This document shows positions 1-54,081 of a DNA stretch of 54,081 nt, piece by piece. A model generated the notes under the pieces. It did no database searches and was not told the origin of the DNA. It was given only the letters and a program-made list of their open reading frames with translations. The DNA is from an uncultured Bdellovibrionales bacterium. Its GTDB lineage: Bacteria; Patescibacteriota; Minisyncoccia; Moranbacterales; UBA1568. The stretch spans positions 1 to 54,081 of the forward strand of contig CAYOIM010000001.1 in assembly GCA_964404075.1 (NCBI GenBank), in the 5' to 3' direction. Every line of letters starts with the position of its first letter. Within the stretch, counting starts at the first letter, position 1. Position numbers and translations under genes: made by a program.

Positions 1-696
1 GACGATATGCGTCGTCACGATGAAATCCTTGAATCGTCCCGCGAATTTCTTCTGCAAGTATTCCACCTTCGGAAGCCTCGTCTCCTTGTTCTCGCGCTCT
101 TCCGTCGCCAAGACCACGATCATCTGCTCCTTGGGAAAGTTCACATCGAGAAGCGACTGTATCGCCGGCTCGATGATCTCCGCCGACTCCCCCGCGGTCG
201 GGAGAAGCACGACATGCACGATCTGCCGCCAATCGAGAATTTCGTCCTGGATCGGAATGAGCGCCTCCACCTCTCTCAGGTGTGACTCCGTCTGCCATAT
301 CCATTTCCGCAAGACAAGCTGATCTCGCAATTTGAAAATTGGAGTTTCCTTGATCGCCTCACGGTATCGATGGATGCGGTCACGAATCATATCGGCATAC
401 ACAGTCGGCTTCCCGATATTCTGACACCGCTCCCACCAATCGATCTTCTTCCCCTCACGCAGGGTGAAATGCCCCGAGAGCGAATAATACGAGACGAACA
501 CCGTCCGATAGATCCAGTAGATATCGAAGACGATGATGAACACGGCCGCGACGACCGGTTGGAAAAAAGAAAGCGCGAGCATGCCGATAAGCGTCGTCCA
601 GGAGAGCGTCCCCGGAACCATCTCCAGCACCCTCTGCACGAATCGCTCCCTTGGAACCGTTGTCTTCGGGTCGGGAAAGTGAAAATTCGGATCCAT
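1..696 (-). CDS. Glycosyltransferase family 2-like membrane protein, N-terminal part (gene runs off the left edge)
   Basis: Absent from the ORF track because no stop lies inside the window. Hand translation of the minus strand from ATG (696-694) gives 232 stop-free codons: MDPNFHFPDPKTTVPRERFVQRVLEMVPGTLSWTTLIGMLALSFFQPVVAAVFIIVFDIYWIY... This is two hydrophobic helices followed by IVHVVLLPTAGESAEIIEPAIQSLLDVNFPKEQMIVVLATEERE, the usual beginning of a GT-A/GT2 catalytic domain. Confidence 0.6.
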   Translation of the reverse strand, partial: MDPNFHFPDPKTTVPRERFVQRVLEMVPGTLSWTTLIGMLALSFFQPVVAAVFIIVFDIYWIYRTVFVSYYSLSGHFTLREGKKIDWWERCQNIGKPTVYADMIRDRIHRYREAIKETPIFKLRDQLVLRKWIWQTESHLREVEALIPIQDEILDWRQIVHVVLLPTAGESAEIIEPAIQSLLDVNFPKEQMIVVLATEERENKETRLPKVEYLQKKFAGRFKDFIVTTHIV

Positions 697-911
697 ATCA
701 GCAAAACACAAATTTCAAACCACAAAAACCAAACAAATATGACTTTGCAGTGTTAAATATACCCTAAAACGAGCCATTTGTCCAGAAAGAAAAATATCCG
801 CCATTGAGTGTTTGTACTTTTGAAATCCGTGCTTTGTTTGATTTGTGTGTTTTAAGTTTTGTATTTTTCCTCCTCATACTCAAAATTGCCGCAATTCTGT
901 ATACTATAGGT

Positions 912-2183
912 ATGAATACACTCGGAAAAAAAATACTCAAATTTCCAAATGGTTTTCTCTGGGGTGCATCCACCTCCGCGCATCAGGTCGAGGGTGGCAA
1001 CTACAATGATTGGTCCGAATGGGAAAAGCAGAGCGCCACTCGCCTCGCACGAGAATCGAGGGGACACTTCGGTCACCTGCCCTCCTGGGAGTTCTCGAGG
1101 CGCGAAGCCGAGGAGCCCGACAACTATCTCTCCGGTACCGCTTGCGATCATTACCATCGCTATGAGGAAGATTTCGATCTCGCGCAATCCCTCGGGCACA
1201 ATGCTCACCGCTTCGGCATCGAATGGTCGCGCATCGAACCTGCGGAGGGCGTCTTCGATATGGAAGCGATCGGGCATTATCAAAGCGTCATCCGCGCCCT
1301 CCGCGAGCGGAACATGGAACCGTTCGTCACCCTCTGGCACTGGACGCTCCCTCTTTGGCTCGCCGAAAAGGGGGGTATCGCACACCCTGATTTCCCGCGG
1401 TATTTCAGTACCTACACGGAAGTCATCGCGAAAGCACTCGGCCGCGAAGTCAGGTTCTGGATCACGCTCAACGAACCCGAAGTGCTCGCCTCGCATGGCT
1501 ACCTGAAGGGTGCCTGGCCCCCGCAGAAAAAAAATATCCTCACTTTCTATCATGTTCTGAAAAATCTCATTGCCGCGCACCAGCTCGCCTATCATACCAT
1601 CAAAAAATACGATACCGACTGCCAGATCGGCATCGCCAAACATCAGGTCGTCTTCGAGGTAGCGCGCGATACCGTCATCAATACTCTCCTCAAAAAAATT
1701 GCGCACTCCCTTTGGAACGAGTGGTTCCTCAATCAGATCAAAGACTCACAGGATTTCATCGGGCTCAATTTCTACAACCGCAATGTCATCGACAACGGCT
1801 TCGGAAAAAATCCGAACAAGCGCGTCACCGACTTCGGCTGGGAATTTCATCCCGAATCCCTCTTCCAGGCACTCATGGATCTGAAACGATACCAAAAGCC
1901 GATCTACATCACCGAAAACGGTCTCGCCGATGCCAGAGATACGATGCGCGAGGAATGGATATGGAAATCCGTCTACGCCGTACGCAAAGCACTCTCTCAT
2001 GATATCGATATCCGCGGATACCTCCACTGGTCGCTCCTCGACAATTTCGAGTGGGACAAAGGCTACTGGCTCCGCTTCGGTCTCATCGCCGTCGATCGCA
2101 AGACGATGAAACGCACCATCCGCCCCAGTGCCTACACCTACGCCCGCATCTGCCGGAGTAATCAGATAGAAATACATGGCTAG
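912..2183 (+). CDS. Glycoside hydrolase family 1 beta-glucosidase
   Basis: ORF 804..2183. GH1 hallmarks: FPNGFLWGASTSAHQVEGG, acid/base TLNEPEV, nucleophile YITENGLAD. Start moved to the first ATG (912, MNTLGKKILKFPNGF). The tracked start is TTG and the extra 36 codons look like hydrophobic read-through of the upstream region. Confidence 0.9.
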   Translation: MNTLGKKILKFPNGFLWGASTSAHQVEGGNYNDWSEWEKQSATRLARESRGHFGHLPSWEFSRREAEEPDNYLSGTACDHYHRYEEDFDLAQSLGHNAHRFGIEWSRIEPAEGVFDMEAIGHYQSVIRALRERNMEPFVTLWHWTLPLWLAEKGGIAHPDFPRYFSTYTEVIAKALGREVRFWITLNEPEVLASHGYLKGAWPPQKKNILTFYHVLKNLIAAHQLAYHTIKKYDTDCQIGIAKHQVVFEVARDTVINTLLKKIAHSLWNEWFLNQIKDSQDFIGLNFYNRNVIDNGFGKNPNKRVTDFGWEFHPESLFQALMDLKRYQKPIYITENGLADARDTMREEWIWKSVYAVRKALSHDIDIRGYLHWSLLDNFEWDKGYWLRFGLIAVDRKTMKRTIRPSAYTYARICRSNQIEIHG

Positions 2184-2185
2184 CC

Positions 2186-2213
2186 TTGCAGAAAAGCGGT
2201 TTTATGCTATGAT
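2186..2213 (+). promoter_or_regulatory. Sigma70-like promoter candidate for the tRNA-Glu transcription unit
   Basis: TTGCAG (2186-2191), 16-nt spacer, TATGAT (2208-2213). It lies directly after the GH1 stop and about 40 nt upstream of the first tRNA-like segment. Confidence 0.4.
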
Positions 2214-2255
2214 GCTTCTGCAGTATTTCGCTGTTTTTTTGTTGCACGAGCACCT

Positions 2256-2286
2256 GGCCCCATCGTCTATCGGTTAGGACGCCGGC
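2256..2286 (+). other. tRNA 5'-half-like segment (acceptor strand, D-arm, 5' anticodon-stem strand) with no local 3' partner
   Basis: GGCCCCATCGTCTATCGGTTAGGACGCCGGC. Positions 2260-2283 are identical (24 nt) to 2341-2364 of the complete tRNA-Glu downstream. No T-arm or matching acceptor strand follows before 2337. Confidence 0.6.
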
Positions 2287-2296
2287 TTTATTCATT

Positions 2297-2436
2297 CCCG
2301 CACCGAAGGTTGAATAGGACTGCACAGAGCATATATGCCGCCATCGTCTATCGGTTAGGACGCCAGGTTTTCATCCTGGTAAGCGGGGTTCGACTCCCCG
2401 TGGCGGTACAAGAAAAAATTCGACTTTTGGTGCGGG
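2297..2436 (+). repeat. Long-range inverted repeat forming a 19-bp helix around tRNA-Glu
   Basis: 2297-2315 (CCCGCACCGAAGGTTGAAT) pairs with 2418-2436 (ATTCGACTTTTGGTGCGGG): 16 Watson-Crick and 3 G-U pairs. All three non-WC pairs are G-U only in the plus-strand RNA. The enclosed loop 2316-2417 (102 nt) contains the whole tRNA-Glu. Confidence 0.7.
2337..2408 (+). tRNA. tRNA-Glu (anticodon UUC)
   Basis: Hand-folded cloverleaf. Acceptor GCCGCCA/TGGCGGT (G1-U72). D-arm GTCT-ATCGGTTA-GGAC. Anticodon arm CCAGG-TTTTCAT-CCTGG. 4-nt variable loop TAAG. T-arm CGGGG-TTCGACT-CCCCG. Discriminator A. CCA is not encoded. Confidence 0.9.
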
Positions 2437-2440
2437 ACAG

Positions 2441-2475
2441 GCCTGGTAAGAGGGGTTCGATTCCCCTTTAGGCTA
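2441..2475 (+). other. tRNA 3'-half-like segment (3' anticodon-stem strand, variable loop, intact T-arm, 3' acceptor strand)
   Basis: GCCTGG-TAAG-AGGGG-TTCGATT-CCCCT-TTAGGCT-A. It parallels the 3' half of tRNA-Glu (CCTGGTAAG, GGGGTTCGA, TCCCC shared). It carries a compensatory T-stem change: AGGGG/CCCCT versus CGGGG/CCCCG. Confidence 0.6.
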
Positions 2476-2488
2476 CATTGCTGAAATC

Positions 2489-2510
2489 ACCGGTTTTACA
2501 CCGGTTTTTT
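2489..2510 (+). terminator. Weak intrinsic terminator after the tRNA block
   Basis: ACCGG (2489-2493) / CCGGT (2501-2505) 5-bp stem, 7-nt loop, followed by a T-run to 2510. Confidence 0.45.
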
Positions 2511-2609
2511 CTTGTCTTCCTTTATACTTTATACTCCATACCTTATACTGCCTATATTGCCTCCCATTTGACCAATATCCATTAGCCAGTATCAAATATC
2601 AGCATTCTT

Positions 2610-3920
2610 ATGCGTATCCTCTCCATCGAAACATCCTGCGACGAGACGGCTTGCGCCATCATTGAGATGAGCGACGGCACACCTGCCATCCTCGCGAACA
2701 TTGTTTCCTCACAAGTCGAGGCGCACGCGAAATTCGGCGGGGTCGTCCCCCAGCTTGCCGCGCGCATGCATATCGAGAACATCGTTCCGGTACTCGACGC
2801 GACACTTCGGGAAGCGCACATGACGAAAGATGACATCGACCTCATCGCGGTCACGCAGGGTCCCGGACTCATCCCCGCGCTCCTCATCGGTGTCACTGCG
2901 GCGAAGACGCTCTCCCTCCTCTGGAAAAAGCCCCTCATCGGGATACATCATATCGAGGGACACATTTACGCGAATTTTTTAGAAAAAAATATCGCAATAT
3001 CAAATATCAAATATCAAATATCAAATGAAAATTCTCAAATTCCAAGATCCAAAATAAAGTCCAGATTCCAGATTCCAGATTCCAGATTCCCTTTAGTAGC
3101 TCTCGTTGTTTCCGGAGGACACACAGAGCTCGTGCTCATGCAGGATCATTTCCAGTATGAAATTCTCGGCGAGACAGAAGACGATGCCGTCGGTGAAGCC
3201 TTCGACAAGGTGGCGCGCATGCTAGGGCTTCCCTACCCAGGAGGACCCACCGTATCACGAAAGGCAGATGCCTTTCGTGAACGGAATTTCAAATTTCAAA
3301 TGACAAATGAAAAAATAAATACTACATTCGATATTCAACATTCAACATTCTCTTTCCCTCGTCCGATGATCAATTCCGATAACTATAATTTCTCCTTCTC
3401 CGGATTGAAAACTTCCGTCCTGTATTTCCTGAAAAAAAATGAGGAACGATTGAAAGACGAATCGTTCATCGACGAAGTCTGTCACGAATTCCAAGAAGCG
3501 GTCGTCGATGTACTCGTCGAGAAATCGAGAAGGGCTATCGAGGAATTTCAGCCGAGAACATTCGTCATTGCCGGTGGTGTCTCCGCCAATGTCCGGTTAC
3601 GCAATCAACTACACGACATGATCAACGAAATCAACAGCGCCAGAAACAGCGGTTCAACCCCTGTACAAGGAACAGGAACAGGGGTTGAACCGCTGTTTGT
3701 TCGGTTTATGATGCCAAAATCCGCCTATTCGCTCGACAATGCCGCCATGATCGGTGCGGCCGCCGCTTTCCGATATGAGCGCATGAACGAAAAACAAAAG
3801 AAATTGCTCAATGAAAACTGGCGCACCCTCGAAGCCAGCGCCAGCCTTACGCTATCCAGTATCTCAAAAAATCATTTCAGGACATTCCCTCCTGTCCAGC
3901 AAAACAAAAAGTCTGTATAA
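2610..3920 (+). CDS. tsaD: tRNA N6-adenosine threonylcarbamoyltransferase TsaD (Kae1/Gcp family) with three repeat-encoded insertions
   Basis: ORF 2610..3920. Family motifs: MRILSIETSCDETACAII, HHIEGH, VVSGGHTEL, GLPYPGGP, FSFSGLKT, DNAAMIG. At 436 aa it is roughly 90-100 aa longer than typical TsaD. The extra residues coincide with AT-rich tandem repeats (2988-3095, 3285-3350) and a perfect palindrome (3644-3698). Confidence 0.9.
   Translation: MRILSIETSCDETACAIIEMSDGTPAILANIVSSQVEAHAKFGGVVPQLAARMHIENIVPVLDATLREAHMTKDDIDLIAVTQGPGLIPALLIGVTAAKTLSLLWKKPLIGIHHIEGHIYANFLEKNIAISNIKYQISNENSQIPRSKIKSRFQIPDSRFPLVALVVSGGHTELVLMQDHFQYEILGETEDDAVGEAFDKVARMLGLPYPGGPTVSRKADAFRERNFKFQMTNEKINTTFDIQHSTFSFPRPMINSDNYNFSFSGLKTSVLYFLKKNEERLKDESFIDEVCHEFQEAVVDVLVEKSRRAIEEFQPRTFVIAGGVSANVRLRNQLHDMINEINSARNSGSTPVQGTGTGVEPLFVRFMMPKSAYSLDNAAMIGAAAAFRYERMNEKQKKLLNENWRTLEASASLTLSSISKNHFRTFPPVQQNKKSV
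2996..3023 (+). repeat. Heptanucleotide tandem array (AATATCA)x4 inside tsaD
   Basis: Four perfect 7-nt units read directly from the sequence. Translated in frame as ...SNIKYQISN... Confidence 0.9.
3061..3088 (+). repeat. Heptanucleotide tandem array (CCAGATT)x4 inside tsaD
   Basis: Four perfect 7-nt units. Translated as ...RFQIPDSRF... Confidence 0.9.
3644..3698. repeat. Perfect 21-bp-arm palindromic element inserted in frame in tsaD (ACAGCGG-type)
   Basis: AAACAGCGGTTCAACCCCTGT (3644-3664), 13-nt loop, ACAGGGGTTGAACCGCTGTTT (3678-3698). The arms are exact reverse complements. The ends AAACAGCGG...CCGCTGTTT match the intergenic repeat at 31354-31400. It encodes ...RNSGSTPVQGTGTGVEPLF..., which is extra relative to the usual LR(~22 aa)DNAAMI spacing of TsaD. 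Confidence 0.85.
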
Positions 3921-3939
3921 ATTACAGACTTTTTGTTTT
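3906..3939. terminator. Bidirectional intrinsic terminator (tsaD / tRNA-Tyr)
   Basis: AAAAAGTCTGTA (3906-3917) / TACAGACTTTTT (3923-3934) 12-bp stem, with T-rich tracts on both strands. It overlaps the tsaD stop codon. Confidence 0.7.
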
Positions 3940-3943
3940 GCTG

Positions 3944-4026
3944 TGGGTAGGGAGGGATTCGAACCCCCGAAGCCCGAAGGCGAGAGATTTACAGTCTCTT
4001 GTGATAGACCACTCCACCACCTACCC
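3944..4026 (-). tRNA. tRNA-Tyr (anticodon GUA)
   Basis: Minus-strand cloverleaf. Acceptor GGGTAGG/CCTACCC. D-arm GTGG/TCAC. Anticodon arm AGAGA-CTGTAAA-TCTCT. Long variable arm CGCCTTCGGGCTTC. T-arm GGGGG-TTCGAAT-CCCTC. Discriminator A. Confidence 0.9.
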
Positions 4027-4203
4027 AATTGTTCATGTCAAAATCCAAATTTCAAATACCAAAAGAGATTTCCTTTTTCAGTGTGAGATTTGAGATTACG
4101 ACTGAGTCACCTGTCAGGCTCGAACTCCTACCTACCGGCAGACAGGGACGACCCATGTACCCTGTCACTCATCTATACTACACCATCCACATCTTTTCAG
4201 CTG

Positions 4204-4276
4204 AGCCGGAGGACGGGCTTGAACCGACGACATCCAGTTTACAAAACTGGCGCTCTACCAACTGAGCTACTCCGGC
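4204..4276 (-). tRNA. tRNA-Thr (anticodon UGU)
   Basis: Minus-strand cloverleaf. Acceptor GCCGGAG/CTCCGGC. D-arm GCTC-AGTTGGTA-GAGC. Anticodon arm CCAGT-TTTGTAA-ACTGG. T-loop TTCAAGC. The T-stem GTCGG/CCGTC has one U-U mismatch. Confidence 0.8.
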
Positions 4277-4454
4277 AAGTTCTTCATACATACCCAGTAA
4301 ACATCATGAGTGGCAGGGCGAGCAAAACCGTCGCTCCACGCCCGAACGACTGAATCGTTCAGTCGGGCGGGTACCAACTGAGCCAAGGTAGCATATCCCT
4401 TCCGCAGAAGAAATGCTTTTTCATGGTATCAGGATTTCCACGAGATGGAAACAC

Positions 4455-5198
4455 TCATGCGGTCTTCTGTTCCTCTATCATGCGTTCGAGCTTTCTGATC
4501 TTCACCTTCACCATACGATGTACCGGGGAGAGCTTCAGCACCTGGCGATAGCACGCTTTCGCATCGCTCACATCGCCCCGTTCGAGATAATAATCCCCCA
4601 AAGCCTCGTACGCGGAGACATTCTTCGGATTGGCAGCGATCTTCTTGATCAATCGCTCCTCTTCTTTCATATCGCGCGCGATCACCTTGTTCGGTTTTGT
4701 CTCAGGTATGACCGCCCGCTCGCTCACCATGGGACGACTCTCGATCGAAACAGGCTCCGAACGCCTGATTTCCGCATCGGTTCGCTCGTTCTCCTTTTGC
4801 ATCCGAAGGATATCCGAATGATCTTCCATGGGCACTTTTCCCTGCTCGAAAAAAGAAATCCTATTTCCTGAAGGTGTCTCTTCTTTTTTCTTGAAATTGA
4901 GGAAAGAAGTGATCAGCATGTCCGATTGATTCCGTCTCTCGTGAAAAGACTGTCCCATGGTATGGAACCAGTTATGAACCCGCAGGGAGAATACCTTGAG
5001 CGATCGAGTCACTCTCTCCAAAAAATGGAAGAGTGCCTGCTTGACGCGAAGCGCCTGCCAAGTACGAAAGGAGCTCTGCCTCCCGATGCTCTCCATCCGC
5101 TCCTGTATCGATACCTGCTCAGACCGGTTGGACAGAAACCAAATAAGGAGCGCGAGGCTCATGATCACGACCACGGGAGGAATAATGAGATACCACAT
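4455..5198 (-). CDS. Membrane-anchored hypothetical protein with a C-terminal TPR-like repeat
   Basis: ORF 4455..5198. N-terminal TM (WYLIIPPVVVIMSLALLIWFL). C-terminal AYEALGDYYLERGDVSDAKACYRQVLKLSP resembles a single TPR unit. Confidence 0.6.
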   Translation of the reverse strand: MWYLIIPPVVVIMSLALLIWFLSNRSEQVSIQERMESIGRQSSFRTWQALRVKQALFHFLERVTRSLKVFSLRVHNWFHTMGQSFHERRNQSDMLITSFLNFKKKEETPSGNRISFFEQGKVPMEDHSDILRMQKENERTDAEIRRSEPVSIESRPMVSERAVIPETKPNKVIARDMKEEERLIKKIAANPKNVSAYEALGDYYLERGDVSDAKACYRQVLKLSPVHRMVKVKIRKLERMIEEQKTA

Positions 5199-5258
5199 AC
5201 GCTACATCCGGCACACAGACAGAATTCAAAACCAAAACCGCCCATCCACATACGGATC

Positions 5259-5837
5259 CTACAGCTCGAAACGGATGAAACTCCCCACCTGAATATTCTC
5301 CCCGATTTTCTGAATCTTCTCCGCGATGAGAGATCCGACCGTCTTCTCGCCCTCCTTCACAAATGCCTGCGTCAGAAGCGCTTTCTCTTCACGAAACTTC
5401 TTTTCCTTGCCAAGGAGAATCTTCTCTACGATATCCGCAGGCTTCCCTGCCACTTCCTCCATCCAAAAAACTCTTTCTTGGGATATTTCTTCCGCCGTCA
5501 CCTCTTCCGGCTTCGTATACTTCGGATTGAGAGCCGCTATATGCATGGCGATATCGCGTCCCAATTCCTGAAATTCGGCATTGCGCGCGACGAAATCCGT
5601 CTCGCAGAGGAGCTTGACGAGGACACCAACCCGACCATTCGAATGAACATACGAGACGATGATGCCCTCCGAAGCATCCCGATCCGATTTTTTCGCCGCC
5701 TTGGCGATACCTTTGAGACGCAGGATGTCGATCGCCTTCGATTCGTCATCTCCTGCCTCATCGAGGGCTTTCTTCACATCCACGACACCGGCTCCCGTCC
5801 TTTCACGGAGAGATTTGATCTGTTCGAGTGTAGCCAT
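5259..5837 (-). CDS. tsf: Elongation factor Ts (short form)
   Basis: MATLEQIKSLRERTGAGVVDVKKALDEAGDDESKAIDILRLKG (UBA-like N-domain), then GRVGVLVKLLCETDFVARNAEF. It sits immediately downstream of rpsB, the usual gene order. Confidence 0.9.
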   Translation of the reverse strand: MATLEQIKSLRERTGAGVVDVKKALDEAGDDESKAIDILRLKGIAKAAKKSDRDASEGIIVSYVHSNGRVGVLVKLLCETDFVARNAEFQELGRDIAMHIAALNPKYTKPEEVTAEEISQERVFWMEEVAGKPADIVEKILLGKEKKFREEKALLTQAFVKEGEKTVGSLIAEKIQKIGENIQVGSFIRFEL

Positions 5838-5919
5838 ATATTTTCTTTCTCTGTATTACCATAAGGAAAGCGCCCGTTCGAAATCTTTGGTCGAAATCTT
5901 TGGACTCCTTCCGTTACAC

Positions 5920-6681
5920 CTATTTCACCCTGGCGTCGACGATATGTTTCCCCAAAACAGAAAAGAGGATGTGAAGGGAGGAAACCGCGTCATCGTTCCC
6001 CGGGATCGGATACTCGATCGAAGAGGGGTCGGCATTCGTATCGACGACCGCGACCACCGGTACGCCCATTCGCGTCGCTTCCTTGAGGGCGATCCCCGCC
6101 TCCTTGGCATCGGCGATGATGAGAGCGCCCGGTCGTTCCCTCATTTCCTTGAGCCCGCCCATTTTTTTCTCCAATCGCTCGATTTCCTCGCCCTTCCGAG
6201 AAAATTCGAATTTCGTCAGATGTGCATACTCGCCACGCGATACTTTCTCCAGCTCGCTCTTCAGATAGAGCGCGCGCTTCTGAATCGAGGCGAAATTCGT
6301 CAGTGTTCCGCCGATGAAACGATCGATCATGTACAACAGTCCGAGCGACTGCGCGAACCCGAGGACGACGCCGTGGGTCTGCTTCTTCATCCCAATAACG
6401 AGAATCGGCTTCCCCGATCGGACGACGCCTGCGAGGAATTTCCCCGCCGTTTCGAGCGCCAATGCTGTCTGCTCGAGATCGATGATATCGATATTCCTGC
6501 GCGTCTCATAGATATACTGACGCATCTTCGGCGAACGGCGAGATGAGAGGTGTCCGAAATGAACACCGGCTCGAAGGAATGATTCGAGGTCCGTTTTTCC
6601 CTTCGAGAAATCAAAACTGGCCACGGGAATACCCATTCCCCCCGCTGTTTCGGTTGCGGTAACCGGAGTACCAAGAATCAT
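5920..6681 (-). CDS. rpsB: 30S ribosomal protein S2
   Basis: FLRAGVHFGHLSSRRSPKMRQYIYETRRNIDIIDLEQT. AAGGA Shine-Dalgarno about 7 nt upstream of ATG 6681. Confidence 0.9.
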   Translation of the reverse strand: MILGTPVTATETAGGMGIPVASFDFSKGKTDLESFLRAGVHFGHLSSRRSPKMRQYIYETRRNIDIIDLEQTALALETAGKFLAGVVRSGKPILVIGMKKQTHGVVLGFAQSLGLLYMIDRFIGGTLTNFASIQKRALYLKSELEKVSRGEYAHLTKFEFSRKGEEIERLEKKMGGLKEMRERPGALIIADAKEAGIALKEATRMGVPVVAVVDTNADPSSIEYPIPGNDDAVSSLHILFSVLGKHIVDARVK

Positions 6682-6920
6682 GGTTTTTCCTTAAATGCTT
6701 ACAGCCACCTGCCCCCTCTTTCCCTGCGAACCCCGTAATCCCGCCGAGGCAGGACAGGAAGGAGTTCAGAAGAGGCATGTTTGATACTTTCCAAAAGAAA
6801 GAAACAACGAAGGAATCCTATCTCATTTCATGACCCTTGTCAATTTCAAAAAAGCATGCTACGATTCGGGGCGTCAGAGGATAGGATATGACTCCCCTCT
6901 CTTGAATTGTATTATCATCT

Positions 6921-7235
6921 ATGAAACAGGGAATCCATCCACAATACACCGAGGAAGCTACCATCACTTGTGCGTGCGGGGCTGTTTTCGAGACAGGTTC
7001 GACCACCCCGATGATGAAGATCGAGATCTGCTCCCAATGTCATCCGTTCTATACCGGAAAGAAGAAATTCATCGATGCCGGCGGGCGCGTCGATCGTTTC
7101 AAGAAGCTTTCCGACAAAGCGAAAATCGCCAAGGAAACGCACACGACGCTGAAAATGAAGAAGGCGGAAAAGGTCGTGGCGAGCAAGGAAAAAGAAGGGG
7201 GGAAGGCGAAGAAAGAAGTTGCCGAAATACAATAG
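6921..7235 (+). CDS. rpmE: 50S ribosomal protein L31 (Cys-containing type) with Lys-rich C-terminal tail
   Basis: [20 protein letters not shown]...[28 protein letters not shown]. Confidence 0.9.
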
Positions 7236-7259
7236 CTCCCAGTAAGATTTCTTACCCGT

Positions 7260-7285
7260 CCCGCTCTGACATCCGTTTGAGCGGG
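7260..7285 (+). terminator. Possible rpmE terminator hairpin
   Basis: CCCGCTC (7260-7266) / GAGCGGG (7279-7285) with a 12-nt loop. The downstream T-tract is weak (ATTCTT). Confidence 0.35.
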
Positions 7286-7321
7286 ATTCTTGCTACAATA
7301 GAGAGAGATGAGAGGTGGAAA

Positions 7322-7408
7322 TTTTTATAACGGTCGCTCCGCCCGCCCGCAACGGTTCGCGTAGCGATTCGGGCAGGCTTTTGGAGCGGTGCGTCCGCTG
7401 TAAAAAAA
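7322..7408. repeat. ACAGCGG-type palindromic (REP-like) element, copy with an expanded loop
   Basis: TTTTTATAACGGTCGCTCCGC...CTTTTGGAGCGGTGCGTCCGCTGTAAAAAAA. Its ends and core match the reverse complement of copies at 43414 and 46287. An extra ~35 nt GC-rich segment sits in the loop. Confidence 0.75.
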
Positions 7409-7492
7409 TTATACTCTTTCAAAAATATACTCTCAGTTTCATTCTCTACACTTCCTATACTCTAAATCCCATTTCCTAGCCTCTTCACAACT

Positions 7493-8578
7493 ATGGATCA
7501 CCACATTTTTCTCTCCTTCGAAGAAGAAGCTCGCCAGATCGAAGTTGCCCTCTCTTCCCCGGATATCACCAGCAAACCAAAAGAACTCGCGCGACTCGGA
7601 CGACGGAAAGCCGAATTGCAACTTCTCCTGGAGAAAGTCGAAGCGCTGAAGAGCATCGACCGTTCGATGCGCGATAACGCACTCCTCAGCCAAAATGAGG
7701 ATGCGGATTTGAGCGCGCTCGCCATCGAAGAAAATATCGTTCTTTCACAGAAAAAAAAGGATCTCGAAACAGCTGTCGAGGAAGCGCTCGTACCGAGCGA
7801 TCCCCGCGATGAAAAAGATGTCATCCTCGAAATCAGGGCCGGAGCCGGTGGCGATGAGTCCTCCCTCTTCGCGGCAGAGCTCTTCCGCATGTACGCACGG
7901 TATGCCGAGGAGAGAGGCTGGCAGATGAATATCGTCCATTCCAGCGAGACCGGTCTCGGCGGTTTCAAGGAAATCGTCGCGGAAATCAGTCGCGGAAACG
8001 GCGATCAACCCGTCTATCGGAAATTGAAGCATGAATCCGGCGTCCACAGGGTGCAACGGGTCCCCGAAACGGAAAAGATGGGGCGAGTTCACACTTCAAC
8101 CGCGACCGTCGCGATCCTGCCGGAAGCCGAAGAAATCGATATGACCATCGCCCCGAACGATCTTCGCATCGACACCTTCTGCTCTTCCGGTCCCGGAGGA
8201 CAATCCGTCAATACGACCTACAGTGCGGTGCGCATCACCCATCTCCCGAGCGGACTCGTCGTATCGTGTCAGGATGAAAAATCCCAGATCAAGAACAAGG
8301 AAAAAGCCCTGAAGGTACTCCGTTCCAGACTCCTCCAGGCGGAAGAGGACCGGCAGGCGAAAGAACTCGGTGATGCCCGTCGCGATCAGATTGGAACCGG
8401 GGATCGGAGCGAGAAAATCCGCACCTATAACTTTCCACAGGATCGCATCACCGATCACCGCATCAAGAAATCATGGAGTCACATCCATGAGGTTCTCACC
8501 GGTCGCATCGGCGCCATTCTCGATGCACTGGAAGCGGAAGATCTCCGACTCCGGCGAGAAAAATCCCTCATCGTATGA
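7493..8578 (+). CDS. prfA: Peptide chain release factor 1
   Basis: GGQ motif [12 protein letters not shown]. Codon-recognition region [17 protein letters not shown] (PxT type, i.e. RF1). Ends with TGA. Confidence 0.9.
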
Positions 8579-9486
8579 TCATCGGCGATTGGTACCAGCA
8601 CCTTCGAAAAGAGCTTCCGATAGGCGAGGCGCTCCTCCTCCTGTCATTCGTCCTCCATCGGGACAAAGCGGGCATCCTGGCGCACCCGGAATACTCCCTG
8701 TCGGACAGGGAAAGAACGCTCCTCGAACACTATGCGGAGCGAAGAAAAAACGGCGAGCCACTCTCCTACATCACCGGCGAGAAGGAATTTTTCGGACTCA
8801 CATTTCTCGTTACCAGAGATACCCTCATCCCCCGTCCCGAAACGGAGACGCTGGTCGAGTATGTATTGGGAAGAATACAAAATCTGGAATCTGAAATCTG
8901 GGATGAAGAAAAAACAATTTCAATACTCGACATCGGCACGGGGAGCGGGTGCATCCCCATTAGCATCCTTTCGGCGCTTCGCCAAAAAAATCCCGATATA
9001 TTCTCTCGTATCCGATGTCTCGCAACGGACATATCACCCGCGGCTCTCACCATAGCAAAACGAAACGCATTCCGTCATGACATACGGCGGGATATTTCGT
9101 TTCAGGAGAGTCATCTCCTCTCTCACATTCCGGAATCATACTTCGACACGGAGTCGATGATCATCACCGCCAATCTCCCGTATCTCTCCGAAGCAATCTA
9201 CGATGCATCCCCGAAAGAAGTGCGATGCCATGAACCGCAAAGCGCCCTCAAGGGAGGCGGAGATGACGGCACAGCACTCATCCGAACCCTTCTCGATCAA
9301 TACCAGATAAAAAGAGGAGCCCGACAAGATGCTTGTCTTATCCTGGAAATAAGCCCAGAACAAGGCATTTCTCTCATGGAATACGGGAGAAAGCTTTTCC
9401 CGCTCTCCCCTATCTCTCTTCTGCCGGATCTCGCAGGAAAAGATCGATTTCTCATCATAGAGAACAATCCCTCCGATTTTTCATAA
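8575..9486 (+). CDS. prmC: Release factor glutamine N5-methyltransferase (HemK/PrmC)
   Basis: SAM-binding [10 protein letters not shown] and ANLPYL (NPPY variant). The start overlaps the prfA stop (ATGA at 8575-8578). Confidence 0.85.
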
Positions 9487-9490
9487 AAAA

Positions 9491-9516
9491 ACAAACCCTC
9501 ATTGGGGTTTGTTTTT
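9491..9516. terminator. Bidirectional terminator (prmC / small basic ORF)
   Basis: ACAAACCC (9491-9498) / GGGTTTGT (9505-9512), with an A-run before and a T-run after. Confidence 0.6.
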
Positions 9517-9532
9517 AAAAAGCGGACATCAA

Positions 9533-9619
9533 CTATCTGCGCTTTGCAGTCTTCTTGACGGCCTTCTTCTTTGCCACCTTCTTTACGGTCTTCTTGGCGG
9601 CCTTTTTCTTTGTTGCCAT
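9533..9619 (-). CDS. Candidate 28-aa lysine-rich basic peptide
   Basis: Too short for the ORF track. The minus strand reads ATG GCA ACA AAG ... = MATKKKAAKKTVKKVAKKKAVKKTAKRR, with stop TAG at 9535-9533. A strong SD, AGGAGGAGGTGATCGAC, lies directly upstream of the ATG, and the terminator 9491-9516 lies downstream. Confidence 0.5.
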   Translation of the reverse strand: MATKKKAAKKTVKKVAKKKAVKKTAKRR

Positions 9620-10211
9620 GTCGATCACCTCCTCCTAGTTTTATTTTTTCTTTATGCGCATCGAGAACGATGTCTCATACGCGTAGAAAATTTTTTTACA
9701 AAATTTTCTTCCTGCATCCATTATATACTATATTCAAAAAAAGCAAAGCGAAAAAGAAAATCATGTCAAGACTCATCACGCAAAAAAACAAATGCACAAT
9801 CGTAATCTCCCATGACACATTATCATTTCAGAAATTTCAGACGAGTCACTCTTTCTTGGAATTGTGACTTCGATTATTGAAATGCATTTGGATTGCGATT
9901 GCGATTGTGAATGTTGAATTTCATATCCAGATCGTTCGTGTGCTACCGGTGCAATCAACCACCGAAACAATACCTCAAGCACGAAAAAAGTCCTCTATTA
10001 CGGTGAAAACGACGGTTTTTGTCCAGATTGACACGGTCGCCACATCTTCCTACAGTAGAGGGAAGGGGGTCGAACCTGATGCCACGAATCGGAGGAGGAC
10101 TGGCAAAGGAGGAGACGCTTCAACGAAAGCCGTACCTTACTGTTTATCCGGGGGCTTCCATGCCACAGTTTCGCATGGGAGCTCTTATTACTAGAAAGGA
10201 AGGTGAATGAC

Positions 10212-10799
10212 ATGAATGAAAAAGAAATAATCGATCTGGAAGAGGAATCCGGCGACAAGGCTACCGCCTGGGTACAGGACAATCTCCGCGTCATCGTCAG
10301 CGTCTTCATAGTGGCCGCGATCGCACTCGGCATTTACTCCTATTCAGGACGGAATGCCAATACCGATACGGAGACTGACACCCTCGGCTCAGGATCTTCT
10401 ACGGAGGATGTGACAACCCTGGGAAATGCAACGGGAAACCCAATACAGAAAGATGGGGTGACCAGCATTAAGACGACGCCCGCCGAAATTTCAAAAGAGA
10501 CAGCGACATCCTTTGTCGAATCGGCGGAGCGCGGAAACGGAGTGACTCACCTCGCCAGACGCGCACTCCAGAACTATCTCGAGAAAAATCCCGATTCGAC
10601 ACTCTCGAAAGAGCACAAGATCTACATCGAGGATTATCTCCGAAAGAATGTCTCTCACACGGGGGGTGTGAAAGTAGGAACCAGCATTGAATTCTCGAAG
10701 GCTCTCATCGATCAGGCAATCAGCCATTCAAAGACCCTGAACGATCGCCAACTCGAACACCTCAAGCGCTATTCCATGAGGGCACCATCGCTCAAGTAA
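10212..10799 (+). CDS. Hypothetical membrane-anchored protein
   Basis: ORF 10203..10799 (GTG). The first ATG at 10212 is preceded by GAAAGGAAGGTG. One TM (LRVIVSVFIVAAIALGIYSY). No recognisable domain. Confidence 0.65.
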   Translation: MNEKEIIDLEEESGDKATAWVQDNLRVIVSVFIVAAIALGIYSYSGRNANTDTETDTLGSGSSTEDVTTLGNATGNPIQKDGVTSIKTTPAEISKETATSFVESAERGNGVTHLARRALQNYLEKNPDSTLSKEHKIYIEDYLRKNVSHTGGVKVGTSIEFSKALIDQAISHSKTLNDRQLEHLKRYSMRAPSLK

Positions 10800-10832
10800 G
10801 ACAGCCATTTCTATCTTTTTGTTCTTTCTCTG

Positions 10833-10860
10833 AAAATCCCCCGGAACTCCGGGGGATTTT
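10833..10860. terminator. Bidirectional intrinsic terminator
   Basis: AAAATCCCCCGG (10833-10844) / CCGGGGGATTTT (10849-10860), a perfect 12-bp stem with a 4-nt loop, between convergent genes. Confidence 0.75.
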
Positions 10861-11348
10861 CAGTTCGGGAGAAAACCGATGCCATCCCTTTCACTGGAAA
10901 CGAGTACCGCATCACCAGGTTCGACACCGGACAATTCCGATGCATTCACCTCGAGAACGCTCTCCGCCTCCGTCGGGGGACGGAAAATATCCTTCGAATC
11001 GGCCGGTATATTCCGTTCGATAAAAACCACCCGCCCATCTCGTATCCAGGCGATATCGAGCGGAAATCGCATCCCCTTCATCCAAAAAGCGTGCCGGTCT
11101 GGATCCATATCCGGGAAAAGAAAAAGCATACCATGCGAGGGAAGAAGTTCGTCACGCGACCCGAGTCCGCGCGCTCGGAGCGCGGGCGTGTCTGCGACCT
11201 CGACGGGAAATGACCGATCACCGATCCGAACCCAGATCCGCTCCGTGGATGATACCATCGAAACGACAGCTACAAAGACGATTAACGAGAGACCGACGAG
11301 CGCCACCGCTATTCCTCGCTGATATTGTTCACTTTGAAATATATTCAT
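10860..11348 (-). CDS. DUF192 (COG1430) family protein
   Basis: ORF 10860..11396. VEVADTPALRARGLGSRDELLPSHGMLFLF...FWMKGMRFPLDIAWI fits the DUF192 pattern. Start placed at internal ATG 11348 (MNIFQSEQY, followed by a TM segment). The alternative start is 11396. Confidence 0.7.
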   Translation of the reverse strand: MNIFQSEQYQRGIAVALVGLSLIVFVAVVSMVSSTERIWVRIGDRSFPVEVADTPALRARGLGSRDELLPSHGMLFLFPDMDPDRHAFWMKGMRFPLDIAWIRDGRVVFIERNIPADSKDIFRPPTEAESVLEVNASELSGVEPGDAVLVSSERDGIGFLPN

Positions 11349-12366
11349 TCCATTTCCGTTTGAGTACGCGGTCGAGCGATGCATACAGGATCGCAAAAAA
11401 TACCATCAATAAAAAAAATGCGGAGAGCTTGAGCAACGGCGATGTCTGGAGCGACAGGAACGCGACCGATGCCGTAAAGAGCGTCACGATGAAGAAAATC
11501 TGCGCTGGAGACCATCCGAGGCGCGAGAGGCGGAAATGGATATGCCGTTCATCAGGCTGAAAAACCGAATCACCGGCAAAAAGTCTCCGGAACGAGACGA
11601 GAAGCGCATCGATAACGGGGAGCGAGAGGACGAGGAGGGTCGTCGCGATCTTCGACCCCGCCATGATCGCCAAAGACGCGAGAGAAAAGCCGATAAAGAT
11701 CGACCCCGTCGTTCCTGCGAGAATCCGAGCCGGCGGTATATTGAAAAGGAGAAACCCCCCGATAGCTCCGAGCACCAAAGCCGCGAGTATCGCCATCGGA
11801 GGCTGATTGACCTCCGGGCGGAGACTGATGCAGAATATGGTGATGGCGGCGATACTCCCGACGCCACCGAGCAATCCATCCGCACCATCGAGCCAATTGA
11901 CCGCATTGATGATCAGAACCAGCCAAGCGAGAGTCACCAAAAACGATACTCCCGAGAATTGTGTGAGATCGATGATGCCACCGAAAGGATTCGTGACGAA
12001 ATCAATCCGGATATTCGAAAAATACGCGGCGATCCCCAGGATCACCTGAAACAAGATCTGCGTTTTCCAATCGATTTCAAGAAAATCATCGATGATGCCG
12101 AAGCACAGGATGAAGATGCTCGCGGCGAGCAATCCGTATATCGGTCTCGTCATGACCAGATGCTGGTCGACTCCGAGAGCGAACAGGAAAGCCCCGATGA
12201 TCGCGAGGCCCCCGAGGCGGGAGATCGAGACTCCTCGCGAATGCCGGTGTCGCCCTCCGGACCGCGGATTCGCATGACGGAGAATCGGAAGCGCGAGGAG
12301 AAGCGAGAGCGCCAACGACGAAGAAAAAGCGGTGAGAAATGGGAGGAGAAAGAGTGACATGACCAA
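11329..12366 (-). CDS. Polyprenyl-phosphate N-acetylhexosamine-1-phosphate transferase (MraY/WecA superfamily)
   Basis: Polytopic membrane protein. NAVNWLDGADGLLGG matches the NxxNxxDGxDGL motif of the MraY/WecA family. Confidence 0.8.
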   Translation of the reverse strand: MVMSLFLLPFLTAFSSSLALSLLLALPILRHANPRSGGRHRHSRGVSISRLGGLAIIGAFLFALGVDQHLVMTRPIYGLLAASIFILCFGIIDDFLEIDWKTQILFQVILGIAAYFSNIRIDFVTNPFGGIIDLTQFSGVSFLVTLAWLVLIINAVNWLDGADGLLGGVGSIAAITIFCISLRPEVNQPPMAILAALVLGAIGGFLLFNIPPARILAGTTGSIFIGFSLASLAIMAGSKIATTLLVLSLPVIDALLVSFRRLFAGDSVFQPDERHIHFRLSRLGWSPAQIFFIVTLFTASVAFLSLQTSPLLKLSAFFLLMVFFAILYASLDRVLKRKWNEYISK

Positions 12367-12487
12367 TGTGAAGTGGGGCTTAAGAATTGAAAAGTAGATC
12401 TTTACGACGGCCTTTCCGCTCCTGGATCCGCCAACTGGCGGAATCCACCGTGCAAAAGAAGCGGAACGGAAATGAGGGAAAAAGGAT

Positions 12488-12865
12488 CTAATAATTAGCG
12501 AGCCAGACCGTCATGGAAGCGATGAGAACCATGCTCTCAAGGAAAAAAAGCACGAGGAGTGCGATGCGTGACAACGCATATTCACCCGCCTGAAAGAATC
12601 TGAAGGAAAGGAGGATCTGCACCACCCAAATCCCCATTCCCGCGAAAGGAATGAAAAACGCCTGCCACCAAAGTCCCAGGGCATCGATGCCGAAATAGAC
12701 ATTGTAGTGAAGCACGATCAGGGTTTCCCTCATCCCGACACTCTTCCAGATAACCACGAAGGAAAGAACCCACAGCAATGCCGTGGCAATGAAAACCAGT
12801 CGGTGCTTTTTTTCCCGAAAAAACCCGCTGCAGTTCGCCCCTGAAACATGTACTGGTCGATCCAT
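12488..12865 (-). CDS. Hypothetical small polytopic membrane protein
   Basis: ORF 12488..12865 with 3-4 hydrophobic helices and no recognisable motif. Confidence 0.55.
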   Translation of the reverse strand: MDRPVHVSGANCSGFFREKKHRLVFIATALLWVLSFVVIWKSVGMRETLIVLHYNVYFGIDALGLWWQAFFIPFAGMGIWVVQILLSFRFFQAGEYALSRIALLVLFFLESMVLIASMTVWLANY

Positions 12866-12904
12866 GATCCGACTGGATTACAACAAAGAAAAGATCCGGT
12901 GGTT

Positions 12905-13510
12905 TTATTTCCGTAATCCCGCGAGAAATCGTTTGAATTCGGGGACCTTGTTCACCACCTCCTCATACGGACCCTCGAGGAATTCGATGAAAAAACGATC
13001 CAACATATCCAATCGATACTGGAGCTCCTCCATGGTCATCAGGACGAAGCGGACATCCTTGCCAACCTCGGCCTCCAGGTGAGCGAGTGCCTGCTTCAGC
13101 CTCGTCCGATTCAAATGATTCACCACGAGGATGAGGTCCGCTTTCGCCTTCGGATAGTTGAGAAATACGCCGGAGACCAAGATCATCTTCACCTCGCCGA
13201 TGAGCTTCAGCCGTTTGAACACCTGCGATTGCGCATTCACATTGAGTTTCGCCACGAGACCATGCAGTTCATTGAAGAAAGGAAAGTCCCGATTGGCAGA
13301 ATACAACTTCTTCCCTCGCCGGATATGGCAGGACACGAATTTCAATCGTTCCAAACGATTCAGCTCGGCCGTCACCGCTGGACGATCGAGGAGTGTCCGT
13401 TGCGCGATGTCAGCCGATGCGAACTCGCCCTCGGGATTCAGCGTAAAAAATCTGATCAATCGTGCGCGGGTTTTCGTTCCGAAAAGCGCATCGAATATTT
13501 CAAGTGACAT
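12905..13510 (-). CDS. Hypothetical winged-helix-like DNA-binding protein
   Basis: The N-terminus TRARLIRFFTLNPEGEFASADIAQRTLLDRPAVTAELNRLERLKFV looks like an ArsR/MarR-type wHTH. The rest is unassigned. Confidence 0.5.
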   Translation of the reverse strand: MSLEIFDALFGTKTRARLIRFFTLNPEGEFASADIAQRTLLDRPAVTAELNRLERLKFVSCHIRRGKKLYSANRDFPFFNELHGLVAKLNVNAQSQVFKRLKLIGEVKMILVSGVFLNYPKAKADLILVVNHLNRTRLKQALAHLEAEVGKDVRFVLMTMEELQYRLDMLDRFFIEFLEGPYEEVVNKVPEFKRFLAGLRK

Positions 13511-13758
13511 AGCGTATCATTAGGACATTACGGAACAGAACCGAAACGACAGTCATACCCGACATCCCCTCCATACACACCAGTATAGGGAAAGAGCTCC
13601 TTCCCGTCAAAAAAAACAGCTCGGAACGGGCGAAACACTTCAAAAAACTCCGAAAAGGGAGTATACTACCGATGTTTATTGCTGAAATGAGCGAGAGAAA
13701 CGCTCCGCCAAGACGGCATCGTTCCGAGCGAATGATGGCGACACAATGAGAGTACCGT

Positions 13759-16119
13759 ATGCGGGAAAAACGACACAAAGAACGCTCGAAAGCACCCCTG
13801 CCACTCCTCACCTATCAGGCAGAAGAGATTTTGGTCGCCAAAAACCGCGCCGTCTCGCCACTGGTGCTCTCATTCATCTATGAGCCCGAGAATATCGCAC
13901 TCAGGGATCTCGGTACCCTCTTCGGCACTTTCATCGTGACCGACCACCACGAGGACTCTAGCTATATCGTCAACTGCCTCGCGGCGGCGGCGAAAAAAGA
14001 ATACTTCATCAACCCCCGCCGTTCCGTCGAGGAGAGTTTCGAGTCGACCCTCCACAAGATCAACCTCACCTTGGGCAAGCTCGTCCGCGACGGGCACATC
14101 AACTGGATGGGAAAATTTCATGGATCCATCATCGCCATCCGTGACCGGGAGGCCTATTTTTCGGTCACCGGATTAGCGACGATACTCCTCCTGCGTCATA
14201 CCACCCTCTCCGCTATCAGTGAAGGACTCGCCGATCCAGAAGCCGCCCTCCACCCACTGAAGACCTTCACCGACATTGCCGAAGGGAAACTCCTCGCCGA
14301 TGACAAGATCATCGTAAGTACACCGGAACTCCTCGAGCTCCTCCCGCATGCGCTCCTCGAACGGGAAGCAGGGAAACTCCCGATCGATCGCCTCGCGCAA
14401 CTCATGAGGACCGCGCTCATCAATGAACGATCCGCGGCGGCGACCATTCTCATCAATTTCTCCGAAAATCCTGCCAAAGATACGCGGGGGGCACTCCGGA
14501 TGACGCCGAAGAGCGATGACGACAGCGGCACCCCGGTCACCCCGCTCATCGAAAATATATTCAGCAGTCAGCCCTTTCACAAGGAACAAAAATCCCACCC
14601 GGCAGAAGACCCCGTCGTGCCTCCTGCCGATACGGGAGAAAAAGAGCATATCGACAATCGTACCGGACATATTTATATTCAGGCCGACACCACGACTCCC
14701 AGAACGATTACCGAGACCGCCATCGATCGGGGCATAATGATACTCAAAGAGCAGTGCCTCATCCTTTTCATCAAAGGGAAAAAAAATATCCTCAGATATT
14801 CAGCGCTTCTCTCGGAAGGGATCTCCTCTTTCGTCACCCGATGCTTCCAATGGCTCATGCGATTCCTTCGGCGTCTCGCCACGCTCCTCTCCCGGTATCT
14901 CCGGAGCGCTTTGGATTTTCTGATCACCGCCTCCCGCGACCTCTTTCCACGGAAGACTTCATTCATCAATATCTCGTTCAACAAAAAAAATACGCCCACC
15001 CCCGGCTCGCCATCGCCTGCCGCCCCGGCTCACCTACCGGTATCCCGGGCTTCTGTTTTCCGCACATTCGCACGATTTCATTTCCATTTTCCCTCTTCTT
15101 GGTTTCCCCTCTCGCGACCAGCCATCCTCTATACCGATCGCATCGGGACATCCATACGGAAGCTCTGTCAAGGGATCATTTCTCTCTTTCAGTATCGTTC
15201 CACTCGGCAGAAATGGCTCATGGGAATCGCCATCTGCCTCATCCTCACCGGAACAATGCTCGTCATGCTCTCGCCTACACCAGAAGAGATCCAGGAAGAG
15301 GGGCTGGTCGTCGCCACTCCTCCTCCGACGGAGCCGACTTTCCCGCCCACGGATGAGCCGCTCGCCCGCGCCATATCCGGCAATGAAATCATGTCTTTCA
15401 ATACGGATGAGGCGCCACTCATACCCCTCGTCCTGAAAGACGCTCTCTTCATCCTGACGGATCGATCCATCATCAACGGAGAAACCAAGACCAGCATCCC
15501 GCTTCCGGCATCCGCGACTCCTGTGCTCCTCGCCTCCGCGATGCGCGATCTGAACGCCATCTTCATCTACGGAGCGGATAAAAAAATGTATATTTTCTAT
15601 CCGAATGCGAAATCCGCCGTCGAAAATACTTTCCCTCTCCCGAATGATTTCGCTCTGAGCGATATGGGTACCTACCTCACCTATCTCTACGCCTTCGATG
15701 CCAAACAGGGTCGAATCCTCCGATTTCCGCGTGCCGAAGGAGGCTTCGGAACGCCGACCGAATGGCTGAAAGAAAAAACGAGTTTCGGTGAAAACGCGAA
15801 AATAAGCATCGGCGAGAGCATCCTCATCGGATCTGACGGTACCATCTCATCCTTCACGAAAGGAAAGGGCGGAGCACTCCCGCTCACCGGCACAAGGGCG
15901 CCGGTCGCCATCCGAGATATCGCTCTCGCCGGTGACGGATCCTTTGTCATTCTCGATACGACTGAAAAAAGAATCGTCCACTTCAGTGCAAATGGACAAC
16001 TCATCGGACAGATTTTCGATGCCAAACTCGAAAACGCGAATCATCTCGCGATTCTCTCAAATGGAAGCACTGCCTTCGTCACCACGCCAGACAAGATTCT
16101 TTCTTTTGAGATACCGTAG
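13759..16119 (+). CDS. Large hypothetical single-pass membrane protein (cytosolic N-domain, Pro-rich linker, extracytoplasmic beta-propeller-like C-domain)
   Basis: ORF 13759..16119, 786 aa. TM at WLMGIAICLILTGTMLVML. The C-terminal segments (FVILDTTEKRIVHFSANGQLIGQIF, AFVTTPDKILSFEI) resemble NHL/propeller blades. The domain assignments are weak. Confidence 0.6.
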   Translation: MREKRHKERSKAPLPLLTYQAEEILVAKNRAVSPLVLSFIYEPENIALRDLGTLFGTFIVTDHHEDSSYIVNCLAAAAKKEYFINPRRSVEESFESTLHKINLTLGKLVRDGHINWMGKFHGSIIAIRDREAYFSVTGLATILLLRHTTLSAISEGLADPEAALHPLKTFTDIAEGKLLADDKIIVSTPELLELLPHALLEREAGKLPIDRLAQLMRTALINERSAAATILINFSENPAKDTRGALRMTPKSDDDSGTPVTPLIENIFSSQPFHKEQKSHPAEDPVVPPADTGEKEHIDNRTGHIYIQADTTTPRTITETAIDRGIMILKEQCLILFIKGKKNILRYSALLSEGISSFVTRCFQWLMRFLRRLATLLSRYLRSALDFLITASRDLFPRKTSFINISFNKKNTPTPGSPSPAAPAHLPVSRASVFRTFARFHFHFPSSWFPLSRPAILYTDRIGTSIRKLCQGIISLFQYRSTRQKWLMGIAICLILTGTMLVMLSPTPEEIQEEGLVVATPPPTEPTFPPTDEPLARAISGNEIMSFNTDEAPLIPLVLKDALFILTDRSIINGETKTSIPLPASATPVLLASAMRDLNAIFIYGADKKMYIFYPNAKSAVENTFPLPNDFALSDMGTYLTYLYAFDAKQGRILRFPRAEGGFGTPTEWLKEKTSFGENAKISIGESILIGSDGTISSFTKGKGGALPLTGTRAPVAIRDIALAGDGSFVILDTTEKRIVHFSANGQLIGQIFDAKLENANHLAILSNGSTAFVTTPDKILSFEIP

Positions 16120-16153
16120 AATTTTTTGCAAACAGAGAGACCGCTCGATGGGA

Positions 16154-16192
16154 ACAGCGGTTGCACCGCTCCAAAAGCGGAACAACCGCTCG
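16154..16192. repeat. ACAGCGG-type palindromic (REP-like) element
   Basis: ACAGCGGTTGCACCGCTCCAAAAGCGGAACAACCGCTCG, between convergent genes. The 36-nt core differs at one position from the reverse complement of 17928-17963. Confidence 0.8.
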
Positions 16193-16216
16193 CTCGTCCA
16201 AAGTCATCAAGAAATA

Positions 16217-17779
16217 TCACTCACGCACGGCGATGGAGAAGGTAGATCCACCGTCAATAAGTTTCCAGTTCCCAGGAACCTGATATAAAGTAGGATGTGG
16301 TGTGGTTGTTGAATTATCACCCACCTGACCATTGCCATTATATCCCCATGACCACAGTTCCTGATTTGCCCCATTGGTCTTCAATGCCAGACCATGCGCA
16401 TTACCAGCGGAAACAAATTTCCAATCCGTGGAAAGCCCTATCTGCTCTGGCAACGGATGAGGAGCGCTATCATCCGCACTTCCTAACTGACCATGTATAT
16501 TGCGTCCCCATGCCCATAGAGTTCCATCCATTCGAACACCCAATGAGTGATTAAATCCTGCAGAAATGGATTGCCAGGTGGTACTTACCTGAATAGGCAC
16601 AGGTGACAGTGCATCCCCTGATGACGAATTATCTCCAACCTTACCATATGCCCTTGACCCCCAAGCCCAAAGACTGTCATCCAACTTCTTAATGCCAAGA
16701 GAGTGTTGATTTCCAGCCGAAACCATTTTCCAACTACCCACAACCTTCGCGGGCTTGTGTCCATTCTCTCCATGACCCAATCGACCATTATTAGCATCCC
16801 CCCACGACCACAGCGAGTCATCAGTGCCTATAGCGAGAGAGAAATTACTCCCCGCCGAAACAAATTTCCATCCAGCAGGACAAATGCCAACACAATCCCC
16901 TGGACCAGAATTATCATATGCTATCCGTACAGGAACATCCCTATCGCTTGCATTACCAGTACCCAATCGCCGATCCGCACCATTTCCCCATGCCCACATC
17001 GAATGATCCGTTTTGATAGCAAGAGAATGGGACTCGCCAGCTGATACTGATTCCCAAGTATTGTCCGTCCCTATTTGTACTGGAGAAGTTTTATCAGTGC
17101 CACTATCGCCATCGCCAAGCTGACCATTCCCATTCTCTCCCCATGCCCACAATGTCCCATCCGCTTTCACTGCAAGCACATGGGCACCACTAGAAAAATT
17201 AGCGGCAGAAACCGATTTCCATTTGCTTCCGCCGATTGTCGAAACGGGGGTATGACGCTCAGTCGTGGTACCATCACCAAGTCGTCCACTTCCATTCTCC
17301 CCCCATGCCATGCTCGAGAGGGGCGCAATGGCGATCTCCAGGACGCGAACCGCTCCGTTGCTATTGGTACTCCCCTCCACTTTCACGCTCGCCAGGCTAT
17401 CCCTCCAGAGGACACTGCTACAATTCGCCACCGTTAGCACCAATCCATCCGTACCATAAAAACTGACCTTGGCAATTCCTCCTGAAACACTCACATTTAT
17501 TGGATTCGGACAGGTCCCGATGGCATCGCCATTCAACGAACTATACAGCATACCCGTTCCATCAAGAGTTTGAAAATTCCCATTATAAATAGCCTTCAGC
17601 ACTTTCTCTGCCGCGGTATCAGCCACCTGGAAGGACTGCACGGACTGCGCCGTCGATGCGGCACTTTTCCGGTTCGAGACATTCACCATGGTGATGGACA
17701 ATGCGGATGAGAGCACGATCGCGAGGATCAGCAGGGAAAATACGAGAACAGAACCTTTTTTTCTCAAAAGATGATTCAT
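16217..17779 (-). CDS. PilX-N-like signal-anchor protein with a seven-repeat RCC1 beta-propeller
   Basis: ORF 16217..17896, trimmed to ATG 17779 because the upstream codons read through a repeat. The N-terminus MNHLLRKKGSVLVFSLLILAIVLSSALSI resembles PilX_N/pseudopilin anchors. Seven RCC1 repeats follow: WAWGENGNGQLGDG, WAWGNGADRRLGTG, WSWGDANNGRLGHG, WAWGSRAYGKVGDN, WAWGRNIHGQLGS, WSWGYNGNGQVGDN and others. Confidence 0.8.
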   Translation of the reverse strand: MNHLLRKKGSVLVFSLLILAIVLSSALSITMVNVSNRKSAASTAQSVQSFQVADTAAEKVLKAIYNGNFQTLDGTGMLYSSLNGDAIGTCPNPINVSVSGGIAKVSFYGTDGLVLTVANCSSVLWRDSLASVKVEGSTNSNGAVRVLEIAIAPLSSMAWGENGSGRLGDGTTTERHTPVSTIGGSKWKSVSAANFSSGAHVLAVKADGTLWAWGENGNGQLGDGDSGTDKTSPVQIGTDNTWESVSAGESHSLAIKTDHSMWAWGNGADRRLGTGNASDRDVPVRIAYDNSGPGDCVGICPAGWKFVSAGSNFSLAIGTDDSLWSWGDANNGRLGHGENGHKPAKVVGSWKMVSAGNQHSLGIKKLDDSLWAWGSRAYGKVGDNSSSGDALSPVPIQVSTTWQSISAGFNHSLGVRMDGTLWAWGRNIHGQLGSADDSAPHPLPEQIGLSTDWKFVSAGNAHGLALKTNGANQELWSWGYNGNGQVGDNSTTTPHPTLYQVPGNWKLIDGGSTFSIAVRE

Positions 17780-17839
17780 GCTTGTATTTCTACGAATTAT
17801 ATTTGTATTATAACACTCCTTGGAAACAACCGTCGGTTT

Positions 17840-17886
17840 CATTTCAGCGGACACACCGCTCCGAAAGCGGAGTGACCGTTGAAATG
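17840..17886. repeat. ACAGCGG-type palindromic (REP-like) element
   Basis: CATTTCAGCGGACACACCGCTCCGAAAGCGGAGTGACCGTTGAAATG. Same subfamily as 43414-43465. Confidence 0.8.
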
Positions 17887-17927
17887 AATCATGCACTCAA
17901 AAGGCGGAACGACTGCTCAATGTGCGG

Positions 17928-17963
17928 GAGCGGTTGTTCCGCTTTTAGAGCGGTGCAACCGCT
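17928..17963. repeat. ACAGCGG-type palindromic (REP-like) element, inverted relative to 16156-16191
   Basis: GAGCGGTTGTTCCGCTTTTAGAGCGGTGCAACCGCT. Its reverse complement matches 16156-16191 at 35 of 36 positions. Confidence 0.8.
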
Positions 17964-18017
17964 AGTTTTTTGTATCTCCGTTTTTCTTATTCAAAAATCA
18001 TAAATCATCAATCGCCA

Positions 18018-20492
18018 TCAGGGATTTCTCATCGCGATTCCCGTCCGTTCGGAAATCTCCCGATTGACGACATCCGCATCGCGACCGAAACGAAGCCGTG
18101 AGAGTTCCTTTAGGGCATTCGCGACTTCCTGATCGCCCGGTGTCGGCGGATAGGTTTTCATATTGAACGGCTTGGTGAGTTGACCGTTCATAAGGAGGCG
18201 CGCGAAACAATTCCGATTGTCCACATTGATGAGGTCCCGCGCAGTGAATACCGGCTGGAACTGCTTTTCGAGAAATTCCCCGTCCTCGGAGCCCACGCGG
18301 AACGCGACGAGCGATCCGACATTGCCGAATACCGCCTTGGAAATCTCTTCTTTCAGCTGAGCGATGAACTGATGCGCGATCGTGAGGACGAGCCGGTATT
18401 TGCGCGCCTCGGAGAGGATCTGCGCGATACTATTCGTCGTCACATTCTGGAACTCATCCATATAGAGATAGAAATCCGTTCGTTCATCCTCCGGTGTGTC
18501 CACGCGCGAAAGCGCTGCCATGAGGATCTTTCCCACGATGACCATACCGAGGAGCCTGGCATTGATCTCTCCGATCTTCCCCTTGGAGAGATTCACGAGG
18601 AGTATCTTCTTCCCGTCCATGATATCGCGGAAATTGAGCGTGCTCTTCTGCTGGGCGATGATCGGTCGCATCATGTCATTACTGATGAAGGTCGTCAGCT
18701 TGGAAGTGATATACGGGACCATATTGGCGAGCGCCGCGTCACCACCCGCCTTCTCGGCCTCCTTCGTCCAGAAATCGTACGCGATCGGATTCTTGCACTT
18801 GGTCAGTTTGTACTTCCGGAAATCCTCGTCCGCCAATACCTTGGAAATCTCCATGAGCGTCGATCCGCTCTCCGGATCCTCCATGATGAGGAGCATCGCA
18901 TTGCGCATATACTGCTCGAACATCGGTCCTCCAGTCGCCTTGAGATCATAGAGCTGGTCGAAGATGCCGATCATCTCGTTGATGACGAAGGTCTTCTGTT
19001 CCGGATGATTCTGATCGAATTCGAGCATATTGAGACCGATCGGCCGCTCCGTATCGGACGGATCGAAGAGAATCACATCTTCCGCGCGTTCCTTCGGAAT
19101 GGCCATCAGGATATCCTCGATCGCGTCCCCGTGCGGATCGATGAAACAGAATCCCTTGCCCGCACGCGCATCCTTCTTCGCCATTTCCTGGAGATACACG
19201 GACTTCCCCACACCAGTCTGCCCGATGACATACATGTGGCGGCGGCGATCATTGTCGGTGATGCGAATATCCGTCTTCGCACCGCGATAATCGTTGTAGC
19301 CGAGGAGAATGCCATCTTTCGGGATATCGACGGGCGGTGCGGCCGCCCCAGCTTTCAGCCACTTGATCTTCGGCGTTTCGATCTGCGATGTTGGGAAATG
19401 AAAGATGCTCGCGACTTCTTCTGTCGAGAGGATGATCGCGCTCTCCTCATCGAAATTCCGATAAATATAATCGAATGCCGCCTGCCGACCCTTCACCCGC
19501 TTCCGCACGCGGAAGGCATTCACCCCGATATTCTCGAATTGCGAGAAAGCGTTCTCGATATGGGCGAGGATCTCTTCGGCTCGGTGTTGCTCTGCCGCCG
19601 CCGCGACGAGACGGATATTCACCTTGAACGCCGGCTTCGATGCCTTGCCGTCGATCGTCTTCACGAGCTCCTGCTCCTCGGGAGTGAGGCTCACCATCTC
19701 TTTCTTCTCGACATCCGGCTCATGCTTCCCGGGGAGAAATACCGAGAGGAGCCCCTTCGCCATCTCCTTCACGATCGAATCCCCCTGCGCATCCTTCAGC
19801 CGTTTCCCGCTTTGCATTTTCTGCGCGATTTCCTTTCCCCTAGTATGTTCCCCCTTGCCCGCGGGCGTCAGGACGAATTGGATCGCCGCCCCCTCACCGC
19901 TCGCTCCGAGCCGTGACAAGGCATTCGTCATCTCACTCAATGGATCCGTCGAGAGCGCCCGGTAAGATTTGATAGGCAAAGCGTGGTTCTTGCTCAATTC
20001 CAAAGTGGAAAAAGCCGCCGCACAACCGGGCGAAAAAATAGTATAGTCGGAAACCTTCTCGATCACCGAATCGGGAAAAAATCCGTGGATCTGTTTCTCA
20101 ATGCTTTCACGGAACTTCTTCGGCACGGCGAAATAGAAGAAAATCTCCTCCTTGTCGGAAGGATTCGCCACTTCAAAAACGATGTTCGGCGTCTCATAGA
20201 AGAAACTCCTCCACCCGAAAGTCCGTTTCATCGAGGCGAGCGTCCCGAGGAGCTGTTCCATCGCGGCGACCTCTTCTTTCCAGGGTTCATTGCCGGCGGA
20301 ACTGTTCTTGTCATCGACATTCTTCTTCGTCACCTGGATCACTTCCAGATCCATCGCGATGGAGCGATTGATCTGGATGCGGAATCGCACCATACTCCGC
20401 ACGACGAGAAAAACGCCCGAAAAAAAAGTCAGCATTCCGAAGAGAAGCGTCACCGGAAGGAGGATTATATTCAAATCGAAACCATCAGCCAT
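18018..20492 (-). CDS. TraD/TrwB/VirD4-like type IV coupling-protein-family ATPase
   Basis: ORF 18018..20555, trimmed to ATG 20492 (MADGFDLN) because the upstream 21 codons read through a repeat. N-terminal TM (ILLPVTLLFGMLTFFSGVFLVV). Walker A YVIGQTGVGKSVYL. Walker B FYLYMDEFQNV. TIAHQFIAQL...GNVGSLVAFRVG, as in coupling/FtsK-HerA-type ATPases. Confidence 0.75.
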   Translation of the reverse strand: MADGFDLNIILLPVTLLFGMLTFFSGVFLVVRSMVRFRIQINRSIAMDLEVIQVTKKNVDDKNSSAGNEPWKEEVAAMEQLLGTLASMKRTFGWRSFFYETPNIVFEVANPSDKEEIFFYFAVPKKFRESIEKQIHGFFPDSVIEKVSDYTIFSPGCAAAFSTLELSKNHALPIKSYRALSTDPLSEMTNALSRLGASGEGAAIQFVLTPAGKGEHTRGKEIAQKMQSGKRLKDAQGDSIVKEMAKGLLSVFLPGKHEPDVEKKEMVSLTPEEQELVKTIDGKASKPAFKVNIRLVAAAAEQHRAEEILAHIENAFSQFENIGVNAFRVRKRVKGRQAAFDYIYRNFDEESAIILSTEEVASIFHFPTSQIETPKIKWLKAGAAAPPVDIPKDGILLGYNDYRGAKTDIRITDNDRRRHMYVIGQTGVGKSVYLQEMAKKDARAGKGFCFIDPHGDAIEDILMAIPKERAEDVILFDPSDTERPIGLNMLEFDQNHPEQKTFVINEMIGIFDQLYDLKATGGPMFEQYMRNAMLLIMEDPESGSTLMEISKVLADEDFRKYKLTKCKNPIAYDFWTKEAEKAGGDAALANMVPYITSKLTTFISNDMMRPIIAQQKSTLNFRDIMDGKKILLVNLSKGKIGEINARLLGMVIVGKILMAALSRVDTPEDERTDFYLYMDEFQNVTTNSIAQILSEARKYRLVLTIAHQFIAQLKEEISKAVFGNVGSLVAFRVGSEDGEFLEKQFQPVFTARDLINVDNRNCFARLLMNGQLTKPFNMKTYPPTPGDQEVANALKELSRLRFGRDADVVNREISERTGIAMRNP

Positions 20493-20520
20493 TAATTTTG
20501 TATTATTTTTGAAATTCAGC

Positions 20521-20557
20521 GAGCGGTCGTTCCGCTTTTGGAGCGGTGCGACCACTC
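20521..20557. repeat. ACAGCGG-type palindromic (REP-like) element
   Basis: GAGCGGTCGTTCCGCTTTTGGAGCGGTGCGACCACTC. Same orientation as 17928-17963. Confidence 0.75.
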
Positions 20558-20612
20558 TCCATCCCAGATTCTCGTATCTAATATCTGCTATCTAATATCT
20601 ATTATCCGATTC

Positions 20613-21035
20613 CTACTCCTCGATCATCCCCTTCGCCTTCAGGGCTTCATAGAACTTCTCCACGAGCTCATCGTGCATCTTGTCGAGAATATAATAGTCT
20701 CCGAGCTTCCTCGCCACTTTCACGGCATACGGCACGCCCTTCACACTCGCCATCTGGAGCAATTCCGCCACCTGACTCTCCGCGTCGGTCTGTTTCGAGA
20801 CAGCCTCCGCATCTCTCACGATCTGTCCGTCATCTGTCGGGGTGGTCGTGCCACTCACCTGAGTCAGGACATCCGACACGCGATCCTCCACCTTCTCGCT
20901 CTTCGTCTCCGTCTCCTTCGATGGCTCCAGGGAGGGACTCATCTGTTCAGTCGAACCCGCGCTCCCATCAGGAATTGCCGGCTTCTCGTCCGCCTTCATC
21001 GTGCTCTCATCGAAAAAGGTAATTTCATCCGGCAT
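20613..21035 (-). CDS. Hypothetical acidic protein (orphan)
   Basis: ORF 20613..21053 (TTG). The first ATG is at 21035 (MPDEITFFDE). The N-half is disordered and Ser/Thr/Glu-rich, and the C-terminus is a small helical domain. No recognisable motif. Confidence 0.55.
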   Translation of the reverse strand: MPDEITFFDESTMKADEKPAIPDGSAGSTEQMSPSLEPSKETETKSEKVEDRVSDVLTQVSGTTTPTDDGQIVRDAEAVSKQTDAESQVAELLQMASVKGVPYAVKVARKLGDYYILDKMHDELVEKFYEALKAKGMIEE

Positions 21036-21093
21036 AACCAATGCAGTTAACAATTAGCAGTCAATAGAAAACCCTTTTCTTCACAGATCGGCA

Positions 21094-21192
21094 GGGACTG
21101 ATGCAATGGCGAATTTTGAAATCACCTCGCAGCGCAATCCGTCTTCGGACGAGCAGGGTATGATTGAGAAATCGCCATTGCATCAGTCTCCC
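21094..21192. repeat. Long hairpin with conserved loop (CCTCGCAGCGCA...CGAGCAGGG family), copy A
   Basis: The arms GGGACTGATGCAATGGCGAATTT (21094-21116) and AAATCGCCATTGCATCAGTCTCCC (~21169-21192) have a 14-bp perfect core. The loop holds CCTCGCAGCGCA (21125-21136), the inner hairpin TCCG-TCTT-CGGA (21138-21149) and CGAGCAGGG (21150-21158). Confidence 0.8.
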
Positions 21193-21202
21193 TCATCAGT
21201 CC

Positions 21203-21529
21203 TTACACTCCGCTCTCTTTCTTCATCTCTTCCTTGAAATTCGCGACGATTTTCTCCACGACCATATCATATCCCGGGATCTTCTCATCGAGAAATACCT
21301 TCAATTTCACTTCATCCGCGCCGCCCTCCATCAATTTCTCATACTCATCCACGCCGGCAGGACCAAGTCTGTCGAGCGTCTCGAGCATGATTCGCTTCAC
21401 GAGCACCTCGCCCATCTGCGCGATGAGCTCCATTTTCTTCTCGTCCGACACCGCCCCGAACCCGAGTTCCTCCGCGAGATTTTCGATCTCCTGCTGATAA
21501 TTCACTGCCATATGTTTGCATTGTTTCAA
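21203..21529 (-). CDS. Small acidic helical hypothetical protein
   Basis: ORF 21203..21529 (alternative ATG at 21511, MAVNYQQEIENL). All-helical, Glu/Lys-rich. No motif I can name with confidence. Confidence 0.55.
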   Translation of the reverse strand: MKQCKHMAVNYQQEIENLAEELGFGAVSDEKKMELIAQMGEVLVKRIMLETLDRLGPAGVDEYEKLMEGGADEVKLKVFLDEKIPGYDMVVEKIVANFKEEMKKESGV

Positions 21530-21546
21530 AAAATTATCGTAAAAAA

Positions 21547-24375
21547 CTAATTCGTCGTCGTATACAGCCCGATCCGCGTTCCCTGAGGAACCACCTTCGC
21601 CACTCTCGCCAGATATTCACCGACAGAAATATCGGGTCGAGCACGGAAAAAGTCACCAAGCGATGCCTTGCCACCAGGGAAAGTCTTCGGCAACTGTGAA
21701 ACGAATTCTTGGAGATTTTTCGATTGAGTGGAATTGAAACGAGTATTTTCTACGAGTGAAACCGTGCCATTGCTCTCTACCCTGAGAATATCAGACATTT
21801 TCGTACTGAGAATCTCCCTCTTATCAAACACCCAATCCTTCCCACTCGCCTGATCATCCACTCGGAAAATCTGCATGAACCAATCGCTCCCCCTCCTCAT
21901 TTCCGTGAGACTCGGCCTCTCAAAAGGTGCTTCTGCTGGCGATGGAGCTACTTCCACTGGTGTCGTCACGACACTGTCTATGCCGCTCGACACGCCGCGC
22001 TGAGACACAAACTGCGTCTTTGGTCCATTGACATCTGCTATAGAAACCCCCGTCGACGCATGAGGATGAAGAATCTTATTCTCGATCGTCACCTCATTGA
22101 TCGGAACTCCCGGATTCTTCGCCGCCCACTCCGCAATCTTCGCATCATTCGCTTCGATGTTTTTCACCGCCTCGGCACTGATCTTCGCAGCTTTCCCCAT
22201 TACCTTGTCCGCATCCCCTGCGCTGAACAACTTATCGAGATCAATGAGTTCCTTCACTTGAATATTGTGAATATTTCCACTTCCGATTCCAGCTGCCTTC
22301 AATCGCTCCGGGCTAAGATGCCTCAATTGTCGTTCCAGGGCGTTGATTGCGTGAGTTTTCTGACCCTCACTCATACCGCTGAAATTTGAATAATGTTCGC
22401 TGAGGTAACTCCCGATGAGACCATCCACCGTATCCCCCTTCGAAACCTCGTAGATATTATCTCCAACACCAGAAGGAACTCCTACGGCATTTTTCGCTGC
22501 TTCGGTCGCAACACCAGATGGCGCATCGAAATGACCCGGGCTCGGTTGTGCATAAGCACCCACTGTCGGAACATTCGCAACGGAAGGAGTACCAACAACA
22601 TCTTTTGCTCCAACCGCATTTTCCGTAACCGCCTTAGCAGCAGCAGCTCCTTTTTTCGCCACATCTGCGGCATTTCCTGCGACTCCAGCCCCGAAATATG
22701 TATCCTTTATATGATCACCAACATGTGGAATACCAAACATCAAACCCAATGAAATGGCTACTGCCCCCAGCCTTCGCTTCATGTGACCCCAAATCCTACC
22801 CTCCAAGTCTTGTTGCACTACCTCTGGACTCGTTTGATTCTTGAGATATTTTGATAAGTGATTCCATCTCTCCTCTACTGCTATTTTCTCAATTTCATCC
22901 ATGGTTTGCTCGGCTTGTTTCCGTACGACATTCGATGCCCTTCCTTGAGACATTTTTTCAAAGACTCCCTCGAACATCGCGAATGATCCGAGTCCCGCCG
23001 CCGCCCGACGCGCGACGAGCATGCCTGTCGCCATAGCACCGCCACCAGTCGCCACACTCGTACCCAGAGCCACAGCACCGAGTCCGACCTTCTGCCACAA
23101 CTTCAACTTGTTATAACTATTCCCCAGATCTTCGCACAATCCGACAGCCTTCGCATACATACCTTCTCGCTTCATCGTCGCCTGCGTCCATGCCTCGTAC
23201 AATTTGATCTTCGATTCCGTACCGAAGAACTGGAGCGTTTCAGCCATCTTGGCCTTCAGATCCTCCGGAGACAACTCCGGCTGACTTTTCAATCGTTCTA
23301 TCTTCAAATCGACAAGCTGCCGAAGTGCCTGATGGTAAGCCTCCCGCTCGGGGACGCTATCACTCTCCTTTTTCCGCACTCCGAGTTTTTCCCATAGCCG
23401 TTGCCACACCCCGACATTCCGATATTCCGCTTCTGCATACTCCTTACGGAGTTCCACCAACTTCCCTGCCTCAACTACTTTTCCATTTTGATCCGTTGTC
23501 ACTATATACAACTCCCTGATCTGCTTTTCAAGTTGGGAAATCCCCTGATTCCGCACCTCCTCCGGTTTACCAAAGTGTGCCAATACTTTATCTGCTTCGG
23601 GAGATCCCGAAGCCATAATATTTTCCTTTCCTACGCTATGTTCTTTGCGGCTATCCTGTCCTTCCAAAACTTGCTCCGCAAAAACAGCACCTGAAGCATA
23701 GAGCTCTCGTTCTTTCTCAAGTAGACGCTTCACGACTTCCTGCAACCCCTCCTCCAAGGGGATATTGTCAATTCCGATTTTTCCAGATCGGACATGCTCG
23801 ATCAAATTTCGCAATTGTTCCGGTGTAAGCCCTTTTTCCCACTGGACTTCCGCATGCTTTGCCAGTACCACGAATAATTCATCGAAATCCTTCACCCCAG
23901 CAAGCTCTTCCTCGGTAGGTTGCGTCTTCTCTTTTTGCAACTCAGTTGCATTAACAACAGGAGGTACATCGGATGGCTTAGGAGCATCAGATGCCTGTGC
24001 GGGCATTGGGTCTGGAATGGGAGCAATCGCTGGTACAGGATCAGCAACGGATGCTTGAACGATACCTGCAGGAGCGACTTTTGGTGTCTTCGGCGTCGTT
24101 CGACCAATGCCTCGACGAACCGGCGACGCCTTCTGCTTCTTCGGCTCCGACTTCGATTTCGTTTTCGGTTTCGACTTCAACTTCGATTTCGGTTCACTGT
24201 TAGCAGGTACCCCTGGCTTCTGAGGGGCTACAGAGATAGCCTCGGGAGGCGTAGCAGCAAAAGAATGCAAACTAGCATCAGGCTTGGGCTCGCCGATTTT
24301 TATTTGAGATTTGGCTATTGTTCCTGCATTATTTCTACCATCAGCCATCCATGCAGGGATATCTTTTCCGGTCAT
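21547..24375 (-). CDS. 942-aa hypothetical membrane protein (orphan)
   Basis: ORF 21547..24375. The N-terminal ~150 aa are Lys/Pro-rich (SKLKSKPKTKSKSEPKKQKASP). The central Gly/Ala-rich TM segments are GLGAVALGTSVATGGGAMATGMLVA and LGAVAISLGLMFGIP. IYEVSKGDTVDGLIGSY is a possible LysM-like segment. No confident domain. Confidence 0.6.
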   Translation of the reverse strand: MTGKDIPAWMADGRNNAGTIAKSQIKIGEPKPDASLHSFAATPPEAISVAPQKPGVPANSEPKSKLKSKPKTKSKSEPKKQKASPVRRGIGRTTPKTPKVAPAGIVQASVADPVPAIAPIPDPMPAQASDAPKPSDVPPVVNATELQKEKTQPTEEELAGVKDFDELFVVLAKHAEVQWEKGLTPEQLRNLIEHVRSGKIGIDNIPLEEGLQEVVKRLLEKERELYASGAVFAEQVLEGQDSRKEHSVGKENIMASGSPEADKVLAHFGKPEEVRNQGISQLEKQIRELYIVTTDQNGKVVEAGKLVELRKEYAEAEYRNVGVWQRLWEKLGVRKKESDSVPEREAYHQALRQLVDLKIERLKSQPELSPEDLKAKMAETLQFFGTESKIKLYEAWTQATMKREGMYAKAVGLCEDLGNSYNKLKLWQKVGLGAVALGTSVATGGGAMATGMLVARRAAAGLGSFAMFEGVFEKMSQGRASNVVRKQAEQTMDEIEKIAVEERWNHLSKYLKNQTSPEVVQQDLEGRIWGHMKRRLGAVAISLGLMFGIPHVGDHIKDTYFGAGVAGNAADVAKKGAAAAKAVTENAVGAKDVVGTPSVANVPTVGAYAQPSPGHFDAPSGVATEAAKNAVGVPSGVGDNIYEVSKGDTVDGLIGSYLSEHYSNFSGMSEGQKTHAINALERQLRHLSPERLKAAGIGSGNIHNIQVKELIDLDKLFSAGDADKVMGKAAKISAEAVKNIEANDAKIAEWAAKNPGVPINEVTIENKILHPHASTGVSIADVNGPKTQFVSQRGVSSGIDSVVTTPVEVAPSPAEAPFERPSLTEMRRGSDWFMQIFRVDDQASGKDWVFDKREILSTKMSDILRVESNGTVSLVENTRFNSTQSKNLQEFVSQLPKTFPGGKASLGDFFRARPDISVGEYLARVAKVVPQGTRIGLYTTTN

Positions 24376-24381
24376 ACCTTT

Positions 24382-25668
24382 TTATTTTAGATATTTTTCA
24401 ATGCTTTTACTGACCAACTCCCGTGCATACATATCTGTCTCCGATTCCGACCATCCAAACTTCCCTCCGACACGCGCGAAAGAATCCTTCATCCCATCAA
24501 TCAAAGCACCGAGAATTTCTCCAGGATGATCTATATTATATGTCTTCAGATCTACCGATTCTTTTTGAGCGCCCTCTTTCATCGTGTTGATACCCGCTAC
24601 TGCGGCACCAAAAAGAATATCATGATACCCATCGGCATCCGCTTCCTTGAAAAGCTCTTCATAGGTCCGAATCGGTGTCTCGGCGCCCTCCTTCGCGCTT
24701 CCCGCCACTGTCCCGACAACAGGCTCAGGAGAAACTCCGTCGGGAAGCGGTGGCTGATCGCCCGGATTACCGGCGAAAGTAGTTGTTGAGACATTTGGCT
24801 TCCTTGACTTCGTGCGAGGCTTCTTTTTCAAAAATCTCGCAAATTTTTCCTTCGTCGAATAAGATACTAAGCCACTATCCACTGATTTATAGGCTATCTT
24901 TTCATCGGAAACTTCCGTAATCACATACTCTTTCGATGAATCACTTCGAAGAGTATATGTATCACCAACCACAAATTTTGCTTGTTGTTTTTTTTGGTCT
25001 TTCAATTCACGCATAACAGCGGGAAATTGCTCTTCCCAAAGTGCTACTAGTTTTTCACGAACTGGAATCACATCTCCCAACGCTAAACAACCAAAATGAT
25101 CGAGGTATTGAGAAAAAAAATCTCCCTTCGCCATCTCTGGATTGGTCTTCAAAGTTTCACGCAAGGTGCTCCGGAAGTATTCCCTATGAGCATCGTCAAA
25201 CAAGACTTCAGCAATTCGATTCTTCCACTGACCGATAAGACCATTGAATTTCTCAGAAAAAACCTTGTCCATGGGAAGTAATGCCGGCAATCCATTTGGC
25301 AATTTAAGGCTGAATTGTTCTTTTTTTGGATCTTTTTTTGAAGAAATCCTATCAGCCAATTCCATGAGATCCCCTATTGTCTGCGCCGAATCTATCTTCT
25401 TCTCCGTATCAGCAATATATTGACTCCCTTCTATCTGTAAGCGTGCCACTTCACCTTGATTTAACTCACCCTTACCCCAATTGCCACGCCCTCCAGCTCG
25501 AGGTTTATCCGGCTTCGGAGATTTTGGTTGCGCAGATGCTATAATCTCCCCTGCCAAAACATCCATATCCGCAAAAATATCCGCATCCTTATCAGGTACT
25601 TCTTGGATTGATGGTTTTGGTATTTCAGACATATTTATGCTCTTCATTATAATACACAAACTCTGCAT
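24382..25668 (-). CDS. 428-aa hypothetical protein (orphan)
   Basis: ORF 24382..25668, 3 nt after the upstream stop. Basic linker KKKPRTKSRKPNV. No TM and no recognisable motif. The start codon choice (25668, 25647 or 25632) is uncertain. Confidence 0.55.
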   Translation of the reverse strand: MQSLCIIMKSINMSEIPKPSIQEVPDKDADIFADMDVLAGEIIASAQPKSPKPDKPRAGGRGNWGKGELNQGEVARLQIEGSQYIADTEKKIDSAQTIGDLMELADRISSKKDPKKEQFSLKLPNGLPALLPMDKVFSEKFNGLIGQWKNRIAEVLFDDAHREYFRSTLRETLKTNPEMAKGDFFSQYLDHFGCLALGDVIPVREKLVALWEEQFPAVMRELKDQKKQQAKFVVGDTYTLRSDSSKEYVITEVSDEKIAYKSVDSGLVSYSTKEKFARFLKKKPRTKSRKPNVSTTTFAGNPGDQPPLPDGVSPEPVVGTVAGSAKEGAETPIRTYEELFKEADADGYHDILFGAAVAGINTMKEGAQKESVDLKTYNIDHPGEILGALIDGMKDSFARVGGKFGWSESETDMYARELVSKSIEKYLK

Positions 25669-25671
25669 GAC

Positions 25672-27489
25672 CTACGATTTCTTCAACTCGAGCAAGCCAG
25701 CCACCCGCTGTTTCAAAACTATTGCCAATTGAGCGGTGCCAAATTTCACAACGGCCTGCTTCAGAGCATCCGCATCTTTCGGCTCAACTCTGCCTGCGGC
25801 ACTAGTAGCAATAGCCACGATATGCCCACCTACCGCTGCAAGGAGTCTTTTGGCGCGCTCCCGATCCTCTCTGTATATCTCCAAGAAATTTTCACCTTTG
25901 GCGGCAAGTTTTTCGTCAATAAGAGACAAGCTCTTCGTAAGAAATGTTTCAATATCTCTTTGCGCATCTTGTTTCAAAGATTCCACATCCACCAACTCCG
26001 TCGATTTCACGGTTGCCCCCTCATAAACGGGGCCTCCCAATGCCTCCAATCGGCTCTGCCAGAGAGTACTTAATCCTTTATTAACAGCAACAACACGCGG
26101 CTTCAGCTGATCATCGAACAGCTTCGAAAATCCAGGCAGCGCCGTGTTCTTCAAACGATTGCGCTGATCTATCATCTGATGCAACACTTCATGGAGTGGT
26201 TGAAACTCCGCGCTCGTATCCTTCGGATCAATCGGTATGAAGGCTCTTGTCCCCTGTTGAGACTTCCCTCCCGAGCGTTTATGGTTGCCATTTTGTTCTC
26301 TCTTGCCGATATCTTCCAATGCTACCGCATCCGGCGCCTGTGCAATTTTCTCTTCCCATGTTTTCCGTACGAGTTCCAGAGCTAATGTAAATTTTCTCCC
26401 GAGATACAATGTTTCTAGCTCTGTATTCATCTCAACCCATATCACTCGCGCTTCACGCTGTGTCGTCCTACTCATAGCATCAAATACCTGCTTGGCCTCA
26501 TCCGATACCGGAAGGAAAATCTTTTTCTTCGTCGACTTCTCCGTTGCCGGATCTATCTCATACGAAAACACGGTTTCGATATTGGTATAATCCACCAAAT
26601 CAATCAATGTCTCTTTTCCTCGCTGCTCCTCTTCAAGATGTCGCCTGTATGATGCTAATTGCTCAGCTGAATTTTCAATGACATTTTCTGTAAATTCTGG
26701 TGCAACTACATTTTCGACAACTAGTGCTTGTGTATCACCAACAACGGCACGCTCCGACTTTGGAGCACGCCCTTTCCTTAGCGCACCTTTCGTCGTCGTA
26801 GCTTTGTTTCCTCCCTCTTCAGTATCACTCAAACGCATTTTCCTTTGTCCGGGCTTGCGACCTCGCTTTTTATTTTCCGATCCATCAGAAACATCTCCGT
26901 CTTCCCCGAGTGGAAAAGTATCTAGAATAGTCTTTGCAAAAGCGACAATTTCCTGCATATCCCGTGATGCATCCTGCTTACCGACCAACTTCTTTTCATA
27001 CGCGAGTACTAATTCTTTCAAATGCTGCCTCTTCATGGAGAAATCAACCCGAAAGAACCAATTCTGATCCTCACTATACCCCTCCACGCCAATCAACGAA
27101 ACATCGACTTGATTCAACTTATTGAGCAGACCCCTCCCAAACATCTTATTCCCTTCCTTTTCTCCAATTTCACCCTGTTTCGCTCCATCGGCAAATCCAC
27201 CATCAACTGTTCCTGATTTTCCAGGCTTCCGTTTCTTATATCCCTTCCTCTTCAAGACACTCTGGAGGATACTTTCCGGGAGCACATGAGTTGCACCTCC
27301 CACGGCATACTCCACTTTCCGGGCAGTCATATTCCCTGGTGTTTCTGCTCCCGCCTGGACATTCAGTCCATGCGCAGAAATAATATGGAAATCCGGTAGC
27401 TTCTTCCCGTTCCCATCTCGAGATAATTTCGAACGAAAAGTCTCGCCCGCTTTGATTTTTGGATCCAAAAAATTCATTCCTTCACCCAT
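25672..27489 (-). CDS. ~605-aa hypothetical protein (orphan)
   Basis: ORF 25672..27537 (TTG). The first ATG is at 27489 (MGEGMNFLDPK). AT-hook-like KKRGRKPGQRK. No TM and no recognisable catalytic motif. Confidence 0.55.
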   Translation of the reverse strand: MGEGMNFLDPKIKAGETFRSKLSRDGNGKKLPDFHIISAHGLNVQAGAETPGNMTARKVEYAVGGATHVLPESILQSVLKRKGYKKRKPGKSGTVDGGFADGAKQGEIGEKEGNKMFGRGLLNKLNQVDVSLIGVEGYSEDQNWFFRVDFSMKRQHLKELVLAYEKKLVGKQDASRDMQEIVAFAKTILDTFPLGEDGDVSDGSENKKRGRKPGQRKMRLSDTEEGGNKATTTKGALRKGRAPKSERAVVGDTQALVVENVVAPEFTENVIENSAEQLASYRRHLEEEQRGKETLIDLVDYTNIETVFSYEIDPATEKSTKKKIFLPVSDEAKQVFDAMSRTTQREARVIWVEMNTELETLYLGRKFTLALELVRKTWEEKIAQAPDAVALEDIGKREQNGNHKRSGGKSQQGTRAFIPIDPKDTSAEFQPLHEVLHQMIDQRNRLKNTALPGFSKLFDDQLKPRVVAVNKGLSTLWQSRLEALGGPVYEGATVKSTELVDVESLKQDAQRDIETFLTKSLSLIDEKLAAKGENFLEIYREDRERAKRLLAAVGGHIVAIATSAAGRVEPKDADALKQAVVKFGTAQLAIVLKQRVAGLLELKKS

Positions 27490-27595
27490 ACAATAAAACA
27501 CACCACCACTCCCAAAGAGAGAGTCAATGGAGTTCAATACTTTTTATGCTATAATTTTATCACAAGTCACCCAAAACAAACAATCGATCCTTCCT

Positions 27596-29176
27596 ATGCC
27601 AACGCATGCTCGCTGTGTCTCTCCTCTCTTCCTCGGACTCGGGGCGATCATCGTCCTCGCTTTTTTTCTCCGCTTCTACAATATCGAGAACCTCCCCGCC
27701 GGACTCTATCCCGACGAGGCGATGAACGGTACCAATGCGATCACCGCGAACGAGACCGGAGAGTACAAGCTGTTCTACGAAGAGAACTCCGGTCGTGAGG
27801 GACTCTTCATCAATCTCCAGGCGTTCGCGCTCAAGACTTTCGGCTACACCATCCCCGCATTGAAGCTCTGGTCGGCCATTTTCGGCACTTTGACCGCGCT
27901 CGGCATCGGACTCCTTGCCTGGGAACTCTTCTCCCGGAGGTCAGCCGCTCTCATCACCGCCTTCATCACTGCCACTTCCTACTGGGCGATCAATTTCTCG
28001 CGCATCGGCTTCCGCGCTATCATGACATCCCTTCTCCTTTCATTCTCGTTCTTTTTCTTCTTCCGCGGACTACGGACACGGAGGATCATTTTCTTCATCC
28101 TCGCCGGAGGCATCTTCGGACTCGGCGTCCACACCTATATCGCTTTCCGCCTCGCTCCCATCATCCTCGTCCTCCTCCTCCCGTTCCTCATGCTCTCGTA
28201 TGAGGATTTCCTCAAGCGCTATTGGAAGCACGCGCTCGCCTTCATCTGTAGCGCCTTCATCGTCGCGAGCCCGATGTTCTACGATTTCTATCAGAACCCG
28301 CATCATTTCTCCGATCGATCCGAGGACATCTCTCTCTTCTCTCCGAAAGTGAATCATGGCGACTTCTGGGGCACCCTCACGAAAACGCTCGGTCTCTCCC
28401 TCATCAAGTATAATTTCGTCGGCGACCAGAATTTCCGCCACAATTACGCACCCTATCCTGTCCTCGACCCTATCGTCGGCACCTGTTTCCTCGCCGGATT
28501 CCTCTTTCTGCTCGGACAGACCTGGAGGCTCCTCCAGCTTCGCCTGCGTTCCGGAGAATACTCGCCACATCTGGCACGAAACGCCTTCCTCTTCATCATT
28601 TTCTTCGTTATGCTTGCTCCGGAATTTCTCACCGATGAAGGTCTCCCGCATGCCCTCCGCTCCATCGGCACCCAAGTGCCCGTTTTCCTCTTCGCCACTT
28701 TCCCCATACTCTTCCTCTTCGATCTCGCCCTGCGAAACAAGGGCGGCCGTCGTATCATCTTTTTCTCCTTCATCGTGATCGCCCTCGGAACGAGCGCTCT
28801 CTGGAACACGGTGAAATACTTCTCATTCTTCGCGCACAACCCGAAGCAATACAGCTCTTTCGGCGCGACTTTCAAAAATATGGCGGAGCATATCAATACC
28901 GCCCCGGAGGAGACCCATATGTTCCTCTATGCGAATACCGGCTATATCGACCTCCAGGCCATACTCTTCCAGACCTATCATCAGGCGCGCAATTTCACCG
29001 TCCTCAAACCGGAAACGACCATCACCCTTCCCGCGGAAATCATCATGATGCGCTGGGATGAAGATCTCTTCCAGCGGATCAAGATACGATCACCGCAGGC
29101 ATACACCGAAATGATCCCCTCCGACTCGGGCTATGCCGATTTCAAAACCATCGTGATACCGGAAGCGCAGAAATAA
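27596..29176 (+). CDS. GT-C fold glycosyltransferase, GT39/ArnT-PMT-like
   Basis: ORF 27527..29176, trimmed to ATG 27596 (MPTHARC...). Polytopic. The first loop FLRFYNIENLPAGLYPDEAMNGTNAI resembles ArnT/PMT family proteins. Confidence 0.75.
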   Translation: MPTHARCVSPLFLGLGAIIVLAFFLRFYNIENLPAGLYPDEAMNGTNAITANETGEYKLFYEENSGREGLFINLQAFALKTFGYTIPALKLWSAIFGTLTALGIGLLAWELFSRRSAALITAFITATSYWAINFSRIGFRAIMTSLLLSFSFFFFFRGLRTRRIIFFILAGGIFGLGVHTYIAFRLAPIILVLLLPFLMLSYEDFLKRYWKHALAFICSAFIVASPMFYDFYQNPHHFSDRSEDISLFSPKVNHGDFWGTLTKTLGLSLIKYNFVGDQNFRHNYAPYPVLDPIVGTCFLAGFLFLLGQTWRLLQLRLRSGEYSPHLARNAFLFIIFFVMLAPEFLTDEGLPHALRSIGTQVPVFLFATFPILFLFDLALRNKGGRRIIFFSFIVIALGTSALWNTVKYFSFFAHNPKQYSSFGATFKNMAEHINTAPEETHMFLYANTGYIDLQAILFQTYHQARNFTVLKPETTITLPAEIIMMRWDEDLFQRIKIRSPQAYTEMIPSDSGYADFKTIVIPEAQK

Positions 29177-29190
29177 TTTATCATAGGAAG

Positions 29191-29283
29191 TATGTGTTTA
29201 TACGGTTTTTGAGACCGCCTCGCAGCGCAGATTCTCTTCCCGAATCGAGCAGGGAATGGTCTCAAAAACCGTATAAACACATA
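29191..29283. repeat. Long hairpin with conserved loop (CCTCGCAGCGCA...CGAGCAGGG family), copy B
   Basis: Perfect 26-bp arms: TATGTGTTTATACGGTTTTTGAGACC (29191-29216) / GGTCTCAAAAACCGTATAAACACATA (29258-29283). The loop holds CCTCGCAGCGCA (29218-29229), the inner hairpin GATTC-TCTTCCC-GAATC (29230-29246) and CGAGCAGGG (29246-29254). Confidence 0.85.
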
Positions 29284-29319
29284 TTCTCAAAAAAATAATA
29301 CTTATCTCCTATAAAACTT

Positions 29320-31278
29320 ATGCATCAATTCCTTCAATTCATGAAGCATCACCCGGCAGTCATCATATCTCTCATGCTCGCCGTTTTCCTCGGGTTCACG
29401 CTCCGGACGGCCTGGACCGATTCCGCCACCTACGATGAACGGGCGCATATTCCCGCATCCTACAGCTATGTCCGCTATGGAGATATGCGTATCAATTACG
29501 AGCATCCTCCACTCCTGAAGGACTTCGTCGGGCTCTTCCTCCTCCCGCTCTCGCCTGTCTTCCCCATCACCGATCCGCTCTGGACCGAGGGCGTCAACGA
29601 ACAATGGAATATCGGGACCCTCTTCCTCTACGGTCTCGGCAATGACGCCGATCTCCTCATTTTTCTCGCGCGTCTCCCCATCATCCTCCTCGGTCTCCTC
29701 GCCGCGTATTTTCTCTACCGGATGACCAGGGAAAGCGCCGGCACGCTCGCCGGAATCTTCGCAGTCCTTCTCTTCGCCTTCGATCCGAATATCATCGCCC
29801 ATGCGCACTATGTCACGACCGATCTCGGCATCGCGACCGCCATCCTCATCGCGACCTTTTTCTTCGTCCGCTTCCTAAAATATCCTTCGACGAGAAATCT
29901 CGTCATCGCCGGCATCATCCTCGGGCTCGCGCAATCGGTGAAGTTCTCCGCCCTCCTCATCCTCCCGATCTTCGGCATCATGTCGGTCCTCTACGGGCTC
30001 GGGACGGCGGTCAAGCTTCCCTGGATCGAGCGGTTCAAGCTCGCCTTCGCCTATGCGAAAAAATATGTCGCCATACTCCTACTCTGCTTCATCACAGTGT
30101 ATGCCGTTTATCTCCCGAATGCTTGGAATATGCCCGGAGAACAGATGAACGCGCTCGCCGAACAGAAATTCAACGATGACCGCCCAGCGAAAGTCTTCGC
30201 GCGCAATGTCATCGCCAACATGGAGCAAATCCCTGTTCTCAAACCATTTACTCACTACACGCTCGGTGTCATGGTCGTCTTTACGAGGGTCGCCGGCGGG
30301 AATGTCTTCTTCTTCAACAATCCGTTCTTTCAGGATACCGGAAGAGAACTCGTCTCGACGCAGGCGTCTCCCTTTTATTTCCCCGCGGTCTTCCTCATGA
30401 AGGAAACCATCCCCTTCCTCTTTCTCCTCTTCTTCTCCATCGTCTATAGTCTCTCTCAAATCGCGAGACTTCCGCTCTGGAGGGAAAAAGCATCCCTGGG
30501 ACTGAAAAGTATTCTCGAAAGTTTCCACACGAAAGTGACCGAGTGGACCATCGGAGGATTTATCGCGCTCTATCTCATCCTCTCCATCACCGGCAACCTC
30601 AATATCGGACTGCGCCACCTCTTCCCGATCATCCTCTTCCTCTCCTTCTTCGTCGCGAAAACCCTCGCACAATTCGTGAAACGATGCACGAGAAATGAAG
30701 AGCACCTCGCTCCCGAACACCAGCTCAATCGTCGCATCCTCTCCATCATCGGATTTGGATTCTCGCTCTGGATCATTATTATCCCCTTCATGGCCTATCC
30801 CAACTTTCTCTCCTCCTTCAACGAAGCGATCGGCTCCGAGAACGGCTATCAGTATGTCACGGACTCCAACTATGACTGGGGTCAGGACATGAAACGGGTG
30901 AAAGCATTCATCGACATCTATAACAACTTCTGCATTACAGACGGAGATCTCTATGGTTATTGCCGGAAAATTCTTGGAGCCACTCCAACCCCATCACTCA
31001 TGCCGATCACGACCATCCGCGTCGATTACTTCGGCGGTGCGGAGCCGAGCTACTATCTCGGCACTGCGTACAAGCCCTGGTACGGCGGCCTCGATCCCGA
31101 AGCCGGCTGGTATGCCCTCTCGACATTCTTCATCCAAGAAGATACTTACAAAAATATCATCCCGGGTACCCCGAGCTACCGCGATTGGCTCTGGAAGTTT
31201 CAGCCCATCGCCCGTGCCGGCGAATCCATTCTCATCTACTACCTAACGAAAGAGGACATCCAATCACTTGGAAAGTGA
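29320..31278 (+). CDS. GT-C fold glycosyltransferase, GT39/PMT_2-like (second paralogue)
   Basis: Polytopic, 652 aa. DSATYDERAHIPASYSYVRYGDMRINYEHPPLLKD matches the conserved first loop of phospholipid-carrier-dependent glycosyltransferases. Confidence 0.75.
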   Translation: MHQFLQFMKHHPAVIISLMLAVFLGFTLRTAWTDSATYDERAHIPASYSYVRYGDMRINYEHPPLLKDFVGLFLLPLSPVFPITDPLWTEGVNEQWNIGTLFLYGLGNDADLLIFLARLPIILLGLLAAYFLYRMTRESAGTLAGIFAVLLFAFDPNIIAHAHYVTTDLGIATAILIATFFFVRFLKYPSTRNLVIAGIILGLAQSVKFSALLILPIFGIMSVLYGLGTAVKLPWIERFKLAFAYAKKYVAILLLCFITVYAVYLPNAWNMPGEQMNALAEQKFNDDRPAKVFARNVIANMEQIPVLKPFTHYTLGVMVVFTRVAGGNVFFFNNPFFQDTGRELVSTQASPFYFPAVFLMKETIPFLFLLFFSIVYSLSQIARLPLWREKASLGLKSILESFHTKVTEWTIGGFIALYLILSITGNLNIGLRHLFPIILFLSFFVAKTLAQFVKRCTRNEEHLAPEHQLNRRILSIIGFGFSLWIIIIPFMAYPNFLSSFNEAIGSENGYQYVTDSNYDWGQDMKRVKAFIDIYNNFCITDGDLYGYCRKILGATPTPSLMPITTIRVDYFGGAEPSYYLGTAYKPWYGGLDPEAGWYALSTFFIQEDTYKNIIPGTPSYRDWLWKFQPIARAGESILIYYLTKEDIQSLGK

Positions 31279-31353
31279 TAGAATGTAGAATAGAGCTGGG
31301 CAAAGTATTGAAAATAAAGAAAGAGGAAAAATGTATTCACACGAGTGTCTTCA

Positions 31354-31400
31354 GGAAACAGCGGACGCACCGCCCGCAGGCGGAGCGACCGGCTGTTTCC
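31354..31400. repeat. ACAGCGG-type palindromic (REP-like) element
   Basis: GGAAACAGCGGACGCACCGCCCGCAGGCGGAGCGACCGGCTGTTTCC, between convergent genes. Confidence 0.8.
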
Positions 31401-31416
31401 CTCCCCTACCACATAA

Positions 31417-32292
31417 CTACTCCCCCTTCACCGTATAGTACACCTTGTTCGCCGTCCGGAGATCCACCCGGGCGAGTCGATCGCGATCAGACTCCGGGAT
31501 ACCGCGATTGAGTGCCGCCTGAAGCGTCATAAGGGTATCATCTATCGATTGATGACCATCAACCATCATATCGAATCCTCCCTCGACATGAAAAAGCAAT
31601 TCTCCCGAAAATCGTGAGATGACCCGGACTTCCGGTGTCATTGTTTTCCCGAATCGACTCTCGAATTTCTGCATACACTCGGGAATAAATGTATCGAGAG
31701 ATGCATCTATGACAGCATCTCCCACTGTCGTTTCCCTGCCTTCCTCATCCCAAAGAATCACTGTGGATGGATCATCGAGGACCGAATGAATATTCGGGTG
31801 ACTCCGCGCCACTCCAGCCTCATCCAAGACGAAGTCACCATTCATCGATCGCCAGACGATGACGGATGATCGTTCACCAATCCGCACCGCCAGCCCATTC
31901 GGAAATGATCGCTCCACACTGACGGACCCGATAACCGGAGAGAAGTCCCTGATATCCGAAAGGATTTTCTCCTTGGGAAGAAAGAAAAAATTATTCCTCG
32001 GAAATACCCGCAAGTGCCTCCCCTCCATATCCATACGAACGATGTCCCTGAGATCTGCCGCCGAGATGCGATCCTGACCAAAAAAAGCGATATCGACAAT
32101 CGTCGTCTCACCCGAAAAGAAGAGGAAAGAGGAAAGGGTGCAGACAAAAACCCCCCAAAGCATGAGAGCGACGAGAAAATATGACTGAATCGCTCTGCGC
32201 TCTGGTCTCACCCGCTGTTCCCTCCCCCCGGAAAATTCCGAGAATGGAATGATGAGTGTCTTTTTCGTTTGTCTTCTTTTCAGAAAATTCAT
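31417..32292 (-). CDS. ftsQ: Cell division protein FtsQ/DivIB-like (POTRA)
   Basis: ORF 31417..32310. The ATG at 32292 is preceded by GAGAGGAGGA. TM, then a POTRA-like region ISAADLRDIV...VSVERSFPNGLAVRIGERSSVIVWR. Confidence 0.75.
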   Translation of the reverse strand: MNFLKRRQTKKTLIIPFSEFSGGREQRVRPERRAIQSYFLVALMLWGVFVCTLSSFLFFSGETTIVDIAFFGQDRISAADLRDIVRMDMEGRHLRVFPRNNFFFLPKEKILSDIRDFSPVIGSVSVERSFPNGLAVRIGERSSVIVWRSMNGDFVLDEAGVARSHPNIHSVLDDPSTVILWDEEGRETTVGDAVIDASLDTFIPECMQKFESRFGKTMTPEVRVISRFSGELLFHVEGGFDMMVDGHQSIDDTLMTLQAALNRGIPESDRDRLARVDLRTANKVYYTVKGE

Positions 32293-32320
32293 AGCGTGTC
32301 CTCCTCTCAAGACGGATTTT

Positions 32321-33190
32321 CTATGCGGAGAGAAATAGGGAATCGAATGCCAATCTCCCGTTCGCTGGCGTCTCTTTCAGGGTTGCGAGCAAAGAATGCA
32401 TCCGATCGAGAAAGAGCAGTTTTTTTCTGACAGCCGTCACTTCCCCTCCTTTTCGCAATTGCTCCCGTGCGCCGAGGAGGTACCATTCGCAGAGCTCGAT
32501 CCCCAACGGGACATTTTTCCCCAACTGTTCCGACAGAGCGAGCCGTTCCGATACCGACAGAGACCCGAGACGGAAGAGCTGGCGCAAGAATATCTTCTTT
32601 TGCTCGAAACCCTTCGCATCCCGCGCCGCCTCGATCGGAAGTCCCGGTCGTCCGAGAGAGCAAAAGAACGGTTCCACTGCCGTACCGTCAGGAAAGAGTT
32701 CCTGCATACCGGCGATGATCTCCTCCTCTGCCACCGGCTCGAAAGAAATCGTCTGGCATCGCGACCGTACGGTGCCGAGTATGCGCCCCGGCTCATGCGT
32801 GATAAGAATGAGGATGGCGCTATCGACCGGATCCTCCAGCATCGTGAGAAGCGCATTCTGAGCGCCTTCCGTCAGACGATGCGCGTCCCGCACGATGCCC
32901 ACGCGGAACTTCCCCCGTGAAGGATAACTCGAAAGGAATATCCGCAATTCCCGTATCGTTTCCACCGGAATCATCTTCCCCTTGATCACTCCATGCTTCT
33001 CCTCCTGCAGAGGCTCTGCCACACGGATATCGACCACGGAACCGCCGGTAAGCAGGTCCGCGAATTCCTCCGCCACCAAAAATTTCCCGACCTTGTCCGG
33101 TCCGGAAAAAAGAGAGGATTGTACCGGCGAACCGCTTGCAACCATGCGCGACAAGAGCTCCCGTTCTTTTTCGTGACCGATGATACTCAT
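32321..33190 (-). CDS. holB: DNA polymerase III subunit delta'
   Basis: MSIIGHEKERELLSRMV...SSLFSGPDKVGKFLVAEEFADLL (degenerate P-loop typical of delta') and ...NALLTMLEDP... Confidence 0.7.
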   Translation of the reverse strand: MSIIGHEKERELLSRMVASGSPVQSSLFSGPDKVGKFLVAEEFADLLTGGSVVDIRVAEPLQEEKHGVIKGKMIPVETIRELRIFLSSYPSRGKFRVGIVRDAHRLTEGAQNALLTMLEDPVDSAILILITHEPGRILGTVRSRCQTISFEPVAEEEIIAGMQELFPDGTAVEPFFCSLGRPGLPIEAARDAKGFEQKKIFLRQLFRLGSLSVSERLALSEQLGKNVPLGIELCEWYLLGAREQLRKGGEVTAVRKKLLFLDRMHSLLATLKETPANGRLAFDSLFLSA

Positions 33191-33208
33191 ACTCTCGTAA
33201 TTTCAAAA

Positions 33209-33302
33209 TCTAAATTTCAAATGTCAAATCAATGATTCAAATTCAAATACTTAAAATTCTAATATTTAAACTTGATTTGATATTTGGAATTTGAAATTTA
33301 GA
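33209..33302. repeat. AT-rich imperfect long hairpin between GT1 and holB
   Basis: TCTAAATTTCAAAT (33209-33222) and TCAAATCAA (33224-33232) pair with TTGATTTGA (33272-33280) and ATTTGAAATTTAGA (33289-33302). It is built from the same TCAAAT/ATTTGA words as the coding-region arrays. Confidence 0.7.
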
Positions 33303-33303
33303 C

Positions 33304-34416
33304 TTAATGCCTATCAATAATATTCCTCATCTTCTCCTGAAATATTTCCTTCGAGAATCCTCTCATCGCTTGTCGCATACCTTCCCGATCATAGACCTGT
33401 TCATGATCGATGAACCGGCGAACACCATCGGCGAGGATTTCCGGCGTCTGTGCGAAGAAGAGCTCGCCGTTCACGCCGGAACGCACCAATTCCCGCGCGC
33501 CTCCATGCTCGAAAGCGATGACCGGCGTTCCACAGGCAAGCGATTCCGCGATCGCTAATCCGAAATCCTCCTCCGCGACATGGATGAGCGCCCTCGCCCC
33601 GCCATACCACTTGACCATCTCATCATCCGCTTGGAATCCTTTGAAACGAATTCGTTTCCCCGCTTTCTTTTCCCATGCTTTTCGAAGCGGTCCCGACCCG
33701 ATGATGACGAGCGGAAGCTCCAGCTTCTTGAAAGCATCGATCGCCACGGCGATCTTCTTCGCCTCCGTCAATCGCGACACCATGAGAAAATAACCGTTCC
33801 TCTGGTCATCCCAGACTCGACCCGGGATCCCCTTCAAAGAGACCGGCGGGTATACTACCTCCGATGGTAACCGATAGTACTTCGCGATCCGCTCCCTGGT
33901 ATATTCCGAATTGGCGATCAGTACATCGGGTCGCTGTGCCGCCTGCTTGTCCCAAATTCGCAGATACGAGAGCATGACCCGCCCGAGAAATCGAAAAGGA
34001 ACGAAAAATCCGAGGGAACGGAGATACGATTCATTCTCATCCCACACGGAGCGCATGGGTGAGTGGACATAGGCGATATGTTTCGTATGAAGCCGCGTCA
34101 CGATGCCCTTGCTCCACGCGCCGGATGACGAAATCACGAGATCGAAATCCCGGAGGTCGAATGCCTCGATCGCCACCGGATAGAACGGGAGGAGCCACCG
34201 ATGTCGTCGCCTGAGAAAGCCGGGGAATTTCGCGAGAAACGATACCCTCACCTCGCGATGCGGAAAATATCGCCTGACGATGCGCGGATCGGCGAGCAAG
34301 GTATACACCGGCGCCTCCGGATACATCTCGATGAGGGACTGCAAAACGCGCTCCGCCCCCCCGAAGGCGAGCAGAAAATCATGAACGATAGCTATTTTTT
34401 TATCATTTTCGTTCAT
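33304..34416 (-). CDS. Glycosyltransferase family 1 (GT-B, GT4-like)
   Basis: ORF 33304..34479, trimmed to ATG 34416 (MNENDKKIAIVHDFLLAFGGAERV). C-terminal EDFGLAIAESLACGTPVIA is the E-x7-E region. Confidence 0.8.
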   Translation of the reverse strand: MNENDKKIAIVHDFLLAFGGAERVLQSLIEMYPEAPVYTLLADPRIVRRYFPHREVRVSFLAKFPGFLRRRHRWLLPFYPVAIEAFDLRDFDLVISSSGAWSKGIVTRLHTKHIAYVHSPMRSVWDENESYLRSLGFFVPFRFLGRVMLSYLRIWDKQAAQRPDVLIANSEYTRERIAKYYRLPSEVVYPPVSLKGIPGRVWDDQRNGYFLMVSRLTEAKKIAVAIDAFKKLELPLVIIGSGPLRKAWEKKAGKRIRFKGFQADDEMVKWYGGARALIHVAEEDFGLAIAESLACGTPVIAFEHGGARELVRSGVNGELFFAQTPEILADGVRRFIDHEQVYDREGMRQAMRGFSKEIFQEKMRNIIDRH

Positions 34417-35518
34417 TTCTTTTTGAAAATGTAGTCGCGACTTCTTCCGCACACCGCTCCCAGCTGAATCGATCCACATTACGACTTCCTTTCGCTATTA
34501 TACCATCTCGAAAAACACCATCTGAAAGCACTTTCCAGATTCCTTCCGCGATAGCTTCCGAATTCATCGGATTGACGGAAACCGCCCCATCGCCAGCCAC
34601 TTCCGGCAGGGACGAGGCATCCGATGTCACCACCGGCACACCGACCGACTGCGCTTCCAATATCGGTATGCCGAATCCTTCATACAGGCTCGGAAACACG
34701 AATACACCGGCATGCCTCAATAATTCCCACTTCTCCTCCCCTGAAACATAGCCGAGTTCCACAACTGCATCTCGATATTTGATATTTGATATTTGATATT
34801 TGATATGGTCATACCCATACCCTCTCTTCCCCGCCAAAACCAACTGGTGCGGTATCCGATATTTTTCTTTCAGAATACCGAAAGCCTCGATAATCCGCAC
34901 CACATTCTTCCGCTCCTCCAATCTCCCGATGAATAAGAGGTATTTTGTATCTAGTATTTTGTATTGAGTATCCGATACTGGATATTTGATATTTGATATT
35001 TGATATTTGATATTTTGTTCATATCCTTCATATATCACCCGTATCTTTTTCTCCGATACGCCATACCATCTCATCAAGTTGGATTTCGTATTCTCTGACA
35101 CCGCGATTACTGTACTCGCGACGCGACAGGAGAATCGAATCGAGAGTCGCATATACCACCGATCAAGGAGCGAGTACGACTCAGGACAAAATTCATATTC
35201 CAAGCCATGTATGGTCACGACCGTTTTCCGCGGATGCAGAAGCGGCACCGTATGCGCCGGCACGAACAGGACATCCACGGGGTGGAGGAGCACCTCCAGG
35301 GAGAGCCGCGCTTGTGTCCACAATCTCGGCGACCACAATCGCTTCACCCGCCATGCTCTCGGCAATTCGAAATCAATCGTCTGCTCCGGTCGGATATATA
35401 AAAAAACCGATTCTTCCGATAAAGAACCGCGCAGATGCTTGATCACCTGATACGAGTACTCCTCGATGCCGGTCCGTTCCGGAAGGAATGCCCGCGATGC
35501 GTCGATACCGATTAACAT
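34403..35518 (-). CDS. Glycosyltransferase family 1 (GT-B, GT4-like) carrying two in-frame heptamer arrays
   Basis: MLIGIDASRAF...; FPSLYEGFGIPILEAQSVGVPVV (E-x7-E). The insertions NIKYQISNIKY and HIKYQISNIKY are encoded by the (ATATTTG)x4 arrays. Confidence 0.8.
   Translation of the reverse strand: MLIGIDASRAFLPERTGIEEYSYQVIKHLRGSLSEESVFLYIRPEQTIDFELPRAWRVKRLWSPRLWTQARLSLEVLLHPVDVLFVPAHTVPLLHPRKTVVTIHGLEYEFCPESYSLLDRWYMRLSIRFSCRVASTVIAVSENTKSNLMRWYGVSEKKIRVIYEGYEQNIKYQISNIKYPVSDTQYKILDTKYLLFIGRLEERKNVVRIIEAFGILKEKYRIPHQLVLAGKRGYGYDHIKYQISNIKYRDAVVELGYVSGEEKWELLRHAGVFVFPSLYEGFGIPILEAQSVGVPVVTSDASSLPEVAGDGAVSVNPMNSEAIAEGIWKVLSDGVFRDGIIAKGSRNVDRFSWERCAEEVATTFSKRNERK
34775..34802 (-). repeat. 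Heptanucleotide array (CAAATAT)x4 in coding sense, inside the GT1 gene
   Basis: The plus strand reads (ATATTTG)x4. In the gene's sense it is the same repeat unit and the same copy number as tsaD 2996-3023. Confidence 0.9.
34982..35009 (-). repeat. Second (CAAATAT)x4 array inside the same GT1 gene
   Basis: The plus strand reads (ATATTTG)x4 followed by ATATTTTG. It is preceded by GTATTTTGTAT-type repeats (34940-34975). Confidence 0.9.
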
Positions 35519-35520
35519 AG

Positions 35521-35622
35521 CCTACGAATTACAAATCTTGTACAAACATACAAATTCTACGAATGATCCCAAACGCTTCTCACTGTAGAATACATTCGTG
35601 TATTCCATTCGTAATTTGTAGG
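35521..35622. repeat. AT-rich long-range hairpin between mreB and GT1
   Basis: CCTACGAATTACAAAT (35521-35536) pairs with ATTCGTAATTTGTAGG (35607-35622): 16 positions, with one G-U and one A-C. The interior is built of shuffled TACGAAT/TACAAAT words. Confidence 0.7.
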
Positions 35623-35623
35623 A

Positions 35624-36637
35624 TTACTTCCCCATCATAATGCTCCGCTTGTACACCTCGAGGTTCTCGAGGACGAGTCCGGTCCCCTTCACGACGCAGA
35701 ATGCCGGATCATCCGCGAGATAGCATGGCACCCCGATCGTCTTCGCGATCAGTTGATCGAGATACCGGAGTTGCGAAGTTCCTCCGGAGAGGATCATCCC
35801 CTTGTCCATGACATCCGCCGCCAATTCCGGAGGCGTTTCCTGGAGCACCTGCTTGATGACATTGATGATTTCCCGGAGCTCATCCTGGATGGCTTCCGTC
35901 ACTTCATTCGAGGAAATGGTGATCGTCTTCGGCAATCCCCCCATGAGATCCCGCCCCCGGATATCCATGTGATCATCCTTCACCTGGACGATCGCCGAAC
36001 CGATAGTGATCTTCACATCCTCCGCGGTCCGATCACCGATCGCGAGGCTGTATTTCCGTTTGATATAATCCGAGATCGCCTGATCGATACGGTTCCCTCC
36101 GACCCGAGCCGATGCGGATGCCACCACTCCACCGAGGGAGATGATCGCTATTTCCGAGGTGCCGCCACCGATATTGATAATCATATTCCCCTGCGCCGCA
36201 TGGATCGGAATGCCCGCACCGATGGCCGCGAGAATCGGTTCCTTCACCACATAGGCAGTCCTCGCCCCCGCCTTCAGCGCGGCATCGATGACCGCGCGTC
36301 GCTCGGTCGAAGTCACGCCCGCGGGGATGGAGAGCACCACTTCCGGACGAAAGAAACGGAACTTCCCGCTCACCTTGCCGATGAAATACCGGAGCATCGC
36401 CTCGGTCACTTTATAATCCGCGATCGCGCCGTCACGGAGCGGCTGTGACGCGACGATACTGTCCGGCGTCCTCCCGAGCATCTCCTTCGCCTCGTTGCCG
36501 ACCGCCAAGACCTTGTTCTCAAACAAAGAAATCGCCACGACCGACGGCTCATTGATGACGATGCCCTTCCCCGGAACGAAAACGAGCGTATTCGCCGTGC
36601 CGAGGTCGATGCCAATTTTCCGTACGAAGAAAGCCAT
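35624..36637 (-). CDS. mreB: Rod shape-determining protein MreB
   Basis: IGIDLGTANTLVFVPGKGIVINEPSVVA and NIGGGTSEIAIISLGG, actin-fold phosphate motifs. Confidence 0.9.
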   Translation of the reverse strand: MAFFVRKIGIDLGTANTLVFVPGKGIVINEPSVVAISLFENKVLAVGNEAKEMLGRTPDSIVASQPLRDGAIADYKVTEAMLRYFIGKVSGKFRFFRPEVVLSIPAGVTSTERRAVIDAALKAGARTAYVVKEPILAAIGAGIPIHAAQGNMIINIGGGTSEIAIISLGGVVASASARVGGNRIDQAISDYIKRKYSLAIGDRTAEDVKITIGSAIVQVKDDHMDIRGRDLMGGLPKTITISSNEVTEAIQDELREIINVIKQVLQETPPELAADVMDKGMILSGGTSQLRYLDQLIAKTIGVPCYLADDPAFCVVKGTGLVLENLEVYKRSIMMGK

Positions 36638-36743
36638 AGACCGAAAATACCAAATATCTAATACCTAATTCCTAATGAAATTCCCCATCCATTCATTTTT
36701 TAATTTAGATTCAAGATTTTTATTAAAAATTAGGAATGAGGAA

Positions 36744-38021
36744 TTATTTATTTATTCGTGTGATATCCGCACCGATGGCACGGAGTCGTTCCTCGATTCG
36801 TTCATACCCCCGATCCACCTGGTAGATATCCTCGATGACCGTCTCACCCGATGCGATGAGAGCGGCGATGATGAGCGAGACTCCCGCACGCAGATCATAG
36901 CTCTTGATCGTCGTTCCGCGGAGCTGAGTCTTGCCGCGAATGATGACCTGATGTGGATTGAGCACGGTCGCCCTCGCCCCCATCTTCTCGAGTTCCGGAA
37001 TGTAATGGAATCGCCCCTCGAATATCGTATCGAAGAGGAGCGTCTCCCCCTCGGCCTGCGTCGCGAGCACCCCGAACGGCGCCTGCACATCACTCGGAAC
37101 GCCGGGATAGGTACGCGTATCGATCTTGTTCACGCTCCGCAATCCTCCGCCCGGCAAAATCGTGATCGAGCTTTTCCCGATGCGGAAATCGGCGCCGAAT
37201 TCCCGCAACTTTTCCAATACGAGGTCGATATGCTCTTCGCGGACATGCCGCACGGTGAGCTCGCTTCCCGTGGCCACTCCGAGAATAAGGAAGGTCGCCG
37301 CCTCGTTCGCATCGGGAATGATCGTATGCGCCGCCCCGCGGAGCCTCTTCGCCCCCGTGATCTCCATCGTATGCGTTCCGAGTCCGTCGATCTTCGCCCC
37401 CATCGCGATGAGGAACTTCCCGAGATCCTCCACATGCGGCTCGGTCGCCGCGATCTTGAGGACAGTCTTCCCGGGCATGCCGGCCGCGAGCATCATGGCA
37501 TTCTCCGTCGCGGTCACCGACATCTCACGGAGAACCACTTTCCCCGCTTTCCGTTTTTTCGCATCCACCTCATACCGCTTCTCTTGCTGGGCAATGCGCG
37601 CACCTAGCTTCTCCAATGCGTCGAAATGCGTCCCGATCGGTCGCGCGCCGATCACGCAACCACCCGGATGATAGAGAGAAAACCGATCGAAACGGGCCGC
37701 GAGCGAACCGAGGAGGAGAATGGAAGAGCGGATCTTCTTCACTTTCTCGACATCCATCTTCTTCGGATCGATGTCATCATTCGTGATCGCTATCGTCCGC
37801 TTGCCGCGCCATTCCACCTTCGCCCCCATGCTCTGGAGGATCTCGATCATACGGAACACATCCTCGATGAGAGGGAGATTCGAGAGGATACAAGTCTCCT
37901 TCGTGAGGAGCGTCGCCGCGAGTATCGGTGTCGTCGCATTTTTCGATCCATAGACCGGAATCGATCCGGAAAGCCTCTTCCCTCCGGAAATACGGAATAC
38001 TTCCATAGACAAAAAATCCAC
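36744..38021 (-). CDS. murA: UDP-N-acetylglucosamine 1-carboxyvinyltransferase
   Basis: FRISGGKRLSGSIPVYGSKNATTPILAATLL...; EPSP-synthase/MurA fold repeats; PGVPSDVQAPF. Confidence 0.9.
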   Translation of the reverse strand: MDFLSMEVFRISGGKRLSGSIPVYGSKNATTPILAATLLTKETCILSNLPLIEDVFRMIEILQSMGAKVEWRGKRTIAITNDDIDPKKMDVEKVKKIRSSILLLGSLAARFDRFSLYHPGGCVIGARPIGTHFDALEKLGARIAQQEKRYEVDAKKRKAGKVVLREMSVTATENAMMLAAGMPGKTVLKIAATEPHVEDLGKFLIAMGAKIDGLGTHTMEITGAKRLRGAAHTIIPDANEAATFLILGVATGSELTVRHVREEHIDLVLEKLREFGADFRIGKSSITILPGGGLRSVNKIDTRTYPGVPSDVQAPFGVLATQAEGETLLFDTIFEGRFHYIPELEKMGARATVLNPHQVIIRGKTQLRGTTIKSYDLRAGVSLIIAALIASGETVIEDIYQVDRGYERIEERLRAIGADITRINK

Positions 38022-38069
38022 TGTTTATTCTCCCAGTATAGCCGAAAAAATCCGATGAATCAATGAAAA

Positions 38070-38094
38070 AAATCCCTTTTAATCGGGATTTTTT
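38070..38094. terminator. Bidirectional terminator downstream of the CAP-domain gene
   Basis: AAATCCC (38070-38076) / GGGATTT (38085-38091), with an A-run upstream and a T-run downstream. Confidence 0.55.
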
Positions 38095-38234
38095 CTGTGT
38101 TTCCGCCGGAGCAGAGAGCTTCCGGTCGGGGCAAAACGAAGAATTTCGCTTTTCTTGTGCCAGATGAAGTCCATAAAAATGGATCGGTGTTCGTTGTTCC
38201 TCTATTCAGTTTTCAAGGTACTTCGTGAAACCGA

Positions 38235-38301
38235 GGGGTTCCCGTACGATATGCTGATTTTTTGTATGTATGTGGATACCAGCATATCGTACGGATTCCC
38301 C
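38235..38301. repeat. Long unique hairpin just 3' of the CAP-domain gene
   Basis: CCGTACGATATGCTG (38242-38256) / CAGCATATCGTACGG (38280-38294) is a perfect 15-bp stem, extended by GGGGTT/ATTCCCC. The loop is AT-rich and 23 nt long. No T-run follows on the minus strand. Confidence 0.7.
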
Positions 38302-38313
38302 TCCCGAAAAAGC

Positions 38314-39045
38314 TCACCATTTCAACCGCCGACCATGCATCGACAGCGAGAACACGACCACCACCCCCGACAGTTGCGCGATGGCGAGGAGGATGAGGAG
38401 AGAGAGCCTCATGACATCGGTTTTGTAATGGACAACGGTATCGGAGAGGAATGCCGATACGGAACCGATGATCCCCCCACGCGTACCACTTGGCATCGAA
38501 GTACCGAGTACGGATGGATACCGTTTCGGACACGAGACGCTCCCCTCCTGCGAAAGATTCAGCGTATGCTCATCCGTCATCCGCGTTCCGAACATCTGCA
38601 CGGCGACCGTCGTCTCTTTCCCCTCGAATATCATCGGACGCACCGCGATCCCGATCTCACGATACTTCGGACTCAGGATATTCTCGCAATGCTTTCGACT
38701 CTCCATCCAAGCGCGCTCCTGCGACGCCGCATCATGAAAATGAATGGCGAGATTCTCCCCGGCATATCGATATTCGTACTTCGCTTTCCGAAACCAATCC
38801 CAGGGCGTCACCCCATCTGGCGAGGTATGGGAAAAATACTGTTCGGAAGCCATATCATCCGCCTTCGCCTCGGCCGCCTGATCCAAGAGAGGATTGCGAA
38901 CGACACTCGAAAGCCCCGCCTGCTCGCGCTCTTCGTTCACCAGGGCAACAACCTCGTCCGGCAGAATCGCCGCAAAAGAGGTCAATCCCTGACACAGGAG
39001 ACCGATCGTACACACAAGGGCAATTGTTCGTATTGTGTTTTTCAT
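38314..39045 (-). CDS. Secreted CAP/SCP (YkwD-like) domain protein with C-terminal TM
   Basis: Signal peptide, then VNEEREQAGLSSVVRNPLLDQAAEAKADDMASEQYFSHTSPDG...YAGENLA...H CENIL, typical of the CAP superfamily. Confidence 0.75.
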   Translation of the reverse strand: MKNTIRTIALVCTIGLLCQGLTSFAAILPDEVVALVNEEREQAGLSSVVRNPLLDQAAEAKADDMASEQYFSHTSPDGVTPWDWFRKAKYEYRYAGENLAIHFHDAASQERAWMESRKHCENILSPKYREIGIAVRPMIFEGKETTVAVQMFGTRMTDEHTLNLSQEGSVSCPKRYPSVLGTSMPSGTRGGIIGSVSAFLSDTVVHYKTDVMRLSLLILLAIAQLSGVVVVFSLSMHGRRLKW

Positions 39046-39139
39046 ACGCAGAGATTGTGGCTCAAATAAAGAAAAAACGGATCCCGCTGAGGCACCCGTT
39101 TTCTATATTGATACATCTATTATAGCATGGAAAACGCTC

Positions 39140-40072
39140 TCAGTCAATCTCCCTCCCCTGATGGCGGACGAAATCATACGCGGAGAGCGCGGCGACCACA
39201 CCATCCCCCGCGGAGATATTGTTCTGTTTGTAGGGTGCATCGGTGGCATCGCCCGTCGCAAAAATCCCCGAGCGTGAAGTCGCTTTCGTGCGGTGATCGA
39301 TCAGAATTTCACCCCTTTGGTTCAGCGCAACGAATCCCTTCACGAATTCCGTATTCGGCACCATACCGATCTCGACGAACACACCATCGACCGCAAGGTC
39401 ATGCGTCTCATCGCGCGCCTTGTCGAGATACCGGAGACCCTCGAGCTTCGTCTCACCGAGTATCTCCTGTGCGAGCGCGTTATACACCACCTTCACTTTT
39501 TCCGAAGCGAGAATCTTGTCCTGTGTGATGGCGTCGCCCTTCAATGACTCCGAGCGGACCATGAGGGTGATGCCTGACGAGTACGGGAGGAGATCTTCGA
39601 CCGCTTCGAGTCCGGAATTTCCCCCACCGACCACGACCGTTTTCTTATTGCGGAAAAAAGGTGCGTCACAGGTCGAACAAAAAACGACTCCCTTGCCGAC
39701 AAACTTTTCCTCGCCCGGGATTTCGAGGTGGCGATGCCGTCCGCCGGTCGCGATGATGATCGCCTTCGTCTCATACTGCGAACCATTGGTCGCGCTCACC
39801 ACATAATGACCCGCCTCTCCGGTGACGCCACTCGCTTTCACCCCGGAGACGATCTCTATGCCTTCCTGCGCACGCAAGTGCTTCTCCAGTGACTGCGCGA
39901 ATTCCCAGCCAGTGATAGAGATAGTGCCGATCCAATTCTCGATACCCGCCGAAACGGTCGACTGTCCGCCGAAACTCTCCGTGAGGAACAGGGTCTTCAT
40001 CCGCTTCCTCGAGGCATAGATCCCCGCGGCTATCCCTCCCGGTCCCCCACCGATTACGATGACATCATACAT
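39140..40072 (-). CDS. trxB: Thioredoxin-disulfide reductase
   Basis: ORF 39140..40087 (TTG). ATG at 40072 gives MYDVIVIGGGPGGIAAGIYA. Redox CxxC is CSTCDAPFF. The second dinucleotide motif is VVVGGGNSGLEA. Confidence 0.9.
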   Translation of the reverse strand: MYDVIVIGGGPGGIAAGIYASRKRMKTLFLTESFGGQSTVSAGIENWIGTISITGWEFAQSLEKHLRAQEGIEIVSGVKASGVTGEAGHYVVSATNGSQYETKAIIIATGGRHRHLEIPGEEKFVGKGVVFCSTCDAPFFRNKKTVVVGGGNSGLEAVEDLLPYSSGITLMVRSESLKGDAITQDKILASEKVKVVYNALAQEILGETKLEGLRYLDKARDETHDLAVDGVFVEIGMVPNTEFVKGFVALNQRGEILIDHRTKATSRSGIFATGDATDAPYKQNNISAGDGVVAALSAYDFVRHQGREID

Positions 40073-40195
40073 ACAAAATAATTTCAAAACTTAAATTTCA
40101 AATATCAAATAAAATAAAAATTCCAAATAACTAAAAACATACTGTATTGTAAAGCCCTTTTTTTGGTATTTGTCATTTGAACTTTGGTATTCGCG

Positions 40196-41431
40196 CTATG
40201 CGCGACCCCGATCCTTCATCGCCTGGGCGACCTTCTTCACCGCAAGCGCATACGCCCCCATGCGGACACTCGTATTATAGCGTTCTTTCTCGTTCCAGAC
40301 ACCCTCGATGGCCGTCTCCATCTTCTCCCTCAATCTTTCCCGGACGACCTCCTCGGTCCAAGAATAATTGATGGCATTCTGCACCTGTTCGAAATACGAG
40401 ACCGTCACCCCGCCGGCATTGGCGAGGATATCCGGAACGACCGTCACCCCCATATCGAGGAGCATCTCTTCGGCTTCAGGCGTCGTCGGACCATTCGCGA
40501 TCTCGATGATAAGCTTCGCCTGTATCAGATGAGCGTTCTCCTTCCGTATCGCATTCTCGAGCGCGGCCGGAACGAGGATATCCGCGGGCACCGTGAGCAC
40601 CGCCTCGCTTGGCAGTTTCTCACAATCGATGCAGGTCCGGAGATTGCCAGTCGTTTTCTTGTGCGCATCGATTTCCGGAACATCGAGACCCTCGCTTCGA
40701 TAGATCGTCGATTTCGAATCGGCGAGAGCGACGACGCGGTATCCTGCCGCGAAGAGCAGTTTCGCCAGATGTCCGCCTCCATTGCCGAATCCCTGTATCG
40801 CCACGGTCGCATTTTTCGGAAGATGGAGTTTCGCCGCCGCTTTTTCCAAAACATAAAATGCACCCTGTGCCGTCGCGGTATCACGACCGAGGGAGCCGCC
40901 AAGAGAAAGTGGCTTCCCCGTAATCACTCCGGGCGAAAGATGCCCCCGCATTTTCTCATACTCATCGAGCATCCACCCCATCACACGGCCATCCGTCGAG
41001 ACATCCGGTGCCGGAATATCGATATGATCCCCGATGAATGGCGCGATGGCTGACGCATACCCGCGGGAGAGCGCTTCCAATTCACGGGACGAGAGGGATT
41101 TCGCATTAACGATGACCCCTCCCTTGCCACCGCCGAGCGGGATATCGACGACCGCCGTCTTCCAAGTCATCCACATCGACAATGCCCGCACCTCATCGGC
41201 GGAAACACCGGGGTGAAAACGGATGCCACCCTTGTACGGACCGCGGGCATTATTGTGCTGTGATCGGAATCCGGTGAACACCCTCGTCGTGCCGTCATCC
41301 ATACGGACCGGTATCGCGACCTCGAGAAACCGCTCCGGCACACGGAGCCTCTCATAGATATTCGGATCTACCCTCAGGATCTCCTGTACCTCATCCAACT
41401 GCGACTGCGCCGATTGAAAGGGATTGACCAT
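40196..41431 (-). CDS. gdhA: Glutamate dehydrogenase (Glu/Leu/Phe/Val dehydrogenase family)
   Basis: GFRSQHNNARGPYKGGIRFHPGVSADEVRALSMWMTWKTAVVDIPLGGGKGG. Confidence 0.9.
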   Translation of the reverse strand: MVNPFQSAQSQLDEVQEILRVDPNIYERLRVPERFLEVAIPVRMDDGTTRVFTGFRSQHNNARGPYKGGIRFHPGVSADEVRALSMWMTWKTAVVDIPLGGGKGGVIVNAKSLSSRELEALSRGYASAIAPFIGDHIDIPAPDVSTDGRVMGWMLDEYEKMRGHLSPGVITGKPLSLGGSLGRDTATAQGAFYVLEKAAAKLHLPKNATVAIQGFGNGGGHLAKLLFAAGYRVVALADSKSTIYRSEGLDVPEIDAHKKTTGNLRTCIDCEKLPSEAVLTVPADILVPAALENAIRKENAHLIQAKLIIEIANGPTTPEAEEMLLDMGVTVVPDILANAGGVTVSYFEQVQNAINYSWTEEVVRERLREKMETAIEGVWNEKERYNTSVRMGAYALAVKKVAQAMKDRGRA

Positions 41432-41435
41432 ATAA

Positions 41436-41693
41436 TTATTTCATTCGAAAGAGACTTTTGAGATACGCTTCATCGATCTGCTTCTTCCCGCTCCATTTGC
41501 ACGCGACATCATTCCGGAGGAGCTCGACGCCGAGCACAGCTACTGCCTCCCGCACCGCCGAAATCTGCGCGATGATATCGAGGCATTCCCTCCCTTCCTC
41601 GATCATCTTCCGCACTCCGTGGAGCTGTCCCTCGACCCGGGCGACCCGGGCGATGATCCGATCCTGTCCGGACGCCGCTTTTTTCCGTACCAT
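41436..41693 (-). CDS. CsoR/RcnR-family (DUF156) transcriptional repressor
   Basis: ORF 41436..41882, trimmed to ATG 41693: MVRKKAASGQDRIIARVARVEGQLHGVRKMIEEGRECLDIIAQISAVREAVAVLGVELLRNDVAC... The conserved Cys is in RECLD and the second Cys in DVAC. The usual His four residues before the second Cys is Asn here. Confidence 0.8.
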   Translation of the reverse strand: MVRKKAASGQDRIIARVARVEGQLHGVRKMIEEGRECLDIIAQISAVREAVAVLGVELLRNDVACKWSGKKQIDEAYLKSLFRMK

Positions 41694-41714
41694 ACTCTCT
41701 TGACATAAAAAAAT

Positions 41715-41731
41715 ATACCCACCAGGGGTAT
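41715..41731. promoter_or_regulatory. CsoR-type operator candidate
   Basis: ATACCC-ACCAG-GGGTAT inverted repeat, 22-38 nt upstream of the repressor's ATG. It resembles the GC-core TACCC...GGGTA operators of CsoR-family repressors. Confidence 0.6.
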
Positions 41732-41778
41732 GATAGGACGAACGAGAAACGGCGTCAAGTGCCCAGACGATGAGACCC

Positions 41779-43371
41779 CTACCACGGGAGCCAGGACTGC
41801 CTACGACGCAGGACGCGCCCTGACCGAATACCCGAAAACCGTCCGGAAAGGAGCACTGGACTGCCATTGACGACCACATCATGGATGCCGAGCGGGTACT
41901 GATAGGGGTTCTCCGCCGTCGCGATATCGATAATCCGTTCCGGATCGAAGACGACGATGTCCGCGAAATATCCTTCCTGAAGGAGCCCCCGCTTTTCCAA
42001 ATGGAAAACCTGTGCCGGCTTCCCCGTCATCTTGTGTATGGCCTCCTCGAAGGAAAGGAGTTTCTCATCGCGCACATACCGGCCGAGCACCCGCGGGAAT
42101 GTCCCGAAATTGCGGGGATGCACCTGATCTCCCGTTTCCTTGTGATCGATCGAGTATCCGGATCCGTTCGAAGAAATGATGGAGAATGGGTGTCGGATAC
42201 CATGGCGCATATTGTGATCCGAAATCGCCTCGATCGAGATGATCGCCCGTCCATCGCTTCCAAGAAGCACATCGATGATCACTTCCTCGGGGGATTTCTT
42301 CTGCATGGCGGCGATATCGACGATATGACGCCTCGGCATCATCTTACTGAGCGACGAAGAGAGGATCGTCATCGTCGTATAATCATTCCCCGACCGTCTC
42401 ACCTCCTCCACGACCTTGTTCCTCACCCGCACATCGCGGAGCTGTCTCAGCATCACCTTCCGTCCCCCTTCCGTCACCCAGTCCGGAAGGAAGGTATAGA
42501 GTACCGATCCGGTCGTAGTATACGGATAGATATCGAAACTGATCGGGAGTCCTCCGCTCGCGGCCGCTTCGATACAGTTGAGCGCCTCCTCGAAGAGATG
42601 CCAGTATTTCTGTCCGCTCGCCTTCAGATGGGAAATATGGAGACCGATCTTCGTTTCCTGCGCGGTACGGATCGCTTCCTCGACGGACTCCACGAGTCCA
42701 TCGGATTCATTGCGGAGGTAAGTCGAATAGACGCCACCGAAATGAGCCGCTGTCTCCGTGAGATCCATAATCTCGCTTCCGGTCGCGCTCTTCGCATGCG
42801 TATACCGGAGTCCCGTGGAGAAACCGATGGCGCCTTCCTTCATCGCGCGCGAGAGGAGGTGTTTCATATCATCGATATCCCCCTGCTGAACCGGTCGATT
42901 CACATCGCCGAGCACTCCGCGACGGAGCGTTCCGTGGCCGACGAGCGTCGCGAAATTGATCGTGAGACGCTTTTTTTCCAATGCCTCCAAAAATTCCTTC
43001 ATGGACAGCCAATTGAAGGAAATCTTTTCCACATCGGTCCATTTCTGGATGGATCGTATCGTCTCGTGCGTCACGAATGGAGCGAGTGAAGAGCCGGCAT
43101 TGCCGCCGATGATCGTCGTCACACCCTGACGGAACATGCTCGGGAGTTCCGGATGTGAGAGAAGTTGCCAGTAGACATCGGAATGATTGTTCACATCGAT
43201 GAATCCCGGAGCGACATACCGCCCCGACGCGTCGATCACCTGCGGTGCGGCTTCACGGGAGAGGTCCCCGATATGCGCGATGGCATCCCCTTTGATGCCG
43301 ATATCCGCCCGAAACATCGGCTTCCCTGAGCCGTCGATCACGGTTCCGTTTTTGATAAGGACATCGTACAT
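41779..43371 (-). CDS. Amidohydrolase-superfamily protein, N-acyl-D-amino-acid deacylase-like
   Basis: ORF 41779..43431 (GTG inside a repeat), trimmed to ATG 43371: MYDVLIKNGTVIDGSGKPMFRADIGIKGDAIAHIGDL...VIDASGRYVAPGFIDVNNHSD. Confidence 0.75.
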   Translation of the reverse strand: MYDVLIKNGTVIDGSGKPMFRADIGIKGDAIAHIGDLSREAAPQVIDASGRYVAPGFIDVNNHSDVYWQLLSHPELPSMFRQGVTTIIGGNAGSSLAPFVTHETIRSIQKWTDVEKISFNWLSMKEFLEALEKKRLTINFATLVGHGTLRRGVLGDVNRPVQQGDIDDMKHLLSRAMKEGAIGFSTGLRYTHAKSATGSEIMDLTETAAHFGGVYSTYLRNESDGLVESVEEAIRTAQETKIGLHISHLKASGQKYWHLFEEALNCIEAAASGGLPISFDIYPYTTTGSVLYTFLPDWVTEGGRKVMLRQLRDVRVRNKVVEEVRRSGNDYTTMTILSSSLSKMMPRRHIVDIAAMQKKSPEEVIIDVLLGSDGRAIISIEAISDHNMRHGIRHPFSIISSNGSGYSIDHKETGDQVHPRNFGTFPRVLGRYVRDEKLLSFEEAIHKMTGKPAQVFHLEKRGLLQEGYFADIVVFDPERIIDIATAENPYQYPLGIHDVVVNGSPVLLSGRFSGIRSGRVLRRRQSWLPW

Positions 43372-43413
43372 AGTTGAAGAAGAGATGAGAGAGTAGAGAT
43401 GAGAGAAGGTGAG

Positions 43414-43465
43414 TTTTTTTACAGCGGACACACCGCTCCAAAAGCGAAATGACCGTTGTAAAAAA
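43414..43465. repeat. ACAGCGG-type palindromic (REP-like) element
   Basis: TTTTTTTACAGCGGACACACCGCTCCAAAAGCGAAATGACCGTTGTAAAAA, 43 nt upstream of the amidohydrolase ATG. Confidence 0.8.
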
Positions 43466-43477
43466 TAAGAAACAAAA

Positions 43478-44473
43478 CTAGCGGGAGACGACCGTCACCA
43501 TTTCCACCAGCCGATTCGCATATCCCCATTCATTATCATACCACGCGATCACCTTGACGAGATCCCCATCCACGACTTTCGTCAGCGAGAGATCGACGAT
43601 GCCCGAATGCGGATTCCCGATGAAGTCCGTCGAGACGAGGGGCTCCGTCGTGACCGCAAGGACGCCGGCGTACCGCGCTTCCTTCGATGCCGCCTCGAGA
43701 ACGGCATTCAATTCCTCGACCGTCGTTTTCTTCTTGAGGAGAAAAGTGAAGTCCGTCACGGAGACGACGATGGTCGGCACGCGGAAAGACAATCCGTCGA
43801 ACATCCCGGCGAGCTCCGGAATCACCTTCGTGACCGATATGGCGGCACCGGTCGTCGTCGGCACGATATTCTGTCCGGCGGCACGGGCGCGGCGGAGATC
43901 ACGATGCGGCGCATCCTGCAGATTCTGATCCGCGGTATAGGAATGCGTCGTCGTCATGAGCGCCTTCCCGATGCCGAATTTCTCATGGATCACCTTCGCG
44001 ACCGGCGCGAGACAATTCGTGGTGCACGAGGCATTGGAGATGATCGCTTCGCCTTGATACTCATCGTCATTCACCCCGCGGAGATAGGTCCTGATCTCAC
44101 CCTCATCCTTGGCAGGAGCGGAGAGGATGATTTTCTTCCCTCCCGCCTCGACATGCGCCATCGCCTTGCCATCATTGAATCTCCCCGTACACTCGAGGAC
44201 GACATCGACGCCGAGATCTCTCCAGGGCAATTTCTTCGGATCCGGCTCACTATAGACCGGATACGGCTTCCCATCGATGACGATCGCCTTCTCTTCGCCA
44301 CGGACGGATCGCCGGTAGGTGCCATACGCCGTATCGTACTTGAGAAGATGCGCGAGTGTCGCTGCGTCCGTGAGATCATTGATCGCGACCACCTCCATAT
44401 CGCTCCGTTCAAGGATGATTTTCAAGGCCGCCCGACCGATCCGCCCGAACCCGTTGATTGCTATTCTCACCAT
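43478..44473 (-). CDS. gap: Glyceraldehyde-3-phosphate dehydrogenase
   Basis: MVRIAINGFGRIGR and active site SNASCTTNCLAP. Confidence 0.95.
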   Translation of the reverse strand: MVRIAINGFGRIGRAALKIILERSDMEVVAINDLTDAATLAHLLKYDTAYGTYRRSVRGEEKAIVIDGKPYPVYSEPDPKKLPWRDLGVDVVLECTGRFNDGKAMAHVEAGGKKIILSAPAKDEGEIRTYLRGVNDDEYQGEAIISNASCTTNCLAPVAKVIHEKFGIGKALMTTTHSYTADQNLQDAPHRDLRRARAAGQNIVPTTTGAAISVTKVIPELAGMFDGLSFRVPTIVVSVTDFTFLLKKKTTVEELNAVLEAASKEARYAGVLAVTTEPLVSTDFIGNPHSGIVDLSLTKVVDGDLVKVIAWYDNEWGYANRLVEMVTVVSR

Positions 44474-44578
44474 ACGATAAAAATTATATGTTTATTTATA
44501 TTATAAAAAAATTTCTTCAATTGCTCTCTATTATAGTTTTGAAAAATTCGATATTTGAAATTTGGCATTCGGTATTTT

Positions 44579-45436
44579 CTAGGCCTTCCCTTCTCCCCCA
44601 TACATCCGTATCTTCATCTTCACCACATTCGAGACCTCGCTCTTCGCCCCCTCGAGGAGACGGCGGATGTCGGTCTCATCATGCTCCTCGAGGTGCTCTT
44701 TGATCGCGCCGATGAAGGCGAGACGGATGGATGTGTCCACATTGAAACAGCTAATCCCCATGCCGATCACCTTCTTCACGCGTTCCTCACTCCAATCCGA
44801 TGAGCCATGGAGAATGAGCGGTACGGATACCTTCTCGACGATCGCCTGTAGACGGTCGTAATCCGGCACCTCCCGTTCCTTGAAAAACCCGTGCGCATTG
44901 CCGATGGCGACCGCCAGCGTATCGATGCCGGTCCGCTCCACGAATTCCGCCGCCTGCTCCGGATCCGTCATATAATTGTCCCAGTTGATCGAATCCATAT
45001 TGACCTCCCCGAGATACGGGACATTGCCGAGTTCCGCCTGCACCGTAATGCCACGCAGATGCGCGAGCTCCACGATCTTCCTCGTCGTCATCACATTGTC
45101 GGCATACTCTTTCCGCGAACCGTCGTACATCACCGAAGGAAATCCGATTTCCATAGCGCGCTCCACCACCTCGAAACTCTTGCCATGATCGAGATGGATA
45201 CCAACCGGGATTTCCGGCGCGTACATTTCCGCCATGTTTTTTATCAATTGGAAAATGGCGCGACCGCCGGCATAATCGAAGGTCTTCTCCGTCACCTGGA
45301 GAATCACCGGGGATTTCATTTCCCTGGCGGCGAGCACGATGCCGCGCGTCGTCTCGAGGTTCACGGTATTGAAAGCGCCCACAGCATATCCCCCCGTACG
45401 AGCTTTCTCCAACATCTCCAGCACATTCGTTATCAT
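44579..45436 (-). CDS. fba: Class II fructose-bisphosphate aldolase
   Basis: GGYAVGAFNTVNLETTRGIVLAAREMKSPVILQV, HLDHG, ILHGSS. Confidence 0.9.
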   Translation of the reverse strand: MITNVLEMLEKARTGGYAVGAFNTVNLETTRGIVLAAREMKSPVILQVTEKTFDYAGGRAIFQLIKNMAEMYAPEIPVGIHLDHGKSFEVVERAMEIGFPSVMYDGSRKEYADNVMTTRKIVELAHLRGITVQAELGNVPYLGEVNMDSINWDNYMTDPEQAAEFVERTGIDTLAVAIGNAHGFFKEREVPDYDRLQAIVEKVSVPLILHGSSDWSEERVKKVIGMGISCFNVDTSIRLAFIGAIKEHLEEHDETDIRRLLEGAKSEVSNVVKMKIRMYGGEGKA

Positions 45437-45461
45437 ACTCCTCTGCTCCTATTATTGATTA

Positions 45462-46241
45462 TCACGACTCAGGACTTTCCGCGGATACGGAAAGCGTTTC
45501 CGCCATCTTCGTCATCTCGTACGGGAAAAGGCTCTCTCTCCCGACCAGGACACCGTCCATTCCGGCATCGAGACATACTCTCGAGAGGAGCGCCTGTTTG
45601 ACGGAACCTCCGTAGAGAACCGACACCCTGTCTGCCGTCCGAAGATCGAATATCTGCGCCAATACTTTCCGGATAAGTATCCGTACCTCCATAATGTCAG
45701 CCGTCTCCGGAGTCGTATCCGTACCGATCGCCCACCGCGGCTCATACGCGATCACGATCTTCTCCGCCTGCATCCGGGAGAGTCCTTCGAAAATAGATCG
45801 GGTACATCGCTCGATGACCGCGCCTGTCTGTCCGGCCGCGCGCTCATCCCGGGTCTCGCCGATACACACCACCGGCCGGAGCATCTGACGCAATGCCGTG
45901 TCCATCTTCCTGCGCACGATCGCATCCGTCTCTCCGCAATAGAGCCGCCGCTCGCTATGACCGAGGATGACGAATTCCGCACCGTATTGCTTCAGCATGA
46001 TCGGAGAAGTCTCCCCCGTATAGGAGCCTTCCTTCTCCCAGAATGCATCCTGCCCCCCGAGCTTCACTGTCTTCGGCAGATGCCCGGACATGAGTCCGAA
46101 ATGGATACTTGGCGGACAAAGTACATACTCGACATGCGGAAAGAGATGCCCTTTCGTCTCGCGCGCGAGCACCGTCAAATACTGCCGGACATCCTCCGGC
46201 GAGAGGAGATTCATTTTCAGATTGCCGATGAGATATTTCAT
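45462..46241 (-). CDS. tpiA: Triosephosphate isomerase
   Basis: ORF 45462..46313, trimmed to ATG 46241 (MKYLIGNLKMN). ILGHSERR, AYEPRWAIGT, YGGSV. Confidence 0.9.
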   Translation of the reverse strand: MKYLIGNLKMNLLSPEDVRQYLTVLARETKGHLFPHVEYVLCPPSIHFGLMSGHLPKTVKLGGQDAFWEKEGSYTGETSPIMLKQYGAEFVILGHSERRLYCGETDAIVRRKMDTALRQMLRPVVCIGETRDERAAGQTGAVIERCTRSIFEGLSRMQAEKIVIAYEPRWAIGTDTTPETADIMEVRILIRKVLAQIFDLRTADRVSVLYGGSVKQALLSRVCLDAGMDGVLVGRESLFPYEMTKMAETLSVSAESPES

Positions 46242-46286
46242 GAGGAAGGAAGTGATGGATGAGAGGATAGAAAGTAGAGAGTGGTA

Positions 46287-46337
46287 TTTTTTACAACGGA
46301 CGCACCACTCCAAAAGCGAAGCGACCGTTATAAAAAA
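46287..46337. repeat. ACAGCGG-type palindromic (REP-like) element
   Basis: TTTTTTACAACGGACGCACCACTCCAAAAGCGAAGCGACCGTTATAAAAAA, 46 nt upstream of the tpiA ATG. Confidence 0.8.
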
Positions 46338-46347
46338 TGAGGAGTGT

Positions 46348-47367
46348 CTATAGCTGTTCGCGCAGGAATGCCGCCGCCTTCTCCGGCTCTATCGTGGAAA
46401 TCTCTATGCCCGTCGAAAGCTCGAACCCCGCCCAGGTCGCGGTCTTGGGCAGAATTTCGATATGCCACTGATAGTGCGGATAATCCCGGCCATCGCATGG
46501 CGCCGTATGGATATAGAAATTATATGCCGGATCCGAGAGCCCCTGATACAGGGAAAACATCGCTTTCTGGAAAACTTCCGCGAGAGAAAATTTCTGCTCA
46601 TCGGTGATGCGCTCGAAATACGGACTCCCCTCCCGCTTCGCCGTCACCCACACCTCGAAAGCGGACCGTGAAGCGAACGGACAGAACGCGATGAAATCGC
46701 TGTTCTCATACACGATGCGCGATTTTTCTTCCCGCTCACGATCCACCATCACCTGATACACTTTCTTCCGGTGGCTCCGATAATACAGTTCCGCACCGGA
46801 GAGTTCGCCCTGGATATACGGCGACACGACCGGTATCGCCATGAGCTGAGAATGGGGATGCGCGATAGAAGCGCCGGCCTCCTTGCCGTGATTGTGGAGG
46901 ATCTGGATATAGTTGACGCTCTTCTTATTCATGAGATCGAGATAGCGGCTCTGATACGCATCGAAAACTTCCGCGATCTGCCATTGCGGAAGGAGGGCGA
47001 ACGACTTCACCGGATCATGCGTCACGATAAGCTCGTGATACCCCACCCCGGACATGGCGAAATACGGACCATCGGAGAGGTCCTTCACCGCCCGCCCCCT
47101 CGTAAAAGCCGGGTATTTGTTTGGAAAGACGCGCACACTCCATTTCCCGTCCGGCAAACGGTAGATGAGGATATCCTTCTCCTGACCGCTCTCATCGGGA
47201 TCGGCAAAAGGATCATCCGGGTCGGCATCTTCCGCCCGCTTGCCAGCGGACGCGAACTCATCCGGCCGTTTCGCACGACCAGTCGCGATGACGACCCAAT
47301 CCCCCGTCACGATATCCTGACGGAGCTCGGATTCATAGCTTGCTGTTGTCTTTTTTTCCTCCTCCAC
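46348..47367 (-). CDS. galT: Galactose-1-phosphate uridylyltransferase-like HIT-family protein
   Basis: His-Pro-His active-site region ASIAHPHSQLMA and a duplicated HIT-like fold length. I did not see the N-terminal Zn CxxC motif of classical GalT, so substrate specificity is uncertain. Confidence 0.7.
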   Translation of the reverse strand: MEEEKKTTASYESELRQDIVTGDWVVIATGRAKRPDEFASAGKRAEDADPDDPFADPDESGQEKDILIYRLPDGKWSVRVFPNKYPAFTRGRAVKDLSDGPYFAMSGVGYHELIVTHDPVKSFALLPQWQIAEVFDAYQSRYLDLMNKKSVNYIQILHNHGKEAGASIAHPHSQLMAIPVVSPYIQGELSGAELYYRSHRKKVYQVMVDREREEKSRIVYENSDFIAFCPFASRSAFEVWVTAKREGSPYFERITDEQKFSLAEVFQKAMFSLYQGLSDPAYNFYIHTAPCDGRDYPHYQWHIEILPKTATWAGFELSTGIEISTIEPEKAAAFLREQL

Positions 47368-47395
47368 ACGCTTTTATTATTGTTTTCTGCGCCGT

Positions 47396-48166
47396 TCAAT
47401 GTTCTTGTATCGGTTTCCTTCCCGCGGATATATGATACGCTCCGGTCCAGATACGAAGCCGCGTCTTGAACAGATCGATGAACACCCGGATGTATCCGTT
47501 CGGTCCGAAGAGATTCACCGTCGATCCCTCCTCGTTCAACCATCGGACCGGCATCTGTTTCACAACATAGCCCAATCGCTCGGCAAGGGTGATGAACTCA
47601 AAATCGAAGCCGAACCGATCGACGACCATCCGGCTCGCGACCGCGTCCGCCGCCTCGCCGCGGATGACCTTGAAGCCGCACTGGGTATCCGGATACCGCC
47701 ACAATCCGAGCACGATACGGATCACCCAATTCCCCATATCACCGAACCATTCCCGCCACTTCGGCTGATGCACGGTGATCTGTGAATCGCTATGATCCCG
47801 AGACCCGATCACGACATCGAACCCCTTCTCGAATTCCGGGAGGAACGCGTCGAGATGGGTAATGGAAGTCGATCCGTCGGCATCGAGGAACAGCCGGTAT
47901 TCCCCTCTTCCTTCGAGCAATCCCTGCCGCACGACGAACCCCTTGCCGTGATTCTCCGGATTCTCGATGACGCGGAGATTCGCCACCTGATGCGCGTAAT
48001 TCCGCGCCACTTCCGCGGTATTGTCGGGTGACCCGTCGACGATGACGATGATTTCGTAACTGTAATTCTTCGCGCGGAGATACTTGTCGATCTCGATCAG
48101 ATTCCGCCCGATCCGCTCCCCCTCCTTGTATGCGGGAATAAGGACACTCAGATAGGGTTGTTCCAT
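47396..48166 (-). CDS. Glycosyltransferase family 2 (polyprenyl-phosphate sugar synthase-like)
   Basis: LSVLIPAYKEGERIGRNL...YEIIVIVDGSPDNTAEV...FLDADGS. Confidence 0.85.
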   Translation of the reverse strand: MEQPYLSVLIPAYKEGERIGRNLIEIDKYLRAKNYSYEIIVIVDGSPDNTAEVARNYAHQVANLRVIENPENHGKGFVVRQGLLEGRGEYRLFLDADGSTSITHLDAFLPEFEKGFDVVIGSRDHSDSQITVHQPKWREWFGDMGNWVIRIVLGLWRYPDTQCGFKVIRGEAADAVASRMVVDRFGFDFEFITLAERLGYVVKQMPVRWLNEEGSTVNLFGPNGYIRVFIDLFKTRLRIWTGAYHISAGRKPIQEH

Positions 48167-48316
48167 ACAGGACTCTCAGGAGTTACACTTCCATTGTACC
48201 ATAAAAACAATGGCTAGATAATAGATACTAGATGGTAGATAATAGAACACAAAAAACAGAGGGCACTGTTTCTGTACTTTTTCCTCATCTAATATCCAAC
48301 ATCCATTATCTACTAT

Positions 48317-48781
48317 CTACTCTCCAATATCTGTCTCCTTGTCCATGTACGACTGTAGGATGATTCGGGCGGCCTCGGCATCGTCGTGCCTGCCGACATG
48401 CTTCTCGCCCCGCTCGATCAGATTCGCCTGTGCCATCTTGGTCGTGAACGACTCATCCTGATAGACGATACGGATGTCCGGAAGCTTCTCGATGATGAGC
48501 TTCCCGAGTTTCTCACCATCATACTCCGTTTCTTCGCGATTCACATGCGACGGTCCGCCCGCATTGCTTCGCAAAGCGTTTCGGGCAGGAATCCCGATCA
48601 CGACCGTCCCGACATCCTCGAGCTCGATGATATTTTTCAGATTTGAAAGGAAGAAGTCATCATTTTTCAGCGTCGAATACGCCAAAGCGACGCCCGTCTC
48701 CGCATGCGCCAAAGCGATACCCACCTTGGAGGAACCCCAATCAATACCTAAGTAGTTTCTTTCACTTCCCATACAGTCCAA
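48317..48781 (-). CDS. ruvX: YqgF/RuvX-family putative pre-16S rRNA nuclease
   Basis: YLGIDWGSSKVGIALAH..., DESFTTKMA. Confidence 0.8.
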   Translation of the reverse strand: MDCMGSERNYLGIDWGSSKVGIALAHAETGVALAYSTLKNDDFFLSNLKNIIELEDVGTVVIGIPARNALRSNAGGPSHVNREETEYDGEKLGKLIIEKLPDIRIVYQDESFTTKMAQANLIERGEKHVGRHDDAEAARIILQSYMDKETDIGE

Positions 48782-48916
48782 AAAAATCTCAAATTCAAAA
48801 TAACAAGCTCCAAATAAATTCCAAAATGCTCAATACAAAATCTTAAACTTTTTTGTCTGATTTTTTGAAATTGTAATTTGCAGTTTATTTGGAAATTGAG
48901 ATTTTATATTTTGCAT

Positions 48917-49690
48917 TTATAATCTCGTGATTATTTCCGCTCCCTCCTTCGTAATGATCACCGTATCCTCGAAATGCGCGGAAAGCGAACCATCGGCCGT
49001 GACGAAAGTCCACTGGTCGGGTCCGAGCTGAACTTCCCAACCTCCAGCATTGATCATCGGCTCGAATGCGACCGCCATTCCTTCGATAAACGAAAATCCC
49101 GGGACACTCTTCGTCACATAATTCGCGATCTGCGGTTCCTCATGCAATTCCCGCCCCACGCCATGACCGACGAGGTCCCGCACCGGGAGGAATCCATCCC
49201 GCTTCACGCGATCCTCCACCGCTCGGGCATAGTCGATCATCTTCGACCCGGGGCGAAGGGTCGCGATGCCGGCATCGAGCGACTCCCTCGTCGCGACGAG
49301 GAGCTTCATCGCTTCATCCGATACCTGCCCCACGGCGAAAGTTCGCGCCATATCCGACACCATGCCCTCATACCGCATGCCGATATCCATCTTGAACAGA
49401 TCCCCCTCCTTCAGGATGCGATCACGACTTGGAATGCCGTGCACCACTTCTTCATTGATAGAGGCACAGATCGTCGCCGGGAACGGTGTCCCATGACCAT
49501 ACCCTTTGAAAATAGGAGTGCCGCCAATTTCCGTAATCCATTGCTCCGCGAGTGCATCGAGTTCCCCCGTCGAAATACCGGGTCGAATGCGCTCTGCGAG
49601 GCGCTCCACGATCCTCGCCATCTCCCGCCCGGAGTTCCGCAAGCGATTCAATTCATCATCGGTTTTCTTCCAATCCTGTTTCATAAACAA
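48917..49690 (-). CDS. map: Type I methionine aminopeptidase
   Basis: VVHGIPS..., DIGMRYEGMVSDMARTF, GHGVGRELHEEP, AFEPM. Confidence 0.9.
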   Translation of the reverse strand: MFMKQDWKKTDDELNRLRNSGREMARIVERLAERIRPGISTGELDALAEQWITEIGGTPIFKGYGHGTPFPATICASINEEVVHGIPSRDRILKEGDLFKMDIGMRYEGMVSDMARTFAVGQVSDEAMKLLVATRESLDAGIATLRPGSKMIDYARAVEDRVKRDGFLPVRDLVGHGVGRELHEEPQIANYVTKSVPGFSFIEGMAVAFEPMINAGGWEVQLGPDQWTFVTADGSLSAHFEDTVIITKEGAEIITRL

Positions 49691-49727
49691 TCCCTACCAT
49701 TTACATCTCTTTCCTCAACTCTATTCT

Positions 49728-50393
49728 CTATTTCCTCATCTCTTCCATATTCGCTTCAATCTGCTGAAAAATTTCTTCCGCCGGTCGCGTCCCATCCACG
49801 CGAATCAGCTTGCCGAGCTCATCGAAATGCCGTATCACCGGTTCCGTATCCTCATGGAATATCCGCCACCGATTCTCGACGCCCGCCGGCGTATCGTCTT
49901 TCCTCTGCACCAATTTTCCGCCGCATTTGAAGCACGGCTCGGCATGATCTTCCGGATGCATACCGCTGACGAATTTCTCCCCGCATTGTTCACAATTGAA
50001 TCGGCGCGAGATGCGGTCGATCGACACTTCTTTCGGCAGGTCGATGAACACGACGCCGTCGATGGTGCGACCATATTCCACGAGGATATCGGTGACCTCC
50101 TTAATCTGACTCTCCCGCCTCGGTGCGCCGTCGAGGACGATGCCCTTCGCGGGATCCGCCTTCGCCAGCGCCCTGCCGAGCGCCTGTTTCACCACCGCAT
50201 CGGAGGTCAATTCCTTGGTCACATAAATCGTCTGATAGACTTCTCTCCCGAGAGGAGAATCCTCGCTCGCGATGAGCCGAAGCTCGCCACCCACATCGAT
50301 ATGGGTCAGCGAGAGTCGCGACTTGAAAAAGTCCGCCTGGGTGCTCTTGCCGCTCCCCGGCGGCCCGAGTAGAATATAGTTTTTTCTCTCCAT
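49728..50393 (-). CDS. adk: Adenylate kinase (Zn-lid type)
   Basis: P-loop LLGPPGSGKSTQ. Lid CEQCGEKF...CFKCGGKLVQRKDD. Confidence 0.9.
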   Translation of the reverse strand: MERKNYILLGPPGSGKSTQADFFKSRLSLTHIDVGGELRLIASEDSPLGREVYQTIYVTKELTSDAVVKQALGRALAKADPAKGIVLDGAPRRESQIKEVTDILVEYGRTIDGVVFIDLPKEVSIDRISRRFNCEQCGEKFVSGMHPEDHAEPCFKCGGKLVQRKDDTPAGVENRWRIFHEDTEPVIRHFDELGKLIRVDGTRPAEEIFQQIEANMEEMRK

Positions 50394-50450
50394 AAAAGAA
50401 TATTGGATATCAACGAGTGACAGAAATTATGTATACCACGAACAATGAGT

Positions 50451-51074
50451 TCAATCAATGCCAGATGCCTTCCGCCAGACACCGCGCGAGAGAAAGAAAA
50501 CGCCCGTCGCGAAAATCGCCCCGAGGGTATCCGCGAGCATATCTTTCTGCGCGTCCCAGATATCTCCCTGACTCCCGAGATACGCCATGGCTGATGCGAC
50601 ATCCGCCGATGAACCCGCGGCATACCACCATTCGATCAGCTCGTAGCTCATCGCGATCGTCGCGATCGCAAATACCGGATAGGTGAACAAGAGGAATTTG
50701 TTCGCTACGAGACGCTTTTCCCAGATCCATTCCGCCATCGCGAACGCATAGAATCCGACGGTGAAATGCGCGATGCGGTCATAATGATTCCGCTCGAACC
50801 CGAAGAGATCCGAGAGCCAGTCGAATGGCACGAGCGCGAAAGTATAATGCCCCCCGATGGTATGGAGAAAGATAAGCACGAACATGAAGGCATACGCCAG
50901 ATTGGAAAACCGCACTCCACGCCGATAGAGGAAGAGGATGACCGCGAGGATGATCCACACGGTCAGATTCTCCGCGAACCATACCGTGCGATCGACCGGA
51001 TCGACGGCAAGCACGAGGCAGAGCGCGGCATAGGCTCCGAGGAGCAGAAACAAAAACCTGGAGGTGTTTTGCAT
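50451..51074 (-). CDS. DUF2238 (YjdF-like) membrane protein
   Basis: Polytopic. FLHTIGGHYTFALVPF...ERNHYDRIAHF fits the DUF2238 pattern. Confidence 0.7.
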   Translation of the reverse strand: MQNTSRFLFLLLGAYAALCLVLAVDPVDRTVWFAENLTVWIILAVILFLYRRGVRFSNLAYAFMFVLIFLHTIGGHYTFALVPFDWLSDLFGFERNHYDRIAHFTVGFYAFAMAEWIWEKRLVANKFLLFTYPVFAIATIAMSYELIEWWYAAGSSADVASAMAYLGSQGDIWDAQKDMLADTLGAIFATGVFFLSRGVWRKASGID

Positions 51075-51203
51075 ACGATAATAAAAAAAGAAGAATTAAG
51101 GATGATTCAAAAAATCAGCAAAAACAAACGCATCCCCACGGATGAAACAATCACTCAACTCACTGCTCCATCTCCTACTATACCGCTCATCGGAAAAAGA
51201 AAC

Positions 51204-51234
51204 AAAAAAAACCGCCCCGACGAAAGCCGGGGCG
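51204..51234 (-). terminator. Intrinsic terminator of cspA
   Basis: The minus strand reads CGCCCCG-GCTTTCGT-CGGGGCG followed by TTTTTTTT. Confidence 0.8.
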
Positions 51235-51250
51235 ATTCTTTCTGCAGCAC

Positions 51251-51454
51251 TTATGCCGCTACGAGCGACACATTGACGGCCGCCGGTCCTTTTTCACCCT
51301 GAACAACCTCGAAAGTGACGACATCGCCGACTTTCAAAGAATCATAGGTGACTCCGACCAGTTCTTTCGAATGGAAGAAGAGATCCTTCTCGACGCCTTC
51401 GCGCGAGATGAATCCGAATCCGCGATCCGTAAGGGTCTTGATAGTTCCTTGCAT
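51251..51454 (-). CDS. cspA: Cold-shock protein (CspA family)
   Basis: MQGTIKTLTDRGFGFISREG...DLFFH: RNP1/RNP2 motifs, 67 aa. Confidence 0.95.
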   Translation of the reverse strand: MQGTIKTLTDRGFGFISREGVEKDLFFHSKELVGVTYDSLKVGDVVTFEVVQGEKGPAAVNVSLVAA

Positions 51455-51545
51455 AGAATTCGCTTGGGGTTACTTATAACGAGAAGCTCGACACTATTTC
51501 TTCTGTGCTCCGAGAAAGGGCTTGCGCCCTCGCTAACACCCCTCC

Positions 51546-51574
51546 ACTCTAGCGCAAAAAAGGTCTTTTGTCAA
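51546..51574 (-). promoter_or_regulatory. cspA promoter candidate followed by a ~90-nt 5' UTR
   Basis: The minus strand reads TTGACA (51574-51569), 17 nt, TAGAGT (51551-51546). A long leader is typical of csp genes. Confidence 0.55.
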
Positions 51575-51614
51575 TCCAGCACCTTTTGAGCACTTTTATC
51601 CCTTGATAAAGGGA

Positions 51615-52070
51615 TTATTCCGTCGTCACGCCGTCGAACTCCGGCTCATCCGCCATCGCTTCCGCCTTGGTCGCCCGTACCACGCCATCCTGGTGATGTG
51701 ATGGCGCATAGATGGTATACAGCCGAAGCGCATCGGTCTCGGAGGTATTGATCACATTGTGCTGTGCCCCCGCTGGCACGATGACACTGTCGCCATCCCC
51801 GACACGGTACTCCGTCTCGTTCACGATGACCTTCCCCTCTCCCCGTTCGAAACGAAAGAATTGATCACCATCCTCGTGCACCTCGAGACCGATCTCTTCG
51901 CCCGGCTTCAAGGTCATGAGGACGAGTTGCAGATGCTGTGCGGTATAAAGCACCTCCCGGAAATGCTCATTCTCCAAAGTGAGCTGTTCGACATTCCCCT
52001 TGTATCCTTTTTTCATATGATTGCGGGTTATGAGATTACACTCCTTACATTCAGTATACAGCTTTTTCAC
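51615..52070 (-). CDS. Cupin-domain protein
   Basis: GEEIGLEVHEDGDQFFRFERGEGKVIVNETEYRVGDGDSVIVPAGAQHNVIN is a cupin_2 double motif. The tracked start is GTG, overlapping the upstream stop. The alternative ATG is at 52016. Confidence 0.7.
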   Translation of the reverse strand: MKKLYTECKECNLITRNHMKKGYKGNVEQLTLENEHFREVLYTAQHLQLVLMTLKPGEEIGLEVHEDGDQFFRFERGEGKVIVNETEYRVGDGDSVIVPAGAQHNVINTSETDALRLYTIYAPSHHQDGVVRATKAEAMADEPEFDGVTTE

Positions 52071-52453
52071 CCCTCGAACTCCCGGTCATGCTCTATCTTC
52101 GCACGCCAGGCGATGAAGTTGACGAAACCGTAGAGGGAGAGCGCGATGATGAGGAAGGATTGCCGATCCTCCGACGTCTGCACGGGCATGTGACTCATGA
52201 GGAATATCGTGAGGATGAAGGAGAAGAGCGGGAGGAGTATATCCATCTTCGCATTCGCCGGCGTCTCATGGATCCGGACATGCCGCTCGAAATATTCCCA
52301 GAGGAGAGCGATGCCGAGCGTCGCGACAAATGAGAGCGGTACCGACCACGAGAACACCAATGCCGAGAGTGCGATGACCACCCCGAACAGGAAATGCGGT
52401 ATCGACCACCAATCGAGACTCTTCTTCGAATACCAGTAGTATATTTGTTTCAT
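52067..52453 (-). CDS. Hypothetical small membrane protein
   Basis: ORF 52067..52495, trimmed to ATG 52453 (MKQIYYWYSKK) because 52458-52556 still reads as the rhuM remnant. Three or four hydrophobic helices. Confidence 0.55.
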   Translation of the reverse strand: MKQIYYWYSKKSLDWWSIPHFLFGVVIALSALVFSWSVPLSFVATLGIALLWEYFERHVRIHETPANAKMDILLPLFSFILTIFLMSHMPVQTSEDRQSFLIIALSLYGFVNFIAWRAKIEHDREFEG

Positions 52454-52457
52454 GTCC

Positions 52458-52892
52458 CTATTGTACATCATTTTCCAACGCCTGCCCGCCCTCATTCAGG
52501 CGCTCATCATTCATCACGAAACCCTTCACGATATATTCTCGTAATTTCTGCGTCGCCTATATGCGGAATTGCGTACCTCTATGGGACTTCACTCGGTATC
52601 CGACAGAAATAATAACATCGAGGTTATAGAAATTTACGCTATATGCCTTTCCATCCGACGCAGTATGCTGGGACTTCCGGCATACTGAATTTTCCACTAA
52701 TTCCCCCTCTTTAAAGACATTTCCTATATGTTCAGTGATCGTTTTTCTATCCTTCTGAAATAATTCTGCCATCTGCTTTTGACTCAGCCAGACGGTCTCA
52801 CCCTCGAGACTTCCCTCGATCTCCATCTCCCCATCCGCAGATACATAGAGCAAAATATTATTCTTATTTTCATCATCCCTTGTATTGCTCAT
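52458..52892 (-). pseudogene. rhuM: RhuM-family gene remnant (in-frame amber plus 3' truncation)
   Basis: From ATG 52892: MSNTRDDENKNNILLYVSADGEMEIEG...WLSQKQMAELFQKDRKTITEHIGNVFKEGEL...FYNLDVIISVGYRVKSHRGTQFRI, then TAG (52559-52557) where RhuM proteins have Trp. The frame continues ATQKLREYIVKGFVMNDERLNEGG and ends at 52460-52458. About 145 of the ~330 expected residues remain. Confidence 0.75.
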
Positions 52893-53038
52893 TTCTTTAT
52901 GTTTACACAAATTACATAGAGAATGATACAACAACACACGAAAACATGTCAAACCTGGTATATAAAAAACGCCCTTCTGCCGGAAGCAAAAGGGCTTGGT
53001 TTTGACAGCTGAGCGAGTCCGCGACTCAATACAGCTTT

Positions 53039-53926
53039 TCATTTTTCTTGATGTTCAATACCAATTTTCCAAACACCTTTTTCCAGAAAAGCTTCGACTG
53101 TTTGACGAGTCGCCTTGTTGATGAGATTCGAATGCGACAACTTCTTTTCCTTGGCATATTCAGCCAGTGTGACAATCTTCTTATCCTCCAAATAGGCCAG
53201 CCTTTTGTGATAGCTATTCGTCAGTGCTTTTCCAACTATTTCCTCCATAATATCGGTTGCGCCATTCAAATCAAAATCCCGAAAAGCCGTATAGTAGCTT
53301 TGCCGATCAATAAATTTTATATTTATCGGCACAAATCCCTCCCGAATGAGCAAGTAATTATTCAGTACCCGTCCGATCCGGCCATTACCATCACAAAAAG
53401 GATGCGTATGCTCAAAAACGAGATGCAACCTCGCTATGCGCCGAATGATATTTTCATGACTGGTAGCATTATATTCGGAGAGCATTTTTTCCAAACGCTC
53501 GACAACCTCCCTTGGATGCGGAGCGATATGACTACCGACACGAACAAACTCATTTTCCGCTCTGAATCTTCCCGCAATATCATCGCGGATATTGGAAATG
53601 AGCATTTTATGAAGCATGAGAATGACCGAAAGCGCGAGTTCTTGCTCCTTGGCTTTTTTATCGATATACGAAACAACTCGAGCCAAATTCTTGGCTTCAA
53701 AAATTTCTCGCTCGCTGATGAATCGATCCAGGTCAATCTGCAATAGTATTTTCTCCGTTTCCTCAAGAGTAAGCGTGCTATTTTCGATAGCATTGGAGTT
53801 ATACACCTGCTCAGCTACTTCTGCTTCGGAAATAAGTCCAATAAGCGCCTCTTTTCCAGTAAAGGCTTTGTAATATCGCTCGCGCAAAGAGCTTATTTTA
53901 TTGTAGACATTTAGTATTTTTGCCAT
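53039..53926 (-). CDS. fic: Fic-domain protein (AMPylase-type motif, N-terminal inhibitory motif)
   Basis: The canonical HPFCDGNGRIGR matches HxFx(D/E)GNGRxxR. The upstream SNAIEN matches the (S/T)xxxE(G/N) auto-inhibitory helix motif. Confidence 0.9.
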   Translation of the reverse strand: MAKILNVYNKISSLRERYYKAFTGKEALIGLISEAEVAEQVYNSNAIENSTLTLEETEKILLQIDLDRFISEREIFEAKNLARVVSYIDKKAKEQELALSVILMLHKMLISNIRDDIAGRFRAENEFVRVGSHIAPHPREVVERLEKMLSEYNATSHENIIRRIARLHLVFEHTHPFCDGNGRIGRVLNNYLLIREGFVPINIKFIDRQSYYTAFRDFDLNGATDIMEEIVGKALTNSYHKRLAYLEDKKIVTLAEYAKEKKLSHSNLINKATRQTVEAFLEKGVWKIGIEHQEK

Positions 53927-53932
53927 AGGCGT

Positions 53933-53961
53933 ATACTACATTATTTTCACGATTTTGTCAA
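53933..53961 (-). promoter_or_regulatory. fic promoter candidate (near-leaderless) within a TTTTCACG repeat region
   Basis: The minus strand reads TTGACA (53961-53956), 17 nt, TAGTAT (53938-53933), 6 nt, ATG (53926). TTTTCACG occurs at 53945-53952 and 53996-54003, and inverted at 53968-53975. Confidence 0.5.
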
Positions 53962-54009
53962 TATAACCGTGAAAAATACCATGAATTATAACTATTTTCA
54001 CGGTTTTGT

Positions 54010-54081
54010 CTACAACTCCCCCGCGAAAGCCTTTTTCAGCAACGATTTCTTCAACTCCTCCAGATCCGCCAGCTTCTGCCG
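54010..54081 (-). CDS. hsdS: 3' end of a type I restriction-modification specificity subunit-like gene (partial, enters from the right edge)
   Basis: The minus strand reads ...RQKLADLEELKKSLLKKAFAGEL, with stop TAG at 54012-54010. The LKxSLLxKAFxGEL ending is typical of HsdS C-termini. Only 23 codons are visible. Confidence 0.45.
   Translation of the reverse strand, partial: RQKLADLEELKKSLLKKAFAGEL

Follow-up and report, generated by a model that had tools for sequence, protein, structure and literature searches.

Organization of the nested tRNA-Glu locus

The window analysed in this study, i.e. the whole stretch of 54,081 nt, contains near its left end a complete tRNA-Glu(UUC) gene enclosed by a long inverted repeat, on both sides of which lie the halves of another tRNA-Glu gene. 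The features of this nest and of a second nest in the same window are listed below, with the source of each assignment in brackets.

2186-2213, + strand: promoter-like block TTGCAG-16 nt-TATGAT of the putative resident tRNA-Glu gene
2256-2286, + strand: outer 5' piece, comprising acceptor strand, D arm and 5' anticodon-stem strand of the putative resident tRNA-Glu(UUC), GGCCCCA type (direct repeat D1)
2287-2295, + strand: left junction TTTATTCAT, read as an anticodon-loop remnant plus the outer end of the element (junction comparison)
2296-2315, + strand: left terminal inverted repeat TCCCGCACCGAAGGTTGAAT, 5' strand of the helix (inverted repeat I1; shared CCCGCACC terminus)
2316-2336, + strand: inner spacer 5' of the cargo tRNA, with CATATAT at its end (comparison with G031)
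2337-2408, + strand: cargo, a complete tRNA-Glu(UUC) of the GCCGCCA acceptor type (ARAGORN, Rfam)
2409-2417, + strand: inner spacer 3' of the cargo tRNA, CAAGAAAAA (read from the sequence)
2418-2437, + strand: right terminal inverted repeat ATTCGACTTTTGGTGCGGGA, 3' strand of the helix (inverted repeat I1)
2438-2441, + strand: right junction CAGG (alignment of four right ends)
2442-2475, + strand: outer 3' piece, comprising 3' anticodon-stem strand, variable loop, T arm, damaged acceptor strand and discriminator A (direct repeat D2)
2489-2511, + strand: terminator-like hairpin with T-run, closing the transcription unit
4160-4318, - strand: second, older nest, with tRNA-Thr(UGU) at 4203-4276 between the arms CCCTGCCACTCAT (4318-4306) and ATGAGTGACAGGG (4172-4160) and with tRNA-like flanking fragments

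The cassette proper (2296-2437) is 142 nt long and, with its short junctions, occupies 155 nt (2287-2441) between the outer pieces. The preliminary description of this DNA had reported the same anatomy, and every element it described was recovered. The inner tRNA-Glu(UUC) was called by ARAGORN at 2337-2409 and by Rfam at 2337-2408; the 24 nt which the outer 5' half has in common with it are positions 5-28, identical in both, and the outer 3' half shows a compensatory T-stem change (AGGGG/CCCCT, against CGGGG/CCCCG in the inner tRNA). The acceptor strands of the outer halves pair at five of seven positions, as reported, and the hairpin with T-run 3' of the block (2489-2505) was found to be terminator-like. 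The helix, given earlier as 19 bp, is an inverted repeat of 20 nt (2296-2315 / 2418-2437) with 17 Watson-Crick and three G-U pairs on the + strand. It is present in the minimum-free-energy fold with a pair probability of about 1.0; the fold has a z-score of -4.2 and none of 200 shuffled sequences was as stable. The half-whole-half layout with its helix is far beyond chance.

The promoter-like site had a mixed outcome: the block at 2186-2213 was not called in a consensus promoter scan, but the same TTGCAG-16 nt-TATGAT block and its leader are kept 5' of an intact tRNA-Glu(UUC) in three sister species (G001, G002 and G003). The block is probably the driver of the whole nest, which is probably a single transcript, as had been proposed.

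The outer pieces are repeats of the inner tRNA (2255-2289 is an 89% direct repeat of 2336-2370, and 2442-2477 an 81% repeat of 2375-2410). An uninterrupted tRNA-Glu(UUC) gene is found behind the same promoter and leader in G001, G002 and G003, all of the same genus, which represent empty sites; G030, from another genus, has an uninterrupted copy as well. Because the gene is intact at the same promoter in the three sister species, the outer halves appear to be the original resident tRNA-Glu(UUC) gene and not a duplicate; of the "decayed duplicate" suggested earlier, the decay therefore stands and the duplication does not. Compared with intact UUC orthologues, the outer 5' piece has 2-3 differences in 31 nt (G001, G002 and G030) or 5 (G003), and the outer 3' piece has 4 over the 35-nt segment 2441-2475. 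Together this amounts to 6-7 changes per 66 nt, versus 1-3 per 72 nt among working orthologues from four species and two genera, and suggests that the halves are decaying under relaxed constraint. The outer 3' acceptor strand reads TTAGGCT instead of TGGGGCT, which breaks pairs 5-68 and 6-67, and the outer anticodon stem forms only with a bulge. With the insert removed, the flanks CCGGC-UUUAUUCAU and CAGG-CCUGG do not give a 7-nt anticodon loop, so that the joined halves have neither this loop nor the 7-bp acceptor stem of a tRNA; ARAGORN in intron mode, a check proposed earlier, returned no outer tRNA. We suggest that the outer halves be annotated as a pseudogene.

The inner tRNA scored 56.9 bits with the Rfam tRNA family RF00005 (threshold 29) and belongs to it. 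Since it is the only tRNA-Glu(UUC) detected in this 97%-complete genome, it is predicted to be the working gene. Its nearest relative is the genome's own tRNA-Glu(CUC), from which it differs at four positions including one compensated T-stem pair, and the cargo is therefore not necessarily foreign; no integrase was found near the tRNA-Glu(CUC) locus. CCA is not encoded in the 3' spacer as read from the sequence. This spacer, CAAGAAAAA, aligns with the CAAGCGCAA spacer of G031 and G025. On the other side of the cargo, CATATAT resembles by eye the arrangement "stop codon-CATAT-tRNA-Glu" at the same place in G031, and the spacer 2316-2336 may be what is left of the end of a nuclease gene that has been lost.

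A repeat family with tRNA cargo

Within this genome, the arms (CCCGCACC.../...GGTGCGGG) turned out to be the terminal inverted repeat of a repeat family, of which 9 to 11 elements are bounded by CCCGCAC.../...GTGCGGG. The terminus pattern gave nine matches against none for a reversed control pattern. Besides the window, the CCCGCACC/GGTGCGGG terminus occurs on contigs C2, C5, C7 (twice), C8, C13, C14 and C26, as well as around a GIY-YIG ORF (C28) and a tRNA-Pro(CGG) gene (C9). Empty, MITE-like members are about 120 nt long, and on C28 (2202-2494) the same ends enclose an 84-codon GIY-YIG nuclease gene (PF01541, 63 bits). The tRNA-Pro and tRNA-Val copies of this genome each lie within their own cognate tRNA gene, as does a tRNA-Thr enclosed by a variant arm. 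The MITE-like character of the family is seen in its shared terminal inverted repeats and in presence or absence at orthologous sites, the site being empty in G001, G002 and G003.

The repeat is present in 42 of 107 genomes of the family at 0 to 16 copies each (11 in G001, 0 in G003). An order-wide scan with the pattern arm + T-loop + arm identified a tRNA between repeat arms in 39 of 319 genomes and 28 of 106 genera, with one control match. All 21 tRNA-bearing copies inspected are co-oriented with, and inside, remnants of another tRNA gene, and the remnant is clearly cognate in 19, which are all that can be judged. Inserts of the family are located in one of three tRNA loops (anticodon, D or T). 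Direct TTGAC or GTCAAC sequences border the empty elements. The nests are bordered by TTCA on their left side and by CAGG, CAAG or TGAAG on their right side and show no clear target-site duplication; around the window cassette, too, none is evident.

The junctions also tie the window cassette to other members. Of the 19 positions of TTTTGGTGCGGGACAGGCC, 17 agree with the right end of the G001 tRNA-Val cassette, and G/ACAGG is invariant at four aligned right ends (window, G031, G025 and G001 Val). TTTATTCA, immediately 5' of the repeat, is also found in the tRNA-Val nests of G001 (C107) and of contig C5 of this genome, and the two window junctions (TTTATTCA|YCCCGCACC and GGTGCGGGR|CAGGCC) hardly differ from those of the tRNA-Val nests. 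The left arm with its junction had no homologue among the 107 family genomes, a metagenome scan with the left-arm 20-mer gave a single match, by chance and in a coding region, and no second copy of this particular cassette was found in the genomes and metagenomes searched. Two other origins of the arms, namely a decayed tRNA 3' end or D arm (judged by eye) and a tie to the ~110-nt element 3' of tRNA-Glu genes in this clade, were dropped since the arms are the terminus of a genome-wide repeat family; Rfam contained no family for the ~110-nt element or for the insert. An ACAGCGG-type, REP-like palindrome within tsaD is a different element.

The arms of the tRNA-Thr(UGU) nest resemble the CCCCGTCAC variant around tRNA-Thr(CGU) on C18 and tRNA-Val on C5, and the upstream part of this nest is common to G001 (C49). 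In the tRNA-Thr(CGU) nest on C18 the outer halves are intact, with the insert exactly between positions 35 and 36 and all seven acceptor pairs, and the outer halves of the G001 tRNA-Val nest are intact as well; many outer copies in relatives are truncated. A probable group I intron was detected in tRNA-His (C3:50-269; Intron_gpI, 39.5 bits, E 4e-8). The long "introns" which ARAGORN predicted for Val, Ile and Pro look spurious; Rfam backs none but that of tRNA-His.

A GIY-YIG ORF lies beside a replacement tRNA-Glu in four relatives (G031, G034, G011 and G216). In G031 the interval between GH1 and the old 3' piece contains a GIY-YIG ORF, CATAT, tRNA-Glu and a spacer, with old tRNA-Glu pieces on both sides, and this nuclease-plus-tRNA-Glu cassette is syntenic to the window site; G034 and G011 have related layouts adjoining tsaD. 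The window cassette (2287-2441) contains no ORF and hence no nuclease gene, whereas the syntenic cassettes of G031, G034 and G011 have one.

Origin and persistence of the nest

We consider it likely (probability about 0.8) that a small inverted-repeat cassette, whose only cargo is a complete tRNA-Glu(UUC), was inserted as DNA into the anticodon loop of the resident tRNA-Glu(UUC) gene. The starting points, each a direct observation, are the anatomy of the locus, the empty sites in sister species, the repeat family, its recurrence with cognate cargo and the link with a GIY-YIG gene. The cassette would have entered the anticodon loop in sense orientation and destroyed the resident gene, the halves of which would persist as decaying flanks. 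It has neither promoter nor terminator of its own, so that transcription of the cargo would start at the resident promoter (about 2186-2213) and stop at the resident terminator (2489-2511). The usual enzymes would then free the cargo from the precursor, with RNase P acting at the 5' end, followed by a 3' nuclease and by addition of CCA, and the cargo would take over all GAA decoding. Nests may be cognate only because an insertion has to bring a replacement for the broken essential gene if it is to survive, or to be spread by recombination via the tRNA halves on its flanks. The "recombination scar" of the preliminary description is thus true loosely, in the sense of an insertion, and not otherwise.

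The helix, on this account of a DNA insertion, appears to be not primarily an RNA device but two terminal inverted repeats read as RNA. A stem kept for an RNA function, e.g. as an RNase III site that frees or insulates the inner tRNA, is compatible with a DNA-level origin, but we regard such a function as rather unlikely here, and as the main reading of the helix, a role proposed for it earlier, it gives way to a multi-copy family of DNA elements. Twenty base pairs are enough for RNase III, the helix pairs with near certainty in the predicted fold, and the flanks, having 24 nt and a T arm in common with the inner tRNA, pose a real risk of misfolding. All three mismatches are G-U on the transcribed strand, for which the rough chance with three random changes is 1 in 27 to 1 in 8, and this hints at some RNA-level selection. 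Against this, the terminus is kept in sequence and not just in pairing across families and cargos, in tRNA-less elements and around a protein gene, which points to DNA recognition, and in other nests the sense strand shows A-C or A-A mismatches or bulges, an A-C mismatch being present in the tRNA-Pro nest.

That the insert is an intervening sequence, with the inner tRNA released, the arm helix cut off and the outer halves ligated (e.g. by RtcB) to give two tRNA-Glu per gene, is very improbable at this locus. RtcB is encoded (PF01139 at C25:7786-9159, 242 bits), but it is non-specific evidence, being present in 10 of 14 control genomes and common in bacteria without tRNA splicing. The positions of family inserts in tRNA loops leave room for a protruding helix, some nests such as the tRNA-Thr(CGU) nest and the G001 tRNA-Val nest keep their outer halves intact, and the sense-strand G-U mismatches would also fit. 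However, excision here would leave no 7-nt UUC loop, only five of seven acceptor pairs remain, and folding into the outer cloverleaf costs 17 kcal/mol relative to the best fold (-77.0 versus -94.3 kcal/mol), with an acceptor pair probability of 0.13. The outer halves evolve faster than working orthologues, and truncation of the outer copies in many relatives also speaks against splicing. An EndA-type endonuclease (PF01974) is absent from the genome although it was found in four archaeal controls, and there is no ribozyme match, RF00028 being silent in 2200-2520 even at E up to 1. The split-tRNA or intron reading proposed earlier is accordingly not upheld for this locus. A local rearrangement, i.e. 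a tandem tRNA-Glu duplication with deletions or gene conversion with tRNA-Glu(CUC) and an incidental inverted repeat, is already disfavoured and about equally improbable. It could draw on the four changes that separate the inner tRNA from the genome's own tRNA-Glu(CUC), on the inversion of tsaD in G001 and G003 relative to the window locus, and on the partial tRNA copies downstream of tRNA-Glu genes in this clade, but it leaves unexplained the terminus and junctions common to many elements and to nests of different tRNAs, the nesting in 21 of 21 inspected cassettes, and the nuclease gene at the same position in a relative. Least probable of all is a misjoining of two tRNA-Glu alleles by the metagenome assembler: the assembly has 64 contigs and the two tRNA types share 24 identical bases, but arms and spacers are unique sequence beyond what a misjoin can create, the site lies 2.3 kb into a 54-kb contig, and the same design and junctions recur in independent assemblies.

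Beyond the insertion itself, we incline, by a small margin, to regard these cassettes as an undescribed class of selfish DNA in Patescibacteria: inverted-repeat cassettes in tRNA loops, mobilised by a GIY-YIG protein of 80 to 90 residues and persisting through the full replacement they carry, which would drive tRNA gene turnover and horizontal replacement, sometimes several layers deep. The GIY-YIG protein would be the mobilising enzyme and insertion would proceed by cut-and-paste or by homing-type repair; we know of no GIY-YIG enzyme that acts on inverted-repeat ends. What directs the cassette to its cognate target may be the cargo tRNA itself, acting through homology or as an RNA. In a bolder version, fresh nests at other loci would also be processed as tRNA-bearing introns, for which the chance at the window locus is only a few percent.

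Insertion into an essential single-copy gene is normally barred to a mobile element, and these cassettes appear to evade this restriction by bringing a replacement. Such a family would explain abrupt changes of tRNA type in reduced genomes (the acceptor type GGCCCCA is replaced by GCCGCCA here, and the reverse is seen in G216), as well as the half-genes that litter tRNA loci and the genes missed or miscalled by tRNA finders. It also offers a testable pair, a very small nuclease and a conserved end sequence of 13 to 20 bp.

Comparison with known systems

Literature searches found no published description of a cassette family that breaks tRNA genes and carries the replacement, in agreement with the earlier statement that no bacterial equivalent has been described. 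Group I introns occur in bacterial tRNA anticodon loops (bioRxiv 10.1101/2020.01.27.920355), and the window insert likewise sits in the anticodon loop and would be co-transcribed with the tRNA; unlike them, it has no ribozyme core, consists of 155 nt that are mostly tRNA, and leaves a host tRNA that is unrestored and apparently decaying. Archaeal bulge-helix-bulge introns and split tRNAs (PMC3218864, PMC4033280) share with the nest a long helix beside the anticodon stem joining two tRNA halves. The host here is, however, a bacterium, as judged from its class II tRNA-Tyr and bacterial-type tsaD, and the geometry is not bulge-helix-bulge, with 9 by 4 nt in the internal loop; an EndA-type enzyme is not encoded and the halves appear non-functional. 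The rRNA genes of CPR bacteria contain short non-intron insertions, many of them under 200 bp, and the inserts that contain their GIY-YIG ORFs resemble neither group I nor group II introns (PMC11270868). Bacterial group and insertion into structural RNA genes are the same as here, but that study covers rRNA only, with the word tRNA absent, and the rRNA inserts carry no replacement gene.

Phage T4 SegB is a free-standing GIY-YIG homing endonuclease in a tRNA gene region (PMC2330249). The relatives G031, G034, G011 and G216 similarly have a small GIY-YIG gene with tRNA genes, and spread would be expected in the same way, the empty allele being cut and then repaired with the filled one as template, which co-converts the flanks. 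In contrast to our nests, SegB splits no tRNA gene, carries no nested replacement and is without inverted-repeat ends, and the window cassette for its part is without a nuclease gene.

Two kinds of mobile DNA come close in other respects. Integrative elements insert into tRNA genes and restore the displaced part, leaving partial copies at attL and attR. The cassette likewise has a tRNA gene as its target, brings replacement tRNA sequence and leaves the old pieces as fossils, but it brings a whole tRNA rather than the 3' end alone, has 142 nt without an integrase, and is nested instead of forming a 3'-end direct repeat. MITEs and mobile insertion cassettes (e.g. Correia elements and Rickettsia palindromic elements) are small, non-autonomous and bounded by terminal inverted repeats, and some have passenger genes. 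The family described here resembles them in its short conserved terminal inverted repeats, its many copies per genome, its patchy distribution between close relatives and the fact that the same ends enclose a protein gene in some copies and none in others. It differs in that the nests are without a clear target-site duplication, that the sole protein gene seen between these ends encodes a GIY-YIG nuclease and not a transposase, and that the passenger, a complete tRNA gene, has the same identity as the tRNA gene which the element interrupts.

Organization of the interrupted tRNA-Glu(UUC) locus

The G000 assembly (0.87 Mb, 64 contigs, 97% complete) carries within the window a tRNA-Glu gene broken into two outer halves by an insert, and the features of this locus are as follows.

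Features of the tRNA-Glu locus in the window
End at 2183: GH1 glycosidase gene, upstream boundary of the locus
Between GH1 and the outer 5' piece: conserved promoter-like block
2256-2286: outer tRNA-Glu 5' piece, 31 nt
2287-2441: insert, 155 nt
2442-2475: outer tRNA-Glu 3' piece, 34 nt
2489-2505: terminator-like hairpin
Start at 2610: tsaD, downstream boundary of the locus

A complete tRNA-Glu(UUC) was identified within the insert (ARAGORN; Rfam 56.9 bits), bracketed by inverted arms of 20 nt (2296-2315 and 2418-2437) that form 17 Watson-Crick and 3 G-U pairs. Every element of the nested layout given in the preliminary description proved accurate upon ARAGORN, Rfam, repeat and fold analysis, and the arm helix prevailed in the predicted fold of the region (z-score -4.2, pair probability about 1.0).

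Uninterrupted tRNA-Glu(UUC) genes with the same promoter and leader were found in three congeneric species (G001, G002 and G003), and the gene is likewise uninterrupted in G030, which belongs to another genus. These four working genes differ pairwise at 1-5 of 72 positions (1-3 of 72 for each against G030), whereas the outer halves of the window depart from them at 6-7 of 66 positions, with acceptor pairs 5-68 and 6-67 broken by two of the changes. The inner tRNA has the acceptor stem GCCGCCA/TGGCGGT, unlike the outer gene, differs from the tRNA-Glu(CUC) of contig C8 by 4 changes, including one compensated T-stem pair, and was the sole tRNA-Glu(UUC) found by ARAGORN in the genome. Judged by sequence comparison, the outer halves are the resident tRNA-Glu(UUC) gene; from their changes, the two broken pairs and the uniqueness of the inner gene, we infer that the inner gene works and that the outer one persists as a relic whose constraint is relaxed. 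The idea of a decayed duplicate was thus half right: the orthologous loci bear out the decay, and the outer halves are not a duplicate, being the resident gene that is intact in G001-G003.

The leader motif CGCTGTTTTTTTGTTG was observed 10-25 nt 5' of several tRNA genes (Glu, Trp) in the genus, at window 2186-2245 and at loci L039 and L037. The tsaD gene lies 3' of tRNA-Glu on the same strand in the window (2610 onward), G034 and G011, and 5' of it on the opposite strand in G001 and G003 (L042, L044); this difference in orientation between the window and G001/G003 indicates that an inversion occurred at the junction within the genus.

Nested tRNA genes and the repeat family

The G000 genome was scanned for CCCGCAC followed by GTGCGGG within 1.5 kb, elements with extended complementarity being taken, and further nests (complete cargo tRNAs within broken tRNA genes) were located.

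Nests and repeat elements in G000
C9:14419-14522 (L107), minus strand: tRNA-Pro(CGG) nest, 104 nt, arms CCCGCACCAAATTT / AAACTTGGTGCGGG, cargo with encoded CCA
C5:27690-28010 (L109): tRNA-Val(UAC) nest, intact tRNA-Val between CCCCGTCAC arms, then a partial nest
C18:12100-12480 (L108): tRNA-Thr(CGU) nest, arms CCCCGTCACACA / TGTGTGACCGGGG, variant arm CCCCGTCAC
Window 4160-4318, minus strand: tRNA-Thr(UGU), 13-nt arms CCCTGCCACTCAT / ATGAGTGACAGGG, tRNA-like fragments on either side
C2, C5, C7 (twice) and C8: five elements of 117-123 nt
C13, C14 and C26: three ORF-less elements whose end is the longer CCCGCACACCAAATATG, the ATG of the C28 ORF kept
C28:2202-2494 (L110): 293-nt copy, with the same ends as C13, C14 and C26 around an 84-codon ORF that begins at the ATG of the CCCGCACACCAAATATG-type end

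For the Pro, Val and Thr(CGU) nests, Rfam confirmed the cargo tRNA. The tRNA-Pro(CGG) insert interrupts the anticodon loop of an outer tRNA-Pro that retains 7 of 7 acceptor pairs. In the tRNA-Thr(CGU) nest, which looks fresh, the outer tRNA-Thr is split exactly between positions 35 and 36 and has an intact acceptor stem. The tRNA-Thr(UGU) region of the window, whose upstream part is common to G001:C49, probably represents an old nest of this type, a weaker case than C5 and C18. On the evidence of their terminal sequences, the helix arms of the tRNA-Glu locus are ends of this repeat family.

The pattern CCCGCAC-70 to 140 nt-GTGCGGG was detected in 42 of 107 family genomes at 0 to 16 copies per genome (G001, 11; G002, 1; G003, 0), and the reversed control gave almost no matches. 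A stricter pattern with a T-loop between the arms matched 39 of 319 genomes and 28 of 106 genera of the order (control, 1 match), the tRNA starting just past the arm in most matches listed. Among the tRNA-bearing copies read (3 in G000, 6 in the family and 12 in other families), all 21 lie co-oriented within remnants of another tRNA gene, mostly in the anticodon loop and otherwise in the D or T loop. The remnant is clearly of the same tRNA species as the cargo in 19 copies, the other two not being judgeable, and the cargos include Glu, Pro, Val, Thr, Leu, Trp, Met, Ala, Arg and Lys. The window junctions TTTATTCA/YCCCGCACC and GGTGCGGGR/CAGGCC (slash, junction) are near-identical to those of the tRNA-Val nests of C5 and G001, the latter (tRNA-Val(UAC), G001:C107:2230-2570, L099) being a three-layer 'Russian doll'; another three-layer nest occurs in G139:C2. 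G216 has the window's arrangement in reverse: a GCCGCG-type outer tRNA-Glu holds a GGCCCCA-type cargo. A second copy of the exact window cassette was not found in the 107 family genomes or in a metagenome scan with the left-arm 20-mer.

Several other tRNA peculiarities were recorded. On contig C3 (50-269, minus strand; L106), a tRNA-His contains an insert of about 199 nt that is a probable group I intron (Intron_gpI, 39.5 bits, E 4e-8, full model length), and a second tRNA-His is uninterrupted. ARAGORN found only 35 tRNAs in the whole of G000, with only one Met-type gene and no Asp, Asn or Ile(GAU) tRNAs; inserts or gaps in the assembly may conceal some of these. Downstream of tRNA-Glu genes, several species have a terminator and a conserved element of about 110 nt (G000:C8:11395-11470, L039; L042 700-810; L043 1340-1445; L037 330-700), which matched no Rfam family. 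An inverted copy of the tRNA 3' end opens this element and a direct copy, varying jointly with the upstream tRNA, closes it; in G002:C28, where part of the array is masked as N, the element is in tandem. The intact tRNA-Pro(UGG) gene is preceded by partial copies of it in tandem, with the anticodon loop replaced (G000:C22:2850-3300; L037 575-690; partly masked as N).

Nuclease association and origin of the nests

The C28 ORF encodes a GIY-YIG nuclease (PF01541, 63 bits), and a second GIY-YIG ORF (C51, about 170-420) has a 12-bp inverted repeat of its own around it. At the syntenic site of G031 the order is GH1, promoter, old tRNA-Glu 5' piece, GIY-YIG ORF, CATAT, complete tRNA-Glu(UUC), CAAGCGCAATACGATTTTACTCAT, GACAGG and old 3' piece, and the window's CATATAT-tRNA-CAAGAAAAAATTCGACTTTTGGTGCGG-GACAGG aligns with its counterpart there; in G034 and G011 the old 5' piece, a GIY-YIG ORF and a new tRNA-Glu are followed by tsaD. 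From this alignment and these similar layouts, the window cassette looks like a version of such elements without the nuclease gene. The old tRNA-Glu copies of G034, G011, G031 and G025 also carry in the anticodon loop a two-hairpin insert of about 30 nt (e.g. CCAAAGGGTGACCAGCCTCTGGCTGG; L034 1180-1215; L063, minus strand, about 895-860; L064/L066; L065), which the window's outer tRNA-Glu lacks.

At this locus, DNA was inserted into a gene that had been intact, and the inserted element is a member of a repeat family that recurs with cognate cargo and is associated with GIY-YIG genes. As no promoter was called within the insert (2287-2441), the resident promoter would drive the cargo, which the usual tRNA enzymes would then mature. 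The GIY-YIG protein may move or spread the cassettes; either only insertions bringing a cognate replacement would survive, or recombination through the outer halves would propagate the nests.

Removal of the insert as RNA with joining of the outer halves is highly improbable at this locus: RtcB is present in G000, but EndA is absent, no ribozyme matched in the insert region, and excision would not rebuild the anticodon loop. The related suggestion of a split tRNA was not supported, as the double cloverleaf that it requires folds at -77.0 kcal/mol against -94.3 for the best structure, with an outer acceptor pair probability of 0.13. All 3 non-Watson-Crick pairs of the window helix are G-U on the sense strand, as had been pointed out, which by our estimate would arise by chance roughly once in 8 to 27 cases. 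This pattern leaves room for a secondary RNA role of the window helix; it is not seen in other nests. Local duplication without a mobile element does not account for the element ends common to many copies. Misassembly is likewise highly improbable: it could not make the unique arms, and the same design occurs in independent assemblies.

The statement that no bacterial equivalent has been described agrees with literature searches on nested, interrupted or split tRNA genes and on GIY-YIG nucleases with tRNA genes or Patescibacteria, which found no such arrangement. Among the nearest published systems are T4 SegB (PMC2330249), new group I introns in tRNA genes (bioRxiv 10.1101/2020.01.27.920355) and inserts in the rRNA genes of CPR bacteria (PMC11270868).

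Follow-up and report, generated by a model that had tools for sequence, protein, structure and literature searches.

Known coupling proteins and a divergent relative in Moranbacteria

Type IV coupling proteins (T4CPs) read signals at the C-termini of the proteins they handle, and in Legionella the T4CP DotL (IcmO) forms a complex with three small acidic adaptor proteins, IcmS, IcmW and LvgA. T4CP homologues are widespread in Patescibacteria, with 5,713 reported from 2,918 of 3,035 genomes; 148 of these lie near virB4 and the rest away from it, for which exaptation has been suggested (Quinonero-Coronel et al. 2025, PMC12102498). In S. epibionticum the t4cp homologue was reported to be dispensable, unlike the essential T4SS (PMC12102498), and a T4SS cluster without a recognisable coupling protein has been described in Southlakia, together with the essentiality of the T4SS in Patescibacteria (Wang et al. 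2023, PMC10633639). Orphan T4CPs are already noted in the published surveys found, which do not mention their partners. The 'orphan' framing of the original prediction accordingly overstated the novelty of the locus, as T4CPs away from virB4 had been published (PMC12102498) and both DUF5663 and DUF8128, which occur in the cluster, are catalogued in Pfam. A full-text literature search for DUF5663 or DUF8128 returned no paper.

Genomic context of the cluster

The window (the whole 54-kb stretch of DNA analysed) is an ordinary chromosomal stretch of Candidatus Moranbacteria (Patescibacteria) with housekeeping genes including MreB, MurA, RF-1 and glycolysis, and is not a mobile element. An ORF check of the window confirmed the seven co-oriented minus-strand ORFs of the original prediction (here A to G) and their spacings, with A–D tightly packed (gaps of 3 nt for A–B, 6 nt for B–C and 17 nt for C–D), and the three Lys/Arg/Pro-rich linkers reported earlier were found verbatim. 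The flanks are also as first described, with two divergently transcribed PMT_2-type glycosyltransferases upstream and neither an integrase nor an adjacent tRNA (the nearest tRNA is 12 kb off), and the reported absence of VirB4, relaxase and phage hallmarks (capsid, terminase) holds within the window. The position and neighbours of the cluster are kept in ~80 genomes, and a 25-kb block that includes the flanking glycosyltransferases is collinear across the Moranbacteria class; gene order within the class is therefore partly plain synteny, and adjacency to the glycosyltransferases is weak functional evidence. Where a locus extends far enough upstream, PMT genes mostly adjoin the cluster, and they lie directly beside E–F in one non-Moranbacteria contig (L119).

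Identity to the closest relative is 92% for F, 83% for D, 72% for E, 46% for C and 26% for B, with no counterpart of A. The seven genes do not form the single unit originally proposed: E–F is an ancient, invariant pair, C and D are linked to it only in Moranbacteria, A and B are rare, and G is a separate insertion. Visual inspection of A–E shows no clear hydrophobic signal sequence at the N-terminus, and a simple hydropathy scan detects no strongly hydrophobic stretch in them.

The ATPase and its partner

F (18018–20492, minus strand) encodes a membrane-anchored T4CP-like ATPase of 824 aa, assigned from Pfam, a PDB profile search and homologues in conjugative clusters. The TM segment noted earlier is a clear N-terminal helix (aa 9–31) and is followed by a DUF8128 N-domain (~aa 45–400; PF26449 in precomputed Pfam) and an NBD with an all-alpha insert (~aa 405–800); this helix is the single strong one in F, and canonical T4CPs usually carry two. 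The identification as a coupling-protein-type ATPase is upheld by matches above the Pfam gathering scores to TrwB_AAD_bind (26.1 bits against 20.5, aa 410–727) and TraG-D_C (25.2 bits against 22), and by Walker A (GQTGVGKS, nt 19200–19223) and Walker B (YMDEFQ, nt 18447–18464) motifs that are present verbatim and are invariant among 16 homologues. The best PDB match in the profile search was TrwB (5.8e-8), followed by DotL (2.7e-6), and scores of 14–40 bits against the NCBIfam TraD, TraG, VirD4-like and TrbC equivalogs reached none of the respective cut-offs (250–800).

Conjugative clusters contain full-length homologues of F that are annotated as their T4CPs, with 26–28% identity that extends over the DUF8128 region. 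One of them (WP_331738717.1, E 9e-65), on the Embleya plasmid NZ_CP108778, shares its cluster with a VirB4-like ATPase, PrgI, NlpC/P60 and a replication-relaxation protein, and Streptomyces and haloarchaeal plasmids also carry full-length matches inside T4SS gene clusters. Homology thus identifies F as a divergent T4CP, evidently descended from the coupling ATPases of monoderm/archaeal conjugative T4SSs, and F has no remaining linkage to VirB4 and relaxase. The F family comprises 5,633 clusters at 50% identity (E ≤1e-30), and F most likely belongs to the 5,713 published Patescibacteria homologues. Its identity across Moranbacteria (68–92%) exceeds that of RF-1, a degree of sequence conservation that indicates evolution at the pace of a core housekeeping gene.

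E (20613–21035, minus strand), recognised as the partner of F by adjacency and fusions, is an acidic protein of 140 aa; its ORF spans 20613–21053, with the ATG at 21035 as the likelier start, matching the closest relatives. Its N-terminal half is disordered, and it carries a 'Y..ILSKV' motif and, at the C-terminus, a conserved helical domain of ~55 aa (nt 20616–20783); searches of Pfam and PDB gave no match. In ~79 of the 81 distinct Moranbacteria loci obtained in the first searches, the gene immediately upstream of F is E. Relatives of F in other lineages include TM-less forms, and the E domain is fused to the N-terminus of such ATPases in other Patescibacteria lineages, in many independent cases (at least 18 representative clusters, and 5 contigs from metagenomes); 7 non-Moranbacteria contigs instead encode it as an ORF of its own, upstream of a TM-anchored ATPase. 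The TM-less fused ATPases are encoded right after SecY-Adk-PyrH-Map. These arrangements point to E as an obligate partner of F, either a cytoplasmic subunit or an adaptor, which is encoded separately or as one polypeptide with the ATPase.

The Moranbacteria-specific genes and the shared tail

D (21203–21511, minus strand) encodes an acidic, helical protein of 102 aa; the ORF extends to 21529, with the ATG at 21511 as the likelier start, in agreement with the database gene call. It matches Pfam PF18908 (DUF5663) with an E-value of 2.4e-7 (31.7 bits, gathering score 23.7), and PF18908 is also among the precomputed annotations of D homologues. The earlier view that no domain was recognisable in the five ORFs upstream of F is thus amended for D; these neighbours have no known function. 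D is directly upstream of E in 66 of 81 distinct loci and was not detected outside Moranbacteria-type loci. The spacer between D and E is structured, as originally noted, with a hairpin insert (21097–21187, no strand assigned) bounded by a perfect 16-nt inverted repeat (21097–21112 and 21172–21187) and a spacer RNA fold z-score of −3.1; the closest relative's spacer lacks this insert and can otherwise be aligned.

C (21547–24375, minus strand), a 942-aa protein occupying the slot directly upstream of D ('slot −1'), belongs to a family delineated by iterated HMM searches and found in 61 loci, each time directly upstream of D, with 13–27% identity across the class. A Lys/Pro-rich N-terminus is followed by long helices, a Gly/Ala-rich hydrophobic core (aa 418–474, nt 22954–23124), a LysM-like motif (YEVSKGDTV, aa 641–650; weak match to the LysM of LytE, E 0.11) and a C-terminal tail. 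The core is the most conserved part of C, with G433, G438, G445 and G463 invariant, and a second hydrophobic stretch covers aa 535–552. TM segments had been read in C earlier, which was not borne out: the stretches are weakly hydrophobic, Gly/Ala-rich and under the Kyte-Doolittle cut-off of 1.6. The two AF2 models made were both poor (pLDDT 44 and 52), that of C being all-helical with a pLDDT of 52; structure searches with these models gave nothing significant, and C had no significant Foldseek or PDB match, VirB6 and pore formers included.

The tail of C (aa 881–931; 21583–21735, minus strand), with the consensus L..xQ...L.KF.K.A.K.FG.....P..GETV..YL.RVA.LA., recurs beyond the C family. An HMM of the tail matches 65 ORFs, all in the slot directly upstream of D/E, and none of ~7,400 other ORFs of the same loci. 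The proteins that bear it include otherwise unrelated families, among them giants of 1,400–1,600 aa and short proteins of 268–291 aa, and in one subclade other families fill the slot of C; one locus (L052) has E–F without a C-type protein, and some genomes hold a 268-aa protein in the slot. The comparison indicates that the Moranbacteria slot combines D with one large, fast-diverging protein predicted to lack a signal peptide, whose sole universally conserved part is the C-terminal tail of ~48 aa. D and the C family are, to judge from their distribution, additions specific to Moranbacteria. The ancestral job of E–F cannot have required C and D, which occur in a single class, as E–F is far broader.

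Variable genes at both ends of the cluster

A (25672–27489, minus strand, 605 aa) and B (24382–25668, minus strand, 428 aa) have no family matches and are hypervariable fillers. The linkage of the unrecognised neighbours to this ATPase in other genomes, the absence of which had been named beforehand as refuting the original prediction, was found for E, D and C; A has a homologue in 1 of ~80 loci (L001, partial) and B in 4, where its C-terminal ~200 aa alone recur. The contig of the closest relative ends in a partial ORF, which does not correspond to A. GC content falls over A and B, to 0.45 at A.

At the other end, G (16217–17779, minus strand) encodes seven strong RCC1 repeats (E 1e-64, 219 bits against a cut-off of 150), predicted to form a seven-bladed propeller, behind a pilin-like N-terminus with a hydrophobic helix after KKG. 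Of the earlier description as a PilX-N/RCC1 propeller protein, the RCC1 part is confirmed; the PilX_N match is below threshold (20 bits, cut-off 25.5), and G lies outside the conserved module. It was not found downstream of F in 80 of 81 relatives nor in a further locus (L166), is missing even where a relative's ATPase is 91% identical, and is present only in one close relative, L165, with 49% identity. A repeat search revealed a 38-nt element of alternating AGCGG/CCGCT units just upstream of F (20520–20560, minus strand), which the window contains 5 times (chance expectation 0), with a diverged version at the same place in L165; inverted copies bracket G. We regard G as a separate, neighbouring variable insertion and, from its predicted domains, a candidate pilin-like RCC1 adhesin.

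Proposed function and alternative explanations

The reading we favour, with a probability of roughly 0.4, is that an exapted T4CP (F) and its adaptor (E) handle tail-bearing, signal-less, fast-evolving proteins. By analogy with T4CPs, a hexameric E–F motor at the membrane would recognise the C-terminal tail, the small acidic D and/or E might serve as adaptor or chaperone, and the ATP-driven motor would pass the tail-bearing protein to a translocon or insert it in the membrane. The part of the translocon could fall to the Patescibacteria T4SS, which is chromosomal and encoded elsewhere, or to some unknown partner; A and B, tightly packed upstream, might be handled as well, and the protein so handled would finally reside in the envelope or at the interface with the host, under diversifying selection. 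Of the transfer or host-contact apparatus first envisaged, the coupling-type ATPase and its conserved linkage to E, D and C hold up, and the seven-gene unit does not. A more specific version, which we consider unlikely, is that E–F is a T4SS-independent protein-handling motor, near-universal in Patescibacteria, that in Moranbacteria reads the ~48-aa tail together with DUF5663 and exports or membrane-inserts a signal-less, diversifying surface or host-contact protein; if true, a coupling protein of conjugation would have given rise to a new route of secretion or display. Against the favoured reading, the tail might be what has changed least in a single ancestral protein and not a recognition signal, the soluble ATPase after SecY-Adk-PyrH-Map in other lineages fits housekeeping at least as well as secretion, and the t4cp homologue of S. 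epibionticum was reported to be dispensable where the T4SS is essential (PMC12102498).

Such a housekeeping role could be that of a nucleic-acid translocase of the FtsK/HerA/T4CP superfamily (chromosome segregation, DNA uptake or export), with the upstream genes as passengers or operon-sharing envelope proteins. We hold this to be somewhat improbable: the conservation of F beyond RF-1, the near-universality of its family in Patescibacteria (PMC12102498), the genomic position of the TM-less fused forms, the Pfam description of TrwB_AAD_bind as a DNA-binding domain and weak NCBIfam matches to CedB and CedD, ATPases of DNA import in archaea, are consistent with it, but F has no linked gene for a DNA-binding partner, Xer or a relaxase, the Pfam FtsK_SpoIIIE score is far under threshold, and the slot-specific tail and tight A–D packing argue against random passengers. 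Distinctly less plausible is a self-contained membrane machine of F and C, in which the Gly/Ala-rich hairpin of C acts as channel or platform, the LysM-like region binds the wall, F/E energise assembly or gating and PMT perhaps glycosylates exposed Pro/Ser/Thr-rich parts. The conservation of the Gly-rich core, the LysM-like motif with its weak LytE match and the PMT genes beside most clusters and beside E–F in L119 would accord with this, whereas the hydrophobic segments are under the standard TM threshold, E–F occurs without a C-type protein or with a 268-aa slot protein, PMT adjacency may be mere synteny, and structure searches brought up neither VirB6 nor pore formers at a significant level.

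Two further explanations concern conflict and mobility. An anti-phage or conflict island, built from a HerA/mad8-like ATPase and hypervariable sensors or effectors, is suggested by a PADLOC mad8 match (3e-13), weak HerA matches, the extremely fast turnover of the neighbours and phage-encoded F homologues (phrog_5156, 2.7e-89). We think it very unlikely, as defence ATPases are patchy and fast-evolving while F is near-universal, syntenic and conserved above RF-1, the other 7 proteins have no PADLOC match, and the neighbours contain no nuclease, toxin or methylase domain. The T4CP ancestry of F, its match to a PHROG family and the GC dip over A/B could also mark the remnant of an integrated conjugative element or prophage, an origin that is scarcely credible given the absence of integrase, relaxase, VirB4, capsid, terminase and adjacent tRNA, the same position and neighbours in ~80 genomes, orphans without PHROG matches and only 2 weak partial matches in 2.9 million viral contigs.

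Comparison with known systems

The published accounts of orphan T4CPs (PMC12102498, PMC10633639) describe no gene neighbourhood, split or fused states of the E domain, DUF5663, C family or tail. F resembles MPF-FATA-type T4CPs (VirD4/TrwB/TraD/TraG) in its anchor, DUF8128-type N-domain, TrwB-like P-loop with helical insert and intact Walker A and B motifs. It differs from conjugative T4CPs in its chromosomal location among housekeeping genes, with no VirB4, VirB3/PrgI, relaxase or cell-wall hydrolase beside it, and in having E as a partner, joined in Moranbacteria by D and the tail-bearing protein, none of which occurs in conjugative clusters. With FtsK/SpoIIIE and HerA, which are membrane-anchored or soluble hexameric motors, F shares membership of the ASCE P-loop superfamily and housekeeping-level conservation; unlike them, it has the T4CP-type helical insert and neither a gamma domain nor a NurA partner, and it scores below threshold against Pfam HerA as well as FtsK_SpoIIIE. 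D and E have no sequence similarity to IcmS, IcmW or LvgA, and the likeness to the DotL complex would be a functional one, in which small, acidic proteins of the cytoplasm accompany a T4CP and present to it fast-evolving substrates that bear a signal.

The cluster and its genomic setting

The seven minus-strand ORFs of the original prediction were recovered in place: A (25672–27489), B (24382–25668), C (21547–24375), D (21203–21529), E (20613–21053), F (18018–20492) and G (16217–17779); A and B lie 3 nt apart, B and C 6 nt, and C and D 17 nt. The Walker motifs and Lys/Arg/Pro-rich linkers quoted earlier occur unchanged in the translated ORFs. D and E probably start at the ATG codons at 21511 (102 aa) and 21035 (140 aa), in agreement with database calls and close relatives. 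D, previously thought to contain no domain, is a Pfam DUF5663 protein (above threshold), and the supposed transmembrane (TM) segments of C are Gly/Ala-rich stretches that are weakly hydrophobic only. The structured spacer reported between D and E was confirmed: it folds better than shuffled sequences (z = −3.1) and contains a hairpin of ~91 nt (21097–21187) whose 16-nt inverted repeat (ACTGATGCAATGGCGA) is perfect. The hairpin is missing from the corresponding spacer of the closest relative, which can be aligned, and looks like a small MITE-like insertion within the operon.

The remaining genes of the window are those of an ordinary chromosome (MreB, MurA, RF-1, PrmC, glycolysis, FtsQ, DNA polymerase III delta′ and glycosyltransferases). 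An Rfam scan returned three tRNAs and nothing else, none of them nearer than 12 kb to the cluster, and a promoter/terminator scan performed no better than on shuffled sequence. Near the window end lies a gene for a Fic/DOC-family protein (53039–53926, minus strand), and the GC content of the final 2 kb drops to 0.435. Relatives of F number more than 7,000; the top 120 are 70–92% identical and are named Candidatus Moranbacteria or Moraniibacteriota by their sources. Many TPA metagenome bins with a Moranbacteria-type locus (L003, L006, L008 and others) are titled 'uncultured Bdellovibrionales bacterium', apparently a mislabel.

Comparison with four more distant genomes revealed that a block of 25 kb, running from RF-1 through the second of the flanking PMT_2-type glycosyltransferase genes, is collinear across the class, so that the conserved gene order is partly plain synteny, including that of the flanking glycosyltransferases, a 786-aa convergent gene and a MarR-like gene. 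The 786-aa protein (13759–16119, plus strand) matches no Pfam family and has one TM helix (aa 487–505) and a weakly WD40-like C-terminus (PDB 2ymu, E = 2.7e-4); its gene is convergent and syntenic with the cluster, followed by the MarR-like gene, in most Moranbacteria loci having enough downstream sequence.

An intergenic element of ~38 nt (ACAGCGGTyGCACCGCTCCAAAAGCGGAACrACCGCTC), in which AGCGG and CCGCT units alternate and can pair into small hairpins in more than one way, is present in five copies in the window against 0 expected: copies at 16155–16195 (+), 17925–17965 (−) and 20520–20560 (−), and weaker copies at 43430–43450 (+) and 46302–46322 (+). Two inverted copies flank the RCC1 gene G and one lies just upstream of F, a position at which the closest relative (L165) carries a diverged element. 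The element has no Rfam match, and its 17-nt core has no exact copy in the 164 loci fetched up to that point. It may serve as an operator or attenuator, or be REP-like.

Family and descent of the ATPase

The ATPase F exceeds the gathering scores of the Pfam coupling-protein models TrwB_AAD_bind and TraG-D_C and falls far under the cut-off of every named TraD, TraG and VirD4 model of NCBIfam. A 48-sequence profile searched against the PDB placed TrwB (5.8e-8) and DotL (2.7e-6) closest, ahead of HerA. The protein comprises a single N-terminal TM helix, a region of ~350 aa assigned to DUF8128 in precomputed annotations, and a P-loop domain. Exhaustive searching (E ≤ 1e-30) yielded a family of 5,633 clusters at 50% identity, the top 150 of which align nearly full-length at 33–56% identity. 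Full-length relatives (26–28% identity, including DUF8128) recovered by tblastn against plasmids are annotated coupling proteins of real conjugative clusters, with the gene order PrgI-family protein, XF1762, VirB4-like ATP-binding protein, type IV coupling protein (T4CP), replication-relaxation protein and NlpC/P60 on an Embleya plasmid, and pilin, conjugal transfer protein, separate DUF8128-like protein and TraM-recognition-domain protein on haloarchaeal plasmids. These relatives identify F, on sequence grounds, as a T4CP by descent, which fits the published derivation of the Patescibacteria type IV secretion system (T4SS) from the monoderm MPF-FATA class (PMC12102498).

Several variants of the architecture were observed. 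Haloarchaeal conjugative plasmids, as seen on Haloterrigena plasmid pHTS138 (L168, 7758–12051), encode the DUF8128-like region as a protein of its own (399 aa), immediately followed by the TraM-recognition-domain ATPase; this is another split state of the F architecture. The large Bacillus phages CP-51 (KF554508), SP-10 (AB605730) and Goe26 (OM728296) and Geobacillus phage TP-84 (KY565347) encode full-length homologues of the DUF8128-plus-T4CP ATPase (22–24% identity, 83–88% coverage, phrog_5156), all annotated as hypothetical; the gene neighbourhood in TP-84 was uninformative. Family members P0194, P0191, P0197, P0200 and others bear C-terminal extensions of 400–1,200 aa, extremely Pro/Ala/Val-rich and of low complexity, which contain no Pfam domain; the two extensions that were read (P0194 and P0191) close with the short conserved motif ...KLAxGE(V/I)(F/Y)(V/I)DxxGNV. 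The distant metagenome loci L085–L090, L093 and L097 show a fragmented ATPase frame when translated with table 11. A recoded stop codon, for example that of code 25 of Gracilibacteria/Absconditabacteria, would fit this pattern, in which case the F family would extend into those lineages.

Split and fused states of E and F

E immediately precedes F in 79 of the 81 distinct loci, which comprise the fetched Moranbacteria set and two context loci. Many clusters of ATPase representatives of ~910–930 aa carry the E C-terminal domain at their own N-terminus and no TM helix, and in one representative cluster the E domain is followed by TM helices and then the ATPase. A metagenome scan for E/F states, seeded with distant ATPase representatives, recovered seven non-Moranbacteria contigs on which a short E-type ORF immediately precedes a TM-anchored ATPase, and five contigs with the fused, TM-less form. 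Fused forms occur directly after SecY, adenylate kinase, an amino-acid-kinase-family protein and methionine aminopeptidase. In a more distant TM-anchored subfamily, no E was detectable. As judged from these sequence arrangements, E and F form one unit, in which E is the obligate partner domain of F.

A dedicated slot upstream of D and E

For 80 Moranbacteria genomes, the ATPase gene was retrieved together with 10 kb on either side, and the ORFs were searched with the window proteins. D is directly upstream of E in 66/81 distinct loci, and an iterated HMM placed the C family in 61 loci, every time directly upstream of D; a word-indexed protein search yielded few matches (12 for D, 11 for the C family). 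One subclade has C and D replaced by a different family of 1,400–1,750-aa proteins, and in a few genomes this slot holds a 268–291-aa protein or is empty. Positions further upstream are occupied by >30 unrelated small families, A recurring once and the C-terminal half of B four times. The single seven-gene unit proposed originally is rejected with respect to G, which none of the 80 fetched loci contains; the closest relative (ATPase 92% identical) is the only other genome that has it, and a further relative with an ATPase 91% identical lacks it. Neither C and D nor the tail (see below) turned up outside Moranbacteria-type loci in the metagenome scan or in the conjugative plasmid clusters, and HHalign gave no relationship between D and E.

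All that the proteins in the slot have in common is a two-helix C-terminal motif (aa 881–931 in the window's C; consensus L..xQ...L.KF.K.A.K.FG.....P..GETV..YL.RVA.LA). An HMM of the last 60 residues matches 65 ORFs, all 65 in the slot, including giant and short slot families missed by the full-length C model, and none of ~7,400 other ORFs of the same loci; a regular expression for the tail core matches 52/73 slot proteins vs 43/880 other ORFs. A shared amphipathic C-terminal helix in the B-like proteins one position further upstream was dropped as a candidate, its HMM reaching no further than the four known B relatives.

Identity to the closest relative falls from 92% for F through 83% (D), 72% (E), 49% (G), 46% (C) and 26% (B) to none for A. 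In four more distant genomes the values are 68–80% for F, 66–71% for RF-1 and 27–32%, over partial lengths, for C; F is more conserved than a translation factor. The best-conserved stretch of C is hydrophobic and rich in glycine (G433, G438, G445 and G463 are invariant), with a LysM-like YEVSKGDTV motif downstream. AF2 models of F (16-sequence alignment, pLDDT 44) and C (11 sequences, pLDDT 52) were too poor for fold assignment because only shallow alignments were used; the prediction for C is helical throughout, its better-defined parts spanning 270–400, 470–540 and 640–770. Foldseek of the C model against the PDB gave nothing below E 0.1, the top matches, ClyA/AhlC-type helical toxins (probability 0.3), not being trusted, and profiles of the C, D and E families had no significant match among PDB sequences.

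Interpretation and comparison with known systems

The host-dependent Patescibacteria account for much of bacterial diversity. Our analysis shows F to be an exapted, housekeeping-grade T4CP, accompanied in Moranbacteria by a dedicated upstream slot comprising D and a rapidly evolving protein that lacks a signal sequence and carries a conserved C-terminal tail. We propose that E–F, with D, would recognise this tail as T4CPs recognise C-terminal signals, and would then deliver or insert the tail-bearing protein toward the envelope or host interface, either through a T4SS encoded elsewhere or alone. The main rival explanation holds that E–F is a housekeeping DNA translocase and the upstream genes are unrelated passengers; the soluble fused E-ATPase forms and the breadth of the F family keep this rival viable, and the slot-specific tail argues against random passengers upstream. 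Were the rival correct, it would still explain the conservation of F above a translation factor. A prophage or ICE remnant is poorly supported and was rejected: the window contains no integrase, relaxase, VirB4 or phage gene, and A–E match nothing in PHROGs or NCBIfam. A defence island was likewise rejected as poorly supported, A–E having no PADLOC match. If the tail of the slot proteins is a recognition signal, as we propose, substrates or effectors would be predictable from sequence alone, and the locus would show how part of a conjugation apparatus can be recruited into the core machinery of the cell.

Earlier publications cover the ATPase class and its orphan status in Patescibacteria, and DUF5663 and DUF8128 are catalogued; no paper found in our literature searches describes the E domain with its split and fused states, the C family, the tail specific to the slot, or the rate gradient. 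VirD4-like T4CPs were reported in 2,918 of 3,035 Patescibacteria genomes, with 148 of 5,713 near virB4, and exaptation was suggested (PMC12102498). The T4SS of Southlakia, essential for epibiotic growth of this patescibacterium, is encoded in a cluster without a recognisable coupling protein (Wang et al., PMC10633639). Beside these systems, the Moranbacteria locus gives a near-universal orphan T4CP a concrete, testable context, in the form of the partner domain E and one class's 'cargo slot'.
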